The translations under genes were made by a program, and so were the position numbers. 64,000 nucleotides of DNA from Desulfobacterales bacterium (GTDB lineage: Bacteria; Desulfobacterota; Desulfobacteria; Desulfobacterales; UBA2245): contig JAXGZF010000007.1 of assembly GCA_040771865.1 (NCBI GenBank), positions 186,001 to 250,000 on the forward strand, in the 5' to 3' direction. The notes under the pieces were generated by a model. The model had not been told where the DNA came from. It was given only the letters and a program-made list of their open reading frames with translations, and made no database searches. Every line of letters starts with the position of its first letter. The first letter of the stretch is position 1. Shown one piece after another: positions 1 through 64,000 of the stretch.

Positions 1-456
1 TATTCCGGTTCTTTCCACAATCCTCTATACGCCTTTTGTGTCGCAGATTCCACGGTCCATCATGATCACCTTCGAAGGCAGTTCGGATGCCATATAGTTG
101 AGATTTTCAACACGACTGCCTTCCTTGTAGAATTTAAGAATTCACTTAGCAGACTTCAACTTCCTGATCGTGAAGTATTGTTTGTGGATAGTTGCTCAGT
201 CCGATATGATAAGGGTGAAATTGGGGAGTACCCAACGGACGATCATGATCGGATATACTATACACAAAAACCACCAGATTTTGCGTCAGATTGCGAATGG
301 AGGGTAGTTATAGCCCTGGCAGGTCCGCTCAAGGAAGCACCTAAAGAGCTATTCCTCGACCTTGCGAATCCGAAACTATTCTGCCGACAGATGTCCATTT
401 ATCAAAACCCTGCACCAACTGCGCAAACAGCAAGCGCCAATGGGGTTTTGCCTTGA
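1..456 (+). CDS. hypothetical gene-cassette protein, 5'-partial (frame 1 is open from base 1)
   Basis: Frame 1 has no stop from 1 to 456 (YSGSFHNPLYAFCV...QKPPDFASDCEWRVVIAL). The K-x-x-x-F-x-x-x-x-E-W-R motif resembles DUF2971-type cassette proteins (inference). Confidence 0.6.
   Translation, partial: YSGSFHNPLYAFCVADSTVHHDHLRRQFGCHIVEIFNTTAFLVEFKNSLSRLQLPDREVLFVDSCSVRYDKGEIGEYPTDDHDRIYYTQKPPDFASDCEWRVVIALAGPLKEAPKELFLDLANPKLFCRQMSIYQNPAPTAQTASANGVLP
397..450 (+). other. degenerate attC-like site (left half)
   Basis: ATTTATC-aaaac-CCTGCACC resembles R''(RYYYAAC)-spacer-L''. AAAACCC...GGGGTTTT inverted repeat; no intact GTT R' box. Confidence 0.4.
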
Positions 457-526
457 CAGGCATCTTGGGGACTTTAATTATCTAAATAACTTGAACGATT
501 CCCCTGTCTGAGGTATTTGAAAACCT

Positions 527-682
527 ATGCCAAGATCAGCCGGATTTGATGCGCCCGGGATTCTGCACCACGTGATAATCCGGGGAATTGAACGCCAGGA
601 CATTTTCCGAAATAAAGCGGACAAGGAAGATTTTGTCGACCGGTTGTCTAAGCTTGTCCCCGAAACCCCGCACTTTACTTAA
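527..682 (+). pseudogene. N-terminal fragment of REP-associated tyrosine transposase (RAYT / Y1_Tnp-like)
   Basis: Hand translation gives MPRSAGFDAPGILHHVIIRGIERQDIFRNKADKEDFVDRLSKLVPETPHFT*, the typical RAYT N-terminus (MPR..R.D.PG..HH...RG..R..IF....D). It stops before the HUH motif. Confidence 0.8.
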
Positions 683-727
683 TATCATCTTATCAGGGCA
701 AATTGACCTGATAATCAATGGTTATGC
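677..727 (+). other. short attC-like recombination site
   Basis: ACTTAAT (R''-like), TTATCAGGGCAA/TTGACCTGATAA hairpin, then GTTATGC (R'). GTTATGC is near-complementary to TCATAAC at the end of the next cassette. Confidence 0.6.
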
Positions 728-740
728 ATAGTAAATAATT

Positions 741-1574
741 ATGAAGTGTGACAATCCAAGGATATTTGTAGATACGGCAATTATAAGATACGCGGCAAGT
801 GTAAAACTTGTTCAATCTGCCAAATTGGAAGAAGGAACCATTACTTCGAAAAATGGAGAAAGCAGAGGTGCAACGTTTCTTGTCTACAAAAATGAAGTTA
901 AAGAACCAAATAAATCCGACATAAGTCTTGAAAGAGAAATATCTGCCATAAGAAAAATTGCAGAATTAGCCCTTAACGGAAAAATAGGTCTCTTTTATTC
1001 GCATGAAGTAAATTTAGAATTGTTGTTTCAGCCAGAAGTTGATTTGGCATTTGGAAGAATGATGGGAGCACCTTGTCACATTGTTCATTCTCCGCTTCTG
1101 AAAATGACACCGGAAAACTTTAACGAGAGTGATGAGTCTGAATTTCCATTTAAGTTTTGGGGAAGCGACACAGCTAATGATGATAGTAATGTTTATGAAA
1201 AGATAAAGAATGAATTTTTTAGGCTTCCAGTTGGCTGCTTCCATTCAAGACTAAAATTTAAATCCGGTATTATTGGGCTTCGGGAAACTCATGGGTTAAA
1301 CGTAAATGCATCGAGATTCATGTTCCCATTTCTTGAGTTAATTGACAACATAAGGTTTAAGGAAATATTAAAGATACTTAATGTTGGTTCTGTTCGTGAT
1401 GAAAAGAAGAGAAATAATCTTTACATAGACGCTTATCACTTATGGTCCGCAGAGGAGTCAAAATGTGAATATTTTCTTACAACAGATGGACCTTTGCTTA
1501 ATCAGTTCAAGGGTAGTGTCACTGAAGCTATTAACCCGACCAATTTGCTGGCTTTGTTAATGAACCGAGTATGA
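741..1574 (+). CDS. cassette protein with PIN-like nuclease motifs
   Basis: 277 aa, AT-rich. N-terminal IFVDT and C-terminal DAYHLWSAE...YFLTTD match the PIN-fold acidic pattern. Bounded by attC sites. Confidence 0.6.
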   Translation: MKCDNPRIFVDTAIIRYAASVKLVQSAKLEEGTITSKNGESRGATFLVYKNEVKEPNKSDISLEREISAIRKIAELALNGKIGLFYSHEVNLELLFQPEVDLAFGRMMGAPCHIVHSPLLKMTPENFNESDESEFPFKFWGSDTANDDSNVYEKIKNEFFRLPVGCFHSRLKFKSGIIGLRETHGLNVNASRFMFPFLELIDNIRFKEILKILNVGSVRDEKKRNNLYIDAYHLWSAEESKCEYFLTTDGPLLNQFKGSVTEAINPTNLLALLMNRV

Positions 1575-1590
1575 ATAAATACAGTAAAGC

Positions 1591-1665
1591 TCATAACACG
1601 GCGCTAAACCCGGCCACCCAAAGTGCTGACGCACTTTGGGTGGCCGGGTTAGCTGAGCGTTATAC
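1591..1665 (+). other. attC site (integron cassette recombination site)
   Basis: TCATAAC (R'') acggc GCTAAACC (L'') CGGCCACCCAAAGTGC-tgac-GCACTTTGGGTGGCCG GGTTAGC (L') tgagc GTTATAC (R'). Perfect 16-bp stem and one extrahelical base in L''. Confidence 0.92.
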
Positions 1666-1682
1666 GGGGGAAAGACTCACGC

Positions 1683-2420
1683 ATGAAATGGGAACTGAAG
1701 GAACTCGAAGATGCTGTTCGTGACGTCCACGGTGACCAGTACGCGGACGCAATCCACGAACCCCTTCAATCGTTTAGCTGGAAGAGCGATATGGCCAACT
1801 TCCACGCATGTGAAGCCGAACAAATCCTCAAAGAGGCTATCGTCGCTACGCCAAAAATCAACGATCACGACCCACCTGCGATCTCCACTGCCAAGGCAGT
1901 GATGTTGGCTGCGGCACCTGGTGACGCCGGGCAACACTTGCGTTTAGCACGATTCAAAGCAGAAGCTCATATAATCGCCTCTGCGCAAGCTCTGCATTCA
2001 CTGAGCGATATTTTTTGCCACGTCGTCTACTGGGCATATCAACTGGACAGTGTGCCAAATGCTCTGGCAACAAATCGTCTGAATCTGCATTCTACGCTCC
2101 GTACACTAAACACCTTGCCGCAATACGGCACTACAGCATCGTTGATTCAGGCCGTTGTCGACGCGCCAGAGTTCATATATCTCGCTGCGTATGTAAATAC
2201 CACAAAGCACAGAAGCCTCGTTCGCGCGTCAATGTCTGCTTCGTTCGTCCCGAAAGAGCGTGGCGGAATGCGGATCAAGGAATTTGTTTATATCGATCCA
2301 GTTGGCAACCAGCACTGTTTTAGTAGAAAGTGGGCTTATGATTTTTTGTTTCCGGAAAACCAATCAATACGGCTCAAGCTTGTGGCTGCGGGCAACTCTT
2401 TAAACGACCACTTCAGATAG
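1683..2420 (+). CDS. cassette protein, helical, possible HEPN (Cthe_2314-like) domain
   Basis: 245 aa between attC sites. YLAAYVNTTKHRSL resembles the HEPN (R/N)xxxxH region (inference). Confidence 0.55.
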   Translation: MKWELKELEDAVRDVHGDQYADAIHEPLQSFSWKSDMANFHACEAEQILKEAIVATPKINDHDPPAISTAKAVMLAAAPGDAGQHLRLARFKAEAHIIASAQALHSLSDIFCHVVYWAYQLDSVPNALATNRLNLHSTLRTLNTLPQYGTTASLIQAVVDAPEFIYLAAYVNTTKHRSLVRASMSASFVPKERGGMRIKEFVYIDPVGNQHCFSRKWAYDFLFPENQSIRLKLVAAGNSLNDHFR

Positions 2421-2424
2421 AGTC

Positions 2425-2534
2425 GCATAACTTTGCAATGAATCGGACGGCGCAACCACGTGTTCTTTTCAGATCCGTGGTGAAAAATTAGAGTCCGTGG
2501 CAGCCTCGCGCCGCCGGTTATCGCCACGTTGCAT
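2425..2534 (+). other. attC site
   Basis: GCATAAC (R'') ... ATGAATCGGACGGCGC pairs with GCGCCGCCGGTTAT ... cGTTGCAT (R'). Begins 4 nt after the stop of the preceding ORF. Confidence 0.82.
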
Positions 2535-2548
2535 TGGGAGGCTACAGA

Positions 2549-3184
2549 ATGATTTGGCTTTTTATAGCGATAATTACAGCGGTGATCATTTATTTCATTT
2601 TGAGAAAGAGAAAAAGTTACCAAGCAGGCCAAGCAGGCCAAGCAGACCTCACAATCCTGCCTGAGCGGTTCGTTGTGTTTGACCTTGAAACCACTGGTTT
2701 GAAGCCAGAGTCTCATGAAATCATTGAAATCGGAGCTATTCGCGTAAATCGGGACTCTGATAACCACGATACATTCCAAGCATTGGTTAAGCCCACCAAG
2801 AAAATCCCGAAGAAAATTACCGAAATCACGGGCATTACCCAAGATATGGTTGAGAAGGACGGTGATCCCTTGGAAATACTTCTGCCCCAATTTCTAGAGT
2901 TTGTCGGCGACCTTCCGCTCGTATCCTATAATGCTGAATTTGATATGGCGTTTTTAACAGCCGCAATGAAAAAAACACAAGTCGGCAAACAGATCAACAA
3001 TCGTGTTTCATGTGCATTAAAGATGGCACGTCGAGCTTGGCCTGGCCTAAAAAGCTATCGCTTGTCTGATCTTGCAAAAATTGGCAACTTGTCTGATGAG
3101 GATACTCACCGTGCGCTTGGTGACTGCAAACGTACGATAATTGTTTATACAGCGGCCGCAGCCGAGCTGAAAAGTGCAAGATAG
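2549..3184 (+). CDS. DEDDh (DnaQ-like) 3'-5' exonuclease with N-terminal transmembrane helix; gene cassette
   Basis: GGGAGG RBS before ATG 2549. ExoI VVFDLETTG, ExoII YNAEFD and ExoIII HRALGD are present. Hydrophobic MIWLFIAIITAVIIYFIL followed by RKRK. Confidence 0.9.
   Translation: MIWLFIAIITAVIIYFILRKRKSYQAGQAGQADLTILPERFVVFDLETTGLKPESHEIIEIGAIRVNRDSDNHDTFQALVKPTKKIPKKITEITGITQDMVEKDGDPLEILLPQFLEFVGDLPLVSYNAEFDMAFLTAAMKKTQVGKQINNRVSCALKMARRAWPGLKSYRLSDLAKIGNLSDEDTHRALGDCKRTIIVYTAAAAELKSAR
2621..2647 (+). repeat. 9-bp tandem repeat x3 (CAAGCAGGC) encoding QAG-QAG-QAD linker
   Basis: caagcaggc caagcaggc caagcagac read directly from the sequence. Confidence 0.85.
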
Positions 3185-3193
3185 ATAGATGAA

Positions 3194-3275
3194 TACTAAC
3201 AATTGGTACGCATTCACGGGGTTGAGTAGCGATTCCAACTGCTTGAAATCGCAAAGCGTGAATCTTGGGGACATC
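3194..3275 (+). repeat. truncated attC start (TACTAAC) fused to a REP-like palindrome
   Basis: TACTAACAAT follows the exonuclease stop. Nested inverted repeats ATTCACG/CGTGAAT and GCGATTCCAA/TTGAAATCGC, then GGGACATCC. Confidence 0.5.
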
Positions 3276-3558
3276 CTATATCCTCTCTGTCAACACAATT
3301 TTTAAAAATAAAAAAGGAATTAAAATTCAATAAGATATAAATTGACGCGATTTTTGGGCGCACTTCTCCTGTTGTTTTCTGGCGATGATTCGACGAGTCT
3401 CTCGTAAAAAGGAACCCTGCGCCTGATCGTTACGTTTATCCGGCATATTCCCTGATGGCAGCGGAATCGCCCATCATCCCTTATCCAGGCTACAAGGTTC
3501 AACGAGAGGCCCGAATATGACTACCTCTCTATCAAGATATGCGAAAAATTTTTATAAT

Positions 3559-4893
3559 TTATCCCGACACCTCGGAATTTACCAGACCGTATCCGTGCTC
3601 GCTGTGCAAAGACCGGTCAAGCCCCATGAGTTCCCTGGATTCATCAATTCTAAACCCAACGCTTTTTTCCACGACAAAGTAGATGACAAAAGTCCCAGTT
3701 GCCGCGAGGGCGATGGTCGCCCCCATTCCGGCGAGTTGAATTCCGAGCTGATTCCAGGATGACCAGGAGCCTCCCGCGGCCAGGGCGGCCTTGGCCATCC
3801 AGCTGTCGCGGATAAAAAAGCTCAGCAAAAGCACGCCAAGGCCGCTGCCCACGGCATGAATACCAAAGCAGTCCAGGCTGTCGTCGTAGCCGAGCCGCAT
3901 TTTCATGCGAAGCGCATAAAAGCAAACCACGGAAGACAGGGCGCCGAGCGTAATCGCGCCGACAGGCTGCACCACGCCGGCTGCGGGTGTAATGACGACC
4001 AGGCCGGCCAGAATTCCCGAAACAAGACCCAGCGAGGTGGCCTTTTTAAAGATGATCGCTTCAATGATCAACCAGGTCAGAGCGCCGCTGGCGGCCGAAA
4101 CCTGGGTCATGGTCAGGGCCCTGGCGGTTTCCAGTCCGCTTTGCACCGTCGATCCGGCGTTGAATCCGAACCAGCCGACCCATAAAAGTCCGGCGCCCAT
4201 CAGCGTCATGACCAGATTGTTCGGAGACATGGCGGTTTTCGGATACCCCCTTCTCGCACCCAGCAGAATGGCAACCACCAGGGCGCTGACGCCGGCGGAC
4301 ACATGAATTACCAGGCCGCCGGCCAGATCAATAACGCCGGCAGCCCCCGCGTTGAAAAGCCATCCGTCCGGCGCCCAGACCCAGTGGCACAGCGGGCAGT
4401 AGACCAGCAAAAACCACAGCGAAATAAAAAAGATGTAGCCGCGGAAATAGACCCGTTCGGCCAGCGCGCCGCTGATCAGCGCGGGAGTGATGATGGCGAA
4501 TTTCCCTTGAAACATGGCAAGAACATACTCGGGAACGATGCCTGAAATCGCATCGTCGATTCCTTTGAGAAAAAAGTAATCGCTGTTCCAGCCCACCCAC
4601 CCGCCGAGAATGCTCCGGCCGAACGTCAGGGAATATCCGCACACCACCCATAGCACCCCGATCACGGCCATGGATGCAAAACTGTGCATCATGGTGCCCA
4701 GCACGTTCTTGGTCCTGACCAGACCGCCGTAAAACATGGCCAGGCCCGGAACCATGAGAAGCACCAGGGCGGTTGACGTAAGCATCCAGCAGGTGGTTCC
4801 GGTATCCACGGCGTTCTCGCCGGCCCAGACGATTTGCGGGGTGAATATTGATAAAAAAGCTCCAAGTTTAACAGCTGCCGCCGCTGGCCTCAT
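3559..4893 (-). CDS. amtB: ammonium transporter
   Basis: 444 aa with PGLAMFYGGLVR, DLAGGLVIH, GLLWVGWFGFNAGS and DDSLDCFGIH Amt motifs. Confidence 0.97.
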   Translation of the reverse strand: MRPAAAAVKLGAFLSIFTPQIVWAGENAVDTGTTCWMLTSTALVLLMVPGLAMFYGGLVRTKNVLGTMMHSFASMAVIGVLWVVCGYSLTFGRSILGGWVGWNSDYFFLKGIDDAISGIVPEYVLAMFQGKFAIITPALISGALAERVYFRGYIFFISLWFLLVYCPLCHWVWAPDGWLFNAGAAGVIDLAGGLVIHVSAGVSALVVAILLGARRGYPKTAMSPNNLVMTLMGAGLLWVGWFGFNAGSTVQSGLETARALTMTQVSAASGALTWLIIEAIIFKKATSLGLVSGILAGLVVITPAAGVVQPVGAITLGALSSVVCFYALRMKMRLGYDDSLDCFGIHAVGSGLGVLLLSFFIRDSWMAKAALAAGGSWSSWNQLGIQLAGMGATIALAATGTFVIYFVVEKSVGFRIDESRELMGLDRSLHSEHGYGLVNSEVSG

Positions 4894-4952
4894 GCCATAC
4901 CTCCCGAGTCAGTTTCGTTTTTTTGAATACTGATGTGAAATTATTCTAGTAT

Positions 4953-4968
4953 AGCAACCGACGTGCCA
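4953..4968 (-). promoter_or_regulatory. sigma54 (-24/-12) promoter of amtB
   Basis: Minus strand TGGCAC-GTCGG-TTGCT matches the consensus TGGCAC-N5-TTGCW, about 60 nt upstream of the ATG. Confidence 0.88.
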
Positions 4969-5162
4969 TCGGCCATATCGTTCCATAAACCATTATTTTA
5001 ACGATACTTTAGCATCAAACGACCCGTATCGTTCCCATGCAGAACCAGACAATTTTGTAGTTGAACACCCCGCTTTTTTACATTTTTGAATTTACAGACA
5101 GCCGTTGTGACAATTTTACAATTTGAATTTTGGCAAATTTTGTATTCAAACCCGGACCACCT

Positions 5163-5201
5163 GAAAAGACAAACGGCCACTGCGGTTGCAATGGCCGTTT
5201 G
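5163..5201 (-). terminator. intrinsic terminator after the subtilase gene
   Basis: CAAACGGCCA...TGGCCGTTTG stem followed by TCTTTTC on the minus strand. Confidence 0.75.
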
Positions 5202-5237
5202 CGGAATTGATTTCTTTTTCAAGACAGTTTTGGGTTC

Positions 5238-7007
5238 TTACCAGCTTATGGTAACGCTGTTTGAGCACCTTGATGTACCGGATTCACATACCTGGTAGGT
5301 AACCGTACCTGTTTTGCCAAGCGGGCCGTCGGTGTATGACCCGTCGTTATCCGTTGTGACAAGCGGGCTGCCGTTGCAGTAAACGTCGACATTTTCTGAG
5401 TTCGCTCCGCTCCAGCTCAAATCGGCATATCTTAAGTTTTTAACCTTTCGAAGAACCACGCTCAGTTTAATCTCATTCCCACTGACGCCGGCAACCGTGA
5501 TGGTAATGCTGTCGCTGCCGGCAAGGCCGCCGGAATCGGTTCCCGAAGCGGTGATAACGTGCGTACCGTCGCTGAGCACTGCGCCGAAGGAGCCGCCTGT
5601 GCCGATTTGACCGTCCAGATCGGATATCCAGACCAGGCTGCCGGTCAGGGTTCCGTCTTCGCTGTCAGAAGCCGATCCGGCAAAGGAAATGCTTTCGCCC
5701 GTCTCGAAAGAAGCACCCTCGGTTGGGCTGGTGATGACGACAGCGGGTGGATTATTTGCCGTTCCGCCCATAGGGATCAAAGTGGGGGCAAAGGCGCTCA
5801 CATCGAGCAGCCTTTCCTCTGTTCCATCTCCGGAATCATCTGTCCAATTCAGGTTGCCGGCATTGATAACCTGATGGTACAGTGAGAAAACGTCCGCCGC
5901 ATTTTGGGGCTTATTAGCGCTTGCCAGCAACGCCAGCGCGCCGGCTGCGTGAGGGCTGGCCATGGATGTACCGCTGATGGTCCCATACCCCCCTTTCTCT
6001 ATCGGATAGGTTGACAGGATGCAGACGCCGGGTGCGGCGATGTCAACGGCCGCGCCCCAGTTGCTGAAATCGGCCAGGGTGTCATCTTGGTCGGTACGGC
6101 AGGTCGGCGCAGCGCCGCCCCCTGGCAGGCCATTAAAATCCGCCAGAGCGCTGACGGTCAGGACATTGTCGAAAGCGGACGGGCTGAAATACAAAGCATC
6201 AGCATCGGAATTTCCGGCGGCCACGGCAAAGGCCACCCCCTTATTGACAGCGCCCTGAATGGCATCGTACTCGGCCTGGTTAAAGCCGCTGCCGCCCAAG
6301 CTCATATTGGCCACTTCGATCTTATCGGCATTTGCGGCCACCCAGTCGATACCGGCAACAATCCAGGAGCTATACCCGCTGCCATTTTGATCCAGGACTT
6401 TTACCGCCCAGAGGCGCGCACCCGGGGCAACGCCCACCACGCCGAAATCATTGTCAATCGCGCCAATGGTCCCCGCCACATGAGTGCCGTGATAATGGTC
6501 GTCATCTCCTCCGGATACGCATTTAGTTCTGATCGGATTACCGGTGCAGGTCACGCCGCCGACCACGTTCAGATCGGGGTGCTGAAAATCCACGCCCGTG
6601 TCGATAACGGCCACGCCGACGTCAACCCGGAAATTATCGGCGCCGTCCATACCGATGTTTGGGTTGGCGTCGGCGAAAATGCGCTGAATGCCGGTGGGAA
6701 CGGTCTGTTCAAATGCATACCTCAAATCATCGGTCGCCACGTACTTGACCTTGGGATTCCGCTTCAGGCCGGCAACCGCCTGTGCAGGCACACGGATGGA
6801 AAAACCCTTCAGCGCGTGTTCGTAAATGAAGCCGACTTGCCCCCCGGCCTGCCCGGCGATTTCGCTGGCCGCCGCTGCGGGAGATTCTACACTCTCGTGG
6901 AGAACGACGATGTAGCGTTCCTGTTCAGAGGGTGCCGCCGTCGCTGCCAAGGTTACGCTCAACAGCAGCGCCAAGACAACAAATAGGGTCCGTGAAATGC
7001 GTTTCAT
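5238..7007 (-). CDS. secreted S8 subtilisin-like serine protease (signal peptide, I9 prodomain, C-terminal Ig/PKD-like domains)
   Basis: AGGAGGT RBS before MKRISR. Catalytic motifs DTG, HGTHVAG and GTSMASPH are present. Confidence 0.95.
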   Translation of the reverse strand: MKRISRTLFVVLALLLSVTLAATAAPSEQERYIVVLHESVESPAAAASEIAGQAGGQVGFIYEHALKGFSIRVPAQAVAGLKRNPKVKYVATDDLRYAFEQTVPTGIQRIFADANPNIGMDGADNFRVDVGVAVIDTGVDFQHPDLNVVGGVTCTGNPIRTKCVSGGDDDHYHGTHVAGTIGAIDNDFGVVGVAPGARLWAVKVLDQNGSGYSSWIVAGIDWVAANADKIEVANMSLGGSGFNQAEYDAIQGAVNKGVAFAVAAGNSDADALYFSPSAFDNVLTVSALADFNGLPGGGAAPTCRTDQDDTLADFSNWGAAVDIAAPGVCILSTYPIEKGGYGTISGTSMASPHAAGALALLASANKPQNAADVFSLYHQVINAGNLNWTDDSGDGTEERLLDVSAFAPTLIPMGGTANNPPAVVITSPTEGASFETGESISFAGSASDSEDGTLTGSLVWISDLDGQIGTGGSFGAVLSDGTHVITASGTDSGGLAGSDSITITVAGVSGNEIKLSVVLRKVKNLRYADLSWSGANSENVDVYCNGSPLVTTDNDGSYTDGPLGKTGTVTYQVCESGTSRCSNSVTISW

Positions 7008-7411
7008 GCCGTTACCTCCTTTGGTAGAACCAAGACGTTCTTTCAAACCACTCGAAAACAAAAAGATATTCGGAATTTCAAATGGATGCTGAGCAAAAAT
7101 AAAACCAAAAAATTAAAAGAGCTTTTCTTTTTCCGTTTGGAAAAACAGAATGTTATCAGGATTTTTAATAAAAATACGCCAAATATTTGTTTTTTTCAAT
7201 ATGATAAACGGAAGGGATGCCCCGAATGAAGTGTTCCGAAGGGCTTCCAATAAAAAGGCCGCTTGATTGGATAGTGGATTGAGAATCAAAAGACGTGACA
7301 CAGAACTTTGAATACTCCCGGTTTTGCTGGCTCAGCTTTCAATTCCATTGACAGGCAAAACCGGTTTCCAATAATTCTGAGGTCGGTCGTCAATAGCGGA
7401 CACCAAAGCCT

Positions 7412-7880
7412 TCATGCTGCACATCGTTCTTTGAAATATTTTTTCTCATAAGCGGCAGGTGAAAGGTACCCAAGTCTTTTCTGAAGCCTTTGGCGATTGT
7501 AAAAGATCTCTATGTATTCCGAAAAGTTTTGTCCCAGAAGATTCCCGGCAACCGGAAGCGAATGGTTTGAATTCGTTGTGACTTTGAATTTTTTCGTCTG
7601 CTTGCATCTCAAGCCCAGTTTTTGGCGTAGCCGTTTGATCTTATGGACGCCAACATAAATGCCATGTTCCGCAAAATCGGCTTGCAGACGCTCGGGGCCA
7701 TAGGTCTCCCGGTTTCTCCTGTGAGCCGCTTTGATTTCGATCTCGAGCCGTGCTTCCTCTTTCCGGCGTGGTGATTCCGGCTGTCTCAGCCAGGCATAGA
7801 ATCCGCTTGGTGAAACCTCCAGAGTCCGGCAGAGACGAGGTACGGAATGCTCTGATCGAAGTTGCTGCTGTATTACCGCG
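7412..7880 (-). pseudogene. IS3 OrfB lacking the DDE core
   Basis: N-terminal LCRTLEVSPSGFYAW...YGPERL...TTNSNHSLPVAGNLLGQNF is joined directly to C-terminal EYIEIFYNRQRLQKRLGYLSP. Confidence 0.88.
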
Positions 7881-8187
7881 TACTGGGCAGCGACTCCCTG
7901 GCAAAGTACGCGGCGGCTTTTTTTAAGATGTCGCGCTCCTGTTTTACCCACGCCAACTCTCTTTTGACGCGGGCAAGCTCTTCCTCGACATCTGTTAAGG
8001 GACGTTGATTGCCTCCAATAGCATCAAGCTTCCCGGCATTGAAAGCGCTCACCCAGTTTTCAAGGGTTGATTTCGGCAAGGAAAGTCGATGGGATGCTTC
8101 GTAGGCAGATATGCCCCCTTCGACAACCATCTTTACCGCCTCGATACGAAATTCTCTTGAATATCGGCTAATTGTTCTTTTTGTCAT
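7873..8187 (-). CDS. IS3 transposase OrfA (HTH)
   Basis: RYSREFRIEAVKMV...ERDILKKAAAYF, typical OrfA. Confidence 0.92.
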   Translation of the reverse strand: MTKRTISRYSREFRIEAVKMVVEGGISAYEASHRLSLPKSTLENWVSAFNAGKLDAIGGNQRPLTDVEEELARVKRELAWVKQERDILKKAAAYFARESLPSTR

Positions 8188-8233
8188 GTTGACACCTCCG
8201 TTTATTGGGATTTAAACATTGGTGTCCGTTTTT

Positions 8234-9220
8234 TCAACTTACCTCATTCCGAACGTTCGAACTTTCTATGGAATCAATGCGTTTTACATAAGACTCCCAG
8301 AAATGAACCGGTCCCGGAACCCGTTGGGCTCTTTGGTGCAGCCAGCCCAATGTGAGTACGAGCAGCATCAAAAAAGCATGAAACGAAAACAGAAAAAAAA
8401 GCGCTGCCAACACTGTTGGGGACACTCCTTGAAGATCGAATACAAAGACCGGGCCAGCCGCAGCGCTCAATGCCCACAGCAATGCGCTCATCACGCACCC
8501 AATGGATGCAGCAATCATCAGGCGCACCATGATCACATCCTTGAATACCGATATCGTACTCAGTCCGTGAAGAACAAGTGCCGTAAAGTTCATTTTGGAA
8601 AATCCGGTTAAACGGTTAGCACGATGCGTCGGTATTCTGACCACGGGCAATCCCGATTTTTTTATGCAGCCGGAAAGGCTGTTCCATAGGTCCGGAAAGC
8701 AGACCAGTCGATCCAGCTGGCAGTCGGGTATGTGGCAAAAATTGCCGAAGCGGATTATCATTCCCGTGAGCATAAAAAACAGGAAGCAATAGAACTGGTA
8801 ACAGAGACGAAATGTCAAGCCCTCAGACCGGCTGACTCTGTCTGCCGTGATAATAACCCCGGCGCGGCTTCGGCCAGCGGCATAAAGATCGTTGAGTTCA
8901 TCAGGAGAATCCTCGCCGTCGCTGTCCATGACAAAAACCGATGAAAAACACTGTCTGCTCTGGGCATAGGCCAAACCAACGGCTATGGCGCGCTGATGCC
9001 CCTGATTGCATACCAGATGGATGATCTGCAATTCCTGGATATGCATGCGGTCACCCATGATTTCTTCGGGTTCCGGTATCGTTTCCTGTGAACCGTCGTC
9101 CACCAACACAAGGCTGACCTGACTATTCCACCGGGCAATCACCTGGTCGATTCTCGGAACAAGCACGGCGGCGGACCGCCAATCGTTGTATATGGGCATG
9201 ATAATGCAAAGTTTTTCCAT
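8234..9220 (-). CDS. GT2 polyprenol-phosphate glycosyltransferase (GtrB/ArnC-like); C-terminus altered by IS3
   Basis: IMPIYND, VDDGS, NQGHQRAI and MDSDGED motifs, two C-terminal TM helices. The stop codon lies inside the IS3 IR. Confidence 0.9.
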   Translation of the reverse strand: MEKLCIIMPIYNDWRSAAVLVPRIDQVIARWNSQVSLVLVDDGSQETIPEPEEIMGDRMHIQELQIIHLVCNQGHQRAIAVGLAYAQSRQCFSSVFVMDSDGEDSPDELNDLYAAGRSRAGVIITADRVSRSEGLTFRLCYQFYCFLFFMLTGMIIRFGNFCHIPDCQLDRLVCFPDLWNSLSGCIKKSGLPVVRIPTHRANRLTGFSKMNFTALVLHGLSTISVFKDVIMVRLMIAASIGCVMSALLWALSAAAGPVFVFDLQGVSPTVLAALFFLFSFHAFLMLLVLTLGWLHQRAQRVPGPVHFWESYVKRIDSIESSNVRNEVS

Positions 9221-9250
9221 ATATGCCTTTTCCTCGCAATTCCGGTCTTC

Positions 9251-10735
9251 TCAATTTCCGGGCGGCAAAATCAGCATCCAGAACTCGAGAGGTGCCAGAT
9301 CGCCTCTGCAGGCCGGAGCAAGCTTGATCGATCCTTTGTCGATCACAACGTCCGGATTGAACGGTACCATCTTATATGCATCTTCCCGGCTGCGTCCGAT
9401 AATCACGGCGCCTTTTTTTTGAATATCTGAGGGCGAAATCCAGGGCGCCTTTTTCGGATCTGCGCCAATAAACACCGATGCCCGGTGCGGCGCATAATAA
9501 GCGATATTCCCCGCAATCCAATAAGATCCGACTATAATCTCCGGAGGTTGTTCATAATGTTCATGCCATTTTTCGGTTACACTCATGGCAAGAGCCTGGC
9601 CTGGAAAGTGAATGCGTTTGGCGCGATGGGTAAAAGAAGGGCCGATTTCAGACAGCCCCCAGTACACCATAAGGGAGAGAAAAAAGAAAACGCCAAACAC
9701 CATGGCGAAACTCCGCAGCCGGATCGTAGACAGCCTGTTTCTCAATAAATAGACCAAGGCGATACCGGAAATTAAAAAAAGAGGCGTTGCCCACATGGAA
9801 CGAATTTTCCAACCAAAAACCGCCGATACCGCAGCCATGAAAAGGGGCGGACCCAGACTGACAAACAAAAGAAAAACACCGGCCTCGTCCGATGAATGGA
9901 CCTTCTCTGCAGGGTCGTGGCGTTCCTTCCGCAAGGTCCACAGCATGATCAGCGGCGGAACGAGAATCAGCGCCTGAGTGACCAGAAAACGGAACGGGTA
10001 GAAAATATGGTTTAAGATGGAACGGGAGCCCGGGTCGGCCATTTCCATCGCGTATGCAATCGTGGGGAAGTTATTCTGAACTGACCAATACAGATGCGGC
10101 GAGGCAACAATTAGCGCAATCAGCGCTCCCAGCCAGGGACCGGGTGTTCTCAGCGCCGAGCGAAACGTTTTGACGGTAAAAAGCATGATAACGATAGACG
10201 CCGCCAGAAACAGGAAAACGTATTTGGACAAAAACCCCAAACCGATGCAGGCACCGGCCAGGGCCCAAGAGACAGTGGATCGGCGGGTCAGCCCATGCCA
10301 GGTTAAAAGAATGGTCATGGCCCAGAAAGGAAGTTGAGCCACATTTACATTAAACTCAGGGCTGGTGAAGTTGTGATAGTAAATGCCCTCAAGCAAAAGA
10401 ACGGAGATCAGCGCCAGCTTCGGACTGAAAAAATCCTTCGCCAGACGCCATATTGCCCAGAAAGCCGTCACGACACAGATTTGGCTCAACAGGTACATGG
10501 CCCAATCCCCCCGGCCTGATAAAATGGCGGTTATCTCAAGAAACCATGGTTTTATGGGAGGATGCTTGTAATAGCCGAACTGCCATTCATGGCCCCAAGC
10601 GAGCCCCTCGATTACATCAACGGGAAGATTCGGATTAACCAGGGCGGGCAGCAGGGTCCAGCAAGCGGCGTGGAATGTCAAAAACAGTAAGAAGATTGCT
10701 TCCGGTTTGTTTCTTATTAGCATCGCCGTCTTCAT
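9251..10735 (-). CDS. GT-C fold membrane glycosyltransferase (PMT_2/ArnT/RgtA-like)
   Basis: WGHEWQFGYYKHPP motif, multiple TM helices, LSKY motif. Start placed at MKTAML. Confidence 0.88.
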   Translation of the reverse strand: MKTAMLIRNKPEAIFLLFLTFHAACWTLLPALVNPNLPVDVIEGLAWGHEWQFGYYKHPPIKPWFLEITAILSGRGDWAMYLLSQICVVTAFWAIWRLAKDFFSPKLALISVLLLEGIYYHNFTSPEFNVNVAQLPFWAMTILLTWHGLTRRSTVSWALAGACIGLGFLSKYVFLFLAASIVIMLFTVKTFRSALRTPGPWLGALIALIVASPHLYWSVQNNFPTIAYAMEMADPGSRSILNHIFYPFRFLVTQALILVPPLIMLWTLRKERHDPAEKVHSSDEAGVFLLFVSLGPPLFMAAVSAVFGWKIRSMWATPLFLISGIALVYLLRNRLSTIRLRSFAMVFGVFFFLSLMVYWGLSEIGPSFTHRAKRIHFPGQALAMSVTEKWHEHYEQPPEIIVGSYWIAGNIAYYAPHRASVFIGADPKKAPWISPSDIQKKGAVIIGRSREDAYKMVPFNPDVVIDKGSIKLAPACRGDLAPLEFWMLILPPGN

Positions 10736-10868
10736 ATCGTCGGTTGTATGCGATTCGATCGGCAAAACAACTATTATTAAGTAAGTGCCTATATAAAGAA
10801 GGATTTCGTGTGTCAAGTCTAAATGATGGGGGGCTTGGAGACGTTGCGTAAACAAGGCTAATCTGTAA

Positions 10869-11084
10869 AAGTCAATAACCTTCCGGACAGTTCATCCTCT
10901 CGGGCTGCCGGAAATCGGCAACAATCTTGAAATCTTTCCCAAAAAATACATCATCCTTACCCACTGGGAGTCCAAAAAGGCTCATGAGGATTCTCACGCG
11001 CTGCTGGAATTTTTCGAACGTTACAACAGCGTGCCGAAATATTTGACGCAGATGCCGTACGAAGAATTCTACGATATTCTCAAG
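10869..11084 (+). pseudogene. 5'-truncated fragment of an ABM-like (dimeric alpha-beta barrel) protein
   Basis: Open frame without an upstream ATG: ...KYIILTHWESKKAHEDSH...MPYEEFYDILK, ending at the IS5 left end. Confidence 0.45.
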
Positions 11085-11619
11085 CAGCCGATCCTGAAAA
11101 GGATTTATCGTGTAGGAATCATTGACAAATATATCGTTTTGCGCTATGGAATTAGCAAGAAGCTGATAGGGTGCCCCTTAGTTTCCCGCGATTTTCGCTA
11201 TGAAACCCAAAAGAACGCCTCAAAAAGACCGGCAAAGGGATCTTTTCAGGCCGGAGCTTTCAACCATCATCGATCCCGGTCACGCACTCGTCAAGCTGGC
11301 GGGCGCGGTGGACTGGGATCGGCTGGACGAACTTTTCGGCAAAGCCTACAGTCCTGATGAGGGGCGCCCCGGCATCAACACCCGTTTGATGGTTTCCCTT
11401 CACTATCTGAAGTACGCCCACGATCTCAGCGATGAGGATGTAGTGGTCCGGTGGGTGGAAAATCCCTACTGGCAGTATCTGAGCGGCATGAAGTACTTTG
11501 AGCATGAACCGCCGATCAATCCTTCCAGCATGAGCCGGTGGCGGACTCGAATCGGCGAGCCCGGCGCCGAAACTCTCGTAAAGGAGACTCAGGCAATCGG
11601 GGCACTGGTAAAAAAGTAG
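11085..11619 (+). mobile_element. truncated IS5-family element (left end plus 139-aa transposase fragment 11200-11619)
   Basis: CAGCCGATCCTGAAAA end. DLFRPEL...LVKLAGAVDW...GRPGINTRLMVSLHYLKY..LSDEDVV..WVENPYWQY (DUF772 region); no DDE domain. Confidence 0.85.
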
Positions 11620-11657
11620 CTGATTATTTGTGTGAATGACTACAGTTGGATCAGCCG

Positions 11658-12620
11658 CTAATGCCTGATTTCAATTTCCGGGCTTTCGATTTGCACGGGC
11701 ATGCCTGTCCACTCAACCCCGCAGAAACCGGCCCGGATGGCATAGCGGCCCGGAGTTAGTGTTTTCGGCAATCTCCATCGAATGGCGGCCATCTGTTCAA
11801 TATTGTCGAACTGTATGCAAGAATCTTTTTCGGGTAGGGCAAAATGGGGTTTAAAGTTCAGAATCGTATTGCCTGCACTGTTTCCATCCTGTCGAACCAG
11901 GGAGAATTCAGGAATCACCCCGATGGGAAAGGCCGTCATCCGTATGAACCTGAGCATAACCGTCATCCCCGGCTGGTAGACATCATAATCCGTCACCAGC
12001 CCGATGAGCTTGTTGTCATCCGAAATACCCGTGCCCACGCCCGATGTGTTTTCATCCCATGATCGCGCCGGCCCCACATCCAGATGCACCGTTTTTCCGT
12101 GATAATATCCCGCCCCGCCGAACCCCAGCGCCTTGACGGCGTCCCAAAGTGTTTCCGGGTGAACGCCCTCCATGATCAGATCCGCAGCCATTCCGTACTG
12201 ATGAAGGCTGGCTTTGGCGGCAAGCCCTCCCCTGTTGCGCAGACCGGTGTTATATTCTGGATTCCGATATCCGGAAGTGATGGTGACCAGGGCATCCGGT
12301 TTAAGGCGATCCTGTAAAAAATCGATAAATTCAAGCAGCCGCAGGGAAAGGTGGATATTGGGCGTATGATCCGGGGCGTCGAAAACCCGGCAAATCTTTC
12401 CAAGGGCCGATTCATCATAGTTTCCCGGTCCCAGGCGGTATATTCCGGAAAAGGACTTCCCGTTTTTTTCACTGTACAGGCGGAGGCGTCCATCGCCGCT
12501 GTAAAAATATCGGTTCATATCCAAGGCATCTGCCCGGGCAAACATGGCGGGCGTCAAAAAGCTGATCCAAAGCAAGGTGAACACAGAATAAGTCAACGAT
12601 TGAATTCGAAAACTGCGCAT
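11658..12620 (-). CDS. YcbK/DUF882 peptidase M15A-family protein with C-terminal extension
   Basis: Signal-like N-terminus; ITSGYR, SLH..GMAAD and GYY...VHLDVG zinc-peptidase motifs. Confidence 0.85.
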   Translation of the reverse strand: MRSFRIQSLTYSVFTLLWISFLTPAMFARADALDMNRYFYSGDGRLRLYSEKNGKSFSGIYRLGPGNYDESALGKICRVFDAPDHTPNIHLSLRLLEFIDFLQDRLKPDALVTITSGYRNPEYNTGLRNRGGLAAKASLHQYGMAADLIMEGVHPETLWDAVKALGFGGAGYYHGKTVHLDVGPARSWDENTSGVGTGISDDNKLIGLVTDYDVYQPGMTVMLRFIRMTAFPIGVIPEFSLVRQDGNSAGNTILNFKPHFALPEKDSCIQFDNIEQMAAIRWRLPKTLTPGRYAIRAGFCGVEWTGMPVQIESPEIEIRH

Positions 12621-12971
12621 ATTTTGATTGATACCATTTTTCTGACCGTTTTCCAGCGATATTTTTTTTCCTTGTTTATATCTGCGTCACACGAAGCTTG
12701 ACAGAATTCACGCGCTAGGGACTTAAACCTCATAAGTTCCTCACCCATACCGGCGGACACCACCCGCTGGCGGCGATCTCGTTTCCTTCGACCATAATTT
12801 GATTTTTCGAGCCATATATGCTATGTTTTGATTTTAATGGATATTTTAATCCATACTTCTGAAGATGAGCCAAAATGGCCATTCTTGGTTCGGATCGACC
12901 AATATATATTTAATAATCAAGAAGTTGATCACATTGTCGTACAAGATTCTTTCCGAACGTACATTAATTTT

Positions 12972-13889
12972 ATGACGGAGAGATCTTTGATTCTTTCAGT
13001 AGGCGAAATTCTTTTCGATGTGTTTCCGGAGTACAAACGTCCCGGAGGAGCGCCTTTTAATTTCTTTTACCACATCTTCCGGCTGGGTCTGAACGCGGTC
13101 TTTCTGAGCCGGATCGGCGCGGATGAAAACGGCGCCGAACTTTTGGATTTTCTTTCCAAAAGACAGGTTTCAACCGAGTATATTCAGACAGATCCGGACC
13201 GCCCTACCGGCTGGGTTCAGGTCGAACTGAATTCTAACGGGATTCCGGATTTTACGATCATTCAAAACGTTGCTTATGATTATCTGCGATACGATTCCGC
13301 AATCGACGCGCTGCTGCCTGAAATCGATCTGGTTTATTTTGGAACCCTGATTCAGCGGGCCGGCGGCGCTGCAACGATCCGGGAAATTCTGGAACGCAAA
13401 CCCGCTTCCGCCCGCTCCCTTTACGACATGAATCTTCGGCCCGACTGCTTCAGTCCCGACATTATCCATCAATCCCTTCAAGTCTGCGACATTCTCAAGG
13501 TCAACGAAGACGAACTGGCATTTGCCATGGAAATGTATTCGCTGTCCGGCCCGGACGATTTGGGGGTGGATTTTCTCATGCATCATTTCGGCATTCAATG
13601 GGTCTGCGTCACTCGGGGAGATAATGGCAGCACACTTTTCACGCCAAACGGCAGATGGGACGCGCCGGCAGATGAAGACCCGCAGCCCATAGACACCGTT
13701 GGCGCGGGCGACGCCTATGCATCGATGCTGGCAGTCGGCTATCTTCTGAACTGGCGACCGGAAACCGTTGTTCGACGCGCGTCCGAACTGGCTGGCGCCA
13801 TATGTCGGACTTTCGGCGCCATTCCCGAAAACAGCGCTTTTTACAACCCCTATCTAAAATGGATCGCGGAGGAACCTGATGGAAAATAG
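12972..13889 (+). CDS. PfkB-family fructokinase
   Basis: VGEILFD, PGGAPFN, DMNLRP and DTVGAGDA motifs; overlaps the sps start. Confidence 0.9.
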   Translation: MTERSLILSVGEILFDVFPEYKRPGGAPFNFFYHIFRLGLNAVFLSRIGADENGAELLDFLSKRQVSTEYIQTDPDRPTGWVQVELNSNGIPDFTIIQNVAYDYLRYDSAIDALLPEIDLVYFGTLIQRAGGAATIREILERKPASARSLYDMNLRPDCFSPDIIHQSLQVCDILKVNEDELAFAMEMYSLSGPDDLGVDFLMHHFGIQWVCVTRGDNGSTLFTPNGRWDAPADEDPQPIDTVGAGDAYASMLAVGYLLNWRPETVVRRASELAGAICRTFGAIPENSAFYNPYLKWIAEEPDGK

Positions 13890-16071
13890 GCTCTATATCC
13901 AGGTATTCAGCGTTCACGGTCTTTTACGCTACCAGGGGATGGAACTTGGAAAGGATGCGGACACCGGCGGGCAGATCAAATACGTTATAGAAATGGCCGA
14001 AGCGTTGAGCCGGCAAAAGGAAGTCGGGCAAGTGGATCTGTTTACCCGGCTTGTGGCAGACAAGCGCGTTTCACAGGACTATGCCGTAGCCGTGGAGCCG
14101 ATCTCCGACAAGTTCCGCATTGTCCGAATTCAATGCGGCGGCAGACAATACATTCGCAAAGAGCTGCTCTGGCCGCACCTGGACGAGTTCATCGACAAGA
14201 CCATCAAATTCATGAAAAAGGAAAAAACCTATCCGGACCTCGTCCACGGCCATTACGCCGACGCCGGTTACATCTGCATGCAGCTTTCCGAATACTTCGG
14301 CGTTCCCTTTGTTTTCACCGGCCATTCCCTGGGAAAGCCCAAGGAGCAGAAGCTGCTTTCAGATGGCATGAGCCCGGCCGATATTGATAAGCGATACCAT
14401 ATTCAGGAGCGAATATTTCATGAGGAAGAAATCATCAAGCATGCCGACATGATCGTCACCAGCACCGGGCAGGAGATCGAAAAACAATACGGCATGTACG
14501 CCAACCGGAACCTGGCCCGCTACGAAGTCATTCCACCAGGAATCGATCTGGACAGATTCTATCCCTTTTATCACGACATGATGCCTGAAATTCCGACCGG
14601 CGAGGCCAAAATTCGGGCCCGGGCCTCAATCATGGAAGAGCTCAACCGTTTTTTCCTCCATCCGGACAAGCCTTTGATTCTGAGCATCTGCCGGCCGGAT
14701 AAAAAGAAAAACATCGCAGGGCTGATCGAAGCCTACGGCCGGGATCTCGAGCTTCAGGCCATGGCCAATCTGGCGATATTTGCCGGTCTACGCAAAAACA
14801 TCTCTGAAATGCAGGAAAACGAAAAGGCCGTACTGACCGAGATGCTGCTTCTCATGGACAAGCACGACCTGTACGGAAAGATGGCGATTCCCAAAAAGCA
14901 CGATTTCACCTACGAGGTTCCGGAACTGTATCGAATCGCCGCAAGAAAAAAAGGCGTATTCGTAAACGTTGCCATGACCGAGCCTTTCGGCCTGACGCTG
15001 ATCGAGGCATCGGCAAGCGGCGTTCCAATCGTGGCCACCCATGACGGCGGTCCCCGGGACATTCTGAAAAACTGCCGCAACGGCATTCTGGTGGATCCAA
15101 CCGACTGCACGGTCATCAGCCGGGCGATTCGAACCATTCTTTCGAACAACGAGAAATGGAAGCAGTTTTCCGTCAATGGCATCAACTGCGTGAAAACCAT
15201 TTACGCCTGGAACAAGCACTGCCGCACTTATCTTAAAAAAATCCGGCCGCACCTCAGCGGCGCCGGAACGGACGGATTTAAAAGATCCGCACAGAACCCG
15301 GTCGGCAATCGCCTCGCCCGCTTAAAACGCCTTCTGGTCACAGACATCGACAACACCCTGATAGGAGATCAAAACGCCCTGGAACGGTTCATGGAATTCA
15401 TGAAATCCAATATCGACCAGGTCGGCTTTGCCGTCGCCACCGGAAGAACCGTGGATTCCGCACTCAGAGTTCTGGAACAACACGGGGTTTTTCTTCCCGA
15501 CATCGTCATCTCTTCCGTGGGCGCGGAAATTTATTATGCTGGAAAGTCATTTGCCGACCGGGGCTGGCAGACCCATATTGCCAAAAACTGGAATCGGAAG
15601 AAAATCAAAAGTATATTGGATGCGCTGGACTTTTTGACCTATCAGGAAGCAGACACACAGCGGGAATTTAAGATCAGCTATTATATGGATGCAGGAAAAG
15701 ACCGCCTGGCTCAAATCCACGATCTGATGACCCGCAACCGTTGCTATTATAACCTGATTTACTCCCATGGACAGTTTCTCGACATCCTGCCCCACCGTGC
15801 ATCCAAAGGAAAGGCAATACGATATCTGAGCTACAAATGGAGCATTGATCTGAACAACATTCTGGTATGCGGGGATTCAGGCAACGATACGGAAATGCTC
15901 AGCGGCGGTACGCTGGGCGTGATTGTCGCCAACTACGCCGAAGAACTCGAAGCGCTGCGCGGGCGAAGAAGCATCTACTTCTCGCCTCGGGCCTATGCAG
16001 ACGGCATTCTGGACGGAATACAGAAATACCGAATAATGGAAAGCAGGAACCGGTCATTCGAACAGGACTGA
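13879..16071 (+). CDS. sps: sucrose-phosphate synthase fused to HAD sucrose-phosphate phosphatase
   Basis: LGKDADTGGQIKYV, HGHYADAG and EPFGLTLIEA in the synthase part; HAD motifs TDIDNTL and GDSGND. Confidence 0.95.
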   Translation: MENRLYIQVFSVHGLLRYQGMELGKDADTGGQIKYVIEMAEALSRQKEVGQVDLFTRLVADKRVSQDYAVAVEPISDKFRIVRIQCGGRQYIRKELLWPHLDEFIDKTIKFMKKEKTYPDLVHGHYADAGYICMQLSEYFGVPFVFTGHSLGKPKEQKLLSDGMSPADIDKRYHIQERIFHEEEIIKHADMIVTSTGQEIEKQYGMYANRNLARYEVIPPGIDLDRFYPFYHDMMPEIPTGEAKIRARASIMEELNRFFLHPDKPLILSICRPDKKKNIAGLIEAYGRDLELQAMANLAIFAGLRKNISEMQENEKAVLTEMLLLMDKHDLYGKMAIPKKHDFTYEVPELYRIAARKKGVFVNVAMTEPFGLTLIEASASGVPIVATHDGGPRDILKNCRNGILVDPTDCTVISRAIRTILSNNEKWKQFSVNGINCVKTIYAWNKHCRTYLKKIRPHLSGAGTDGFKRSAQNPVGNRLARLKRLLVTDIDNTLIGDQNALERFMEFMKSNIDQVGFAVATGRTVDSALRVLEQHGVFLPDIVISSVGAEIYYAGKSFADRGWQTHIAKNWNRKKIKSILDALDFLTYQEADTQREFKISYYMDAGKDRLAQIHDLMTRNRCYYNLIYSHGQFLDILPHRASKGKAIRYLSYKWSIDLNNILVCGDSGNDTEMLSGGTLGVIVANYAEELEALRGRRSIYFSPRAYADGILDGIQKYRIMESRNRSFEQD

Positions 16072-16129
16072 CCGTTCGAACCGAGTGTCGCTTTCTTGCT
16101 GAGAACCTCAGAACAAAAAGGCGTGATCA

Positions 16130-18547
16130 TTGGAAAATTTTTTGAACGACCTGATCGACCCCAAGGAACACAAGGATTTTAAAAATTTTGCATTTGCCCT
16201 TCGGACACTGAAAAACCAGTACCTGTTGCGAAACGATATCCTGCTGGAGTTTGATGCCTTTTGCCGGGAGCACAAAAAATCCCAATCATTCCGGCGGAAT
16301 TCATCGACAGCGAATTTTTTCAAAAAGGTTCCGGAGCTTCTGGTTACAGAAGACTCGTTTTTGATCGTTTTCCGGTACGCCATCGCCAAATATCGATTCT
16401 TTCGGCTGGACACAGATGCCGGTTACATGGAACCGCTTTCCGTGGAAGACTATCTGGCGGCCAAGGACCTTACCGCAGGCAAAAATATGGAAACCAGCGC
16501 CGGGCTTCAAATCGATTTCCTGCCATTTTACGATTATTTTCCCGAGATACGGGACAGCAAAACCCTTGGAAACGGCATTCGCTTTCTGAACAAACATCTC
16601 TCCAGCAGCCTGTTTCAAAACCCGGAAATATGGACCCGAAAGCTCTTTGAGTTTATCAAGCTTCACAAGCTCAACGGCCAGCCTCTGCTGATCAACGGGG
16701 ACATTTTGTTTCAAACCGAAGCGTTTTTAACCGAAATGAGAAAAGTGATCCGTCAACTCAAGCCTTTGGATCCGAAAACGCCGTACGCAAAACTCAAACC
16801 GGGTTTGAAAAAGCGCGGATTTGAAGCAGGCTGGGGCGTCGATGCGGGTCGAATGCTTGACACGCTTCAGCTCTTGAACGACCTTTTCAACGAACCCGAC
16901 GACGCCCTGCTGGAAGAATTCATCTCTCGCATTCCCATGATTCATAAGGTCGCCGTCATCTCTCCTCACGGCTGGTTCGGGCAGGAAAACGTGCTTGGTC
17001 GGCCTGATACCGGCGGTCAGGTGATCTACATTCTGGACCAGGTACGGGCACTGGAAAACCACCTGGCTGAGGTGCACAAGCTGGCCGGTGTCGAGACAAA
17101 CCCCATGATCCTTGTCGTCACAAGGCTGATTCCCGAAGCCGACGGCACCGCCTGCGACCAGAGTATGGAAAAAATATTCAAAACCCGAAACTGCTGGATC
17201 GCGAGAGTACCCTTTAGAGACCCGGAAGAGAAAATAGTCAGCAACTGGATTTCCCGTTTCAAGATATGGCCGTATCTGGACCGGTTCGCCCGTGACGCGC
17301 AAAGCCGTATTCTCAGTGAATTTCAGGGTAGGCCGGATCTGATTCTCGGCAACTATTCGGACGGCAACCTGGTGGCCGCCCTTCTATCCAGCCGGCTGAT
17401 GGTGATTCAATGCAGCATTGCCCATGCGCTTGAAAAAACCAAATATCTGTTTTCCGATCTTTACTGGGAAAGGATGGAAAAAGACTATCACTTTTCTCTG
17501 CAATTTACCGCTGACTTGATCGCGATGAACAAGTCCGACTTCATCATGACCAGCACCTACCAGGAAATCGCCGGAACCGAAACCGAAATCGGCCAGTACG
17601 AATCCTATCAGTTTTTCACGCTGCCGGACCTGTATCACGTCATAAACGGCGTGCACCTCTTCAGCCCGAGGTTCAACGTAGTGCCGCCGGGGGTGGATGA
17701 AACCAACTATTTTCCATTTTATCAGACCGCGACACGGGTTCCCGATAAAACCCGTCACTGGGAAGACCGCCTGTTTTCGAGTACGAATGACGATATTTTC
17801 GGTTTTCTGAAAGATCCTGAAAAACCGCCGATCTTTACAATGTCCCGCCTGGATCGCATCAAGAACCTTACCGGACTGGTAGAGGCATTCGGGCAGAACG
17901 AAACCCTGCGGAAAAACTGCAACCTGATTTTGGCCGGCGGAACCACAAGCCTTGAAAAATCGGCCGACGCCGAAGAACAGAATGTTATCCGCAAGATCCG
18001 CGCATTGGCTTTAAAGTACGAGCTTGACGGATCGATCCGCTGGCTGCCGAGCATCAACAAGCCGGACACCGGAGAAGTGTACCGGATTATGGCAGATCGA
18101 AGGGGCGTGTTTGTCCAGCCGGCGCTTTTTGAGGCCTTCGGACTGACGGTTCTGGAAGCAATGGCTTCGGGCCTGCCCACCTTCGCCACCCGCTTCGGAG
18201 GCCCGTCTGAAATCATCGAAGACGGCAAAAGCGGATTTCTGATCAATACCAGTCGGCCGCCTCTAATCGCCGAGGTGATTGAACAATTCATTGAGAGCTG
18301 CAAAAGCGACGAACTCCTCTGGCAAGCCATATCAGAAGGCGGCATTCAAAGGGTTCAGGAACGATTTACCTGGAAGATTCACTGCCAGCGCCTGCTCAGC
18401 CTGACAAAGCTTTACGGATTCTGGCGTTATTCGGTCTCAGGTCAAGCCCGCATCAAGATGGACTGCTACACGGATATGATGTATCATTTGCTGTTCAAAA
18501 ACCGTGCTGAACAGATTTTGCATGATTCCAGCAATAGAAGGAATTAA
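16130..18547 (+). CDS. sus: sucrose synthase
   Basis: SPHGWFGQENVLGRPDTGGQVIYILDQVRALE, GNYSDGNLVA, HALEKTKY and FEAFGLTV motifs; 805 aa. Confidence 0.96.
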   Translation: MENFLNDLIDPKEHKDFKNFAFALRTLKNQYLLRNDILLEFDAFCREHKKSQSFRRNSSTANFFKKVPELLVTEDSFLIVFRYAIAKYRFFRLDTDAGYMEPLSVEDYLAAKDLTAGKNMETSAGLQIDFLPFYDYFPEIRDSKTLGNGIRFLNKHLSSSLFQNPEIWTRKLFEFIKLHKLNGQPLLINGDILFQTEAFLTEMRKVIRQLKPLDPKTPYAKLKPGLKKRGFEAGWGVDAGRMLDTLQLLNDLFNEPDDALLEEFISRIPMIHKVAVISPHGWFGQENVLGRPDTGGQVIYILDQVRALENHLAEVHKLAGVETNPMILVVTRLIPEADGTACDQSMEKIFKTRNCWIARVPFRDPEEKIVSNWISRFKIWPYLDRFARDAQSRILSEFQGRPDLILGNYSDGNLVAALLSSRLMVIQCSIAHALEKTKYLFSDLYWERMEKDYHFSLQFTADLIAMNKSDFIMTSTYQEIAGTETEIGQYESYQFFTLPDLYHVINGVHLFSPRFNVVPPGVDETNYFPFYQTATRVPDKTRHWEDRLFSSTNDDIFGFLKDPEKPPIFTMSRLDRIKNLTGLVEAFGQNETLRKNCNLILAGGTTSLEKSADAEEQNVIRKIRALALKYELDGSIRWLPSINKPDTGEVYRIMADRRGVFVQPALFEAFGLTVLEAMASGLPTFATRFGGPSEIIEDGKSGFLINTSRPPLIAEVIEQFIESCKSDELLWQAISEGGIQRVQERFTWKIHCQRLLSLTKLYGFWRYSVSGQARIKMDCYTDMMYHLLFKNRAEQILHDSSNRRN

Positions 18548-18837
18548 AATCCGTTCATTGAACAGAGCTTCCGGCCGAAAGTGAACGTTTGAAGTTAAAG
18601 CGGCGCAGGCTGGAACGTTCAAAAGACAGGAGGAATCATGAAAAGGAAAAACGTGGTTTGCTGATTTATCTGCTTCGAAAACCGGGCGACTCTCCAATCA
18701 TGAAATCGGCAATCCGAAGCGTAACAGCCAATCAACGACAGAATGATGGTTGATTCAAAGCCTAAAGATCAGTATGAATTGCCTGATTCACAATCCAGGG
18801 TTTGAACACAGGCCCCGCCATTTGCATGGAAGCCGTC

Positions 18838-21759
18838 ATGAAACATAAATTTCCGCTGCACATTCATCTTTCGACGCTGTTCATCGTCATCACGCTGATT
18901 ATCAGCAGCAGCATTGCCATGGTCGGCTACAAGATGTCCCATGACATGCTGGAATCCTCGGCGGCTGATCTGACAAAGCGAATCAGCCGGGAGATCGTCG
19001 GCGAAATTCGGAGCATCATCGCACCCGCCAATACCACGGTCGAACTGCTGAGCCATGACCCGATCACCGGCGCTGTTGATTTCCAGACGCGCCGGAAGCG
19101 TCTCCAGGTCATGCAGGAGGTCCTGAATGACGCGCTCGGCATGACCTCCGTCTTCATCGGCTATGAGTCCGGGGATTTTTTCTTTCTGCGCCGAATCCGC
19201 AACGAGGAAGAACGCATCACGTTCCAGGCCCCCGAAAATGCCCGATATATCCTTCAGAGCATATCAAAGGATAGGGGGCGGGCCCGGGGTGAATACACCT
19301 ATCTGAGCAGCAGACTGGAAATTCTGCGCAAGGACGATCGGCCGGATTACGCCGCAGGCTTCGACCCCAGGACAAGGCCCTGGTACCAACGCGGCATCAC
19401 CTCGGTCTGGATTGTGACGACCCCGCCCTATCTTTTCTTTTCCAACCGCAAGGTAGGGCTCACCATCGCCAAACGTGCACAGAATGGAAAGAGCGTGGTT
19501 GCTGTGGACATCCTTTTGGAAACCCTCGGCGCCCTGTTGAAACTCCAAAAAATCACCCCATCCAGCCAGCTGGTGCTGGTCGACGCCAAAGGCATGGTGA
19601 TCGCGCATGAAGATCTGGAACGGCTCGTCACGGTTCCCGAAGATCCCGATACCAGCCCCAGCCTGAAGCATCTCGATGATTTCGGCATCTCCGCGATGTC
19701 GGGACTGGCCGATTCAATTCCGGAAGCGAACCGCAGGTCGAATCTCTTCAGATCGGTGAAAGCGGACGGCAAAGGCTGGCGGGTCTCCATTCAGCAAATC
19801 CTGCTCGAAGGCACGGAACCGCTGTACCTGATCATGGCCGTCCCCGATGAGGAGCTGTTTGCCACCGCTCTGAAACTCCGCTCCACCTCAATCGCCATTA
19901 CCCTTTTGATCATCATTCTGTCCATCCCGGTCATCTGGATGATTTCCAAGGCGATTTCCCGCTCCCTGCGGCTCCTCTCCCGTGAAGCCGAAACCATTCG
20001 CCGCTTTGAATTCGACCAGCCGATCAAACTGAGTTCCGTCATTACCGAAGTGAATTCCCTCGCGGAGACAATGGATCTCATGAAGGGCACCATTCGCAAA
20101 TTCATGGATATTACCCATTCCGTGGCGGCGGAAGAAAACTTTGAGTATCTGCTGTCCAAACTTCTGCACGAAACCCTGTTTGCCGGCAGTGCGCAGGCGG
20201 GCGTGCTTTACCTGGCTGATAATACCTCATTAAAGCCCTGTGCCGCGCTCACCCTTGATGGCAAACACCGATTTCCGGATCTTCCCGTTTTGCCCCTGAG
20301 CGTATTACCCGAAATCATAGGCAGGGCACTGGAAAAGCGACAGGCACTGAACGGGCGGCTAACACAGGAAGAAATCTCGGCATCCGGGCTTGAGTCTATG
20401 ATTCGCGGGGTCGAAGCCCCCTGCTCGGTTGTCGTTCCGCTCTTCAATCGCCGGCATGAATTGCTGGGGTTGATGCTGCTTCAGCGCCGAACAGCCATTG
20501 ATGAAGCTCAACTCGCATTTATTACCGCCCTTTCCGCCTCGGCCAGCAGTTCTCTGGAAGCACGGGAACTGATCCGCGACCAGAAGATTTTGTTCGAGTC
20601 CTTTATTCGGGTAATTGCCAGCGCGATTGATGCCAAGAGCTCCTATACGGGCGGCCACAGCACCCGGGTCTCTGAACTCACCCGAATGCTGGCGCGGGCG
20701 GCCTGTCAGGACTCCAGCGGCCCCTATAGGGATTTTCAGCTGGACGAAAATGATTGGGAGGCGGTGCATATTGCATCCTGGCTGCATGACTGCGGCAAGA
20801 TCACGACACCTGAATATGTGATCGACAAGGCCACCAAGCTGGAAACCATCTACGACCGCATTCACGAAATCCGCATGCGGTTTGAAGTGCTCAAGCGGGA
20901 CGCCGAAATTGCCTGCCTCAAGGACATAGCTGCGGGGAAACCCGAAGCCGAGACTCGTGGGCAACTGATGGAAGAACTCAAACAGCTGGATATGGACTTT
21001 GCCTTTGTGGCCGGTTGCAACGAGGGGGCTGAATTCATGGCGCCGGAGAATGCGGCGCGCATCAAAACCATGGCTGCCCGCCGATGGGTACGCACCCTGG
21101 ATGACTCGATAGGAATCTCCCAAGAGGAAAAACAGCGCAAGTCCCGCGGTCCCGCGATTCCTCCACCCGTTGAAGAACCTTTGCTGGCGGACAAACCGGA
21201 GCATCTGTTTGAACGGCCGTCCCGGAAAGCCATGTTCCAGGACAACGAGCTGGGTATCCGGATGAAGGCGCCGGAACTGCTGTACAACAAGGGAGAAATT
21301 CACAATCTGTCGGTATGCCGGGGCACCCTCTCCAATGAGGAGCGTTACAAGATCAATGAACACGTCATACAGACTATCGCCATGCTCTCCGGCTTGCCTT
21401 TTCCGAAACATCTGCGGCAGGTTCCCGAGATCGCCGGAGGGCATCATGAAAAGATGGACGGCACCGGCTACCCAAAACGGCTGAAAAAGGAGGACATGAG
21501 CCTTGTGGCTCGCATGATGGCCGTGGCCGACATCTTCGAGGCCCTGACCGCCGTAGACCGCCCGTACAAGAAGGTGAAGACCCTGTCGGAGGCCATCGAA
21601 CTCATGTCGCTCATGAAGACGAACCAGCACATCGACCCGGACATCTTCGATCTTTTCCTGCGGTCCGGCATATACAGGGAATACGCCGAACGTTTCATGA
21701 AACCCGAACAGATCGACGAGGTCGACATTCGGCGATATATCGTTCCTGAAACCGCCTGA
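18838..21759 (+). CDS. membrane sensor c-di-GMP phosphodiesterase (Cache-HAMP-GAF-HD-GYP)
   Basis: Two TM helices, FDPRTRPWY Cache motif, LHDCGK, HHEKMDGTGYP and ADIFEALTA. Confidence 0.92.
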   Translation: MKHKFPLHIHLSTLFIVITLIISSSIAMVGYKMSHDMLESSAADLTKRISREIVGEIRSIIAPANTTVELLSHDPITGAVDFQTRRKRLQVMQEVLNDALGMTSVFIGYESGDFFFLRRIRNEEERITFQAPENARYILQSISKDRGRARGEYTYLSSRLEILRKDDRPDYAAGFDPRTRPWYQRGITSVWIVTTPPYLFFSNRKVGLTIAKRAQNGKSVVAVDILLETLGALLKLQKITPSSQLVLVDAKGMVIAHEDLERLVTVPEDPDTSPSLKHLDDFGISAMSGLADSIPEANRRSNLFRSVKADGKGWRVSIQQILLEGTEPLYLIMAVPDEELFATALKLRSTSIAITLLIIILSIPVIWMISKAISRSLRLLSREAETIRRFEFDQPIKLSSVITEVNSLAETMDLMKGTIRKFMDITHSVAAEENFEYLLSKLLHETLFAGSAQAGVLYLADNTSLKPCAALTLDGKHRFPDLPVLPLSVLPEIIGRALEKRQALNGRLTQEEISASGLESMIRGVEAPCSVVVPLFNRRHELLGLMLLQRRTAIDEAQLAFITALSASASSSLEARELIRDQKILFESFIRVIASAIDAKSSYTGGHSTRVSELTRMLARAACQDSSGPYRDFQLDENDWEAVHIASWLHDCGKITTPEYVIDKATKLETIYDRIHEIRMRFEVLKRDAEIACLKDIAAGKPEAETRGQLMEELKQLDMDFAFVAGCNEGAEFMAPENAARIKTMAARRWVRTLDDSIGISQEEKQRKSRGPAIPPPVEEPLLADKPEHLFERPSRKAMFQDNELGIRMKAPELLYNKGEIHNLSVCRGTLSNEERYKINEHVIQTIAMLSGLPFPKHLRQVPEIAGGHHEKMDGTGYPKRLKKEDMSLVARMMAVADIFEALTAVDRPYKKVKTLSEAIELMSLMKTNQHIDPDIFDLFLRSGIYREYAERFMKPEQIDEVDIRRYIVPETA

Positions 21760-21852
21760 TATCGAAGGAATACCGTGTTTGAGCACCTTCCGCCCACAAA
21801 CAAGGATCCAAGTATCTTGAAACTGCCTGTTTCCTTTATCAGAGCTGACCTG

Positions 21853-21963
21853 ATGGCAGGCCTGTTCCTGGTGTTCAGCAGCCTCGAAGCCGCCGGCGAC
21901 ACCATCAAAATCGGTATTCTGCATTCCCTCTCCGGAACCATGGAGATTTCCGAAAAGGCCCTG
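21853..21963 (+). pseudogene. urtA: N-terminal fragment of urea ABC substrate-binding protein UrtA
   Basis: DTIKIGILHSLSGTMEISE is the hallmark UrtA N-terminus; homology ends after about 37 aa. Confidence 0.75.
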
Positions 21964-22082
21964 AATACGGACCCTGAAAGCAGCCCCCTGGAACTACTAT
22001 CTGCCTGGCAATGAAACAAAAAAGGATGAACCCAACGACCGGAAATAAATGCATACACTATATTGATATTTCAGGAGGATAT

Positions 22083-22433
22083 ATGTTTGGAAACAAATCA
22101 GGCAATGGATACATAGAAGTTTTGAATGGAATTAAAATAAAAACCCTTAATTATGGCCAGGATACGCTGATGACGGAATTCTTGCTCAAAAAGAATGCAA
22201 TACTCCCGGAGCATGCTCATGTTAATGAACAAACAGGCTATTTGGTAAAAGGGAGAATGAGATTGTTCATTGATGGATCTTCAAGAATTATGAATCCGGG
22301 AGACAGCTGGAATATTCCTTCAAATGCAAAACACAAAGCGGAAGTCATTGAAGACTCCGTAGCGATCGAGGTGTTCAGTCCAGGTCGAAATGACTACATG
22401 AAATATGTTTACGACGAGGATATCATGGAATAA
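22083..22433 (+). CDS. cupin domain protein
   Basis: AGGAGG RBS; PEHAHVNEQTGY and PGDSWNIPSNAKH cupin motifs. Confidence 0.9.
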   Translation: MFGNKSGNGYIEVLNGIKIKTLNYGQDTLMTEFLLKKNAILPEHAHVNEQTGYLVKGRMRLFIDGSSRIMNPGDSWNIPSNAKHKAEVIEDSVAIEVFSPGRNDYMKYVYDEDIME

Positions 22434-22541
22434 GGCAAAGATCTTCGCGCATTTTGAGGCGCCAGAAAGCGCCATCTCCTGTGCCTTGAGAGGATAAACC
22501 ACCTTGGAGGTCATGTATTTTTTACGTGCGGAGCGGACGAA

Positions 22542-23564
22542 TCACCTGCCGTAATATTGTCGAAACCATTTCACAAAAGCTTGAATTCCGGTTTCCAGCG
22601 GCGTATTGGGTCTGAACCCCACATCCTGCATCAGATCATCCACATCCGCGTAGGTCGCCACGACATCGCCGGGCTGAAGATCGCAGAACTCCTTTTGCGC
22701 CCTGGTTCCAAGAACAGACTCCAGAATCGCGATAAACTCGGTCAGCTCCACAGGCTGATTGTTTCCGATGTTGTAAATGCGGTAAGGTGCGCTGGAAGTT
22801 CCCGGATCCGGATGATCGCCACTCCACCGGCTGTTTGGCTGCGCAGGTCGATGCAGGACCCTGAATACTCCCTCGACGATGTCGTCGATATAGGTAAAAT
22901 CTCTGCGCATCTTTCCGTGGTTGTAAACCTGGATCGGTTTGCCCTCCAGAATGGCCCGCGTAAAAATAAAAAGCGCCATATCGGGCCGACCCCAGGGGCC
23001 GTAAACCGTAAAAAACCGCAACCCCGTGCACGGAAGTTTGAACAGATGGCTGTAGGTATGCGCCATAAGTTCATTGGACTTCTTGGTCGCGGCATACAGG
23101 GAAACCGGATGATCGACATTGTGATGCACGGAAAACGGCATCAGGGTATTGGCGCCGTATACCGAACTGGAGGATGCGAAAACCAGGTGCCTGATTCGAT
23201 GGTGTCGACAGCACTCGAGTATGTTGGCAAATCCGACCAGGTTGGAACTCACATACGCCTGTGGAACCTCGAGGGAATATCGGACTCCGGCCTGAGCTGC
23301 GAGGTTGACGACAGCGTCAAATCCGTTTCCGTCAAAAAGGTCTTCAAGTTCCCGGCGCTCTGCAAGATCGATCCGTTCAAAGGAAAATGCCGGGTTGTCA
23401 AGCAGTTGCTTAAGGCGCGCCTTTTTCAACTCCACATCGTAATAGGGGGTCAAATTGTCAATGCCGGTTACCCGGCATCCATGCCTCAGCAATCTGGCTG
23501 CAAGATGAAAACCGATAAATCCGGCTGCGCCGGTTACCAGAACATGTTCAAATTTTTCAACCAT
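22542..23564 (-). CDS. UDP-glucuronate 4-epimerase (NAD-dependent)
   Basis: [28 protein letters not shown] and [15 protein letters not shown] motifs. Confidence 0.95.
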
Positions 23565-23590
23565 TCGGCAACATCCTTAAAGAGAGAAGC

Positions 23591-23626
23591 AAAAAAAAGG
23601 GACCCGGCTTTTACGCCAAGTCCCTT
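23591..23626 (-). terminator. intrinsic terminator after rplQ
   Basis: AAGGGAC...GTCCCTT stem with a T-run on the minus strand. Confidence 0.75.
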
Positions 23627-23672
23627 AGAATTCAATACCTTTATTGCAACAAATCAGCTGTTCTTATTCGCT

Positions 23673-24152
23673 TTACTCTTCAGCTTTTTGAGGAGAATCC
23701 GCCTCTTCTGCAACGGACTTGGTTTTTGTTTTCGCAGAATCAGCCGCCGCAGATTTCTTTTCCTTCTTCTTGGCTGCAGATTTTCCTTTATACTTTTCAG
23801 CACCGATCAATTCAATCAGCGAAACAGGTGCCGCATCTCCCGGACGCGTACCTATCTTGACGATACGTGTGTATCCGCCGGCTCTGTCGCCGTAGCGTTC
23901 CTTGGCCTGGTCAAACAGCCGGTAAACAACGCCGGGTTCCCGAACGATGGACATTGCCTGGCGCCGTGCGTGAAGATCCCCGCGCTTGGCAAGCGTAATG
24001 AGATGATCCGCCCATCGACGCAGTTCGCGGGCTTTGATATTGGTAGTCTGAATACGATCATATTTAAACAAAGAGGTCACCATGTTTCGAAACATGGCGT
24101 TTCTGTGGCTGCTTGTTCTACTGAGCTTTATACCGGCTTTGCAATGTCTCAT
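23673..24152 (-). CDS. rplQ: 50S ribosomal protein L17
   Basis: MRHCKAGIKLSRTSSHR, GGYTRI; K/A-rich tail. Confidence 0.98.
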   Translation of the reverse strand: MRHCKAGIKLSRTSSHRNAMFRNMVTSLFKYDRIQTTNIKARELRRWADHLITLAKRGDLHARRQAMSIVREPGVVYRLFDQAKERYGDRAGGYTRIVKIGTRPGDAAPVSLIELIGAEKYKGKSAAKKKEKKSAAADSAKTKTKSVAEEADSPQKAEE

Positions 24153-24159
24153 AATTTAC

Positions 24160-25188
24160 CTACTCTCCTTCTTCATCATCAGGAACTTCCGCCTCCGGGG
24201 GCTCGAATCCGTCCAGTTTCATCCCAAGTGAAAGCCCCATATCTGACAAAACTTCCTTTATCTCGTTCAGGGATTTACGTCCGAAGTTTTTGGTCTTGAG
24301 CATTTCGGATTCCGTCTTGCTTACCAACTGCCAGATCTGAACGATATTCGCATTTTTCAGACAATTAGCACTTCGAACGGAAAGCTCAAGTTCTTCGACG
24401 CTTCGATAAAGATTATCATTGAACTCAAAAATTTTTTCTTCTTCGGTTTTTTCGGGTTCGGGCTCGGAATCTTCATCAAAGTTTATAAATATGGCCAACT
24501 GCTCCTTGAGAATTTTGGCCGCGTATGCAACTGAATCTTCGGGGGCTACGCTGCCGTCCGTCCACACTTCAAACGTCAGCTTGTCATAATCAGTCCGTTG
24601 ACCGACCCGGGCATTGCCAACAACATAATTGACCTTTTTGATAGGAGTAAACACAGCATCAATGGGAATAACACCCACCAGTGCATCCTCATCCTTATTG
24701 GCTTCGGCAAGAGAGTATCCCTTACCAACCTTAACGGTCATGGCCATGTTTAATGAAGCTTCGGGAGAGGTAATCGTTGCGATATGGTGATCGGGATTCA
24801 ACACGGTAATTTTCCCTGGATCACATATAATATCGCCCGCAGTAACCTCGCCCTCACCTTTTTTTTCAATCCGGATACTCTTGGGCTGAATATCGGAAAC
24901 CTTGAACCGGACTTCCTTCAGGTTGAGTATAATTTCAGAAACATCCTCAAACACGCCGGAAACAACGCTGAACTCATGCATCACATCGTCAAACTTTACG
25001 GAAACAATGGCGGCACCATACAGGGATGACAGAATAATCCTGCGCAGTGCATTTCCGATTGTTATGCCGAAGCCTCTCTCAAGGGGCTCGCAAACAAATT
25101 TCCCGTAATTTGGTTTGCTGCTTATTTGAACCTTGGCTGGCCTGATCATATCTTGCCAGTTCATGTACATAAGCTCATTAAATGCCAT
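24160..25188 (-). CDS. rpoA: RNA polymerase alpha subunit
   Basis: [45 protein letters not shown] before 25188. Confidence 0.98.
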
Positions 25189-25312
25189 TAGTTTCACTCC
25201 AGAATTTATGGTATTCAAATGGAGGATCAAACTTTTGGGAAACAAATATCACAGAACGCTGCGGTCTATTTGCATCTGCTTATTTATCACCGCCGACAAC
25301 AAGATATAATTG

Positions 25313-25942
25313 TTACTTCGAATAAAGCTCGACAATGAGCTGTTCTTGCATGGGAGTAGTCAGATCTTCTCGAACAGGATTACTTTTCACAATTCCCTTA
25401 TAACTTTCTTTTTGCAGCTCAAGCCACTGCGGCACTCCACGGCGATCTACGGCAGCCAAGGCATCAGTAATGGCCTGGACATTCCGGCTGCGTTCCTTCA
25501 ATTCAATTACGTCGCCGATACTGAGCAGATAGGATGGAATGCTGACCTTCTTGCCATTGACCGTAAAGTGGTTGTGGCGGGCAAATATTCTGGCCTGAGT
25601 TCGAGAGTTTGCCAGTCCTAGCCGATAAATTACATTGTCAAGCCGCCTTTCAAGCAATACCAACAGGTTGGTTCCGGTAATGCCCTTCTGCCGATCCGCT
25701 TTCTTAAAACATAGCCTGAACTGTTTTTCTGAAAGGCCGTACATTCTCTTGACTTTCTGCTTTTCACGAAGCTGGACTCCGTAATCGGACACCTTGCCGC
25801 GACGCCGCTGACCATGCTGTCCGGGTGCATAACTGCGCCGATCGAAAGCACATTTATCGGAATAGCACCGGTCTCCCTTCAAAAACAGTTTCATATTTTC
25901 CCGTCGGCATATTCTGCATACCGATCCAATATATCTTGCCAA
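25313..25942 (-). CDS. rpsD: 30S ribosomal protein S4
   Basis: [15 protein letters not shown]...LIVELYSK. Confidence 0.98.
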
Positions 25943-25999
25943 GTCTTCCTCCTTTAAGTCGTTATATCCTCAGGAACGCTTCTCGTAAATTACCCGTGA

Positions 26000-26386
26000 T
26001 CATACCCTTCGTTTTTTGGGAGGGCGGCAACCGTTATGAGGGATAGGGGTTACATCTTTAATGGTAATCACATTAAACCCTGAAGATTGCAAAGCGCGTA
26101 TTGCGGATTCCCGCCCGGCGCCTGGGCCCTTGACAAACACTTCGACATTTTTCATGCCGTTTTCCATCGCTTTTTTGGCGGCATCGCTGGCGGTAAGCTG
26201 CGCAGCAAAGGGGGTGCTTTTACGAGACCCTTTAAAACCCTGCACACCGGAACTAGACCATGCGATTACATTTCCGGTCGGATCGGTTATGGTAACAATC
26301 GTATTGTTGAAAGTCGACTGTATATGTACGACTCCATTTAAAATATTTCGTTTTTCCTTCTTTTTTATCCGCGTCTTTTTCGGCAT
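26000..26386 (-). CDS. rpsK: 30S ribosomal protein S11
   Basis: [22 protein letters not shown]. Confidence 0.98.
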
Positions 26387-26415
26387 GTTTTCAAGTCCCT
26401 ATCTTCAAGGATTTA

Positions 26416-26796
26416 CTATTTCTTTGCTGCGCCTTTTTTCTTGACAGCTGAACGCCTGGGCCCCTTTCGCGTACGTGCGTTGGTTTTGGTATGCTGCCCA
26501 CGCACAGGAAGAGATTTTCTGTGTCGAAGCCCCCTGTACGATCCCAAATCCATCAGGCGCTTGATGTTCATGGAAACGATAGTTCGCAACTCGCCTTCAA
26601 CCTTGAACTCATTGTCGATCATCTTACGGATGTTGTTTACCTGTGCTTCAGTCAAGTCATCGGTCTTGATATCAAAATCAATGTTCAATTCATTAAGAAT
26701 CCGTTGCGATGTGGATTGTCCGATGCCATATATATAGGTGAGAGCTATCTCTATCCGCTTTTTCCTCGGTAAATCGACGCCTGCAATTCTAGCCAA
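26416..26796 (-). CDS. rpsM: 30S ribosomal protein S13
   Basis: [20 protein letters not shown]. Confidence 0.98.
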
Positions 26797-26808
26797 AGTA
26801 TTCTCCTC

Positions 26809-26922
26809 CTATCCCTGCCGCTGTTTATGACGCTTGTTTTCACAGATGACTCTCAAAACTCCTTTTCTGCGAATAAGCTTGCATTTGCTGCATATCTTTT
26901 TTACTGAAGCCCTTACTTTCAT
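26809..26922 (-). CDS. rpmJ: 50S ribosomal protein L36
   Basis: Hand translation [37 protein letters not shown] (below the ORF-track cutoff). Confidence 0.97.
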
Positions 26923-26957
26923 TCAGACAACTCCTTTTATCGATCCATCCGATTTTA

Positions 26958-27176
26958 TTACTTCGACCGATAGATTATTCTTCCACGAGTCAAATCATAC
27001 GGTGATATCTCGACTGTTACAACATCACCGGGAAGTATTTTAATAAAATGCATACGCATCTTTCCGGAAATGTGTGCCAGAATCTGATGTTTATTCTCAA
27101 GCTCCACTTTAAACATGGCATTCGGCAAAGTTTCAACCACTTTGCCTTGCACTTTGATCGCTTCCTCTTTAGCCAT
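26958..27176 (-). CDS. infA: translation initiation factor IF-1
   Basis: MAKEEAI...[10 protein letters not shown]. Confidence 0.98.
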
Positions 27177-27272
27177 TCATCAAAACCCCGCACTCAGCAT
27201 GCCCTGTGGGTCGAATTTATCTTTCGAGTATCGCGTAATTCCGTCCATATTGGTTAGGAATCAATTATGGTT

Positions 27273-28586
27273 TTACCTTCGTGCTCGTATCCGGGCGCCT
27301 TTTTTGAGAAAGCCGTCATAATGCCGGGTTAATAAATGCGATTCGATCTGGGATATGGTGTCAATGGCAACGCCGACAACAATAAGCAGTGCGGTTCCTC
27401 CAAAATAAAAAGGAACATTGAATTGCTGAACCAGGATCGAAGGCAAAACACAAATGGCTGACACATAACATGCTCCACCTAAAGTAATGCGCGTCAGAAC
27501 CTTATCAATATAATCGGCCGTCCGTTTACCCGGACGAATTCCCGGAATGAACCCACCGTATTTTTTCATATTGTCGGCGACATCCGCCGGATTGAATGTC
27601 ACAGCCGTATAAAAATAACAGAAAAAGAAAATAAAACCAACATACAAAATCTCGTAAAAGAAATTGCCTGGCATCATGGCTGCGGCAACTTTCTGCATCC
27701 ATTCAAAACTCATAAAACTGGCCAGAGTGGCAGGAAACATAATGATTGATGAAGCGAAAATCGGTGGAATAACTCCGGAAGTATTGATCTTCAACGGCAG
27801 GTGAGTACTTTGACCACCGTACATCTTGCGACCGACAACCCTTTTGGCATATTGAACCGGTATTCTTCGTTGGCCCTGCTCAGCGAAAATAATAACTCCG
27901 ACGACAACCAGCATCAATATCAAAATAATCAGCAGCACAAATGCACTCATCTCTCCGGTCGACAACAGTCGGAAAGAATTTCCGGTCGCCGTAGGAATTC
28001 TTGCGACGATACCTGCAAAAATAATCAATGAAATACCGTTTCCTATCCCTCTTTCAGTAATCTGCTCTCCCAGCCACATAATAAAAGCCGTTCCCGATGT
28101 TAAAGTCAGAACGGTCATTAATCGAAATCCCCAGCCGGGTGAAATAACGATCGGCGCGCCGCCCGGAGATGTCATGCTTTCGAGACCGACGCTGATCGCA
28201 AATCCCTGAATAATGCTCAGTAACACGGTACCATATCTGGTATATTGAGTTATCTTTTTGCGTCCCTGTTCCCCCTCCTTGGACAGCCGTTCAAGATGCG
28301 GAATAACGACAGTTAATAACTGAAGAATAATTGAGGCGCTGATATATGGCATGATTCCAAGCGCAAAAACTGACAGACGCTCGAGAGCGCCACCTGAAAA
28401 CATATCAAATAGACCGAGCAGAGTTCCTTTCGCACGAGCAAAAAAAGAGGCCAGCGCCACCGCATCAATTCCCGGTGTCGGCACATGTACTCCGATTCTG
28501 TAGACCGCCAGCATAAGTAAAGTAAAGACAATTCTCCGCTTAAGCTCGGGAATCTTGAATATATTCTGGAACCCGCCATTCGCCAT
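27273..28586 (-). CDS. secY: preprotein translocase SecY
   Basis: [33 protein letters not shown]. Confidence 0.98.
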
Positions 28587-29027
28587 TTATATTGCCTCTA
28601 TTTGTCCACCGACAGCTTGAACCTTATCAATCGCGGATTTGCTAACAGCGTCCACCTTGATCGTCAGCGGAAGGGCCAGTTCTCCTTTTCCAAGAAGTTT
28701 GATCCCATCATAACGGCCCTTGACCAGCCCCAGCCGAACCAGCGCGGCCTCATCCACTATCGAACCGCTTTTAAACCTAGCCAGATCGGAAATATTGATC
28801 AATGCAAGTGTTTTCTTGAAAATATTAGTAAATCCACGTTTTGGAAGCCGACGATGAATTGGCATCTGGCCGCCTTCAAATCCGGGTCTTACGCCTCCGC
28901 CGGAACGGCTGTTGTGGCCTTTAGACCCTCGGCAAGCTGTCTTGCCGTGTCCGCTGCCAACTCCGCGGCCAATTCTTTTTCGGTTCTTACGTGAACCCGG
29001 CTCAGGCGATAATTCATTTAACTTCAT
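28587..29027 (-). CDS. rplO: 50S ribosomal protein L15
   Basis: GFEGGQMPIHRRLPKRGF. Confidence 0.98.
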   Translation of the reverse strand: MKLNELSPEPGSRKNRKRIGRGVGSGHGKTACRGSKGHNSRSGGGVRPGFEGGQMPIHRRLPKRGFTNIFKKTLALINISDLARFKSGSIVDEAALVRLGLVKGRYDGIKLLGKGELALPLTIKVDAVSKSAIDKVQAVGGQIEAI

Positions 29028-29028
29028 C

Positions 29029-29211
29029 TCAACACTCCTCAGCCTTAACGAGATGCGACACTTTATTAATCATGCCACGCACGGCAGGCGTATCAATTAA
29101 TTCAACAGTTCGATTGACCTTCGTCAATCCCAACCCGCGCAACACCTTTCGATGTTTTTCAGGCCTTCCGATCATGCTTTTTAGAAGCGTTACCTTAACA
29201 GCACCAGACAT
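29029..29211 (-). CDS. rpmD: 50S ribosomal protein L30
   Basis: LRGLGL...[11 protein letters not shown]. Confidence 0.97.
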
Positions 29212-29224
29212 TTAATTTTCCTCG

Positions 29225-29719
29225 CTAAAGTTCCTCAACGCTTTTTCCTCTTCGTGCGGCGACCTGCTCTCTGCTTTGCAACAACTTCAGGCCTTCAATG
29301 GTAGCCTTGACCACATTATGAGGGTTGTTGGTTCCAATGCATTTCGTCAGAATGTTTTGCACTCCTACGGCTTCGAGCACAGCTCGCACAGCGCCACCCG
29401 CAATTACTCCGGTACCTTGAGAAGCGGGTTTCAACAATACCCTGCCCGCACCGAACTTGCCGACAACGGCAAAAGGAACCGTGCCTTCCTGTAATGGAAC
29501 ACAAACCATATTTTTTCTAGCCTTGTCGACACCTTTCCGAATTGCCTCCGGGACCTCTCCAGCTTTTCCAAGCCCGAAACCTACGCTGCCCTTTCCATCA
29601 CCTACCACCACTATAGCACTGAAACTAAAGCGGCGACCGCCCTTAACGACCTTGGCCACACGGCTTATATGAACGACCTTGTCTATTAATTCATTTTCAT
29701 CTGTCGCTTTTTGATACAA
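29225..29719 (-). CDS. rpsE: 30S ribosomal protein S5
   Basis: [14 protein letters not shown]. Confidence 0.98.
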
Positions 29720-29737
29720 GGAAATGCCTCCTTAATT

Positions 29738-30106
29738 TTAGAAATCCAAACCCCCTTCACGTGCACCGTCGGAAACAGCCTTGACACGCCCATGATACAG
29801 AAAGCCGTTTCGGTCAAATACCACTTTTTTAATTCCAGACTCCATCGCTCGCTGGGCAACCAGTTTTCCGACGCAAATCGACATGGCGATTTTACTTTCG
29901 AGTTTGGGTTGTTCCTTGATCACTTTTTCCAAACTGGAAGCCGATGCCAGGGTCCTGCCGGTAATATCATCAATAATCTGCGCGTATATATGCCGGGCAC
30001 TTCTGAAAACACTTAGGCGCGGTCTTTCCTGAGTGCCGCTCATCTTCACTCTGATTCTGACTTTTCTTTTTAATCTAGCTGCTTGCCTCTGGTTTTTAAA
30101 ACCCAT
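29738..30106 (-). CDS. rplR: 50S ribosomal protein L18
   Basis: [21 protein letters not shown]. Confidence 0.98.
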
Positions 30107-30174
30107 AATTCTTATCCTTTTATCGCGAGTCGAAGTATTGTATCACATCGCGCTAAAATAAAATCACAAAGTAC

Positions 30175-30711
30175 TTACTTGGTTCCGGTTTTGCCGGCCT
30201 TCCGCTGAATGTGTTCTTCAGCGTATTTAATCCCTTTACCCTTGTATGGTTCCGGAGGTCTCAGTCGACGAATGGCCGCAGCGGTCTGGCCAAGCAGTTC
30301 CTTATCTATTCCAGACAGTTTGACCAGATTTCGATCAATGGAAGCCGAGACTCCACTTGGAATTTTAAAATCAATGGAATGTGAATATCCCAAATTGAAC
30401 AAAATGCTGTCGCCCTTCAACTCAGCGCGGTATCCAATGCCGTTAATCTCCAGCACTCGTTCGTAGCCCTCGCTCACGCCCTTAACCATATTATTGATAA
30501 GATTTCGGGTCATTCCCTGAAACGCATCAGTAACTCTGTCCGGCTTAAGCGCAACAACCTTGAGTTCTTTATCTTCGATAACCAAGTCTACGGATGGATG
30601 AATGATGCGCTGAAGCTCTCCTTTGACACCTTTTACCGTCAGGGATCGATCTGAATAACTGACCTTGGTCTTATCTGGAATTGTAATCGGTTTCTTGCCT
30701 ACACGCGACAT
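30175..30711 (-). CDS. rplF: 50S ribosomal protein L6
   Basis: MSRVGKKPI, PEPYKGKGI. Confidence 0.98.
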   Translation of the reverse strand: MSRVGKKPITIPDKTKVSYSDRSLTVKGVKGELQRIIHPSVDLVIEDKELKVVALKPDRVTDAFQGMTRNLINNMVKGVSEGYERVLEINGIGYRAELKGDSILFNLGYSHSIDFKIPSGVSASIDRNLVKLSGIDKELLGQTAAAIRRLRPPEPYKGKGIKYAEEHIQRKAGKTGTK

Positions 30712-30728
30712 GTTATGCTCCTCATCTG

Positions 30729-31127
30729 CTACCAGATTTTGCAGAGAACCTCGCCCCCGATATTGTCTTTTCTTGCCTGGCTGTCGGTCAGAATTCCCTT
30801 GGACGTCGAAAGGACGGAAACTCCAAGATTATTGAAAACCGGCTGGATATCCTTGGCTTTACTATAGACACGCCGACTGGGCTTACTGACCCGCTCAATT
30901 CCGAAGATCGCATGGGTTCGTCCCTGCACATACTTCAAATAAATTCGCAATATGCCCTGCTTATCATCTTTGATGAATTTGTAGTTCTTAATAAAACCCT
31001 CATTTTTCAGAACTCTGGCCAAATCCACCTTGATTTTGGATCCGGGAATATCTACGCTGCTGAACTTCGCCTTTCCGGCGTTTCGTATGCGGGTTAGCAT
31101 ATCGGCAATCGGATCGGTAATCGTCAT
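30729..31127 (-). CDS. rpsH: 30S ribosomal protein S8
   Basis: TDPIADMLTRIRN, GGEVLC. Confidence 0.98.
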   Translation of the reverse strand: MTITDPIADMLTRIRNAGKAKFSSVDIPGSKIKVDLARVLKNEGFIKNYKFIKDDKQGILRIYLKYVQGRTHAIFGIERVSKPSRRVYSKAKDIQPVFNNLGVSVLSTSKGILTDSQARKDNIGGEVLCKIW

Positions 31128-31174
31128 TGCTTTCTCCGTCAAAAAAATTCAAATTTAATTATATTTTTAAAAAC

Positions 31175-31360
31175 TTACCAGCTGGATTTTATAACGCCCG
31201 GAAGTTTTCCTTCTGAAGCAAGCTTCCTGAAGCAAATACGACATATCCCAAATTTTCTCATATATGCTCTGGGCCGACCGCAAATGGGGCACCGATTATA
31301 CGATCGAACCTGAAATTTTGGTTTACTCATTGCCTTATTTCTAAGCGCTGTCTTTGCCAA
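31175..31360 (-). CDS. rpsZ: 30S ribosomal protein S14 (zinc-binding type Z)
   Basis: 61 aa, CPICGR...CRICFR. Confidence 0.97.
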
Positions 31361-31371
31361 AATCTTCCTCC

Positions 31372-31911
31372 TTAATTCCTGAAAGGCATTCCAAGAAGCT
31401 TGAGCAGTTCTTTTCCCTCGGCATCCGTATTTGCAGTCGTCACAACAGTAACATTAAGCCCTTTGATCTGGTCAATTTTATCATACTCAATTTCAGGAAA
31501 TATGATGTGCTCTTTAATCCCCAGCGAATAATTCCCCCGTCCATCAAACGATTTTCCCGAAATACCTTTAAAATCCCGTACACGCGGTAGAGCAACATTC
31601 ATCAATTTATTTAGAAAATCAAGCATTTTCCCTCGACGAAGCGTCACCATGCAACCGATCGGCATACCTTCGCGCAGCTTGAATGCAGCAATGGATTTTT
31701 TTGCTCGCGTTACAACGGGTTTTTGACCGGCAATCAACGAGAGCTCTTCGGCAGCGGAATCCAACAGCTTAATATTCTGAATCGCATCACCCAAGCCCAT
31801 ATTCAGTACAATTTTTTCCAGTTTAGGAATCTGCATCTTGTTGGTGTACTTAAATTTTTCCACCAGCTTGGGCACAACTTCGTTTTCGTAATACTGTTTT
31901 AAATCAGACAT
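31372..31911 (-). CDS. rplE: 50S ribosomal protein L5
   Basis: [18 protein letters not shown]. Confidence 0.98.
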
Positions 31912-31933
31912 TCCATTCCTCCGGCAATCCAGC

Positions 31934-32263
31934 CTAAGCGTCAATAATCTCGCTGCATTTTCGACAGACTCGAACTTTTTTACCATCATCCAGCGTCTTG
32001 AATTGAATTCGAATCGGAGCCAGGCACTTATTGCACACCAGCATGACGTTGGACCAGTGAATTGGCGCCGGACCTTCAATTATTCCGCCCTGGCGATTCT
32101 TAACATTGGGTCTGGTATGCCGCTTGATGATATTGATATTTTCAACCAATACGCGGTTTTTTTTCTGAAATACCTTTATAACCTTGCTGATCTTGCCCTT
32201 GTCTTTACCAGCAAGAATTTTAACTTTATCATCCTTTTTTATAAGGCATCTTTTTTCAATCAT
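31934..32263 (-). CDS. rplX: 50S ribosomal protein L24
   Basis: KOW motif [17 protein letters not shown]. Confidence 0.97.
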
Positions 32264-32291
32264 TGGCCATTCTCCACAAGGCACGAAACGT

Positions 32292-32660
32292 CTAAATGAC
32301 TTCCGGTGCCAGCGAAACAATTTTCATAAACCGCTTGGCCCGAAGCTCTCTTGCGACAGGACCAAAAATACGTGTTCCAATCGGCTCGCGGCTCTGATTA
32401 ATCACCACTGCTGAATTGTCGTCAAATCGAATATAGGAGCCGTCAGGCCTTCGAATTTCCTTTTTGGTACGAACCACGACCGCCTTAAGAATATCGCCTT
32501 TTTTCACCTTGGCATTGGGTATGGCTTCCTTGACACTGACAACAATAATATCTCCGATATCAGCGTATCTTCGCCTGGAACCTCCCAACACCTTGATGCA
32601 GTAGAGCACCTTTGCTCCGGAATTATCCGCCGCCGTCAACCTTGTCTCTGCCTGGATCAT
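32292..32660 (-). CDS. rplN: 50S ribosomal protein L14
   Basis: [22 protein letters not shown]. Confidence 0.98.
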
Positions 32661-32675
32661 TGCTCTATCTTTCCT

Positions 32676-32939
32676 TTAAAATCTGACCGCTTTTTCAACT
32701 ATCTTACTGATCCGCCAGCGCTTTGTCCGGCTGAGAGGCCGCGACTCGCTGATCAATACCTTGTCACCGATCTGGCAAGCTTTTTTCTCATCGTGCGCGG
32801 CAAATTTAGCCCGCCGCCTGATGTATTTTTGATAGAGCGGATGCCTCACCAATCGTTCAACCAGCACAACGACTGTTTTGTCCATTTTATCGCTGATCAC
32901 GGTTCCAACAACTTGCCTTTTCATTCCTCTGTTTTTCAT
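32676..32939 (-). CDS. rpsQ: 30S ribosomal protein S17
   Basis: SDKMDKTVVV, ESRPLSRTKRW; start uncertain (32939 or 32948). Confidence 0.97.
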   Translation of the reverse strand: MKNRGMKRQVVGTVISDKMDKTVVVLVERLVRHPLYQKYIRRRAKFAAHDEKKACQIGDKVLISESRPLSRTKRWRISKIVEKAVRF

Positions 32940-32948
32940 GGCCGCCAA

Positions 32949-33155
32949 CTATTCTTTATCGGTTTTGTGTAATTCAAATTCTCTGATAACCGTCTTCAAC
33001 CGCGCGATGTCATGCCTGGTTTCGACAAGCTTCCTGTTATTTTCTAATTGGCCCGTGCCATGTTGAAATCGCAGGTTAAACAATGACTCTTTTAATTCCT
33101 TAAGTTTCGCGAGTCGCTCATCAGCACTCAAACCTCGGATTTCAGTCATTTTCAT
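32949..33155 (-). CDS. rpmC: 50S ribosomal protein L29
   Basis: LFNLRFQ, DIARLKT. Confidence 0.97.
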
Positions 33156-33568
33156 GACAACTCGCTCCTCTCAACAAAACGGGTTTTTATCGGCAGTTTA
33201 TGAGAAGCTAGCGTGAGCGCCTCTTTAGCTAATTCCCTGGAAACGCCCTGCATCTCATACAGTATTCTTCCTGGCTTTACGATGGCAACCCATCCTTCAG
33301 GGGCCCCTTTACCCTTCCCCATTCGGACTTCAGCAGGTTTTTTGGTAAAAGGCTTATCAGGAAATATACGTATCCACATCTTGCCGCCCCTTTTTACATG
33401 TCGGGTCATCGCAATACGGGCGGCTTCGATCTGCTTAGATGAAATGGCGCCGCATTCCGCAGCCTGAAGTCCGAATTCGCCAAAATTCAGAGTACTCCCC
33501 CGAAGAGCGACTCCTTTCATCCTTCCCTTTTGTTGCTTTCTAAACTTAACTTTTTTTGGACTCAGCAT
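33152..33568 (-). CDS. rplP: 50S ribosomal protein L16
   Basis: EVRMGKGKG. Confidence 0.98.
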
Positions 33569-33592
33569 GCGCTATATCTCCTCATTCGGTTG

Positions 33593-34243
33593 CTATCTGC
33601 CGACTTCAACCTCATCCTGCTTTAATATTTCACCCTTAAATATAAATACTTTAACGCCGATAGCGCCGTATGTGGTGCGTGCTTCCGTAAATCCGTAATC
33701 AATGTCTGCTCGAAGTGTATGCAGCGGCACTCTGCCCTCGCGATACCACTCAGTTCTGGCCATTTCAGCGCCAGCAAGCCGCCCCGCACAAATAATCTTG
33801 ACACCCTGAGCTCCAAATCTCATGGCAGAGGTTACACCGCGTTTCATGGCCCTCCGGAATGCCACGCGCCGCTCAATCTGCATGGCAACATTTTCGGCCA
33901 GAAGCTGAGCATCGATTTCCGGTTTGCGTACTTCCTGAATATCAATCATCACTTCATGCGAAGTCAGTTTTTCGAGGTCTTTCTTCAGCAAAGCAATTTC
34001 AGCGCCTTTTTTCCCGATCACGATTCCCGGCCTGGCCGTAAAAATGCGGAGCCTGACACGCTTGCTCGATCTTTCGATTTCGATTCGCGATAAACCGGCA
34101 TGCTGAAGCTTTTGCTTTATAAACTTCCGGATTTTAAAATCTTCCAAAATATAATCGGAATACTTTTTACCAGCATACCAGTGCGACTCCCACGTCTTGA
34201 CGATGCGTAACCTCAACCCGATCGGATTTACTTTTTGACCCAA
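33593..34243 (-). CDS. rpsC: 30S ribosomal protein S3
   Basis: [26 protein letters not shown]. Confidence 0.98.
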
Positions 34244-34259
34244 GCGCTTACCTCCTTGT

Positions 34260-34607
34260 TTACATCGACCCTTCGGCTAATATAACTGTAATATGAGAAG
34301 TTCTTTTTAAAATCCGGGCACCTCTACCTCTCGCGCGGGGTCGGAATCTTTTCAACATAGACCCCTGGTCAACGAATATATTGCGAACAATTAAGGAATC
34401 GATATCGATATCCGGCTTTTGATCGGCATTTGCCACAGCGGAACGCATGACCTTCTCAACAATTCCGGCTGACTTTTGCGGCATGAACTTCAGCGCGTTG
34501 AGCGCCGACTCCACAGATCTGCCCTTCACGGCGCCGACAAGCGCTCGGACCTTCTGAGGAGAAATACGCGCATATCGCAATACTGCTTTAACCTCGAGTT
34601 CAGACAT
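34260..34607 (-). CDS. rplV: 50S ribosomal protein L22
   Basis: PRARGRG, TSHITV. Confidence 0.98.
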
Positions 34608-34621
34608 TCCTTTTCTCCACC

Positions 34622-34903
34622 TTACTTCTTCAATTTGGATTTTTTATCACCTGCGTGGCCATAGAAAGTCCGTGTCGGTGAAAATTCACCCAACTTATGA
34701 CCCACCATGTTTTCAGTGACAAAAACAGGGATAAATTTTTTGCCGTTATGAACAGCGAGTGTAATTCCGACCATCTCAGGCACTATTGTCGATCGCCGTG
34801 ACCATGTCTTGATGACCTTACTGCTTCGCACATCCTGGGATGAAGTCAACTTAAGAAGCAGTTTCGGCTCAATATAAGGACCCTTTTTTAATGATCGTGG
34901 CAT
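34622..34903 (-). CDS. rpsS: 30S ribosomal protein S19
   Basis: [16 protein letters not shown]. Confidence 0.98.
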
Positions 34904-34966
34904 ATTTTCTCCTGATATCGTTTATAATATGTCGCTCTAGCGACAATTCACTGGCTTTTCCCGCGA

Positions 34967-35788
34967 TTATTTGCGGCGTTTAATTATGTACTGATTGCTC
35001 TTTTTGTTTTTCCGCGTCCGATACCCTTTTGAAGGGACCCCCCAGGGACTGCAAGGATGACGGCCTCCGGAAGAGCGCCCTTCACCGCCACCCATCGGGT
35101 GGTCAACAGGATTCATCGCAACGCCACGGACCTTGGGTCGCCGGCCCAGCCATCTTTTACGGCCCGCTTTGCCCAAGGAGACATTCTCATGCGTAACATT
35201 CCCAAGCTGGCCCACGGTGGCCTTGCATTCAAGCAAAATCATGCGAACTTCACCCGAGGGAAGCTTGATTAGCGCATATCGATCTTCCTTCGCCATCAGT
35301 TGTGCAAAGGCACCCGCGCTTCTTACGATCTGCCCGCCCCTTCCGATTCGAAGCTCGATATTGTGAATATGCGTACCCAAGGGGATATTCCTCAGTGGAA
35401 GCGCATTACCCGGTTTTATATCCGCTTCAGGTCCGCAGATAATTGTGTCGTTGACCTTTAAATTCAGCGGCGCAAGAATGTAGCGCTTCTCCCCGTCAAT
35501 GTAATGCAGCAATGCGATTCGAGCTGATCGATTCGGATCATATTCGATGGTTGCAACCCTTGCCGGTATGCCGATCTTATCGCGCTTGAAATCAATCATT
35601 CGGTACTGTCTGCGGCTTCCGCCGCCTCTGTGCCTGCAGGTGATTCTGCCGTTCGAATTCCGGCCGCCATTCTTTTTAACAACTTTCAACAGACTTTTCT
35701 CGGGCGTCGCACAGGTAATTTCCTCAAATGTAGAATAATCCTGGAATCGGCGACCTGGTGATGTCGGTTTAACTTTTTTAACTGCCAT
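34967..35788 (-). CDS. rplB: 50S ribosomal protein L2
   Basis: [25 protein letters not shown]. Confidence 0.98.
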
Positions 35789-35802
35789 GTTGTACTCCCA
35801 GC

Positions 35803-36090
35803 TTAGATTCCTTCGAAGAAATCAATTCTTTCACCCGGCATTAATGTCACAATCGCTTTTTTATAATCCCGGCGTTTTCCCAAAATCCGACCGCGTCGCT
35901 TAATCTTGCCTTTCAACTGCATGGTACGGACTCCGGCAACCTTCACTTTAAAAATATTTTCAATCGCCTTTTTGATTTCAACCCGATTTGCCTGACGACC
36001 CACCTCAAAAGTGACCTGATTGGAACTCTCTTTCTGTACGTTGGTCTTTTCAGTTATCAGAGGCCGTTTGATTATATCGTACTGAATCAT
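35803..36090 (-). CDS. rplW: 50S ribosomal protein L23
   Basis: PLITEK, KKAIVTL. Confidence 0.98.
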
Positions 36091-36710
36091 GAGAGCAACC
36101 TCCCCTCAATCTGCTTGATCGAAGGCTCAAGCAGGATCAGGTTCTCGTACTTTAAGATGTCATATACGTTCAGACCCTCGGACCGCATGATTTTGACATT
36201 CTGAACATTCCGTGACGAAAGATTCAACTTTTCATCCGCAGCATCCGTGACAATCAGTGCGTTTTTGACCTTTAGTGACTTGACAATCTTGACAAAATCC
36301 TTGGTTTTAATTTGATCAAGCTCAATCTTGTTCATCACCAAAAGGCTATTGGTCTGAAACTTTGAACTCAATGCCATTTTAAGGGCCAGCTTTCTGACTT
36401 TTTTTGGCATTTTGTAGGCGTATGATCTCGGATCAGGGCCAAAGATGACTCCCCCGCCTCTGAGCAAAGGCGATTTAATATCACCCTTTCGGGCTCTGCC
36501 GGTACCTTTCTGGCGATATAGTTTCCGCGTGCTTCCGCTGACATCGGATCGCCTTTTTACAGAGGCTGAACCCGCTCGCCGGGCCGCCAACTGCATCGTC
36601 ACAACCCCGTGAAGCACACTTGCCTTGACCGGCACGTTAAATATGGAATCTGAAAGGTCAATTTCAGAAACCCTATCTCCTGAGCTATTAAGTACTTCGA
36701 TGACAGCCAT
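36087..36710 (-). CDS. rplD: 50S ribosomal protein L4
   Basis: [11 protein letters not shown]. Confidence 0.98.
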
Positions 36711-36783
36711 ATTTTCCTCACTGCAAGCTAAAAGCCTTGGCCTGAATAGCTTGTTATCGCTATGTGAACCGGGCTCGATTCCT

Positions 36784-37410
36784 TTATCGTATATTCTTAT
36801 GAATCAGGACAAAGCCCAAACGGGATCCTGGAATCGCACCCTTTAACAAAATCAGGTTATCCTCCGGGCGGACACCGACTACTTCCAAATTCTTGACCGT
36901 TTTGCGGGTATTGCCATATTGACCAGGCATTTTTTTGCCCTTAAGGATTCTTGATGGCCATGCACTGCAGCCAACGGATCCGGGTATTCTATGACAATGA
37001 CCGCCATGAGTTTTACTGCCGCCATGAAAGCCGTGCCGCCGAATAACACCCGAGAACCCCCTGCCCTTGGTGGTTCCACTGACGTCCACCCGTTCTCCAA
37101 CCTTAAATATTTCTGAGGTGATAACCTGCCCCAAGCTGTATCCATCCAAATTTTCAACGCCGAATTCCCGCAAAAATTCGAAACAGGCATTTCCGCTTTT
37201 TTTGAAATGGCCTCGCATCGGTTTATTGACTCTCGATTCTTTTTTTTCGCCGAAACCAAGTTGCAAGGAATCATAGCCGTCTGTGGCAATTGTTTTGATC
37301 TGAGTCACAACACACGGTCCGGTCTTTACAACAGTTACCGGGATATATTTCCCGTCCGCAGTAAAAATACCGGCCATCCCCAGTTTTTTGCCTATCAATC
37401 CTCTACTCAT
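36784..37410 (-). CDS. rplC: 50S ribosomal protein L3
   Basis: [21 protein letters not shown]. Confidence 0.98.
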
Positions 37411-37422
37411 CGCAAGCTATCC

Positions 37423-37734
37423 CTATAGTTTTATTTCAACATCCACTCCCGGAGAAAGGTCCAGCTTCATCAACGCGTCCACCGTCTGCTGCGTCGGCTC
37501 AAGAATATCCAGCAAACGTTTGTGGGTTCGAATTTCAAACTGTTCTCGAGACTTTTTGTCGATATGAGGAGAACGCAGCACACAGAATTTATTGATCCGC
37601 GTCGGAAGCGGAATGGGGCCAATCACCTTTGCGCCCGTCTTTTTTGCTGTATCATAAATATCCGAAGCCGACTGATCCAGGAGCTTATGGTCGTAAGCTT
37701 TAAGCCTGATCCTGATTTTGGAATTCATTATCAT
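37423..37734 (-). CDS. rpsJ: 30S ribosomal protein S10
   Basis: [18 protein letters not shown]. Confidence 0.98.
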
Positions 37735-37747
37735 TGCTGATTCCCCA

Positions 37748-38941
37748 TTATTGAATAATTTCGCTGACCACGCCGGCGCCGACAGTTCGGCCGCCCTCAC
37801 GGATCGCAAATCTGAGCTCTTTTTCCATCGCTATCGGTGTGATCAGCTCCACGCTGATCGTCACATTGTCTCCCGGCATGATCATCTCTACGCCCTCCGG
37901 CAACGACAACACACCTGTCACATCCGTCGTCCGAAAATAAAACTGAGGCCGGTATCCATTGAAAAACGGCGTATGACGCCCGCCTTCCTCTTTGCTCAAA
38001 ATGTACACCTCGGCCTTGAACTTCGTATGCGGCGTTATCGAACCCGGCTTCGATACTACCTGACCACGCTCCACTTCCTCCCGCTTGGTCCCCCGAAGCA
38101 ACAATCCTACATTGTCTCCCGCCTGCCCCACATCCAGCAGTTTGCGGAACATCTCCACTCCCGTGCATACCGTCTTGAACGTCGGCCGAATACCTACAAT
38201 CTCAACTTCCTCACCCACCTTCACCTGGCCTCGCTCTACACGGCCCGTCACCACAGTACCACGCCCAGAAATGCTGAATACATCCTCTACAGGCATCAAA
38301 AAAGGCTTGTCAATCTCGCGCTGCGGCTCAGGAATAAACGTGTCTATCGCATCCATCAACTCAAATATGCATTTCGCCTCCGCACTGTTCGGATCGTCAC
38401 TCTCCAGCGCCTTCAACGCACTCCCTCGAATGATCGGCGTCTCGTCCCCGGGAAACTCATACTTGTCCAAAAGCTCCCGAAGCTCCAACTCCACCAGCTC
38501 GATCAGTTCCTCGTCGTCCACCATGTCGCACTTGTTCAAAAATACCACTATCCGGGGCACACCCACCTGCCGAGCCAGCAATATGTGCTCACGCGTCTGC
38601 GGCATCGGTCCGTCGTCAGCACCTACCACCAGTATCGCTCCATCCATCTGCGCCGCACCCGTGATCATGTTCTTGATATAGTCCGCATGACCCGGACAGT
38701 CCACATGGGCATAATGACGCTTCTCCGTCTGATACTCCACATGCGCCGTCGCTATCGTGATCCCCCGCGCCTTCTCCTCCGGCGCCTTGTCTATCTGATC
38801 AAACGGCACAAAATCCGCCAACCCCTTCAATCCCATATGCTTCGTGATCGCCGCTGTCAACGTCGTCTTTCCATGGTCTATATGACCTATCGTACCCACA
38901 TTCACGTGCGGCTTCGTTCGCTCAAATTTCTCCTTCGCCAT
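37748..38941 (-). CDS. tuf: elongation factor Tu (copy in str position)
   Basis: [26 protein letters not shown]. Confidence 0.99.
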
Positions 38942-39001
38942 CTCGTCCTCCCCTGCAAAGCGGGCAACCTTTTGTTGCACCCCAAATCAAAATCTAATCC
39001 A

Positions 39002-39472
39002 TTACCAACGGAAATGCGCAAACGCCTTGTTCGCTTCGGCCATCTTGTGAGTATCTTCCTTCTTCTTGACCGATGCACCCCTGTTCTCAATGGCATCCAG
39101 CAACTCAGCGGCCAGCTTTCGAGCCATACCCTGTTCGGAACGACCTCTGGCATATCCGATGATCCATCGAATTGCCAATGCCGTTCTTCGGGAAGACCTA
39201 ATTTCGGTTGGCACCTGATAGGTTGAGCCTCCAACCCGACGGGACTTCACCTCTATGATTGGCCGTACATTGTCAACCGCCGATTCAAAAACCTTCAGCG
39301 GGTGCTCCTTGGTTTTATCGCCAATGATATCCAGCGCTCTGTAAACCATCGCTTCCGCTGTACTTCTCTTGCCGTCATTCATGATGCAACTGATAAACTT
39401 GGCCAGCAGCTTGCTGTTATATTTCGAATCGGGGATTATTGTCCGCTCAGGAACTTCTCTTCTTCTCGGCAT
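39002..39472 (-). CDS. rpsG: 30S ribosomal protein S7
   Basis: [24 protein letters not shown]. Confidence 0.98.
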
Positions 39473-39508
39473 ACGCTATACACCCTATTTACTTGTTCAT
39501 AACCATGG

Positions 39509-39880
39509 CTATTTCGGCTTCTTCGCGCCATACTTCGATCGTCCTTGTTTTCGATCCTCAACCCCAAGGGCATCCAATGTACCTCGAACGATATGATATC
39601 GAACACCCGGCAAGTCTTTGACTCGTCCGCCACGGACCAGAACCACGGAATGCTCCTGAAGATTATGGCCGATACCTGGTATATACGCCGTAACTTCGAT
39701 ACCGGTAGTCAGACGAACCCTAGCGACTTTACGCAAAGCCGAATTTGGCTTTTTGGGCGTCGACGTATAGACACGCGTACAAACCCCCCGCTTTTGAGGG
39801 CCCCCTTTCAGCGCAGGCGTACTGTTCTTTTTAATGGTTCGTTTTCTACCCAGTCGTACAAGCTGATTAATAGTCGGCAT
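39509..39880 (-). CDS. rpsL: 30S ribosomal protein S12
   Basis: [17 protein letters not shown]. Confidence 0.99.
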
Positions 39881-39939
39881 GTGTTTCCCTCAATCCTTCT
39901 CCACTTCATTCATTTGGTATCTCTGCAAAAAGACTTCGT

Positions 39940-39968
39940 TTAGTAAACAGATCCGCATGAATTGTCAA
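39940..39968 (-). promoter_or_regulatory. sigma70 promoter upstream of rpsL
   Basis: TTGACA-N17-TACTAA on the minus strand. Confidence 0.65.
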
Positions 39969-40030
39969 GCCTTTTATTTTAAATGGGCGGGTTTTTGCCG
40001 GCCCGTTGAAAAACGTCGCATCAGATTCTT

Positions 40031-43000
40031 CTATCGGGTTTCAATCTCAATGTCTCCGTATGTTGCCACGCCGGTTCCGGCTGGAATCAACCGACCCATA
40101 ATCACATTTTCCTTCAAACCCCGCAGATAATCCTTGGCGGCAGCAATGCTTGCATCGGTCAGAACCTTGGTTGTTTCTTGAAACGATGCGGCTGAAATAA
40201 AACTGTCCGTGCTCAACGACGCCTTGGTGATGCCGAGAATCAGAGGCTCGGCCTGGGCGGGGTTTTCGCCTTTCTCGATAATTGCCGCGTTGGCCTCTTC
40301 AAATACTGCGCGGTCAACCTGTTCTTCTGCAATAAAGTCCGTATCACCGGCATCGGTCACCTTGACCCTTCGCATCATTTGCCGGACGATCACCTCAATA
40401 TGTTTATCGTTAATGCGAACACCCTGCAACCGGTAAACCTCCTGAACCTCGTTGACCAGGTATCGGGCCAGAGCAACCTCCCCCTTGATCGACAAAATAT
40501 CCTGTGGATTAGCCGCACCCCCGACCAACATTTCGCCGGCCCGAACGTAATCACCCTCATACACATTGATATGCTTTCCTCGAGGAATCAGATACTCACG
40601 TTTATCCCCGACATCAACAGGTGATACGATCACCTTTTGCTTGCCCTTCTTGGTCCCTTTCGAAATCGCAACATACCCGTCGATCTCACTTAGTGTCGCG
40701 GTCTCCTTAGGCTTGCGAACCTCGAATAGTTCCACAACTCTGGGCAAGCCGCCCGTGATGTCTTTGGTCTTGGTGGTTGCTCTCGGCAGCTTGGCCAAAA
40801 CATCCCCCGCCTTGACATAAAAACCTTCTTCAACCATCAAAATCGCATCGACCGGAAGTGGATACCGGGCAAGGCCCGAACCGCCTGGCAGCTTTGCCGT
40901 CTTGCCTTCCTTGTCCTTAATGGAAATGCGGGGCCGTTCCTCACCTGTTTTGGATTCCATAACCATGCGACTGGATTTGCCGGTCACAGAGTCCACCTTT
41001 TCCTGAAGGGTCTTTCCCAGAACGATATCGCCGAACTTTACGGCGCCGTCGATCTCAGAGATAATCGGCGTAGTAAACGGGTCCCAGGTCGCCATCAGAT
41101 CGCCGGCTTTCACCTGCTGGCCATCGGCGACATGCAGGTGGGCGCCATAAATGACCGGGCACTTCTCGCGTTCGCGTCCGCTCTCCCCAATGATGGCAAA
41201 CTCACCGCCCCGGCGGTTCATTACAATTCGCAGGCCCGATGAATTTTGAACAACCTGTAACTCTCCGTATTGAACGGTTCCATCCACCCGGGCCCGAATA
41301 TCGGCCTGTTCCACCCGACGGCTCGCCGTTCCACCGATGTGAAAGGTTCTCATGGTCAACTGGGTGCCCGGTTCTCCGATCGACTGTGCAGCCAGAATAC
41401 CGACAGCCTGGCCCAGTTCAACCGGACCGCCGTGCGACAAATCCCGGCCGTAACACTTCGCACACACCCCGTAACGGGATCTACAGGCCAGAACTGACCG
41501 AATCTTTACGCTGGTCAAACCGGATTTGTCGATTTTTTTCACCAGCGATTCATCGATTTCCTGCCCACTTCTCACGATAATCTCGTCGGTAAAGGTATCA
41601 TGAATGTCTTCGGCGGCCACCCGCCCCAGAATGCGTTCTCCAAGACGCTGAATAACCTCGCCGCCTTCCATCAGGGACTCGATCTCCACGCCCTGATGTG
41701 TTCCACAATCGATTTCCGAAATTACGCTGTCCTGAGCCACATCGGCCAAACGCCGGGTCAGATAACCCGAGTTGGCTGTTTTCAGAGCGGTATCGGCCAA
41801 ACCCTTTCGAGCGCCATGAGTGGAAATAAAATACTGAAGCACCGAAAGGCCTTCCCGGAAATTCGCCGTAATCGGGGTCTCGATGATCTCCCCTGAGGGT
41901 TTGGCCATCAATCCGCGCATACCGGCAAGCTGCCGCATCTGGTCCTTGCTGCCACGCGCCCCTGAATCCGCCATCATGTAAATGGGGTTGAACCCTTCGG
42001 CCGTATCTTTGATCTGGGTTCCCGCGGCCTTTTTCATGGCATCCATCATCTCATTTGCCACATCGTCGGTAGCCTTGGCCCAGATATCAACGACCTTATT
42101 GTATTTCTCACCCTGGGTGATCAAACCCTCGGCATATTGACGGCCGATCTCCACCACCTGTTCTTCAGCCTTGCTTAAAATATCCCATTTTGTGGCAGGA
42201 ATGATCATCGCATCAATTGAGATGGACAATCCGCCATGCGTTGCATACTGGTATCCGATGTCCTTGAGACGGTCGGACAGAATCACCGTGGCCTTTGCCC
42301 CGAGATTCCGATAGGTATAATCAATCAGATCACGGATGCTCTTTTTCTCCATCACATGATTAATAAGCTCAAAGGAAATTCCAGGCCGCTTATCAATAAT
42401 CTGAAAGATATGGTAGGCATGTTCGGAATAGACGATATCGCTGATCTGACCGATCTCAAGGGCAAATATGGTTTCTGAAACCGCGGGGGAAACAGTAAAC
42501 ACCCGCTCAAAGTCATCGGCTCGAATCAATCCAATATGACCATCGTAATTCTTATCCGGACTTTCTGAATACTGTCGAACCATTTCAATGAAATCCGATC
42601 CGCCGGAAATCCGATCCATGATGCTTCTGGCAAGCTCTTTGTCCGACACCATGACATGACGCATCACCATCACGCTCTCAGTCGGAATGACCTCCCACAA
42701 CAGAATACGCCCAACCGTAGTTTCAACCCGTTCGTTGTTCATCCGCACCACGATCCTGGCGTGCATGTCCACGGCTCCCGAATCATAGGCCATGCGGACC
42801 TCTTCGGGATTGGAGAACATCTTGCCTTCGCCTTTCGCCCCGGACACATCGCGCGTCATGTAATAAATACCCAGTACTATGTCCTGGGTGGGAACGATGA
42901 TTGGACTGCCGTTGGCCGGAGACAAAATATTGTTGCTCGAAAGCATCAGCACACGCGCTTCGATCTGTGATTCAACGGAAAGCGGAACATGTACGGCCAT

Positions 43001-44395
43001 CTGGTCGCCGTCAAAGTCGGCATTAAAAGCCGTACATACGAGAGGATGCAGCTGAATCGCCTTGCCCTCAATCAATATGGGTTCAAATGCCTGAATTCCC
43101 AGACGGTGCAGCGTTGGCGCACGGTTGAGCATCACAGGATACTCTTTGACCACCTCGTCCAGCGTATCCCAGACCACCGGCGTCTCGCGCTCGACCAGCT
43201 TCTTGGCGCTCTTTACAGTCGAAACCTCTCCTTTTTGTTCCAGACGGTAATAGATAAAAGGTTTGAACAATTCAAGCGCCATTTTCTTGGGAAGACCGCA
43301 CTGATGAAGCCGCAGATTCGGACCGACCGTGATGACAGTACGGCCGGAGTAATCCACCCGCTTGCCGAGCAGATTCTGCCGGAACCGTCCCTGTTTCCCC
43401 TTGAGCGTATCACTGAGGGATTTGAGAGGACGTTTGTTGGTTCCCGTAATGACTCGACCGTGTCTTCCATTATCAAAAAGAACGTCAACAGCTTCCTGAA
43501 GCATGCGCTTTTCATTGCGAACAATGATATCCGGCGCCTTTAAATCCATCAATCTTTTTAAGCGATTATTACGGTTGATCACCCGCCTGTAAAGATCATT
43601 CAGATCCGATGTCGCAAAACGACCGCCTTCCAATGGCACAAGGGGACGCAGGTCTGGGGGCAGAACCGGAATGACGTCCATGATCATCCACACCGGATCT
43701 ACGCCGGATTTTCGGAATGCATCTACAATTTTCAACCGTTTGGCCAGTTTTTTCCTTTTGGCATCAGACCCTGTTGAACGGATTTCCTCACGAAGCTCCT
43801 TGTATAAAGCATCCAGATCAATGTTCTCCAGCAGCTTCTTGATGGCGTTGGCCCCGATGTCCGCCTCAAACTTCGATCCATGAAGTTCCAGAGCTTCCTG
43901 ATATTTATCGTCCGAAAGAAGCTGGCATTTACCCAGACCGGTATCCTTTGGATCGGTGACGATGTAGCTGTCAAAATAGAGAACTTTTTCCAGATTTTTC
44001 AGCGTCAGATCAAGCAGATTGCCGATTTTGCTGGGCAGACTCTTCAGAAACCAGATATGAGCGACAGGCGTAGCCAGCTCGATATGCCCCATGCGTTCAC
44101 GCCGCACCTTGGATTGAATCACCTCCACACCGCATTTTTCACAGATGACCCCGCGGTGCTTCATTCGTTTGTATTTACCGCAATTGCATTCATAATCCTT
44201 GGTGGGGCCGAATATCTTGGCGCAGAACAACCCGTCCCGCTCAGGCTTAAACGTTCGATAATTTATGGTTTCAGGCTTTTTGATCTCGCCATGCGACCAC
44301 TGACGAATCTGCTCCGATGATGCCAGTGCTATTTGGACAGAGGAATAGCGTCGAGGATCCGTTGGTTTGGCGAAAAAATCGTATAGAGTTTCCAA
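40031..44395 (-). CDS. rpoC: RNA polymerase beta' subunit carrying an in-frame parvulin-domain insertion
   Basis: [10 protein letters not shown] active site, zinc-binding Cys motifs; TTG start after AAGGAG; insertion at 42386-42682. Confidence 0.99.
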
Positions 44396-44405
44396 ATCGT
44401 TCTCC

Positions 44406-47400
44406 TTATTCTTTCCCTTCAATCAGGTTGATGTCCAGACCCAGACTTTGCAGTTCCTTGGTCAGAACTCTGAAGGATTCGGGCAAACCCGGTTCCAGAA
44501 CATTTTGCCCTTTTACGATCTTTTCATACATACGCGTTCTTCCGACCATGTCATCCGACTTGACCGTTAAGAACTCCTGCAAGGCATGCGCCGCTCCATA
44601 GGCTTCCATAGCCCATACCTCCATTTCACCCAGCCGCTGACCACCGAACTGGGCTTTTCCGCCGAGGGGCTGTTGTGTTACCAGCGAATACGGACCGATA
44701 GAACGCGCATGAATCTTGTCATCGACCAGATGATGAAGCTTCAACATGTACATGGAGCCCACGGTGATCTTCTCCTTGAAGGGTTCACCACTGCGCCCGT
44801 CGTACAATGTAACCTGACCCGTTGGGGGCAATCCAGCCTCTTCAAGAAGCGCCTTGATTTCCTCTTCTTTGGCTCCGTCAAATACGGGTGTCGCCATATG
44901 AACGCCATCCCTGTATTTCGCGGCGAATGCGCATAACTCGGCATCATCAAGGCCATCAATTTCCAGCCGAACCTGCTCGTCAGTAAAAACACGTTTGAGT
45001 TTGGCCTTGAGTTCGCTCAAACACTGTTGCTCCAGCAGGGCATTAATTTGCCGACCAAGGCCCTTTGCCGCATATCCCAGGTGAATTTCCAGAACCTGCC
45101 CCACGTTCATTCGGGAGGGAACTCCCAAGGGGTTTAAAACCATATCTACGGGCGTTCCGTCTTCAAAATAGGGGAGATCTTCAATGGGCAGAATTCTTGA
45201 GACAACGCCCTTGTTCCCGTGACGGCCAGCCATCTTATCACCGACAGACAACTTTCGTTTCATGGCCACATAAACCTTGACCATCTTGATCACACCCGGC
45301 GGAAGATCATCGCCCTTTTCGTACCGGCTTACGTATTGCTCAAACTCCCCGCGATACTGCTCGCACTGGCCGCGGTAAATCTCGACCAGGCCATTGAGTC
45401 GCTCAGTTAATTCAGGATCTTTTAACAGCATATTTTCAAACTGATCCGCAGGAATGTTAAAGATAGCTTCTTTATTAATTACAGCGCCTTTGGCCAGATA
45501 CAGTTTTTTGCCTTTTTTTATAGGTGAAAGGCAGATTTGACCGGCCAGCAGCGAAGCTGTCTGCTCCCGAAGGACGGTTTCCAGCACCTGAAGCTTATCC
45601 TCAAGATTTCTCTCGAGAACGAGGATCTCCTGATCTTCGATCCATCTAGTCCGGTCGTCCTTTTCAACTCCTCGACGGGAAAAGACCCTTGCATCAATGA
45701 CAATACCCTCAATACCCGGGGGAACCCGAAGGGAGGTATCCTTGACATCGCCTGCTTTCTCACCGAAAATTGCTCTCAGCAGTTTTTCCTCGGGCGACAG
45801 CTGAGTCTCGCCCTTTGGCGTGATCTTGCCCACGAGTATATCTCCCGGAACAACCTCGGCCCCCAGACAAATAATGCCGCTGTCATCCAGGTTTTTTAAT
45901 GCCTCGTCGCCGACATTGGGAATATCGCGGGTGATTTCCTCCTTGCCGAGCTTGGTGTCCCGGGCCACCACCTCAAATTCCTCGATATGAATCGATGTAT
46001 AAATCCCGTCCTGCACCAGCCGTTCACTGACCAGGATGGAATCCTCAAAATTATATCCGCCCCATGGCATGAAAGCAACTGTGACATTTTTGCCCAAGGC
46101 CAACTCCCCCTGATTCGTTGCCGGGCCATCGGCCAGAATGTCTCCGGGTTTGACCTTCTGACCTTTCACGACAATAGGTCTCTGATTAAAGGTGGTATTT
46201 TGATTGGATCGAATAAATTTTGAAAAATTAAAAACCGACACTCGATTTTCAGGGTCATCATGCTTCAGCACGATTCTCGAGGCGTCCACAGCCACGACCT
46301 CGCCTTTTCTGCTAGCCACTATAGAAACACCGGAATCTTTTGCAACGACGCCTTCCATGCCTGTCCCGACCAGAGGCGCTTCATTCATAAGCAGAGGAAC
46401 GGCCTGACGCTGCATATTTGAACCCATCAGAGCCCGGTTGGCATCGTCATTTTCCAGAAATGGAATCAGGGATGCGGAAACGCTCACCAGCTGATTGGGG
46501 GAAACATCCATGAGCTTGATATCTTCTTTTTTGACCATCATGAATTCACCGGCAACGCGGGATGTCACCATGGAATTGAGATAGCAGTTGTTTTCATCCA
46601 CTGGCGCATTCGCCTGGGCGATTGGATATTCCTTTTCCTCAAACGCGCTGAGGAATCGAACCTGATTGGTCACCGCAGTATCCCGAACGACGCGGTACGG
46701 AGTCTCTATAAATCCATAAGCATTCACCTGCGCGTAGGTGCTCAGTGAAACAATGAGGCCGATGTTGGGGCCTTCCGGAGTTTCGATCGGGCATATGCGG
46801 CCATAATGCGAAGGGTGTACGTCCCGTACTTCAAAGCCAGCGCGTTCACGCGTCAGCCCTCCCGGCCCCAGAGCGCTCAGACGGCGCTTATGGGTGGTCT
46901 CGGAAAGCGGATTGGTCTGATCCATAAACTGACTCAACTGGCTGGTTCCGAAAAACTCTTTGACAACCGCGGAAACCGGTTTGGGATTTACCAAGTCATG
47001 CGGCATCAATGAATCAACTTCCTGCAGGCTCATTCTTTCCTTTATCGCCCGCTCCATGCGGACCAAGCCGATGCGGTACTGGTTTTCGAGCAACTCGCCG
47101 ACGGCTCTAACCCGACGGTTTCCCAGATGATCAATGTCATCGATCTGTCCCTGCGTATCACGTAATTCCACGAGCGTCTTCGTGGTGAGCAGAATGTCTT
47201 CCTTGCGCAGGGTTGTCACGCTGACAGGAGTTTGAATTCCAAGGCGCAGATTAATTTTCAACCGCCCGACCCCGGAAAGGTCGTAATAAGCAGATTTGAA
47301 AAACAGATGGTCGACAAATTCCTGAGCCACTTCAGGCGTTGCAGGATTGCCGGGTCGCAACCTGCGATAAATTTCAAGCAATGCTTCTTCCTTGCTCTCC

Positions 47401-48491
47401 ACCTTGTCCAGGGCAAGAGTCTTGCGAATGGAATCGCTGATGGACATACCGTCGATAAAAAGCAGGTCAAATTCCGAAATCCCGCAGGCAGCCAATTTCG
47501 ACAGGGACGTTTCATCAACCAGATCATTCGCCTTCGCAATCAGTTCTCCGCTCTGGGGATCCTCGATGTCATAAGCAAAAACTCGATTTAATACATCTTC
47601 CTCGTTGATCGGAACCCACTCAAGATTGGATGCCTTCAGTTGACGAATGGAACGCTGAGTAAACATCCGTCCCTTTTTAACAACGATTTCACCGGTAAGG
47701 GGATCGGCAATATCAAAGCTGGCTTTTTGGCCTTTTAAAAAAGTTTCGTTGAATTTCTTAAAATACTCATTTTTGTTAGCGCGGATTCCCTCAGCCTGAT
47801 AAAAATAAGACAGAAGATCCTGGGTCGTAAACCCAAATGCTTTGAACAGAAGCGTTACCGGAAATTTTCGACGCCGATCGATACGGATATAAACCACGTC
47901 CTTTGGATCGATTTCCATATCGATCCATGATCCTCTGACCGGAATAATTCTTGAGGTATAGATGACCTTGCCGCTCGAATGTGTACGCCCTTTGTCGTGA
48001 TCGAAAAATACGCCCGAAGAACGGTGAAGCTGGCTTACGACAACCCGCTCTGTGCCGTTTATTATAAAGGTTCCCTTGTCGGTCATCAGGGGAATAGTGC
48101 CGAAATATATTTCCTGCTCCTTGATGTCGCGAATATTGGAAATGCCGGATTCCTTATCCACATCGTAAACCACCAGCCTGACGGTGATGCGGATAGGCAG
48201 CTCATAGGTCATACCGCGGTGTATGCACTCGGCCACATTGTGTTTGACCTCGCCGAAACGGTAAGACACGAATTCAAGCGATGCGCTTCCAGTAAAATCC
48301 TTGATCGGGAATACGGATTTAAATACCGCCTGCAGACCGATATCTTCACGCTTTTCAGGCAAAACATCAATCTGCAGAAATCGACGGTAAGATTCGCGTT
48401 GCACCCCTATCAGATCAGGAATCTCAACGATTTTTCTGATCTTGCTAAAATTCTTTCTTACACGCCTGTTTGCCAAAGACATTTCCGACAT
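44406..48491 (-). CDS. rpoB: RNA polymerase beta subunit
   Basis: [37 protein letters not shown]. Confidence 0.99.
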
Positions 48492-48506
48492 GGCATCTCC
48501 ATATTG

Positions 48507-48560
48507 AAAAAAAGAATCGGGAAATGGGACGGGTACCTTGAGGGCACCAATCCCATTTCC
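48507..48560 (-). terminator. rplL-rpoB attenuator-like hairpin
   Basis: GGAAATGGGA...TCCCATTTCC stem followed by a T7 run on the minus strand. Confidence 0.65.
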
Positions 48561-48653
48561 GTATTTTGCCTATCGAGCATCAGACCGACATCACGTCGCC
48601 ACATCGATCTGAAAAAAGCTTCACCGAAATAATTATGCTACACTTTCGATGGC

Positions 48654-49043
48654 TTACTTTAATTCTACCTGTGCACCCGCTTCTTCAAGCTGCGCTTTGA
48701 ATTTTGCGGCTTCTTCTTTTGCTATACCTTCTTTTACGGGTTTCGGCAGTGAGTCAACCAGGTCTTTAGCATCTTTAAGCCCCAAGCCGGTAATAGCCCG
48801 CACCTCTTTAATCACCTGAATCTTCTTGTCTCCGGCTGAAACCAGAATCACGTCAAATTCGGTTTTTTCCTCGGCCGCAGTTGCACCGCCGCCTGCATCG
48901 ACCGGAGCGGCCGCCATCATCGCCATCGGCGCCGCAGCGGAAACGCCAAACTTTTCTTCCAATTCCTTAACCAGTTCCGAAAGTTCAAGAACCGTCATAT
49001 TTGCTATAAAATCAATTACATCTTGTTTTGTAATACCCGCCAT
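48654..49043 (-). CDS. rplL: 50S ribosomal protein L7/L12
   Basis: [18 protein letters not shown]. Confidence 0.98.
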
Positions 49044-49101
49044 TTTTTATACCTCCAAAAATTTTATGGCAATAACGCTAAAAATTTAACGCAAGCAAAG
49101 T

Positions 49102-49623
49102 CTACGCGGCGTCTTTCTGGTCGCGTATTGCCTGCAAGACATTGATCATCTGCCGAATGATCTGACTGAGCAACTGGACAAAACCAGCAGGTACGGCGTT
49201 CATAGCGCCCAGTACCTGTCCCAGAAGCACCTCTCTCGGCGGCAAAGCGGACAGCGCATTAAGCGCATCAAGATTCAGTAACCTTCCACTCAACGCGCCC
49301 ACTTTGATTTCAAGCTTGGGATTGCTTTTTGCGAATTCGACGAGCACCTTGGCAGGAGAAACCGGATCATCGTAACTCAGCGCGACGGCGCTCGGTCCTT
49401 TAAAGTAATCTTGAATTACCGAAACATCGGTATCTTTCGATGCCAGTACAAGGAGCGTATTTTTAACCACCTTGTATTCTACCTTGGCATCCCGGAGCTT
49501 TCTGCGCAAGGAGCTCACATCTTCCACATTGAGTCCCTTATAATCAGTAATGATTACGATCTTGGACTTTTCAAATTTCTGATGCAGTTCCTCAACAATC
49601 TGCTTCTTTTCATCTAATCTCAC
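49102..49623 (-). CDS. rplJ: 50S ribosomal protein L10
   Basis: DYKGL, VVKNTL. Confidence 0.98.
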   Translation of the reverse strand: MRLDEKKQIVEELHQKFEKSKIVIITDYKGLNVEDVSSLRRKLRDAKVEYKVVKNTLLVLASKDTDVSVIQDYFKGPSAVALSYDDPVSPAKVLVEFAKSNPKLEIKVGALSGRLLNLDALNALSALPPREVLLGQVLGAMNAVPAGFVQLLSQIIRQMINVLQAIRDQKDAA

Positions 49624-49639
49624 GACTTATCAACACCTC

Positions 49640-49748
49640 CTTCCTTTGATCGAAAACTAACGGAGGCAGCAACTATACCAAAACCAATCTGTCTCGGTAG
49701 GCCGGCCTTGCCGATTAAACACAATAGTGAACCTAGGGTCTTTGACAG
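49640..49748 (-). promoter_or_regulatory. L10 leader RNA
   Basis: Minus strand AAAGACCCTAGG...TTAA...CCTACCGAGAC upstream of rplJ. Confidence 0.75.
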
Positions 49749-49834
49749 CATATATGCGAAAGGCGTTTAATGCCGAATGCGCATAAAATCTGATCGATCG
49801 CCTTTTGGATTTATAATATTCAATTTGTGATCAA

Positions 49835-50539
49835 TTACTTGATAAGATCCTTTACCACGGCCGTATCAATCTTGACGCCAGGGCCCATGGTCGTTGAAAT
49901 GGCTATCCCTTTCAGATAGATCCCTTTGCTGGATGAGGGCTTGAGACGCATAATCATTTCAAGAAATGCGGTCATATTCTGAACAATCTTTTCAACCCCG
50001 AATGAAACCTTTCCCATCGGCGCATGAACAATTCCCGCTTTTTCAACGCGAAAATCTATTTTACCGGCCTTCAACTCCTTGACCGCTTTGGCAACGTCAA
50101 AGGTCACCGTTCCTGTCTTGGCATTGGGCATCAGTCCCCTCGGGCCGAGCAGCTTGCCGATCTTGCCGACGGTGCCCATCATATCGGGTGTTGCAATCGC
50201 CTTGTCGAAACCAAACCAGCCACCCTTTATTTTTTCGACAAGGTCTTCGTTTCCGACAAAATCCGCGTTTGCCTCAAGGGCCTCCTTCTCTTTTTCACCT
50301 TTTGCAAAAACCAGAACCTTCACTTCCTTGCCAAGTCCGTGCGGAAGGACCACCGTCCCACGAACCATCTGATCGGCATGTCTTGGATCCACACCAAGAC
50401 GCACGGCAACATCAACGGTTTCGTCAAACTTTGCGTAGGATGCATTAAGCGCCTGATGCACTGCACCTGAAAAATCCGCTTGGAGCCCCGCATTGATCGC
50501 TTTCCTGGCTTCTATGTATTTTTTACCCTGCTTCGGCAT
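49835..50539 (-). CDS. rplA: 50S ribosomal protein L1
   Basis: [16 protein letters not shown]. Confidence 0.98.
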
Positions 50540-50562
50540 TTTACCTGTTCACTCCTTTTCCT

Positions 50563-50985
50563 TTAGGCGACCTCTATCCCCATGCTTCTCGCAGTCCCAG
50601 CCACAATTTTGCAAGCCGATTCCAAATCGTTGGCATTCAGGTCGGCCATTTTTAATTTGGCGATGTCCTCCACTTGTTGCCGCGACACAGTACCAACTTT
50701 TTCACGCTTGGGATCGGCAGCGCCTTTTGCAATCTTGGCCGCCTTTTTCAAAAGCACCGCTGCAGGCGGTGTTTTGGTTATGAAGGTAAAGGTTCTATCT
50801 TGGTACACTGTAATCACAACTGGAATAATCATGCCTTCTTCGTTGGCCGTTCGGGCATTGAATGCCTTACAAAAATCCATTATGTTAACGCCGTGTTGTC
50901 CGAGTGCCGGACCAATCGGAGGAGACGGATTGGCTTTTCCGGCCTGGACCTGAAGTTTGATCTGTGCAATAACCTTTTTTGCCAT
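50563..50985 (-). CDS. rplK: 50S ribosomal protein L11
   Basis: [13 protein letters not shown]. Confidence 0.98.
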
Positions 50986-51006
50986 TTTCTCTTTGCTCCT
51001 GATACT

Positions 51007-51537
51007 CTATAACTTTGTCACCTGTACGAAATCCAACTCAACCGGCGTTGAACGGCCGAAAATACTTACAAGAACCCTGATTTTGCCTTTTTCAGCATTA
51101 ACCTCATCGACCGTGCCGTTAAAATTGGTAAAGGGCCCGTCAATAACACGAATTTCATCTCCGGGTTCAAAATAATACTTCGGCTTGGGCTTTAACTTAC
51201 CGTCCTCCATCCTGCTGAGAATCTTTTGAGCCTCTTCATCGGTCAAAGGCGTCGGTTTTTCTCTTCCGCCGAGAAACCCGCTGACCTTTGCTGTATCATT
51301 CACTATATGCCACGTTTCGTCGTCAAGCTCCATGCGCACCAAAATATAGCCCGGATAAAATTTGCGCGTTGATGTTCTGCGCTTTCCTTTAACAAGCTCA
51401 ACAATCTGTTCGGTCGGGACTACAACCTCACCGAATTTTTCGGGATGAAGCGAGGAGGAGATCCTTTCTTCCAATGAGAGCTTAACCTTGCTTTCGAATC
51501 CAGAATACACATGGACGATGTACCATTTAAGCGCCAC
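51007..51537 (-). CDS. nusG: transcription elongation factor NusG
   Basis: [24 protein letters not shown]. Confidence 0.98.
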
Positions 51538-51554
51538 TTGTTACTTCTCCATTG

Positions 51555-51950
51555 TCATTGAAGCACAACGCGGATCAAACTTGACAAACCAATATCAACC
51601 GCTCCCAGAAAAAACGATATAATCAGCACAAGAATCAAAACAACGACTGTGGAACCGACGGTCTGTTTACGAGTAGGCCAAGTTACCTTTTTCAACTCCA
51701 CCTTGACTTCTCGTAAAAACTGTATGGACTTAGCCAAAAAGCCGGTATTGAGTTTCGCCAGCAGAGGCTTCGAATTCTTTGCTACCTGGGGTTGCGAAAA
51801 AGCTTTTTTGGGTACGAGCTCTCTTTCGGTTTTAACTTCCAGCACCCCATTGGATGACACAGGTTTTTGTTCATCAGAGGAAACCGGTTGAGAATCCGTG
51901 GATTTTTTTTTGGCTTTATCGTTCGGTTTTTTTCTGATTAGCCTTCCCAT
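51555..51950 (-). CDS. secE: preprotein translocase SecE with long basic N-terminal extension
   Basis: FLREVKVELKKVTWP plus one TM helix. Confidence 0.95.
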   Translation of the reverse strand: MGRLIRKKPNDKAKKKSTDSQPVSSDEQKPVSSNGVLEVKTERELVPKKAFSQPQVAKNSKPLLAKLNTGFLAKSIQFLREVKVELKKVTWPTRKQTVGSTVVVLILVLIISFFLGAVDIGLSSLIRVVLQ

Positions 51951-52043
51951 TTTGCTCCTAAATTGTGAAAGCCCAAAGCTCAAACTATTTCGGATATTCC
52001 AATATACCCTCTTTGTTTAAGCTATGAGCCTCACCCTATTCGT

Positions 52044-52119
52044 TGGCAGGCCAGGAGGGATTTGAACCCCCAACACCCGGATTTGGAGTCCGATGCTCTA
52101 CCGTTAGAGCTACTGGCCT
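52044..52119 (-). tRNA. tRNA-Trp(CCA)
   Basis: 76-nt cloverleaf, anticodon loop CTCCAAA, 3' CCA. Confidence 0.97.
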
Positions 52120-52167
52120 GTATCTTAGCTGAACCAGCTTTCAGGGCCAATCTCTTCAGCAACCCGA

Positions 52168-52317
52168 TTACTTGGTTTCCTTATGAGGAGTGTGCTTTCT
52201 GCAGAACCTGCAGTACTTGCTTAACTCCATTTTTTCCGGCGTTGTTCTTTTATTTTTAGTCGTTGTATAGTTTTTTCTTTTGCATTCTGAGCATGCAAGG
52301 GTCACAATCACTCTCAC
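52168..52317 (-). CDS. rpmG: 50S ribosomal protein L33
   Basis: Hand translation [23 protein letters not shown]...[15 protein letters not shown] (GTG start). Confidence 0.97.
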
Positions 52318-52335
52318 CAGATTACTCCTTCACCG

Positions 52336-53529
52336 CTATGCAATAATTTCGCTGACCACGCCGGCGCCGACAGTTCGGCCGCCCTCACGGATCGCAAATC
52401 TGAGCTCTTTTTCCATCGCTATCGGTGTGATCAGCTCCACGCTGATCGTCACATTGTCTCCCGGCATGATCATCTCTACGCCCTCCGGCAACGACAACAC
52501 ACCTGTCACATCCGTCGTCCGAAAATAAAACTGAGGCCGGTATCCATTGAAAAACGGCGTATGACGCCCGCCTTCCTCTTTGCTCAAAATGTACACCTCG
52601 GCCTTGAACTTCGTATGCGGCGTTATCGAACCCGGCTTCGATACTACCTGACCACGCTCCACTTCCTCCCGCTTGGTCCCCCGAAGCAACAATCCTACAT
52701 TGTCTCCCGCCTGCCCCACATCCAGCAGTTTGCGGAACATCTCCACTCCCGTGCATACCGTCTTGAACGTCGGCCGAATACCTACAATCTCAACTTCCTC
52801 ACCCACCTTCACCTGGCCTCGCTCTACACGGCCCGTCACCACAGTACCACGCCCAGAAATGCTGAATACATCCTCTACAGGCATCAAAAAAGGCTTGTCA
52901 ATCTCGCGCTGCGGCTCAGGAATAAACGTGTCTATCGCATCCATCAACTCAAATATGCATTTCGCCTCCGCACTGTTCGGATCGTCACTCTCCAGCGCCT
53001 TCAACGCACTCCCTCGAATGATCGGCGTCTCGTCCCCGGGAAACTCATACTTGTCCAAAAGCTCCCGAAGCTCCAACTCCACCAGCTCGATCAGTTCCTC
53101 GTCGTCCACCATGTCGCACTTGTTCAAAAATACCACTATCCGGGGCACACCCACCTGCCGAGCCAGCAATATGTGCTCACGCGTCTGCGGCATCGGTCCG
53201 TCGTCAGCACCTACCACCAGTATCGCTCCATCCATCTGCGCCGCACCCGTGATCATGTTCTTGATATAGTCCGCATGACCCGGACAGTCCACATGGGCAT
53301 AATGACGCTTCTCCGTCTGATACTCCACATGCGCCGTCGCTATCGTGATCCCCCGCGCCTTCTCCTCCGGCGCCTTGTCTATCTGATCAAACGGCACAAA
53401 ATCCGCCAACCCCTTCAATCCCATATGCTTCGTGATCGCCGCTGTCAACGTCGTCTTTCCATGGTCTATATGACCTATCGTACCCACATTCACGTGCGGC
53501 TTCGTTCGCTCAAATTTCTCCTTCGCCAT
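52336..53529 (-). CDS. tuf: elongation factor Tu (tufB position)
   Basis: 397 aa, identical to the other copy except for the last residue. Confidence 0.99.
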
Positions 53530-53610
53530 CTCGTCCTCCCCTGCTTTTTTTGGAATTACAGTGAGAAAATCCTAATACTCACGCGCCAACGCCTGGAAAA
53601 TCTAAACTTT

Positions 53611-53687
53611 TGGAGCCCACGACCGGAATCGAACCGGTGAACCTCTTCCTTACCAAGGAAGCGCTCTACCGTCTGAGCTACGTGGGC
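53611..53687 (-). tRNA. tRNA-Thr(GGT)
   Basis: Cloverleaf, anticodon loop TTGGTAA, CCA end. Confidence 0.96.
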
Positions 53688-53741
53688 CTTATTTTATTCG
53701 AAAATCCGCGAAGGCCTTTTCAGCGCATCTGTTTGATCATC

Positions 53742-53817
<76 letters not shown>

Positions 53818-53971
53818 TGATTTAATAATTTCAATTATCACCCGCAGGTCCTGCCAGCGACAATTTCTCCCCAAGTGCGCCATGCGCCGTAAGAGTTATG
53901 CAGGAAGCCATGTAGTCCTTTCGATTTGGGCGGCAAACCCAGAAATCTCCTACACCTGCTTACAATGAGGA

Positions 53972-54056
53972 TGGTGGTGGGGGGAGGATTCGAACCTCCG
54001 AAGGCATCGCCGACAGATTTACAGTCTGTTCCCTTTGGCCGCTCGGGAACCCCACC
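53972..54056 (-). tRNA. tRNA-Tyr(GTA)
   Basis: 85 nt with long variable arm, anticodon loop CTGTAAA. Confidence 0.97.
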
Positions 54057-54078
54057 ATAAAAATTATTTTCCCTGTTA

Positions 54079-54154
54079 TGGAGCCAGCGGAGGGACTCGA
54101 ACCCCCGACCCACTGATTACAAATCAGTAGCTCTACCTGCTGAGCTACGCTGGC
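54079..54154 (-). tRNA. tRNA-Thr(TGT)
   Basis: 76 nt, anticodon loop TTTGTAA, CCA end. Confidence 0.96.
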
Positions 54155-54708
54155 TCGGGCACGACACCAACCGCAAAACGCCTCCATACACCGTCAATAA
54201 AGTTCAGTTATTTACCCATATCGCCCAGAAAACTCAACCACGATAATAGTTAATTAACGTCGATTATCCAGAAATATTGGCATTAAATTAATATATTTCT
54301 TCCATAGGATTTGATTCTTGCCTATAATCATAGATAAACGAACTCATCCGTGCAAGGCGGTCTCAAAAACCAGATTCAAAGTCCGTGTAATTTCAAATGT
54401 TTTTAGCCTAATCTTCATTGATCTAAAAATCAACACCTTTCTCTTCATGCAAGACGGTGACGTACGCGTCCGCGATGGTGCCGGATTTCACATGACTCAA
54501 CTTTCGGTTTTAAGCTGTGGCGGCCGACAGGTTGTTCTTTGACAAGCCGACGCATTGCAGAGCATTTTCCATGAATGCGTCGAAAAAGGCTGTTACGCAT
54601 TTACGGAGTTGAGCGGCGATTTCAACTTCTTGAAACCGCAAAGAATCTTATCAATTCGTAACCAACCGAAATAATCGCGGTAAACCTATATTTTTATTTT
54701 TCGATAGA

Positions 54709-55353
54709 GTCCATCCGCGGCAATAACTAACTGTAATTTATAAATAAAGCGCATTTTGTGGTGGACTTTCCATTCTTTTTGCAGTATGATGAAAGCGTCC
54801 AACCAATCGAAATTGCTGCAAAAAAGAAATGGGCCGCCGTAAAATGCGAGAAAAAAGTCAAAAACAATTGACGCTGATGAATCCGGCTGTCGATCATCCG
54901 CAAGCCAGGGAACTGGAAAGCATCAGTTGGATTCTCGATCAGGAAGCCGACATAGTGGACATGGTTCATCAAGATCTTTGTCAGGGTCGTCCGAAGGCGA
55001 CCGGCGCCTGTGGGATGAGCGCGGAGCAGGTTCTGAGAGCGGCTATTGTCAAGCGGATGTTTGGGCTCAGTTACGAGCTTCTTCTTCCCTTTCATCTGGC
55101 TGATTCGAACTCGTTGCAGCGGTTTTGCCGCATCGGCATTGCCGGCAGGCGTTTCAAGAAATCCGCCCTTGCCAAAAACATCAAGCGCATTTCTCCTCAG
55201 GCCTGGGAGCGGATTAATCGGATCTTGACGGTTCTCGGCAAAGAAGAAAACATCAAAAGAGGAAGCATCGTGCTCTCCACCGGCCGCCATGCGAATGCGT
55301 CAAAAATCTTCTTGACCTTGAAACCGACTTCAAATAATAAAGTTTTCATGTAG
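54709..55353 (+). mobile_element. truncated ISNCY-type element (left end plus transposase N-terminal fragment from 54844)
   Basis: GTCCATCCGCGG end; MREKSQKQL...ELESISWILD...GMSAEQVLRAAIVK...SYE.L.FHLADS...KKSALAKNIKRI. Homology is lost after about 55262. TGGACT-N17-TATGAT promoter. Confidence 0.78.
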
Positions 55354-55510
55354 GGCAGCCCGAACCAGGGCTTGAACAGGGAAGACGGTGAAAATCCGTC
55401 GCGGACCCGCCGCTGTAACCGGGGACGAAAGCTGCAAAATGTCACTGTTCCGAAAAGGAACGGGAAGGCGCAGCCGGTAGGATGATCCGGAAGCCAGAAG
55501 ACCTGCCCTC
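55345..55510 (+). ncRNA. cobalamin riboswitch upstream of cobQ
   Basis: AACAGGGAAGACGGTGAAAATCCGTC, CCCGCCGCTGTAA, CACTG...GGGAAGG and GCCAGAAGACCTGCC (B12 box). Confidence 0.95.
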
Positions 55511-55576
55511 AGACATATATCCGCTAAGGCCCCGCGGAAACGGGTCTGCGTGGAAATGTTCACGGATTAAAAACGG

Positions 55577-55614
55577 AATCCCGAACCTTCAAAAGAAGGT
55601 TCGGGATTTTTTTT
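55577..55614 (+). terminator. riboswitch expression-platform terminator
   Basis: AATCCCGAACCTTC-aaaa-GAAGGTTCGGGATT followed by a T-run. Confidence 0.9.
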
Positions 55615-55655
55615 GGTCTTGCCCTCGCTGAAAGACTGACAAAGGAAATTCAGGC

Positions 55656-57173
55656 ATGTCGCGAAAAGGAAACCCCAGCGCAGCGGTTTCAAAAAAACGG
55701 ACTCCGTCCCTGATGTTTCAGGGGACCGCTTCCAATGCGGGCAAAAGCATTCTCACGGCCGCCTTGTGCCGCATCCTGCTTCAGGACGGACTGCGACCTG
55801 CGCCGTTTAAGGCCCAGAATATGTCCCTGAACTCGTGCGTCACGAAGGACGGCGGAGAAATCGGCCGGGCTCAGGCAGTCCAGGCCCAGGCCTGCCGGCT
55901 GGACCCGGATGTGCGCATGAACCCGGTGCTGCTCAAGCCTCATTCGGACATCGGCGCCCAGGTGATTGTCCGCGGAAAGGCTGTGCGGCACATGACAGTG
56001 GGCGAATATATCGCCTTCAAATCCGAGGCCTTTGATGCGGTCAGGCAATGCTATGACTCGATAGCCGATGAATTCGACGCCGTGATTCTGGAAGGCGCGG
56101 GAAGCCCGGCCGAAATCAATCTCAAGCACCACGACATCGTCAACATGGCCATGGCCCGGCATGCCAGGTCCCCGGTGCTGATCGCCGGCGACATCGACCG
56201 GGGCGGCGTGTACGCCGCCTTTGTCGGAACCATGGAAATACTCGATCCGTGGGAGCGCGAACTGACGGCCGGATTTGTGATCAACCGGTTCCGCGGGGAT
56301 TCTGGCCTGCTGGAACCGGCCAACGACTATATCCTACGAAAAACCGGAAGACCCGTTCTGGGCGTCGTGCCCTATCTTCAGAATTTAGGACTTCCCGAAG
56401 AGGATTCGGTGAGTTTCAAGCAAAGAGCCGACCGGGTTTCGAAAAATGATTCAAGTGTTGAAATCGCCGTCATCGACCTTCCCCATATCTCCAATTTTAC
56501 GGATTTCGACGCCTTTGAAATCGAGGACGACGTACGCGTGTCCATCATCCGCAAGGCCGGGGATCTGAAAAATCCGGCGGCGGTGATTCTGCCGGGAAGC
56601 AAGAATGTCGCCGGAGACCTGGCCTATCTTGAAAGCAGCGGCATTGCCGGCGGGATTCGAAACCTCGCCAATCAGGGCCGCGCACGGATCATAGGCATCT
56701 GCGGCGGGTTTCAGATGATCGGAGAACGGATTTTCGACCCCCGCGGGGTTGAATCCACCGTTCCAACCCGAGCCCTGGGGCTGATCTCCCTGCGAACCGC
56801 CATGGAGCCTGAAAAGATCCTGGCCCGGACCTCCGGGGTTCACGTCCGGTCCGGAGATCCGGTTGGCGGCTATGAGATTCATCACGGCCGAACTCAGGCC
56901 CGGAATCTTTGCCCGATCATGAAAAAGGACGACGGAAAGCCCTTGGCTTTCGGCCTCGAAGATGAACGCATCTGGGGAACCTATCTTCACGGCGTTTTCG
57001 ACGCGGATGCCTTTCGCCGGCACTTCATCGACGTGCTGCGACGGGACCGGGACCTTGACCCGGTCGGAGAAATCCGCGCCCGCTACGACATCGATGCGGC
57101 CCTGGACCGCCTGGCCGACACGGTGAGAAGCCATCTGAATATGAACGCGGTTTACCGGATCATGGGAATATAA
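55656..57173 (+). CDS. cobQ: cobyric acid synthase
   Basis: [44 protein letters not shown] and GTYLHG motifs. Confidence 0.97.
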
Positions 57174-58327
57174 ATGCCGGACTCCCTGCCGATCGTCTGC
57201 CCAAGAATCGTGATTTCCGCAGCCCACAGCGGGGCCGGCAAGACCTCACTGACAGCGGCCCTGACCGCCGCGCTGCGCCGAAAAGGGCTTCGAGTTCAGA
57301 CCTACAAGACGGGACCGGATTTTCTGGACCCATCCTATCTGAGCCGAATCTCCGGACGGCCCTGCTACAACCTCGACGGATGGATGATGGGAAAAGATCA
57401 TGTGATGCGGCTTTTCGCCTGCACCTCGGCAAATGCCGACATCGCGGTCATCGAGGGGGTAATGGGACTTTTTGACGGAAGTGATCCCGTGTCCCTGGAC
57501 GGCAGCACAGCCCAGATCGCCCGGTGGCTTTGTGCACCGGTGGTTCTGGTCGCCGGAGTCCACGGCATGGCCCGAAGCCTGGCCGCCCTGGTCAAGGGTT
57601 TTGCAGAATTTGAACCTGGAGTATCCGTGATTGGCGTGATCGCCGACCACTGCGGCTCGAAGCGCCATCAAAAGCACTTGGCCGAAGCCTTGCGCGCCGC
57701 CGGAGGACCGGAACTTTTCGGCGCGGTTAAACGCGGGACCCTTCCGGAATTTTCCAGCCGTCACCTGGGTCTGGTGACCGCCGATGATTCCATTCTCAAC
57801 GCGTCAGCCGTCAAGGCCCTGGCCGATATTGCGGACCGGGACATGGATCTTCAATCCATTTTAAACTGCGCCCGCCGGGCGCCGGCACTCTTACCCCCAC
57901 CTACCCCCCCGCCGGCGCCCGGCTCTCCGGTTCGCCTTGCCGTGGCCGATGACGCAGCCTTTCATTTTTACTATGCCGATTTGTTTGACGCTCTTTCCGA
58001 GCACGGATGCCAAACGGTGCGCTTTTCGCCCATTCAGGATTCCCGCCTTCCCGACGACGTGGACGGACTTTACCTGGGCGGCGGATATCCCGAGGTGCAT
58101 GCCGATGCCCTTTCGGCCAATTGCGCGATGATTCGGTCCATACGGGATTTTGCCGCCGGCGGCCGCCCCGCCCATGCCGAATGCGGCGGGCTGATGTATC
58201 TGAGCCGGACATTCAGTCTTCGAACGGCCGGAACCATGAATTTCTGGGCATCTTTCCCGTATGGAAGCGGATGCTCAAAAAGCGAAAGGCTCTGGGCTAC
58301 GTTCAACGGCCGCCCCTCAAAACGTGA
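57174..58327 (+). pseudogene. cbiA: cobyrinate a,c-diamide synthase, frameshifted near 58210 and truncated near 58307
   Basis: [29 protein letters not shown] and AECGGLMYL. Homology continues in another frame (HEFLGIFP...LGYVQ) and then meets the 3' end of the convergent gene. Confidence 0.88.
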
Positions 58328-60263
58328 GGTTCAAACCCGAGACAAACCGGATTCCATCGTCGGGGTAGCCGTAGTGAGCCTCGAAGTCGGCATCGAAAAG
58401 GTTCTCGATGTGGACGAACCACTCGGCGGCCAGGACTTTGATCTTGAAGGGTTTGACGGCCTTGAGGTCCATGGTTGCATAGGCGTCGATCCGCTGATCC
58501 TTGCGGTTTTCGGATTCGCTGTACTGATCGGAAACATACCGCGCCGTCGTTTCCAGGCGGACGGCGGAATTCTTCAGCGTATAGAGGAGTGAAAGCTTGA
58601 GTTTTACCGCAGGCGTGTAGGGCAGTTCCTTCCCGGTCTCACACACTTCCGAGTCCTGAACGATGGCGTTGAGATCCACGGTCAGTCCGTTTTCCAGCAG
58701 ACGCTTGAAGGTCGCCTCCATGCCGTGACGCCAGGACCGATCCGCGTTGACCGGCTGGTAGACCCGGTCGGCGCCGCGCTGGTAAACGATGGGATCCCGA
58801 ATATCGGACCGGAAAAACGAAACCTGAACCAGATGGTCCTTGTCCTTCCGGTATTCGATTCCGGCGTCACAGGACCAGATCCTTTCCTCATCGAGGTCGG
58901 GATTGCCCCGCACCTGATCGATGCTGCCGTGGCTGGGCTGGTAAAGCTGTCCGAAGGTCGGCGTTTTCACCGAGTACCCGGCATTGATCCTGGCCAGCCA
59001 GTGCGCGGCCAAACCGTAACTCAGCCCGCCGGAAAAACCCGGGCTGAAATCGAAATCGCTGGTTTGATCCCCGCGCATGCCGACCGTCGCGGAAAGGGCA
59101 TTCCAGCGCCGGTCCGCCTGGGCGCCGAGTCCCGCCGCAACCCGGCGGTGAAAACCGGACAGGGTGTGGTCCACCTCGTCGGTTTCAAAAATCCCGTTAA
59201 GACGAACCGACCACAGGTCGTTTTCATCGTTCCAGCAGCGCTCTCCCTTGATTCCCCATTTCATATCGTCCAGCGTGGAGGTGAATCCGGACTGGGATTC
59301 GTCCTTCAGGTCGATCGTGTCTCCGTACAGGTTCAAGGCGTATTCGCCGTTGTCTTCCAGAAATCCGCTCATGCGGCCGTCCAGGGAGGCCTGCCGGTAG
59401 GTCTGGCGGGCATCGGGAGTTGGATTGTCCAAGGGTCCCGCAGATCCGTGTTTCGATGCATAAAACCGGCCGTCGAGTACGATCCGCTGTGCTTCGGACC
59501 TTTCCCGGTCCCAGTGAAGCGAAGCGCTGCCCGTGTTCCTGTCGCTGTTGGCGCGCTTGCCATCCGCATGGGAACCGCCTGCCGAAGCCATGAACATGTC
59601 TGAATCATATTTCAGCTGATGGCTCACACTGCCCTCGACAACGCCATAAGAACCGCCGGCAAGGCGTATCTTGCTTGAACGGTTTTTTTCTTTTTCCCCC
59701 CTGTCCCGGGTAGTAATGCTGACGGCCCCGTCGCTGGCCCCTGGTCCCAGCCATACCGGAACCGGCGGTTTGAACACCGTGATGGATTGGACCATATCGA
59801 TGGGAATGGCGGACAGATCCACCCCGCCGTACTGATTGGTGTTCAGTGGCCTGCCGTTGAGCAGCACAAGTACCCCGCCGGAGTTTCCCGACCCGCGGAT
59901 GGAGATGCGCGAACCGATTCCGGAACCTTTCTTCACATCCACCCCGTCCATGGCGTTCAAGGCTTCTTCCACGCTGAGCATGTTGCGACTCAGAATCTCC
60001 TTTTGTCCCATGACCGACACCTGATTGGGATAATTTTCCACGTACGCTTCGATTCTTTCAGCCGTAACCGATATGGTCTCCAGAACCACAGGTTCAGCCG
60101 AATGGGCGTGGGCCTGCTGACCGTAAACAAGGGCATGCGGCATCAGCAGGAAAAACAGGGCCGGCACGACTGCCGGCAAACAACACAGACGCATGCGCCG
60201 ATTCGCCAAGTTCTTTCTCTTTCCGGAAAAAGAATGTTTCATGATATTCATATCTTTCGTCAT
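58317..60263 (-). CDS. TonB-dependent outer-membrane receptor (BtuB-like corrinoid receptor)
   Basis: TonB box ETISVTA, plug ISIRG...[15 protein letters not shown]-terminal Phe; downstream of a B12 riboswitch. Start uncertain. Confidence 0.9.
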
Positions 60264-62284
60264 TCGCTCTTTTCCGCATCAGCCAGATGGATGGAAACCC
60301 CGGTAAAAATGGCGTTCAGGGCCATGGCAAGCGGCTTTGGCATGTCATCGTCCGTAAAATGGGAGTTTATGGCCTCCACCGGCATGCCGGCGATTCGGCC
60401 GGCCGCATCCAGACACCAGGATTCAAACAGAGCCAGGTCGTTGACCGTTTCCCGTCCGGCGCCGTCGCTCAGGGCCATGGCCGCTTCCAGAAAACCCGCG
60501 ATGGCGGGGTCCAGCAGGGTCTGCTCCACCTGTCCTGCAAAAGCGTCTTTTTCTCCAAAACAGTCGCAGCCGGAATCGGAGACCAGCTGAAAAATGCTTA
60601 ATTGACGGTCGGCGAGCCGCTGAAAGATGTCCCTTTTTCCGATTATCCCGTTTTGCCTGAATATCGCTTCCCGGACTGCGGCATATGCGGCCCGGGCGAT
60701 CAGCTCGCCCATCTTGCAGTGCCCCCCGGCATTGTCGATGGGCAGACCGTCCCCCTGAACCACGATGATGTTGTCCGTTCCGGTTCCGGTGGCCGCGGCG
60801 GTCAGGGGCAGACAGGTGCTGCGGATGTCCAGATCCTGAAGGGCGGCGGTTTTGCCCTCAGTGGCCGAGATAATGGCCCGGGTCAGGGCCCGGGGAGTCA
60901 GGCGCATGTTGGTGAGAAAAATCATGTTGATGGTTCCCGGCTCGTAGTAACTCCCGGTATCCGTTCCCATGCGGACCGCGTTGCCGCGCACTCCGGCGGT
61001 AACCAGGGCGTAAACCGCCATCTCCCTGAAGGTCTCCTTTTGAATGACCAGGTTGTCCATATCCGCGCCGGTAAACAGAAACGCGGCGGTTTTTTCATCC
61101 CGGCCGATCGCGGGATAAATCTCGTTTCGAAGCTCCTGAAGGCTTCTGGCGTGGTTCAGCGCCCAGCAGGGCGGCGGCGAATAGTGGTTGCCCACGGTCA
61201 GTATGCCGTCCCTTTGCCCCTCCAGGGTGGAAACCACGGTGCGGGGGGATTTAAAATCGACGATTAGGCTCTTGTTTTCGAAATCGTGAATCACGCTGGC
61301 AACGACGGCGGCTTCCCGAACAAACTCCAGGTCAACGGAAAGGGGCCGGACGCCGGTTACTCGGCGGGGCAGCAGTTCCAGGCCGGCATCGGAAAATTCC
61401 TCGGTGTAGATCAGGGAGGCGAACCAGGAAACGAAATAGCCCAGATGGCTGGCGGCCCGGCAGGTGAGATCGCAGGGAAACATGTAAATCCGCTGCCGTT
61501 TCACGGCATCCACGGATTTCCACCCCTCCTGAGAGAAAAAGGATTCGGCAGCTTTCCGGTCCCCGCCGCATCCGTAGAGAATCTGCGGATTGAAGCGCAC
61601 CCATTCATCCCGAGTCACCGACACAACGGCGCCGGGTTTTCCGAAATCCGGCGGAATGCCCCCGGCGGCCTGAATCATCTCATTCTGAAACGAATCGCTT
61701 CCCGGCGTCATCATCGTGTCCCGTCCCATGAGGCGCATCACCCGCTTGCGCTTCTCCGCCGGAATGTTTTCCACCTTTCGGGCGACAAAGTCCAGCTGAC
61801 GCCGGTTATTCTCCACCAGTTCATCGGCCGCGGCTTTCCTGTCAAACAACGCGCCCATCATCTGAATATGGTGAAATGCATCGCTCATCTTCCGTGTTTC
61901 CATCACCAGCGCCGGAACTCTGCCCAGCCTGGCGATGAGTTCCGAATGGACCGATGAAGCGATCACCAGGTCGGGCTTCAGGGCCAGAATCCGGTCCGCC
62001 GAGGGTGAAAAAAACCCGCCGACGATGGTCTTGCCGCCGGCACCGGGAATGCCGTCGCTGTGAAGGGTGATGCCGGCCAGGGCCTCTTCGGCACCGATGG
62101 CAAAAATGATTTCCGTGGCCGAAGGCATCAGAGAAACCACCTGCCGGGGCGGGGCATTCAGATGAACTTGATTTCCAAAGTCATCGACGATCTCAATAGG
62201 CCCCGCCCATACGGCCGAGCAGAAGCTGATCCAGGCAACCAGAACCCATTTCCATAATTTTCCGCAGTTCAATTGGTTTTTCAT
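60260..62284 (-). CDS. cbiZ: fusion of BtuF-like periplasmic binding domain and adenosylcobinamide amidohydrolase CbiZ
   Basis: Signal peptide; IVDDFG..VVSLMPSATEIIFAIG (class III SBP); FTGADM, VTAGV, PGTINM, ATEGK and TGTGTD (CbiZ). Confidence 0.9.
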   Translation of the reverse strand: MKNQLNCGKLWKWVLVAWISFCSAVWAGPIEIVDDFGNQVHLNAPPRQVVSLMPSATEIIFAIGAEEALAGITLHSDGIPGAGGKTIVGGFFSPSADRILALKPDLVIASSVHSELIARLGRVPALVMETRKMSDAFHHIQMMGALFDRKAAADELVENNRRQLDFVARKVENIPAEKRKRVMRLMGRDTMMTPGSDSFQNEMIQAAGGIPPDFGKPGAVVSVTRDEWVRFNPQILYGCGGDRKAAESFFSQEGWKSVDAVKRQRIYMFPCDLTCRAASHLGYFVSWFASLIYTEEFSDAGLELLPRRVTGVRPLSVDLEFVREAAVVASVIHDFENKSLIVDFKSPRTVVSTLEGQRDGILTVGNHYSPPPCWALNHARSLQELRNEIYPAIGRDEKTAAFLFTGADMDNLVIQKETFREMAVYALVTAGVRGNAVRMGTDTGSYYEPGTINMIFLTNMRLTPRALTRAIISATEGKTAALQDLDIRSTCLPLTAAATGTGTDNIIVVQGDGLPIDNAGGHCKMGELIARAAYAAVREAIFRQNGIIGKRDIFQRLADRQLSIFQLVSDSGCDCFGEKDAFAGQVEQTLLDPAIAGFLEAAMALSDGAGRETVNDLALFESWCLDAAGRIAGMPVEAINSHFTDDDMPKPLAMALNAIFTGVSIHLADAEKSE

Positions 62285-62405
62285 CTCTGTTCGCTTTCTT
62301 TTTCGTCGTAAATGACAACTATGAAACCATCTTCTATCCGGTTGCCTATTGTCTCATCACGAAAAGGCCTCCTTGTAAAAAAGATTACAGTTTGTCTGTC
62401 CGGAG

Positions 62406-62447
62406 AAATAAAAATCCCCGGACCGATGGTGATTTCGATCCGGGGAT
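62406..62447 (-). terminator. riboswitch-associated terminator
   Basis: ATCCCCGGA...TCCGGGGAT stem followed by TTTTATTT on the minus strand. Confidence 0.8.
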
Positions 62448-62507
62448 GTCCCTTTTTTATCCTTGGAATCTGAGCAGCGCGCTTCCGTCCACGAAACATA
62501 CGCTCTA

Positions 62508-62672
62508 CATTTCAGGCAGGTCTTCTGACTCACGGTTCGTCCTACCGGCCGCGCCTTCCCGACAGCAAACATCGTCAGTGGCGTTGTTACGGCTTTCGTC
62601 CCCGATTACAGCAGCGGGCCTGTCCCCGATTTTCACGGAGTTCCCTATTAAGCTCAACCGAGCGCCTGAATG
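62508..62672 (-). ncRNA. cobalamin riboswitch upstream of btuF-cbiZ
   Basis: Minus strand AATAGGGAACTCCGTGAAAATCGGGG, CCCGCTGCTGTAA, GCCACTG...GGGAAGG and GTCAGAAGACCTGCCTG. Confidence 0.95.
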
Positions 62673-62831
62673 TGAAAATGGATTTTTAATCAATTTCTCC
62701 GCCGATGTCAAGTCAAATGGAAAATAAATTTTCCTTCGCAGAGCTCATAAGAGGAAACATTCGCAAAATCTGCTGAACTGGTCTGAAAAACTGGACAGAA
62801 CACAAGCGGTAAAGCTGCTTTGCAGCGAAGG

Positions 62832-62877
62832 CCGGAAGGGTATGCCTGCGTGCGACACACACAGGCAGGCATTCCGG
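62832..62877. repeat. short palindromic REP-like element
   Basis: ATGCCTGC-gtgcgacacacacag-GCAGGCAT within an outer CCGGA/TCCGG inverted repeat. Confidence 0.5.
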
Positions 62878-62930
62878 GCAGCGAGGGAACAGGGGAGAGA
62901 AACAACCGGCGATTCGATGGAATAATCTGA

Positions 62931-63470
62931 TTATTTCAAAATCTTGAGAATTCTTCTAAATCGTTCTCCCTCGGCCGTCTTGAGCAGCTCGAACAGAGCG
63001 GTTTCCACACTCGTCAAACTGGCGCCAGCATCTCTCATTTTCTGCAAACCGATTTTCTTGTTCTCCATATTTCTTGAAGAGACACCATCGGTAACAACAT
63101 GAACCTCATACCCGAGATCCAACAGATCCGCTGCTGTCTGATAGACGCAGACGTGCGCCTCAATTCCGGCAATCAAAACCTGTTTTCGATTCAGCGCATT
63201 CAGAGCCTTCACAAAGCGGTTGTTCCGGCAGCTGCTGAAGCTGATCTTGCTGATAGGCTGAATATTGAATAAGATGCCTGCAATTTCAGGAATGGTGGGT
63301 CCCAGGCCTTCGGGGTTCTGCTCAACCCAGAGGATCGGAATGTCCAGAACCTGAATCCCCTTGATCAGCTTTTGAACGTTCTCGAACAGAAGTCCTTTCT
63401 CGTGCATCGAATGCGCTAGATTGCCTTGAATGTCGACAATCAGCAGGACGACGTTTTCGATATTGAGCAT
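62931..63470 (-). CDS. isochorismatase-family hydrolase (YcaC/ISOC-like)
   Basis: LLIVDIQ, EQNPEGLGPT and GIEAHVCVYQT motifs. Confidence 0.93.
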   Translation of the reverse strand: MLNIENVVLLIVDIQGNLAHSMHEKGLLFENVQKLIKGIQVLDIPILWVEQNPEGLGPTIPEIAGILFNIQPISKISFSSCRNNRFVKALNALNRKQVLIAGIEAHVCVYQTAADLLDLGYEVHVVTDGVSSRNMENKKIGLQKMRDAGASLTSVETALFELLKTAEGERFRRILKILK

Positions 63471-63539
63471 GATGCACCCCCTTATGTGACGCTCTCGAAT
63501 ATATTCTCAGCCATCCGGCGGTTCTCGTGGGCCTTTTCT

Positions 63540-63873
63540 TCATTTCAGAATCCATTGGTGAACCAGTGCCGCGCACATCCATACGCCAAAACTGGACGCA
63601 AGAACAAAAGGCAGCGGAATATGCTTCTTGAAGCACACGAAAGCCGCCAGAAAAAAAAAGCGTGGTTGGCAGCATTCCCCAGATAGCGCCCTTGGTAAAC
63701 TCCTGCATGATCTTGGGATCACCCTTGTTTTCCAGATACATCCAGACAAGGACGAGTGCGCCTGTAAGCGGCATGACGCCGATAAGCCCGGCTGTGGCGG
63801 GGAGTTTCTTCCCGATGGCCGTGGCGGCCAGAATGATCGCCAGACTGACCACAATTTTGATCAGAATCTGCAT
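63540..63873 (-). pseudogene. DUF3147-like small membrane protein, frameshifted in a T9 tract
   Basis: The N-terminal half (MQILIKIVV...GLIGVMPLTG) and the C-terminal half (LAAFVCF...HQWILK) lie in different frames, joined at A9 63651-63659. Confidence 0.8.
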
Positions 63874-64000
63874 TGCTTTCCTTCCTTTTCATCAACAGGG
63901 CGCGCCATCAGCAATTGAGCGCAGAAAAACGGCCGACCGGCTCGGCGGCCCGTCAGCCGTTCGACTTCACCACTTTAACCGCTACAAACGCGCCCTTGCC

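Follow-up and report, generated by a model that had tools for sequence, protein, structure and literature searches.

The window, a stretch of 64,000 nucleotides from a Desulfobacterales genome (contig JAXGZF010000007.1 of assembly GCA_040771865.1), carries rpoC, the gene for the RNA polymerase β′ subunit, at positions 40031..44422 of the minus strand. The Pfam domains Rpb1_1 to Rpb1_5 were matched there with E-values from 1e-83 to 6e-22. The open reading frame is uninterrupted and comprises 1463 aa when counted from its first TTG. The TTG at position 44395 (codon 10), which yields a protein of 1454 aa, is the likelier start codon, because an AAGGAG sequence is found 6 nt upstream of it and because a 93% identical homologue of 1454 aa (P0002) begins at the matching position. 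Within the Rpb1_3 part of β′, between the NADFDGD region and the rim helices, the frame holds an insert of 99 residues with a predicted parvulin fold at 42386..42682 (minus strand). These are residues 581–679 of the ORF, or residues 572–670 if counted from the codon 10 TTG. This is in good agreement with the sequence-only reading, an earlier note made by a model from the letters of the window, which had described an in-frame insert of this length with the latter numbering. Its placement in the Rpb1_3 part of β′ was likewise supported by the Pfam matches, and the solved bacterial β′ sequences compared residue by residue have no counterpart of the insert; the proximity to the secondary channel, also put forward in that note, is conjectural.

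The host sequence is well conserved on both sides of the junctions. The segment just before the insert (42683..42727, minus strand) is the last conserved β′ element ahead of the junction; among 86 sequences its G and R are invariant, and T, T, L, W, E and P are at least 90% conserved. It aligns as far as residue 584 of the E. coli and Pseudomonas β′ subunits. Alignment to solved β′ picks up again in the 15-residue segment just after the insert (42341..42385, minus strand), in which N and K are invariant and F is at least 90% conserved in the same 86 sequences. When a 467-aa query spanning the site was compared with solved β′ structures, the alignment was split in two for nearly all of the 60 that were listed (85 were matched), and query residues 207–297 were left unmatched in the two alignments viewed residue by residue, including that of Pseudomonas. 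There were exceptions, seen by coordinates only: six actinobacterial rows form a single stretch, and the B. subtilis match extends to query residue 266. The earlier statement that E. coli β′ lacks the insert therefore holds by coordinates, the match ending at residue 584, while the alignment seen at residue level is that of Pseudomonas. The flanks align residue for residue between insert-bearing and insert-less RpoC; the insert is thus an extra domain between shared β′ regions, missing from most of the bacteria compared.

The sequence-only reading had identified the insert as a parvulin (PpiC-type) domain, and the profile searches and the predicted fold confirmed that it is a genuine one. The insert alone matches the Pfam family Rotamase (PF00639) with an E-value of 1.3e-12 and 49.0 bits, well above the cut-off of 21.7 bits, and with 43.8 bits as part of the whole RpoC. 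Of the two other families named for this comparison, Rotamase_3 was passed (E 4.6e-11), and Rotamase_2 stayed under its cut-off (23.2 vs 27 bits). The best sequence matches in the PDB were PrsA (6vj6, E 3.7e-10), SurA and E. coli Par10 (1jns, E 1.8e-5), the last aligning over chain residues 6–89 of 92. Parvulins are characterised by an antiparallel sheet of four strands against which helices pack. AF2 predicted the isolated insert with a pLDDT above 90 across the domain. In a 366-aa context (pTM 0.69) the pLDDT of the insert was again above 90, and the 10-residue blocks at the junctions reached 84–90. In both models the predicted strands start at insert residue 4 and finish at residue 99. A Foldseek search of the PDB gave 79 matches at E 0.001 or better; every match listed is a parvulin, and the top matches listed are PrsA (6vj4, E 1.5e-7), SurA, Par14, Par10, Pin1 and PpiD.

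The catalytic tetrad of parvulins consists of His, Cys/Asp, Thr/Ser and His, as established for Pin1 and Par14. We assigned the tetrad and proline-pocket positions of the insert from what we take to be the corresponding Pin1 and Par14 numbering, and counted residues in a family set of 86 sequences. The first parvulin His is insert residue 9 (codon at 42656..42658, minus strand); it aligns to the His of PrsA and of the PpiD-like parvulin encoded in the same genome, and is H in 68/86 sequences. The Cys/Asp position is occupied by Ser41 (42560..42562, minus strand), which aligns to the Asp of PrsA and to the Cys of this 635-aa PpiD-like paralogue, which keeps the tetrad H-C-T-H. Ser86, at the Thr/Ser position, and His91, the second parvulin His, were placed by alignment to free parvulins (42410..42427, minus strand). 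The window protein thus reads H-S-S-H, in the motifs RH..., YSESP and ...YHI, with Ser in place of the canonical Cys/Asp. The earlier description of two retained His and a Ser at the Cys/Asp position was accordingly reproduced by alignment to PrsA and to the genome's own paralogue. Across the family the Cys/Asp position is S in 46, A in 12, G in 10 and D in 8 of the 86 sequences, so that Ser, Ala or Gly is found in 68 and C/D in only 8. Position 86 is S or T in only 22/86, the position of His91 is H in 71/86, and both His are kept in 61, one or both being gone in the remaining 25. The full canonical tetrad is present in 1 of the 86. The proline-pocket positions I50...F58...F62 (42497..42535, minus strand) align to L, M and F of free parvulins, and all three are hydrophobic in 74/86. 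Two residues past the Cys/Asp position lies Asp43, which is D in 59/86 and could be a stand-in catalytic acid.

These patterns bear on whether the domain might be an active prolyl isomerase resident on RNA polymerase, which would act as a cis/trans switch in transcription or sigma factors, in RNA polymerase subunits or in nascent proteins. We regard this as possible but doubtful. Catalytic activity in this organism is conceivable, because the window protein has both His together with a Ser/Ser pair. The frequent retention of both His and of the pocket in the family points the same way, as does Asp43, which is common to the closest free parvulins. Transcription proteins are plausible parvulin clients, since pull-downs of the free cytoplasmic PpiC of E. 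coli were enriched for NusG, Rho, SuhB and RpoA, as described in a portion of PMC7353009. In addition, the only Rotamase matches in the window genome are the RpoC insert and two long ORFs of 635 and 344 aa. Against activity stand the near absence of complete tetrads, the predominance of Ser, Ala or Gly at the Cys/Asp position, the scarcity of S or T at position 86 and the loss of His in more than a quarter of the family. The Rotamase scores of the inserts (27–49 bits) are far under those of periplasmic-type paralogues in the same genomes (93–111 bits). Nor is the presence of the insert complementary to that of free small parvulins: a Rotamase match in an ORF of 93–98 aa was obtained for two of five insert-bearing genomes and for none of five insert-less ones. 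Finally, the domain has been secondarily lost, as described below. Thus, the proposal that the polymerase carries an active isomerase was not borne out by the tetrad and the Cys/Asp counts. That a working β′ isomerase uses a non-canonical Ser/Asp43 site and acts on a factor of initiation, elongation or termination (NusG, Rho, α or a sigma factor) or on β′ itself seems unlikely. If it were true, proline isomerisation would be an integral, enzyme-borne step of transcription control, and the domain a covalent bacterial counterpart of Pin1/Ess1.

A survey of RpoC sequences from the Desulfobacterota had been suggested together with the first description of the insert, and it showed that the insert recurs at the same site across the Desulfobacterales. 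In addition to the window genome, 85 further genomes carry an insert of 96–126 aa at the identical RpoC site. Among 201 genomes sampled from the GTDB order to which the window genome belongs (Desulfobacterales), about 178 match the insert at E 8.7e-18 or better, and the insert-bearing genomes span many families. One source names the cultured species Desulfonema ishimotonii as a carrier. In a sample of the phylum, the insert was found in 14/14 genomes of the order and in 0/387 outside it. All five outgroup RpoC examined are without it, as are five RpoC from the same order. In a library of representatives at 50% identity, full-length RpoC was not represented; eight short matches are RpoC fragments, and the four matches above 1000 aa are multi-parvulin proteins, not RpoC. 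An RpoC tree built with the insert columns left out groups all insert-bearers into a single clade (support 0.98). Of the insert-less lineages, two branch off basally to this clade and three are nested inside it. The tree suggests a single gain of the insert followed by at least one secondary loss, and probably two; one secondary loss leaves an unrelated 24-aa linker at the site. As nested lineages within the insert-bearing clade lack the domain, it appears to be dispensable in some backgrounds. The nested insert-less lineages also fit a near-neutral passenger, which counts against a role in binding. The distribution is clade-confined and congruent with the phylogeny, as is seen for lineage-specific β′ insertions.

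The insert evolves much faster than its host, with a mean pairwise identity of 32% compared with 67% in the flanks. In a close pair, the window genome and G014, dN/dS was 0.114 in the insert and 0.118 in the flanks. Two further pairs gave 0.32 vs 0.13 and 0.40 vs 0.16 for insert and flanks, respectively. These three least saturated pairs are the only usable ones, because most pairs compared across families are saturated, with dS about 1 or undefined. The dN/dS comparison that had been proposed for the insert thus yields values of 0.11–0.40. No stop codons were found in 85 inserts. At sequence level, selection on the insert is purifying but relaxed. The conserved positions are mostly fold-core residues, and among the 86 family members we saw no clear excess conservation at the presumed cleft positions relative to the fold core; the kept pocket residues may therefore be merely structural. 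Several lineages tolerate nested extra insertions of 8–27 aa inside the domain. The insert is acidic, with a net charge of −7 in the window protein, a family median of −6 and negative values in 75/86. It also carries, in the segment of the pocket positions, a family-specific motif, R-K-D-E-F-x-R-[IV]-F, and E57 is acidic in 82/86.

The fast divergence, the secondary losses with their replacement by an unrelated linker, the tolerance of nested insertions and the concentration of conservation in the fold core would all be expected of a structural or near-neutral passenger, that is, a parvulin accommodated in a tolerant surface loop, where it would be a stabilising or steric bulge with no ligand. 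Such a role is thought to hold for some other lineage-specific inserts. The occupation of the same site with an intact frame throughout most of the order argues against it, as do the dN/dS values of the usable pairs. The R-K-D-E-F-x-R motif and the acidic charge, neither of which is required by the fold, argue against it as well. We therefore hold a passenger role to be rather unlikely.

That the insert is an artefact, whether of chimeric assembly, of a mis-called frame, or of an intein or mobile element outside the mature protein, is extremely improbable: the same codon position is occupied in independent assemblies, including the single-contig genomes G049 and G085, the reading frame is open throughout, the junctions join the parvulin strands directly, no Hint or intein family was among the Pfam matches on RpoC at E up to 1, and the C-terminal junction (...DKR|PG) has no His-Asn followed by Cys, Ser or Thr. 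Chimeric assembly in particular is rejected by the identical site in the 85 other genomes and in most of the order sample. We found nothing in favor of an artefact; a related MAG (G001) has two frameshifts inside the insert, which we attribute to indel errors of that assembly because the parvulin sequence is intact in the shifted frames.

The nearest free relatives of the insert are proteins of 288–340 aa with 36–44% identity to it, and SurA_N was found together with Rotamase in 7 of the 9 that were scanned. In these proteins the Cys/Asp position is Ser and is followed, two residues on, by a conserved Asp (S-x-D); in some of them Gln replaces His. The most likely origin of the domain is a single capture from a PrsA/SurA-type foldase gene by an ancestor of most Desulfobacterales. 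We also considered that the insert could be a fused replacement of the free cytoplasmic PpiC. This was rejected, because free small parvulins coexist with the insert in two of the five insert-bearing genomes and were found in none of the five insert-less ones. Another candidate, that the insert offsets loss of the omega subunit, was rejected for this genome, in which a 90-aa Rpb6/omega ORF was found.

PrsA, SurA and PpiD are the closest relatives of the insert in sequence and fold, and in these proteins, too, the parvulin module is flanked on either side by the domain of a host chaperone. The SurA P1 and PpiD parvulins are catalytically inactive peptide binders. The insert shares the S-x-D signature of its closest free relatives. 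It differs from PrsA, SurA and PpiD, which are extracytoplasmic and have a SurA_N-type host, in that its host is the catalytic subunit of the cytoplasmic RNA polymerase, and in that it has its own R-K-D-E-F-x-R-[IV]-F motif with a 6-residue extra segment after it. E. coli PpiC (Par10) has the same fold and a nearly equal length but, unlike the insert, is free-standing and catalytically active.

The sequence-only reading had drawn a loose parallel to Pin1/Ess1 acting on the CTD of RNA polymerase II. The likeness is that a parvulin-type domain is functionally associated with a multisubunit RNA polymerase. To our knowledge, bacterial RNA polymerase has no CTD repeats. Pin1 and Ess1 are proteins in their own right, equipped with a WW domain and a basic phosphate-binding loop, and their targets are phospho-Ser-Pro repeats (cf. 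parts of PMC7994582). The insert, in contrast, is covalently part of β′, is acidic, and comes without a WW domain, for which RpoC gave no Pfam match. Relative to the PpiD-like paralogue of the same genome, it is also missing 12 residues that follow the first strand, where Pin1 has its phosphate-binding loop. The parallel is thereby weakened.

Lineage-specific insertions in β′ are well known and include β′i6/SI3 of E. coli and β′i2 of Thermus (Lane and Darst nomenclature, as cited in sections of PMC2939025). As far as the relevant parts of PMC2939025 and PMC11515920 describe them, solved and surveyed β′ inserts have sandwich-barrel-hybrid (HABAS), BEAN or sLC folds, nearly all described RNA polymerase inserts are repeats of two or three small β-rich folds, and their known functions are regulatory, comprising pausing, factor docking and sigma contacts. 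Like these, the insert appears to fold on its own, lies in frame in a surface loop between conserved β′ regions, belongs to one lineage, follows the species tree, outpaces the core in sequence divergence and, in certain backgrounds, is dispensable. Unlike these, it is an α/β parvulin, an enzyme fold, and not an SBHM/HABAS or BBM2/BEAN fold, which is typical of, but does not strictly define, a lineage-specific β′ insertion. We place it among the known lineage-specific β′ insertions, for which PMC11515920 lists seven locations, as a variant with a different fold. A literature search, which did not extend to Lane and Darst (2010), found no description of a parvulin insert in β′, and the main text and one supplement of PMC11515920 mention neither rotamase nor "Desulfo". 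The RpoC-Rotamase architecture does, however, show in existing precomputed Pfam annotations, and the name "peptidylprolyl isomerase" has been given to a partial RpoC by one source.

Taken together, we favor the interpretation that the insert serves β′ as an acidic module for peptide binding, rigidly attached and with an isomerase activity that is weak or varies between lineages, and we give it a probability of roughly 45%. The first and last β-strands of the domain would lead almost straight from and into the surface loop of Rpb1_3 ("pore 1"). The linkers comprise about 3 residues on the N-terminal side and at most about 4 on the C-terminal side, and with linkers this short the domain would be held fairly rigidly on the surface of the enzyme. 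The domain has retained its fold and the hydrophobic proline pocket, while losing the catalytic Cys/Asp and Thr/Ser, and is strongly acidic; because the fold and the pocket are kept and the catalytic residues are not, we propose a mainly peptide-binding role, as a holdase or in docking. The ligand may be a proline-containing stretch in a protein partner of transcription or, during assembly, in RNA polymerase itself. Any prolyl-isomerase activity would be weak at most.

In an entire order of sulfate reducers of environmental importance, the catalytic subunit of RNA polymerase has taken up an enzyme/chaperone fold and kept it through deep divergence, which extends the range of modules that the polymerase is seen to bear. 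Close relatives that differ in whether they have the domain constitute a natural experiment. The finding raises the question of how a polymerase-borne module that binds peptides or isomerises prolines would affect assembly, factor recruitment and the coupling of transcription and translation. A catalytically active domain would make this the first case in bacteria in which prolyl isomerisation is part of the transcription machinery; a domain that serves for docking alone would still be a clear example of an enzyme fold turned into a structural part of a core machine.

The rpoC gene, encoding RNA polymerase β′, is a stop-free ORF of 1463 residues on the minus strand (window 40031–44422) with five Rpb1 domains (Pfam E-values 1e-83 to 6e-22). 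It lies in the usual gene order: tuf, nusG, rplK, rplA, rplJ, rplL, rpoB, rpoC, rpsL, rpsG, tuf, rpsJ, rplC. Two EF-Tu genes are present on the minus strand (37748–38980 and 52336–53529), and tuf directly follows rpsG without an intervening fusA, which differs from the classical str operon. In the region 44395–44422 (minus strand), the first TTG of the longest rpoC ORF gives a 17-nt overlap with the end of rpoB. Codon 10 is also a TTG; AAGGAG lies 6 nt ahead of it, and P0002, an RpoC homologue of 1454 aa that is 93% identical, starts there, which suggests that the true length of RpoC is probably 1454 aa. The insert comprises 99 residues, ORF codons 581–679 (42386–42682, minus strand). Counted from the codon-10 TTG these are residues 572–670, the numbering given by the sequence-only reading.

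That reading had taken the insert for a parvulin domain. Searched alone against Pfam, it matched Rotamase with 49.0 bits (cut-off 21.7, E 1.3e-12) and Rotamase_3 with 43.7 bits; Rotamase_2, also proposed, stayed under its cut-off. Among PDB sequences it is best matched by PrsA (6vj6, E 3.7e-10), by SurA and by E. coli Par10, the last across residues 6–89 of 92 (1jns, E 1.8e-5). The fold was modeled with AlphaFold2 from an alignment of 86 inserts, that of the window and 85 from further genomes, each with 15 flanking residues per side. The model has a pLDDT above 90 across the whole insert and the strand and helix order of parvulins. Compared with the PDB using Foldseek it gave 79 matches at E ≤0.001, and among those listed only parvulins were seen (PrsA 6vj4, E 1.5e-7; SurA, Par14, Par10, Pin1 and PpiD). 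We conclude that the insert is a parvulin domain.

To place the insertion site, we used a 467-residue query across it, which matched 85 solved β′ sequences. In nearly all of the 60 listed, the match is broken into two stretches at the site, the first stopping at residue 584 of the E. coli and Pseudomonas proteins; six actinobacterial sequences are matched as one stretch, and the match to B. subtilis reaches query residue 266. Query residues 207–297 have no counterpart in the two β′ alignments inspected residue by residue. The break falls within the Pfam domain Rpb1_3, which we take to be equivalent to “pore 1” of Pol II. About 30 residues downstream lies a segment that presumably corresponds to the helix lining ppGpp site 1, beside omega, in E. 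coli; we regard both assignments as leads. Omega is present in this genome (G000). In both AlphaFold2 models the parvulin strands run from insert residue 4, where the first begins, to residue 99, where the last finishes, and the linkers are thus ∼3 and at most ∼4 residues long. A 366-residue context model has a pTM of 0.69, with pLDDT values of 84 and 84–90 for the 10-residue junction blocks. The short linkers and these junction values suggest a rather rigid attachment to β′.

The catalytic tetrad of Pin1 is H59-C113-T152-H157 and its proline pocket L122, M130 and F134. We mapped the corresponding residues by aligning the insert to the G000 paralogues and free parvulins, and to PrsA. As first read, the window insert retains both parvulin histidines (residues 9 and 91) and has Ser at the Cys/Asp position (residue 41). 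Across the 86 inserts, the first histidine is kept in 68, the second in 71 and both in 61. Residue 41 is Ser in 46, Ala in 12, Gly in 10, Asp in 8 and never Cys, and the Thr/Ser position (residue 86, Ser in the window) is Ser or Thr in 22. The full canonical tetrad occurs in 1 of 86; the window insert has H-S-S-H, and the 635-aa PpiD-like paralogue in G000 the canonical H-C-T-H. Asp43, two residues past the nucleophile position, is found in 59 of 86 inserts and is common to the closest free relatives; it might serve as a substitute acid. Pocket positions 50, 58 and 62 (Ile, Phe and Phe in the window) are all hydrophobic in 74 of 86. In place of the usual Gly-containing loop, the family has a motif of its own, R-K-D-E-F-x-R-[IV]-F, and after it a 6-residue segment. 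The net charge of the inserts is negative in 75 of 86 (median -6; window -7). On Rotamase the RpoC inserts score 27–49 bits, below E 0.001 in two of five genomes, and the strongest periplasmic-type paralogues of the same genomes 93–111 bits.

The reading we favor, at a probability of roughly 45%, is that of an acidic module of parvulin fold, rigidly mounted, with a pocket that would bind a proline-containing peptide. An active PPIase resident on RNA polymerase would fit the 61 inserts with both histidines; set against the single complete tetrad and the low Rotamase scores, we find it doubtful. A structural or near-neutral passenger without ligand is somewhat unlikely too, and here the rate of change is relevant. 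Averaged over 3655 pairs, pairwise identity is 32% for the insert vs 67% for 181 flanking residues. In the sole close pair, the window and G014, the insert has a dN/dS of 0.114 and the flanks one of 0.118; in the two other usable pairs the values are 0.32 vs 0.13 and 0.40 vs 0.16, and the remaining pairs are all near saturation. None of 85 inserts contains a stop codon. The insert is therefore under purifying selection, yet change is far less restricted in it than in the β′ core.

That the insert is an artefact is practically dismissed by its recurrence, as the region excised from 85 additional genomes, in most cases a single one from each family, has 96–126 residues at exactly the same β′ position in all 85. 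In the same GTDB order ∼178 of 201 genomes match insert plus flanks at E ≤8.7e-18; the query is covered end to end in the 150 matches listed, and the others were assigned from E-values. Listed matches are mostly in ORFs above 1400 aa, the shorter ORFs being in fragmented or broken assemblies. Ten of the E-value-assigned genomes were inspected, and the insert was intact in nine and frameshifted in one (G001). The rpoC of G001 (L014/L015, G001:C12) has two frameshifts within the insert; read in the shifted frames, the parvulin sequence runs on unbroken, which suggests indel errors in the assembly and not decay. Ten of the 22 weak-match genomes were also inspected: G007, G020, G070, G045 and G082 have an RpoC of 1073–1437 aa without insert (one cut at a contig end), and G002, G015, G038, G039 and G086 have no rpoC match. 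G156 gave no match to insert plus flanks in the 201-genome sample.

The phylum sample comprised 401 genomes. An RpoC-embedded match is present in each of the 14 from the order, among them G000, and at E ≤1e-14 in none of the 387 from outside it; three matches among these 387 sit in ORFs of 325–331 aa. An insert-only search agrees, and the insert is missing from all five outgroup RpoC inspected directly. One match came from another phylum, on an Anaerolineaceae contig (L003, 1748–1900; 39% identity to query residues 105–151, E 4e-6). It spans the insert end and flank, and since the locus lacks the NADFDGD anchor it is probably a free parvulin.

With RpoC residues 540–720 as query, a protein search gave 863 matches, of which 120 were listed. 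These are mostly ∼1465 aa long, a few being partial (from 950 aa), and their named sources are Desulfobacterales or Desulfobacteraceae MAGs, Desulfococcus, Desulfonema ishimotonii and an Olavius symbiont. In the D. ishimotonii RpoC (P0118, 1503 aa) a β′ segment of ∼40 residues immediately upstream of the insert, ending in TTVGRLL, is tandemly duplicated.

The history of the insert was traced on an RpoC tree (FastTree, LG + gamma; 744 columns, insert columns removed; rooted on five outgroups). All insert-bearing RpoC fall in one clade (support 0.98), with G007 and G082, which have no insert, just outside it. G070, G020 and G045, also without insert, are nested in an eight-member subclade (0.99), G045 as sister to a carrier (0.94). 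The simplest reading is a single gain and, later, at least one and probably two losses, with modest support (0.67–0.88) for the deeper branches along the path. At the site, G045 (L102, G045:C40) has a 24-residue acidic linker unrelated to parvulin, and G070 (L004) and G020 (L005) have 2–5 residues. The Trp of LLWE, typical of carriers, is kept in these nested losers; its place is taken by Arg or Ser in basal and outgroup sequences. Some inserts are themselves enlarged: G054 (L020) has 27 additional residues behind the first helix, G042 (L089) 14 before the S-x-D loop, G013 (L090) 11 in the G-x-x-G loop, and G009 (L012) and G032 (L092) 8 to 10 in the last hairpin.

The nearest free relatives are single-domain matches of 36–44% identity in proteins of 288–340 aa. 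Seven of the nine scanned have SurA_N plus Rotamase, the PrsA/SurA type, in which the parvulin is likewise flanked by host chaperone segments. The whole G000 genome has only three Rotamase ORFs, of 635 aa, 344 aa and RpoC (L098, L099, L100), and no small free Par10-like parvulin. If the two long ORFs are envelope proteins, as we assume from their PpiD-like and SurA-like sizes, the insert may be the only cytoplasmic parvulin domain of this genome. Free small parvulins were found in two of five carriers and none of five non-carriers checked, and thus the insert does not stand in for a lost PpiC. Pull-downs with E. coli PpiC include NusG, Rho, SuhB and RpoA (PMC7353009). They show no more than that parvulins can have transcription proteins as clients.

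We know of no parvulin among the inserts of Lane & Darst 2010 (two papers) or Iyer et al. 2004, which lie outside the scope of our full-text literature search, which found no description of a parvulin or PPIase domain in β′. A 2024 survey of β and β′ insertions (PMC11515920) names HABAS, BEAN and sLC folds only; its text and one supplement contain no rotamase, PPIase or Desulfobacterales name, the sole “desulfo” match in the text being “Thermodesulfobacteria.” A 2026 domain-insertion survey (PMC13114784) has none of these terms either. The Rotamase-in-RpoC architecture is already visible in public precomputed annotation: ∼113 of the 120 listed RpoC proteins carry PF00639 or PF13145, and one partial RpoC record is labeled “peptidylprolyl isomerase.” The novelty therefore lies in recognition and characterization, not in hidden data. 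We file the insert among the known lineage-specific β′ insertions, the parvulin fold being what is new. As the acidic module that we favor, it would use its retained hydrophobic pocket to bind a proline-containing peptide, whether from a partner or from the polymerase that carries it, in a holdase or docking role, and its isomerase catalysis would be weak or lineage-dependent.
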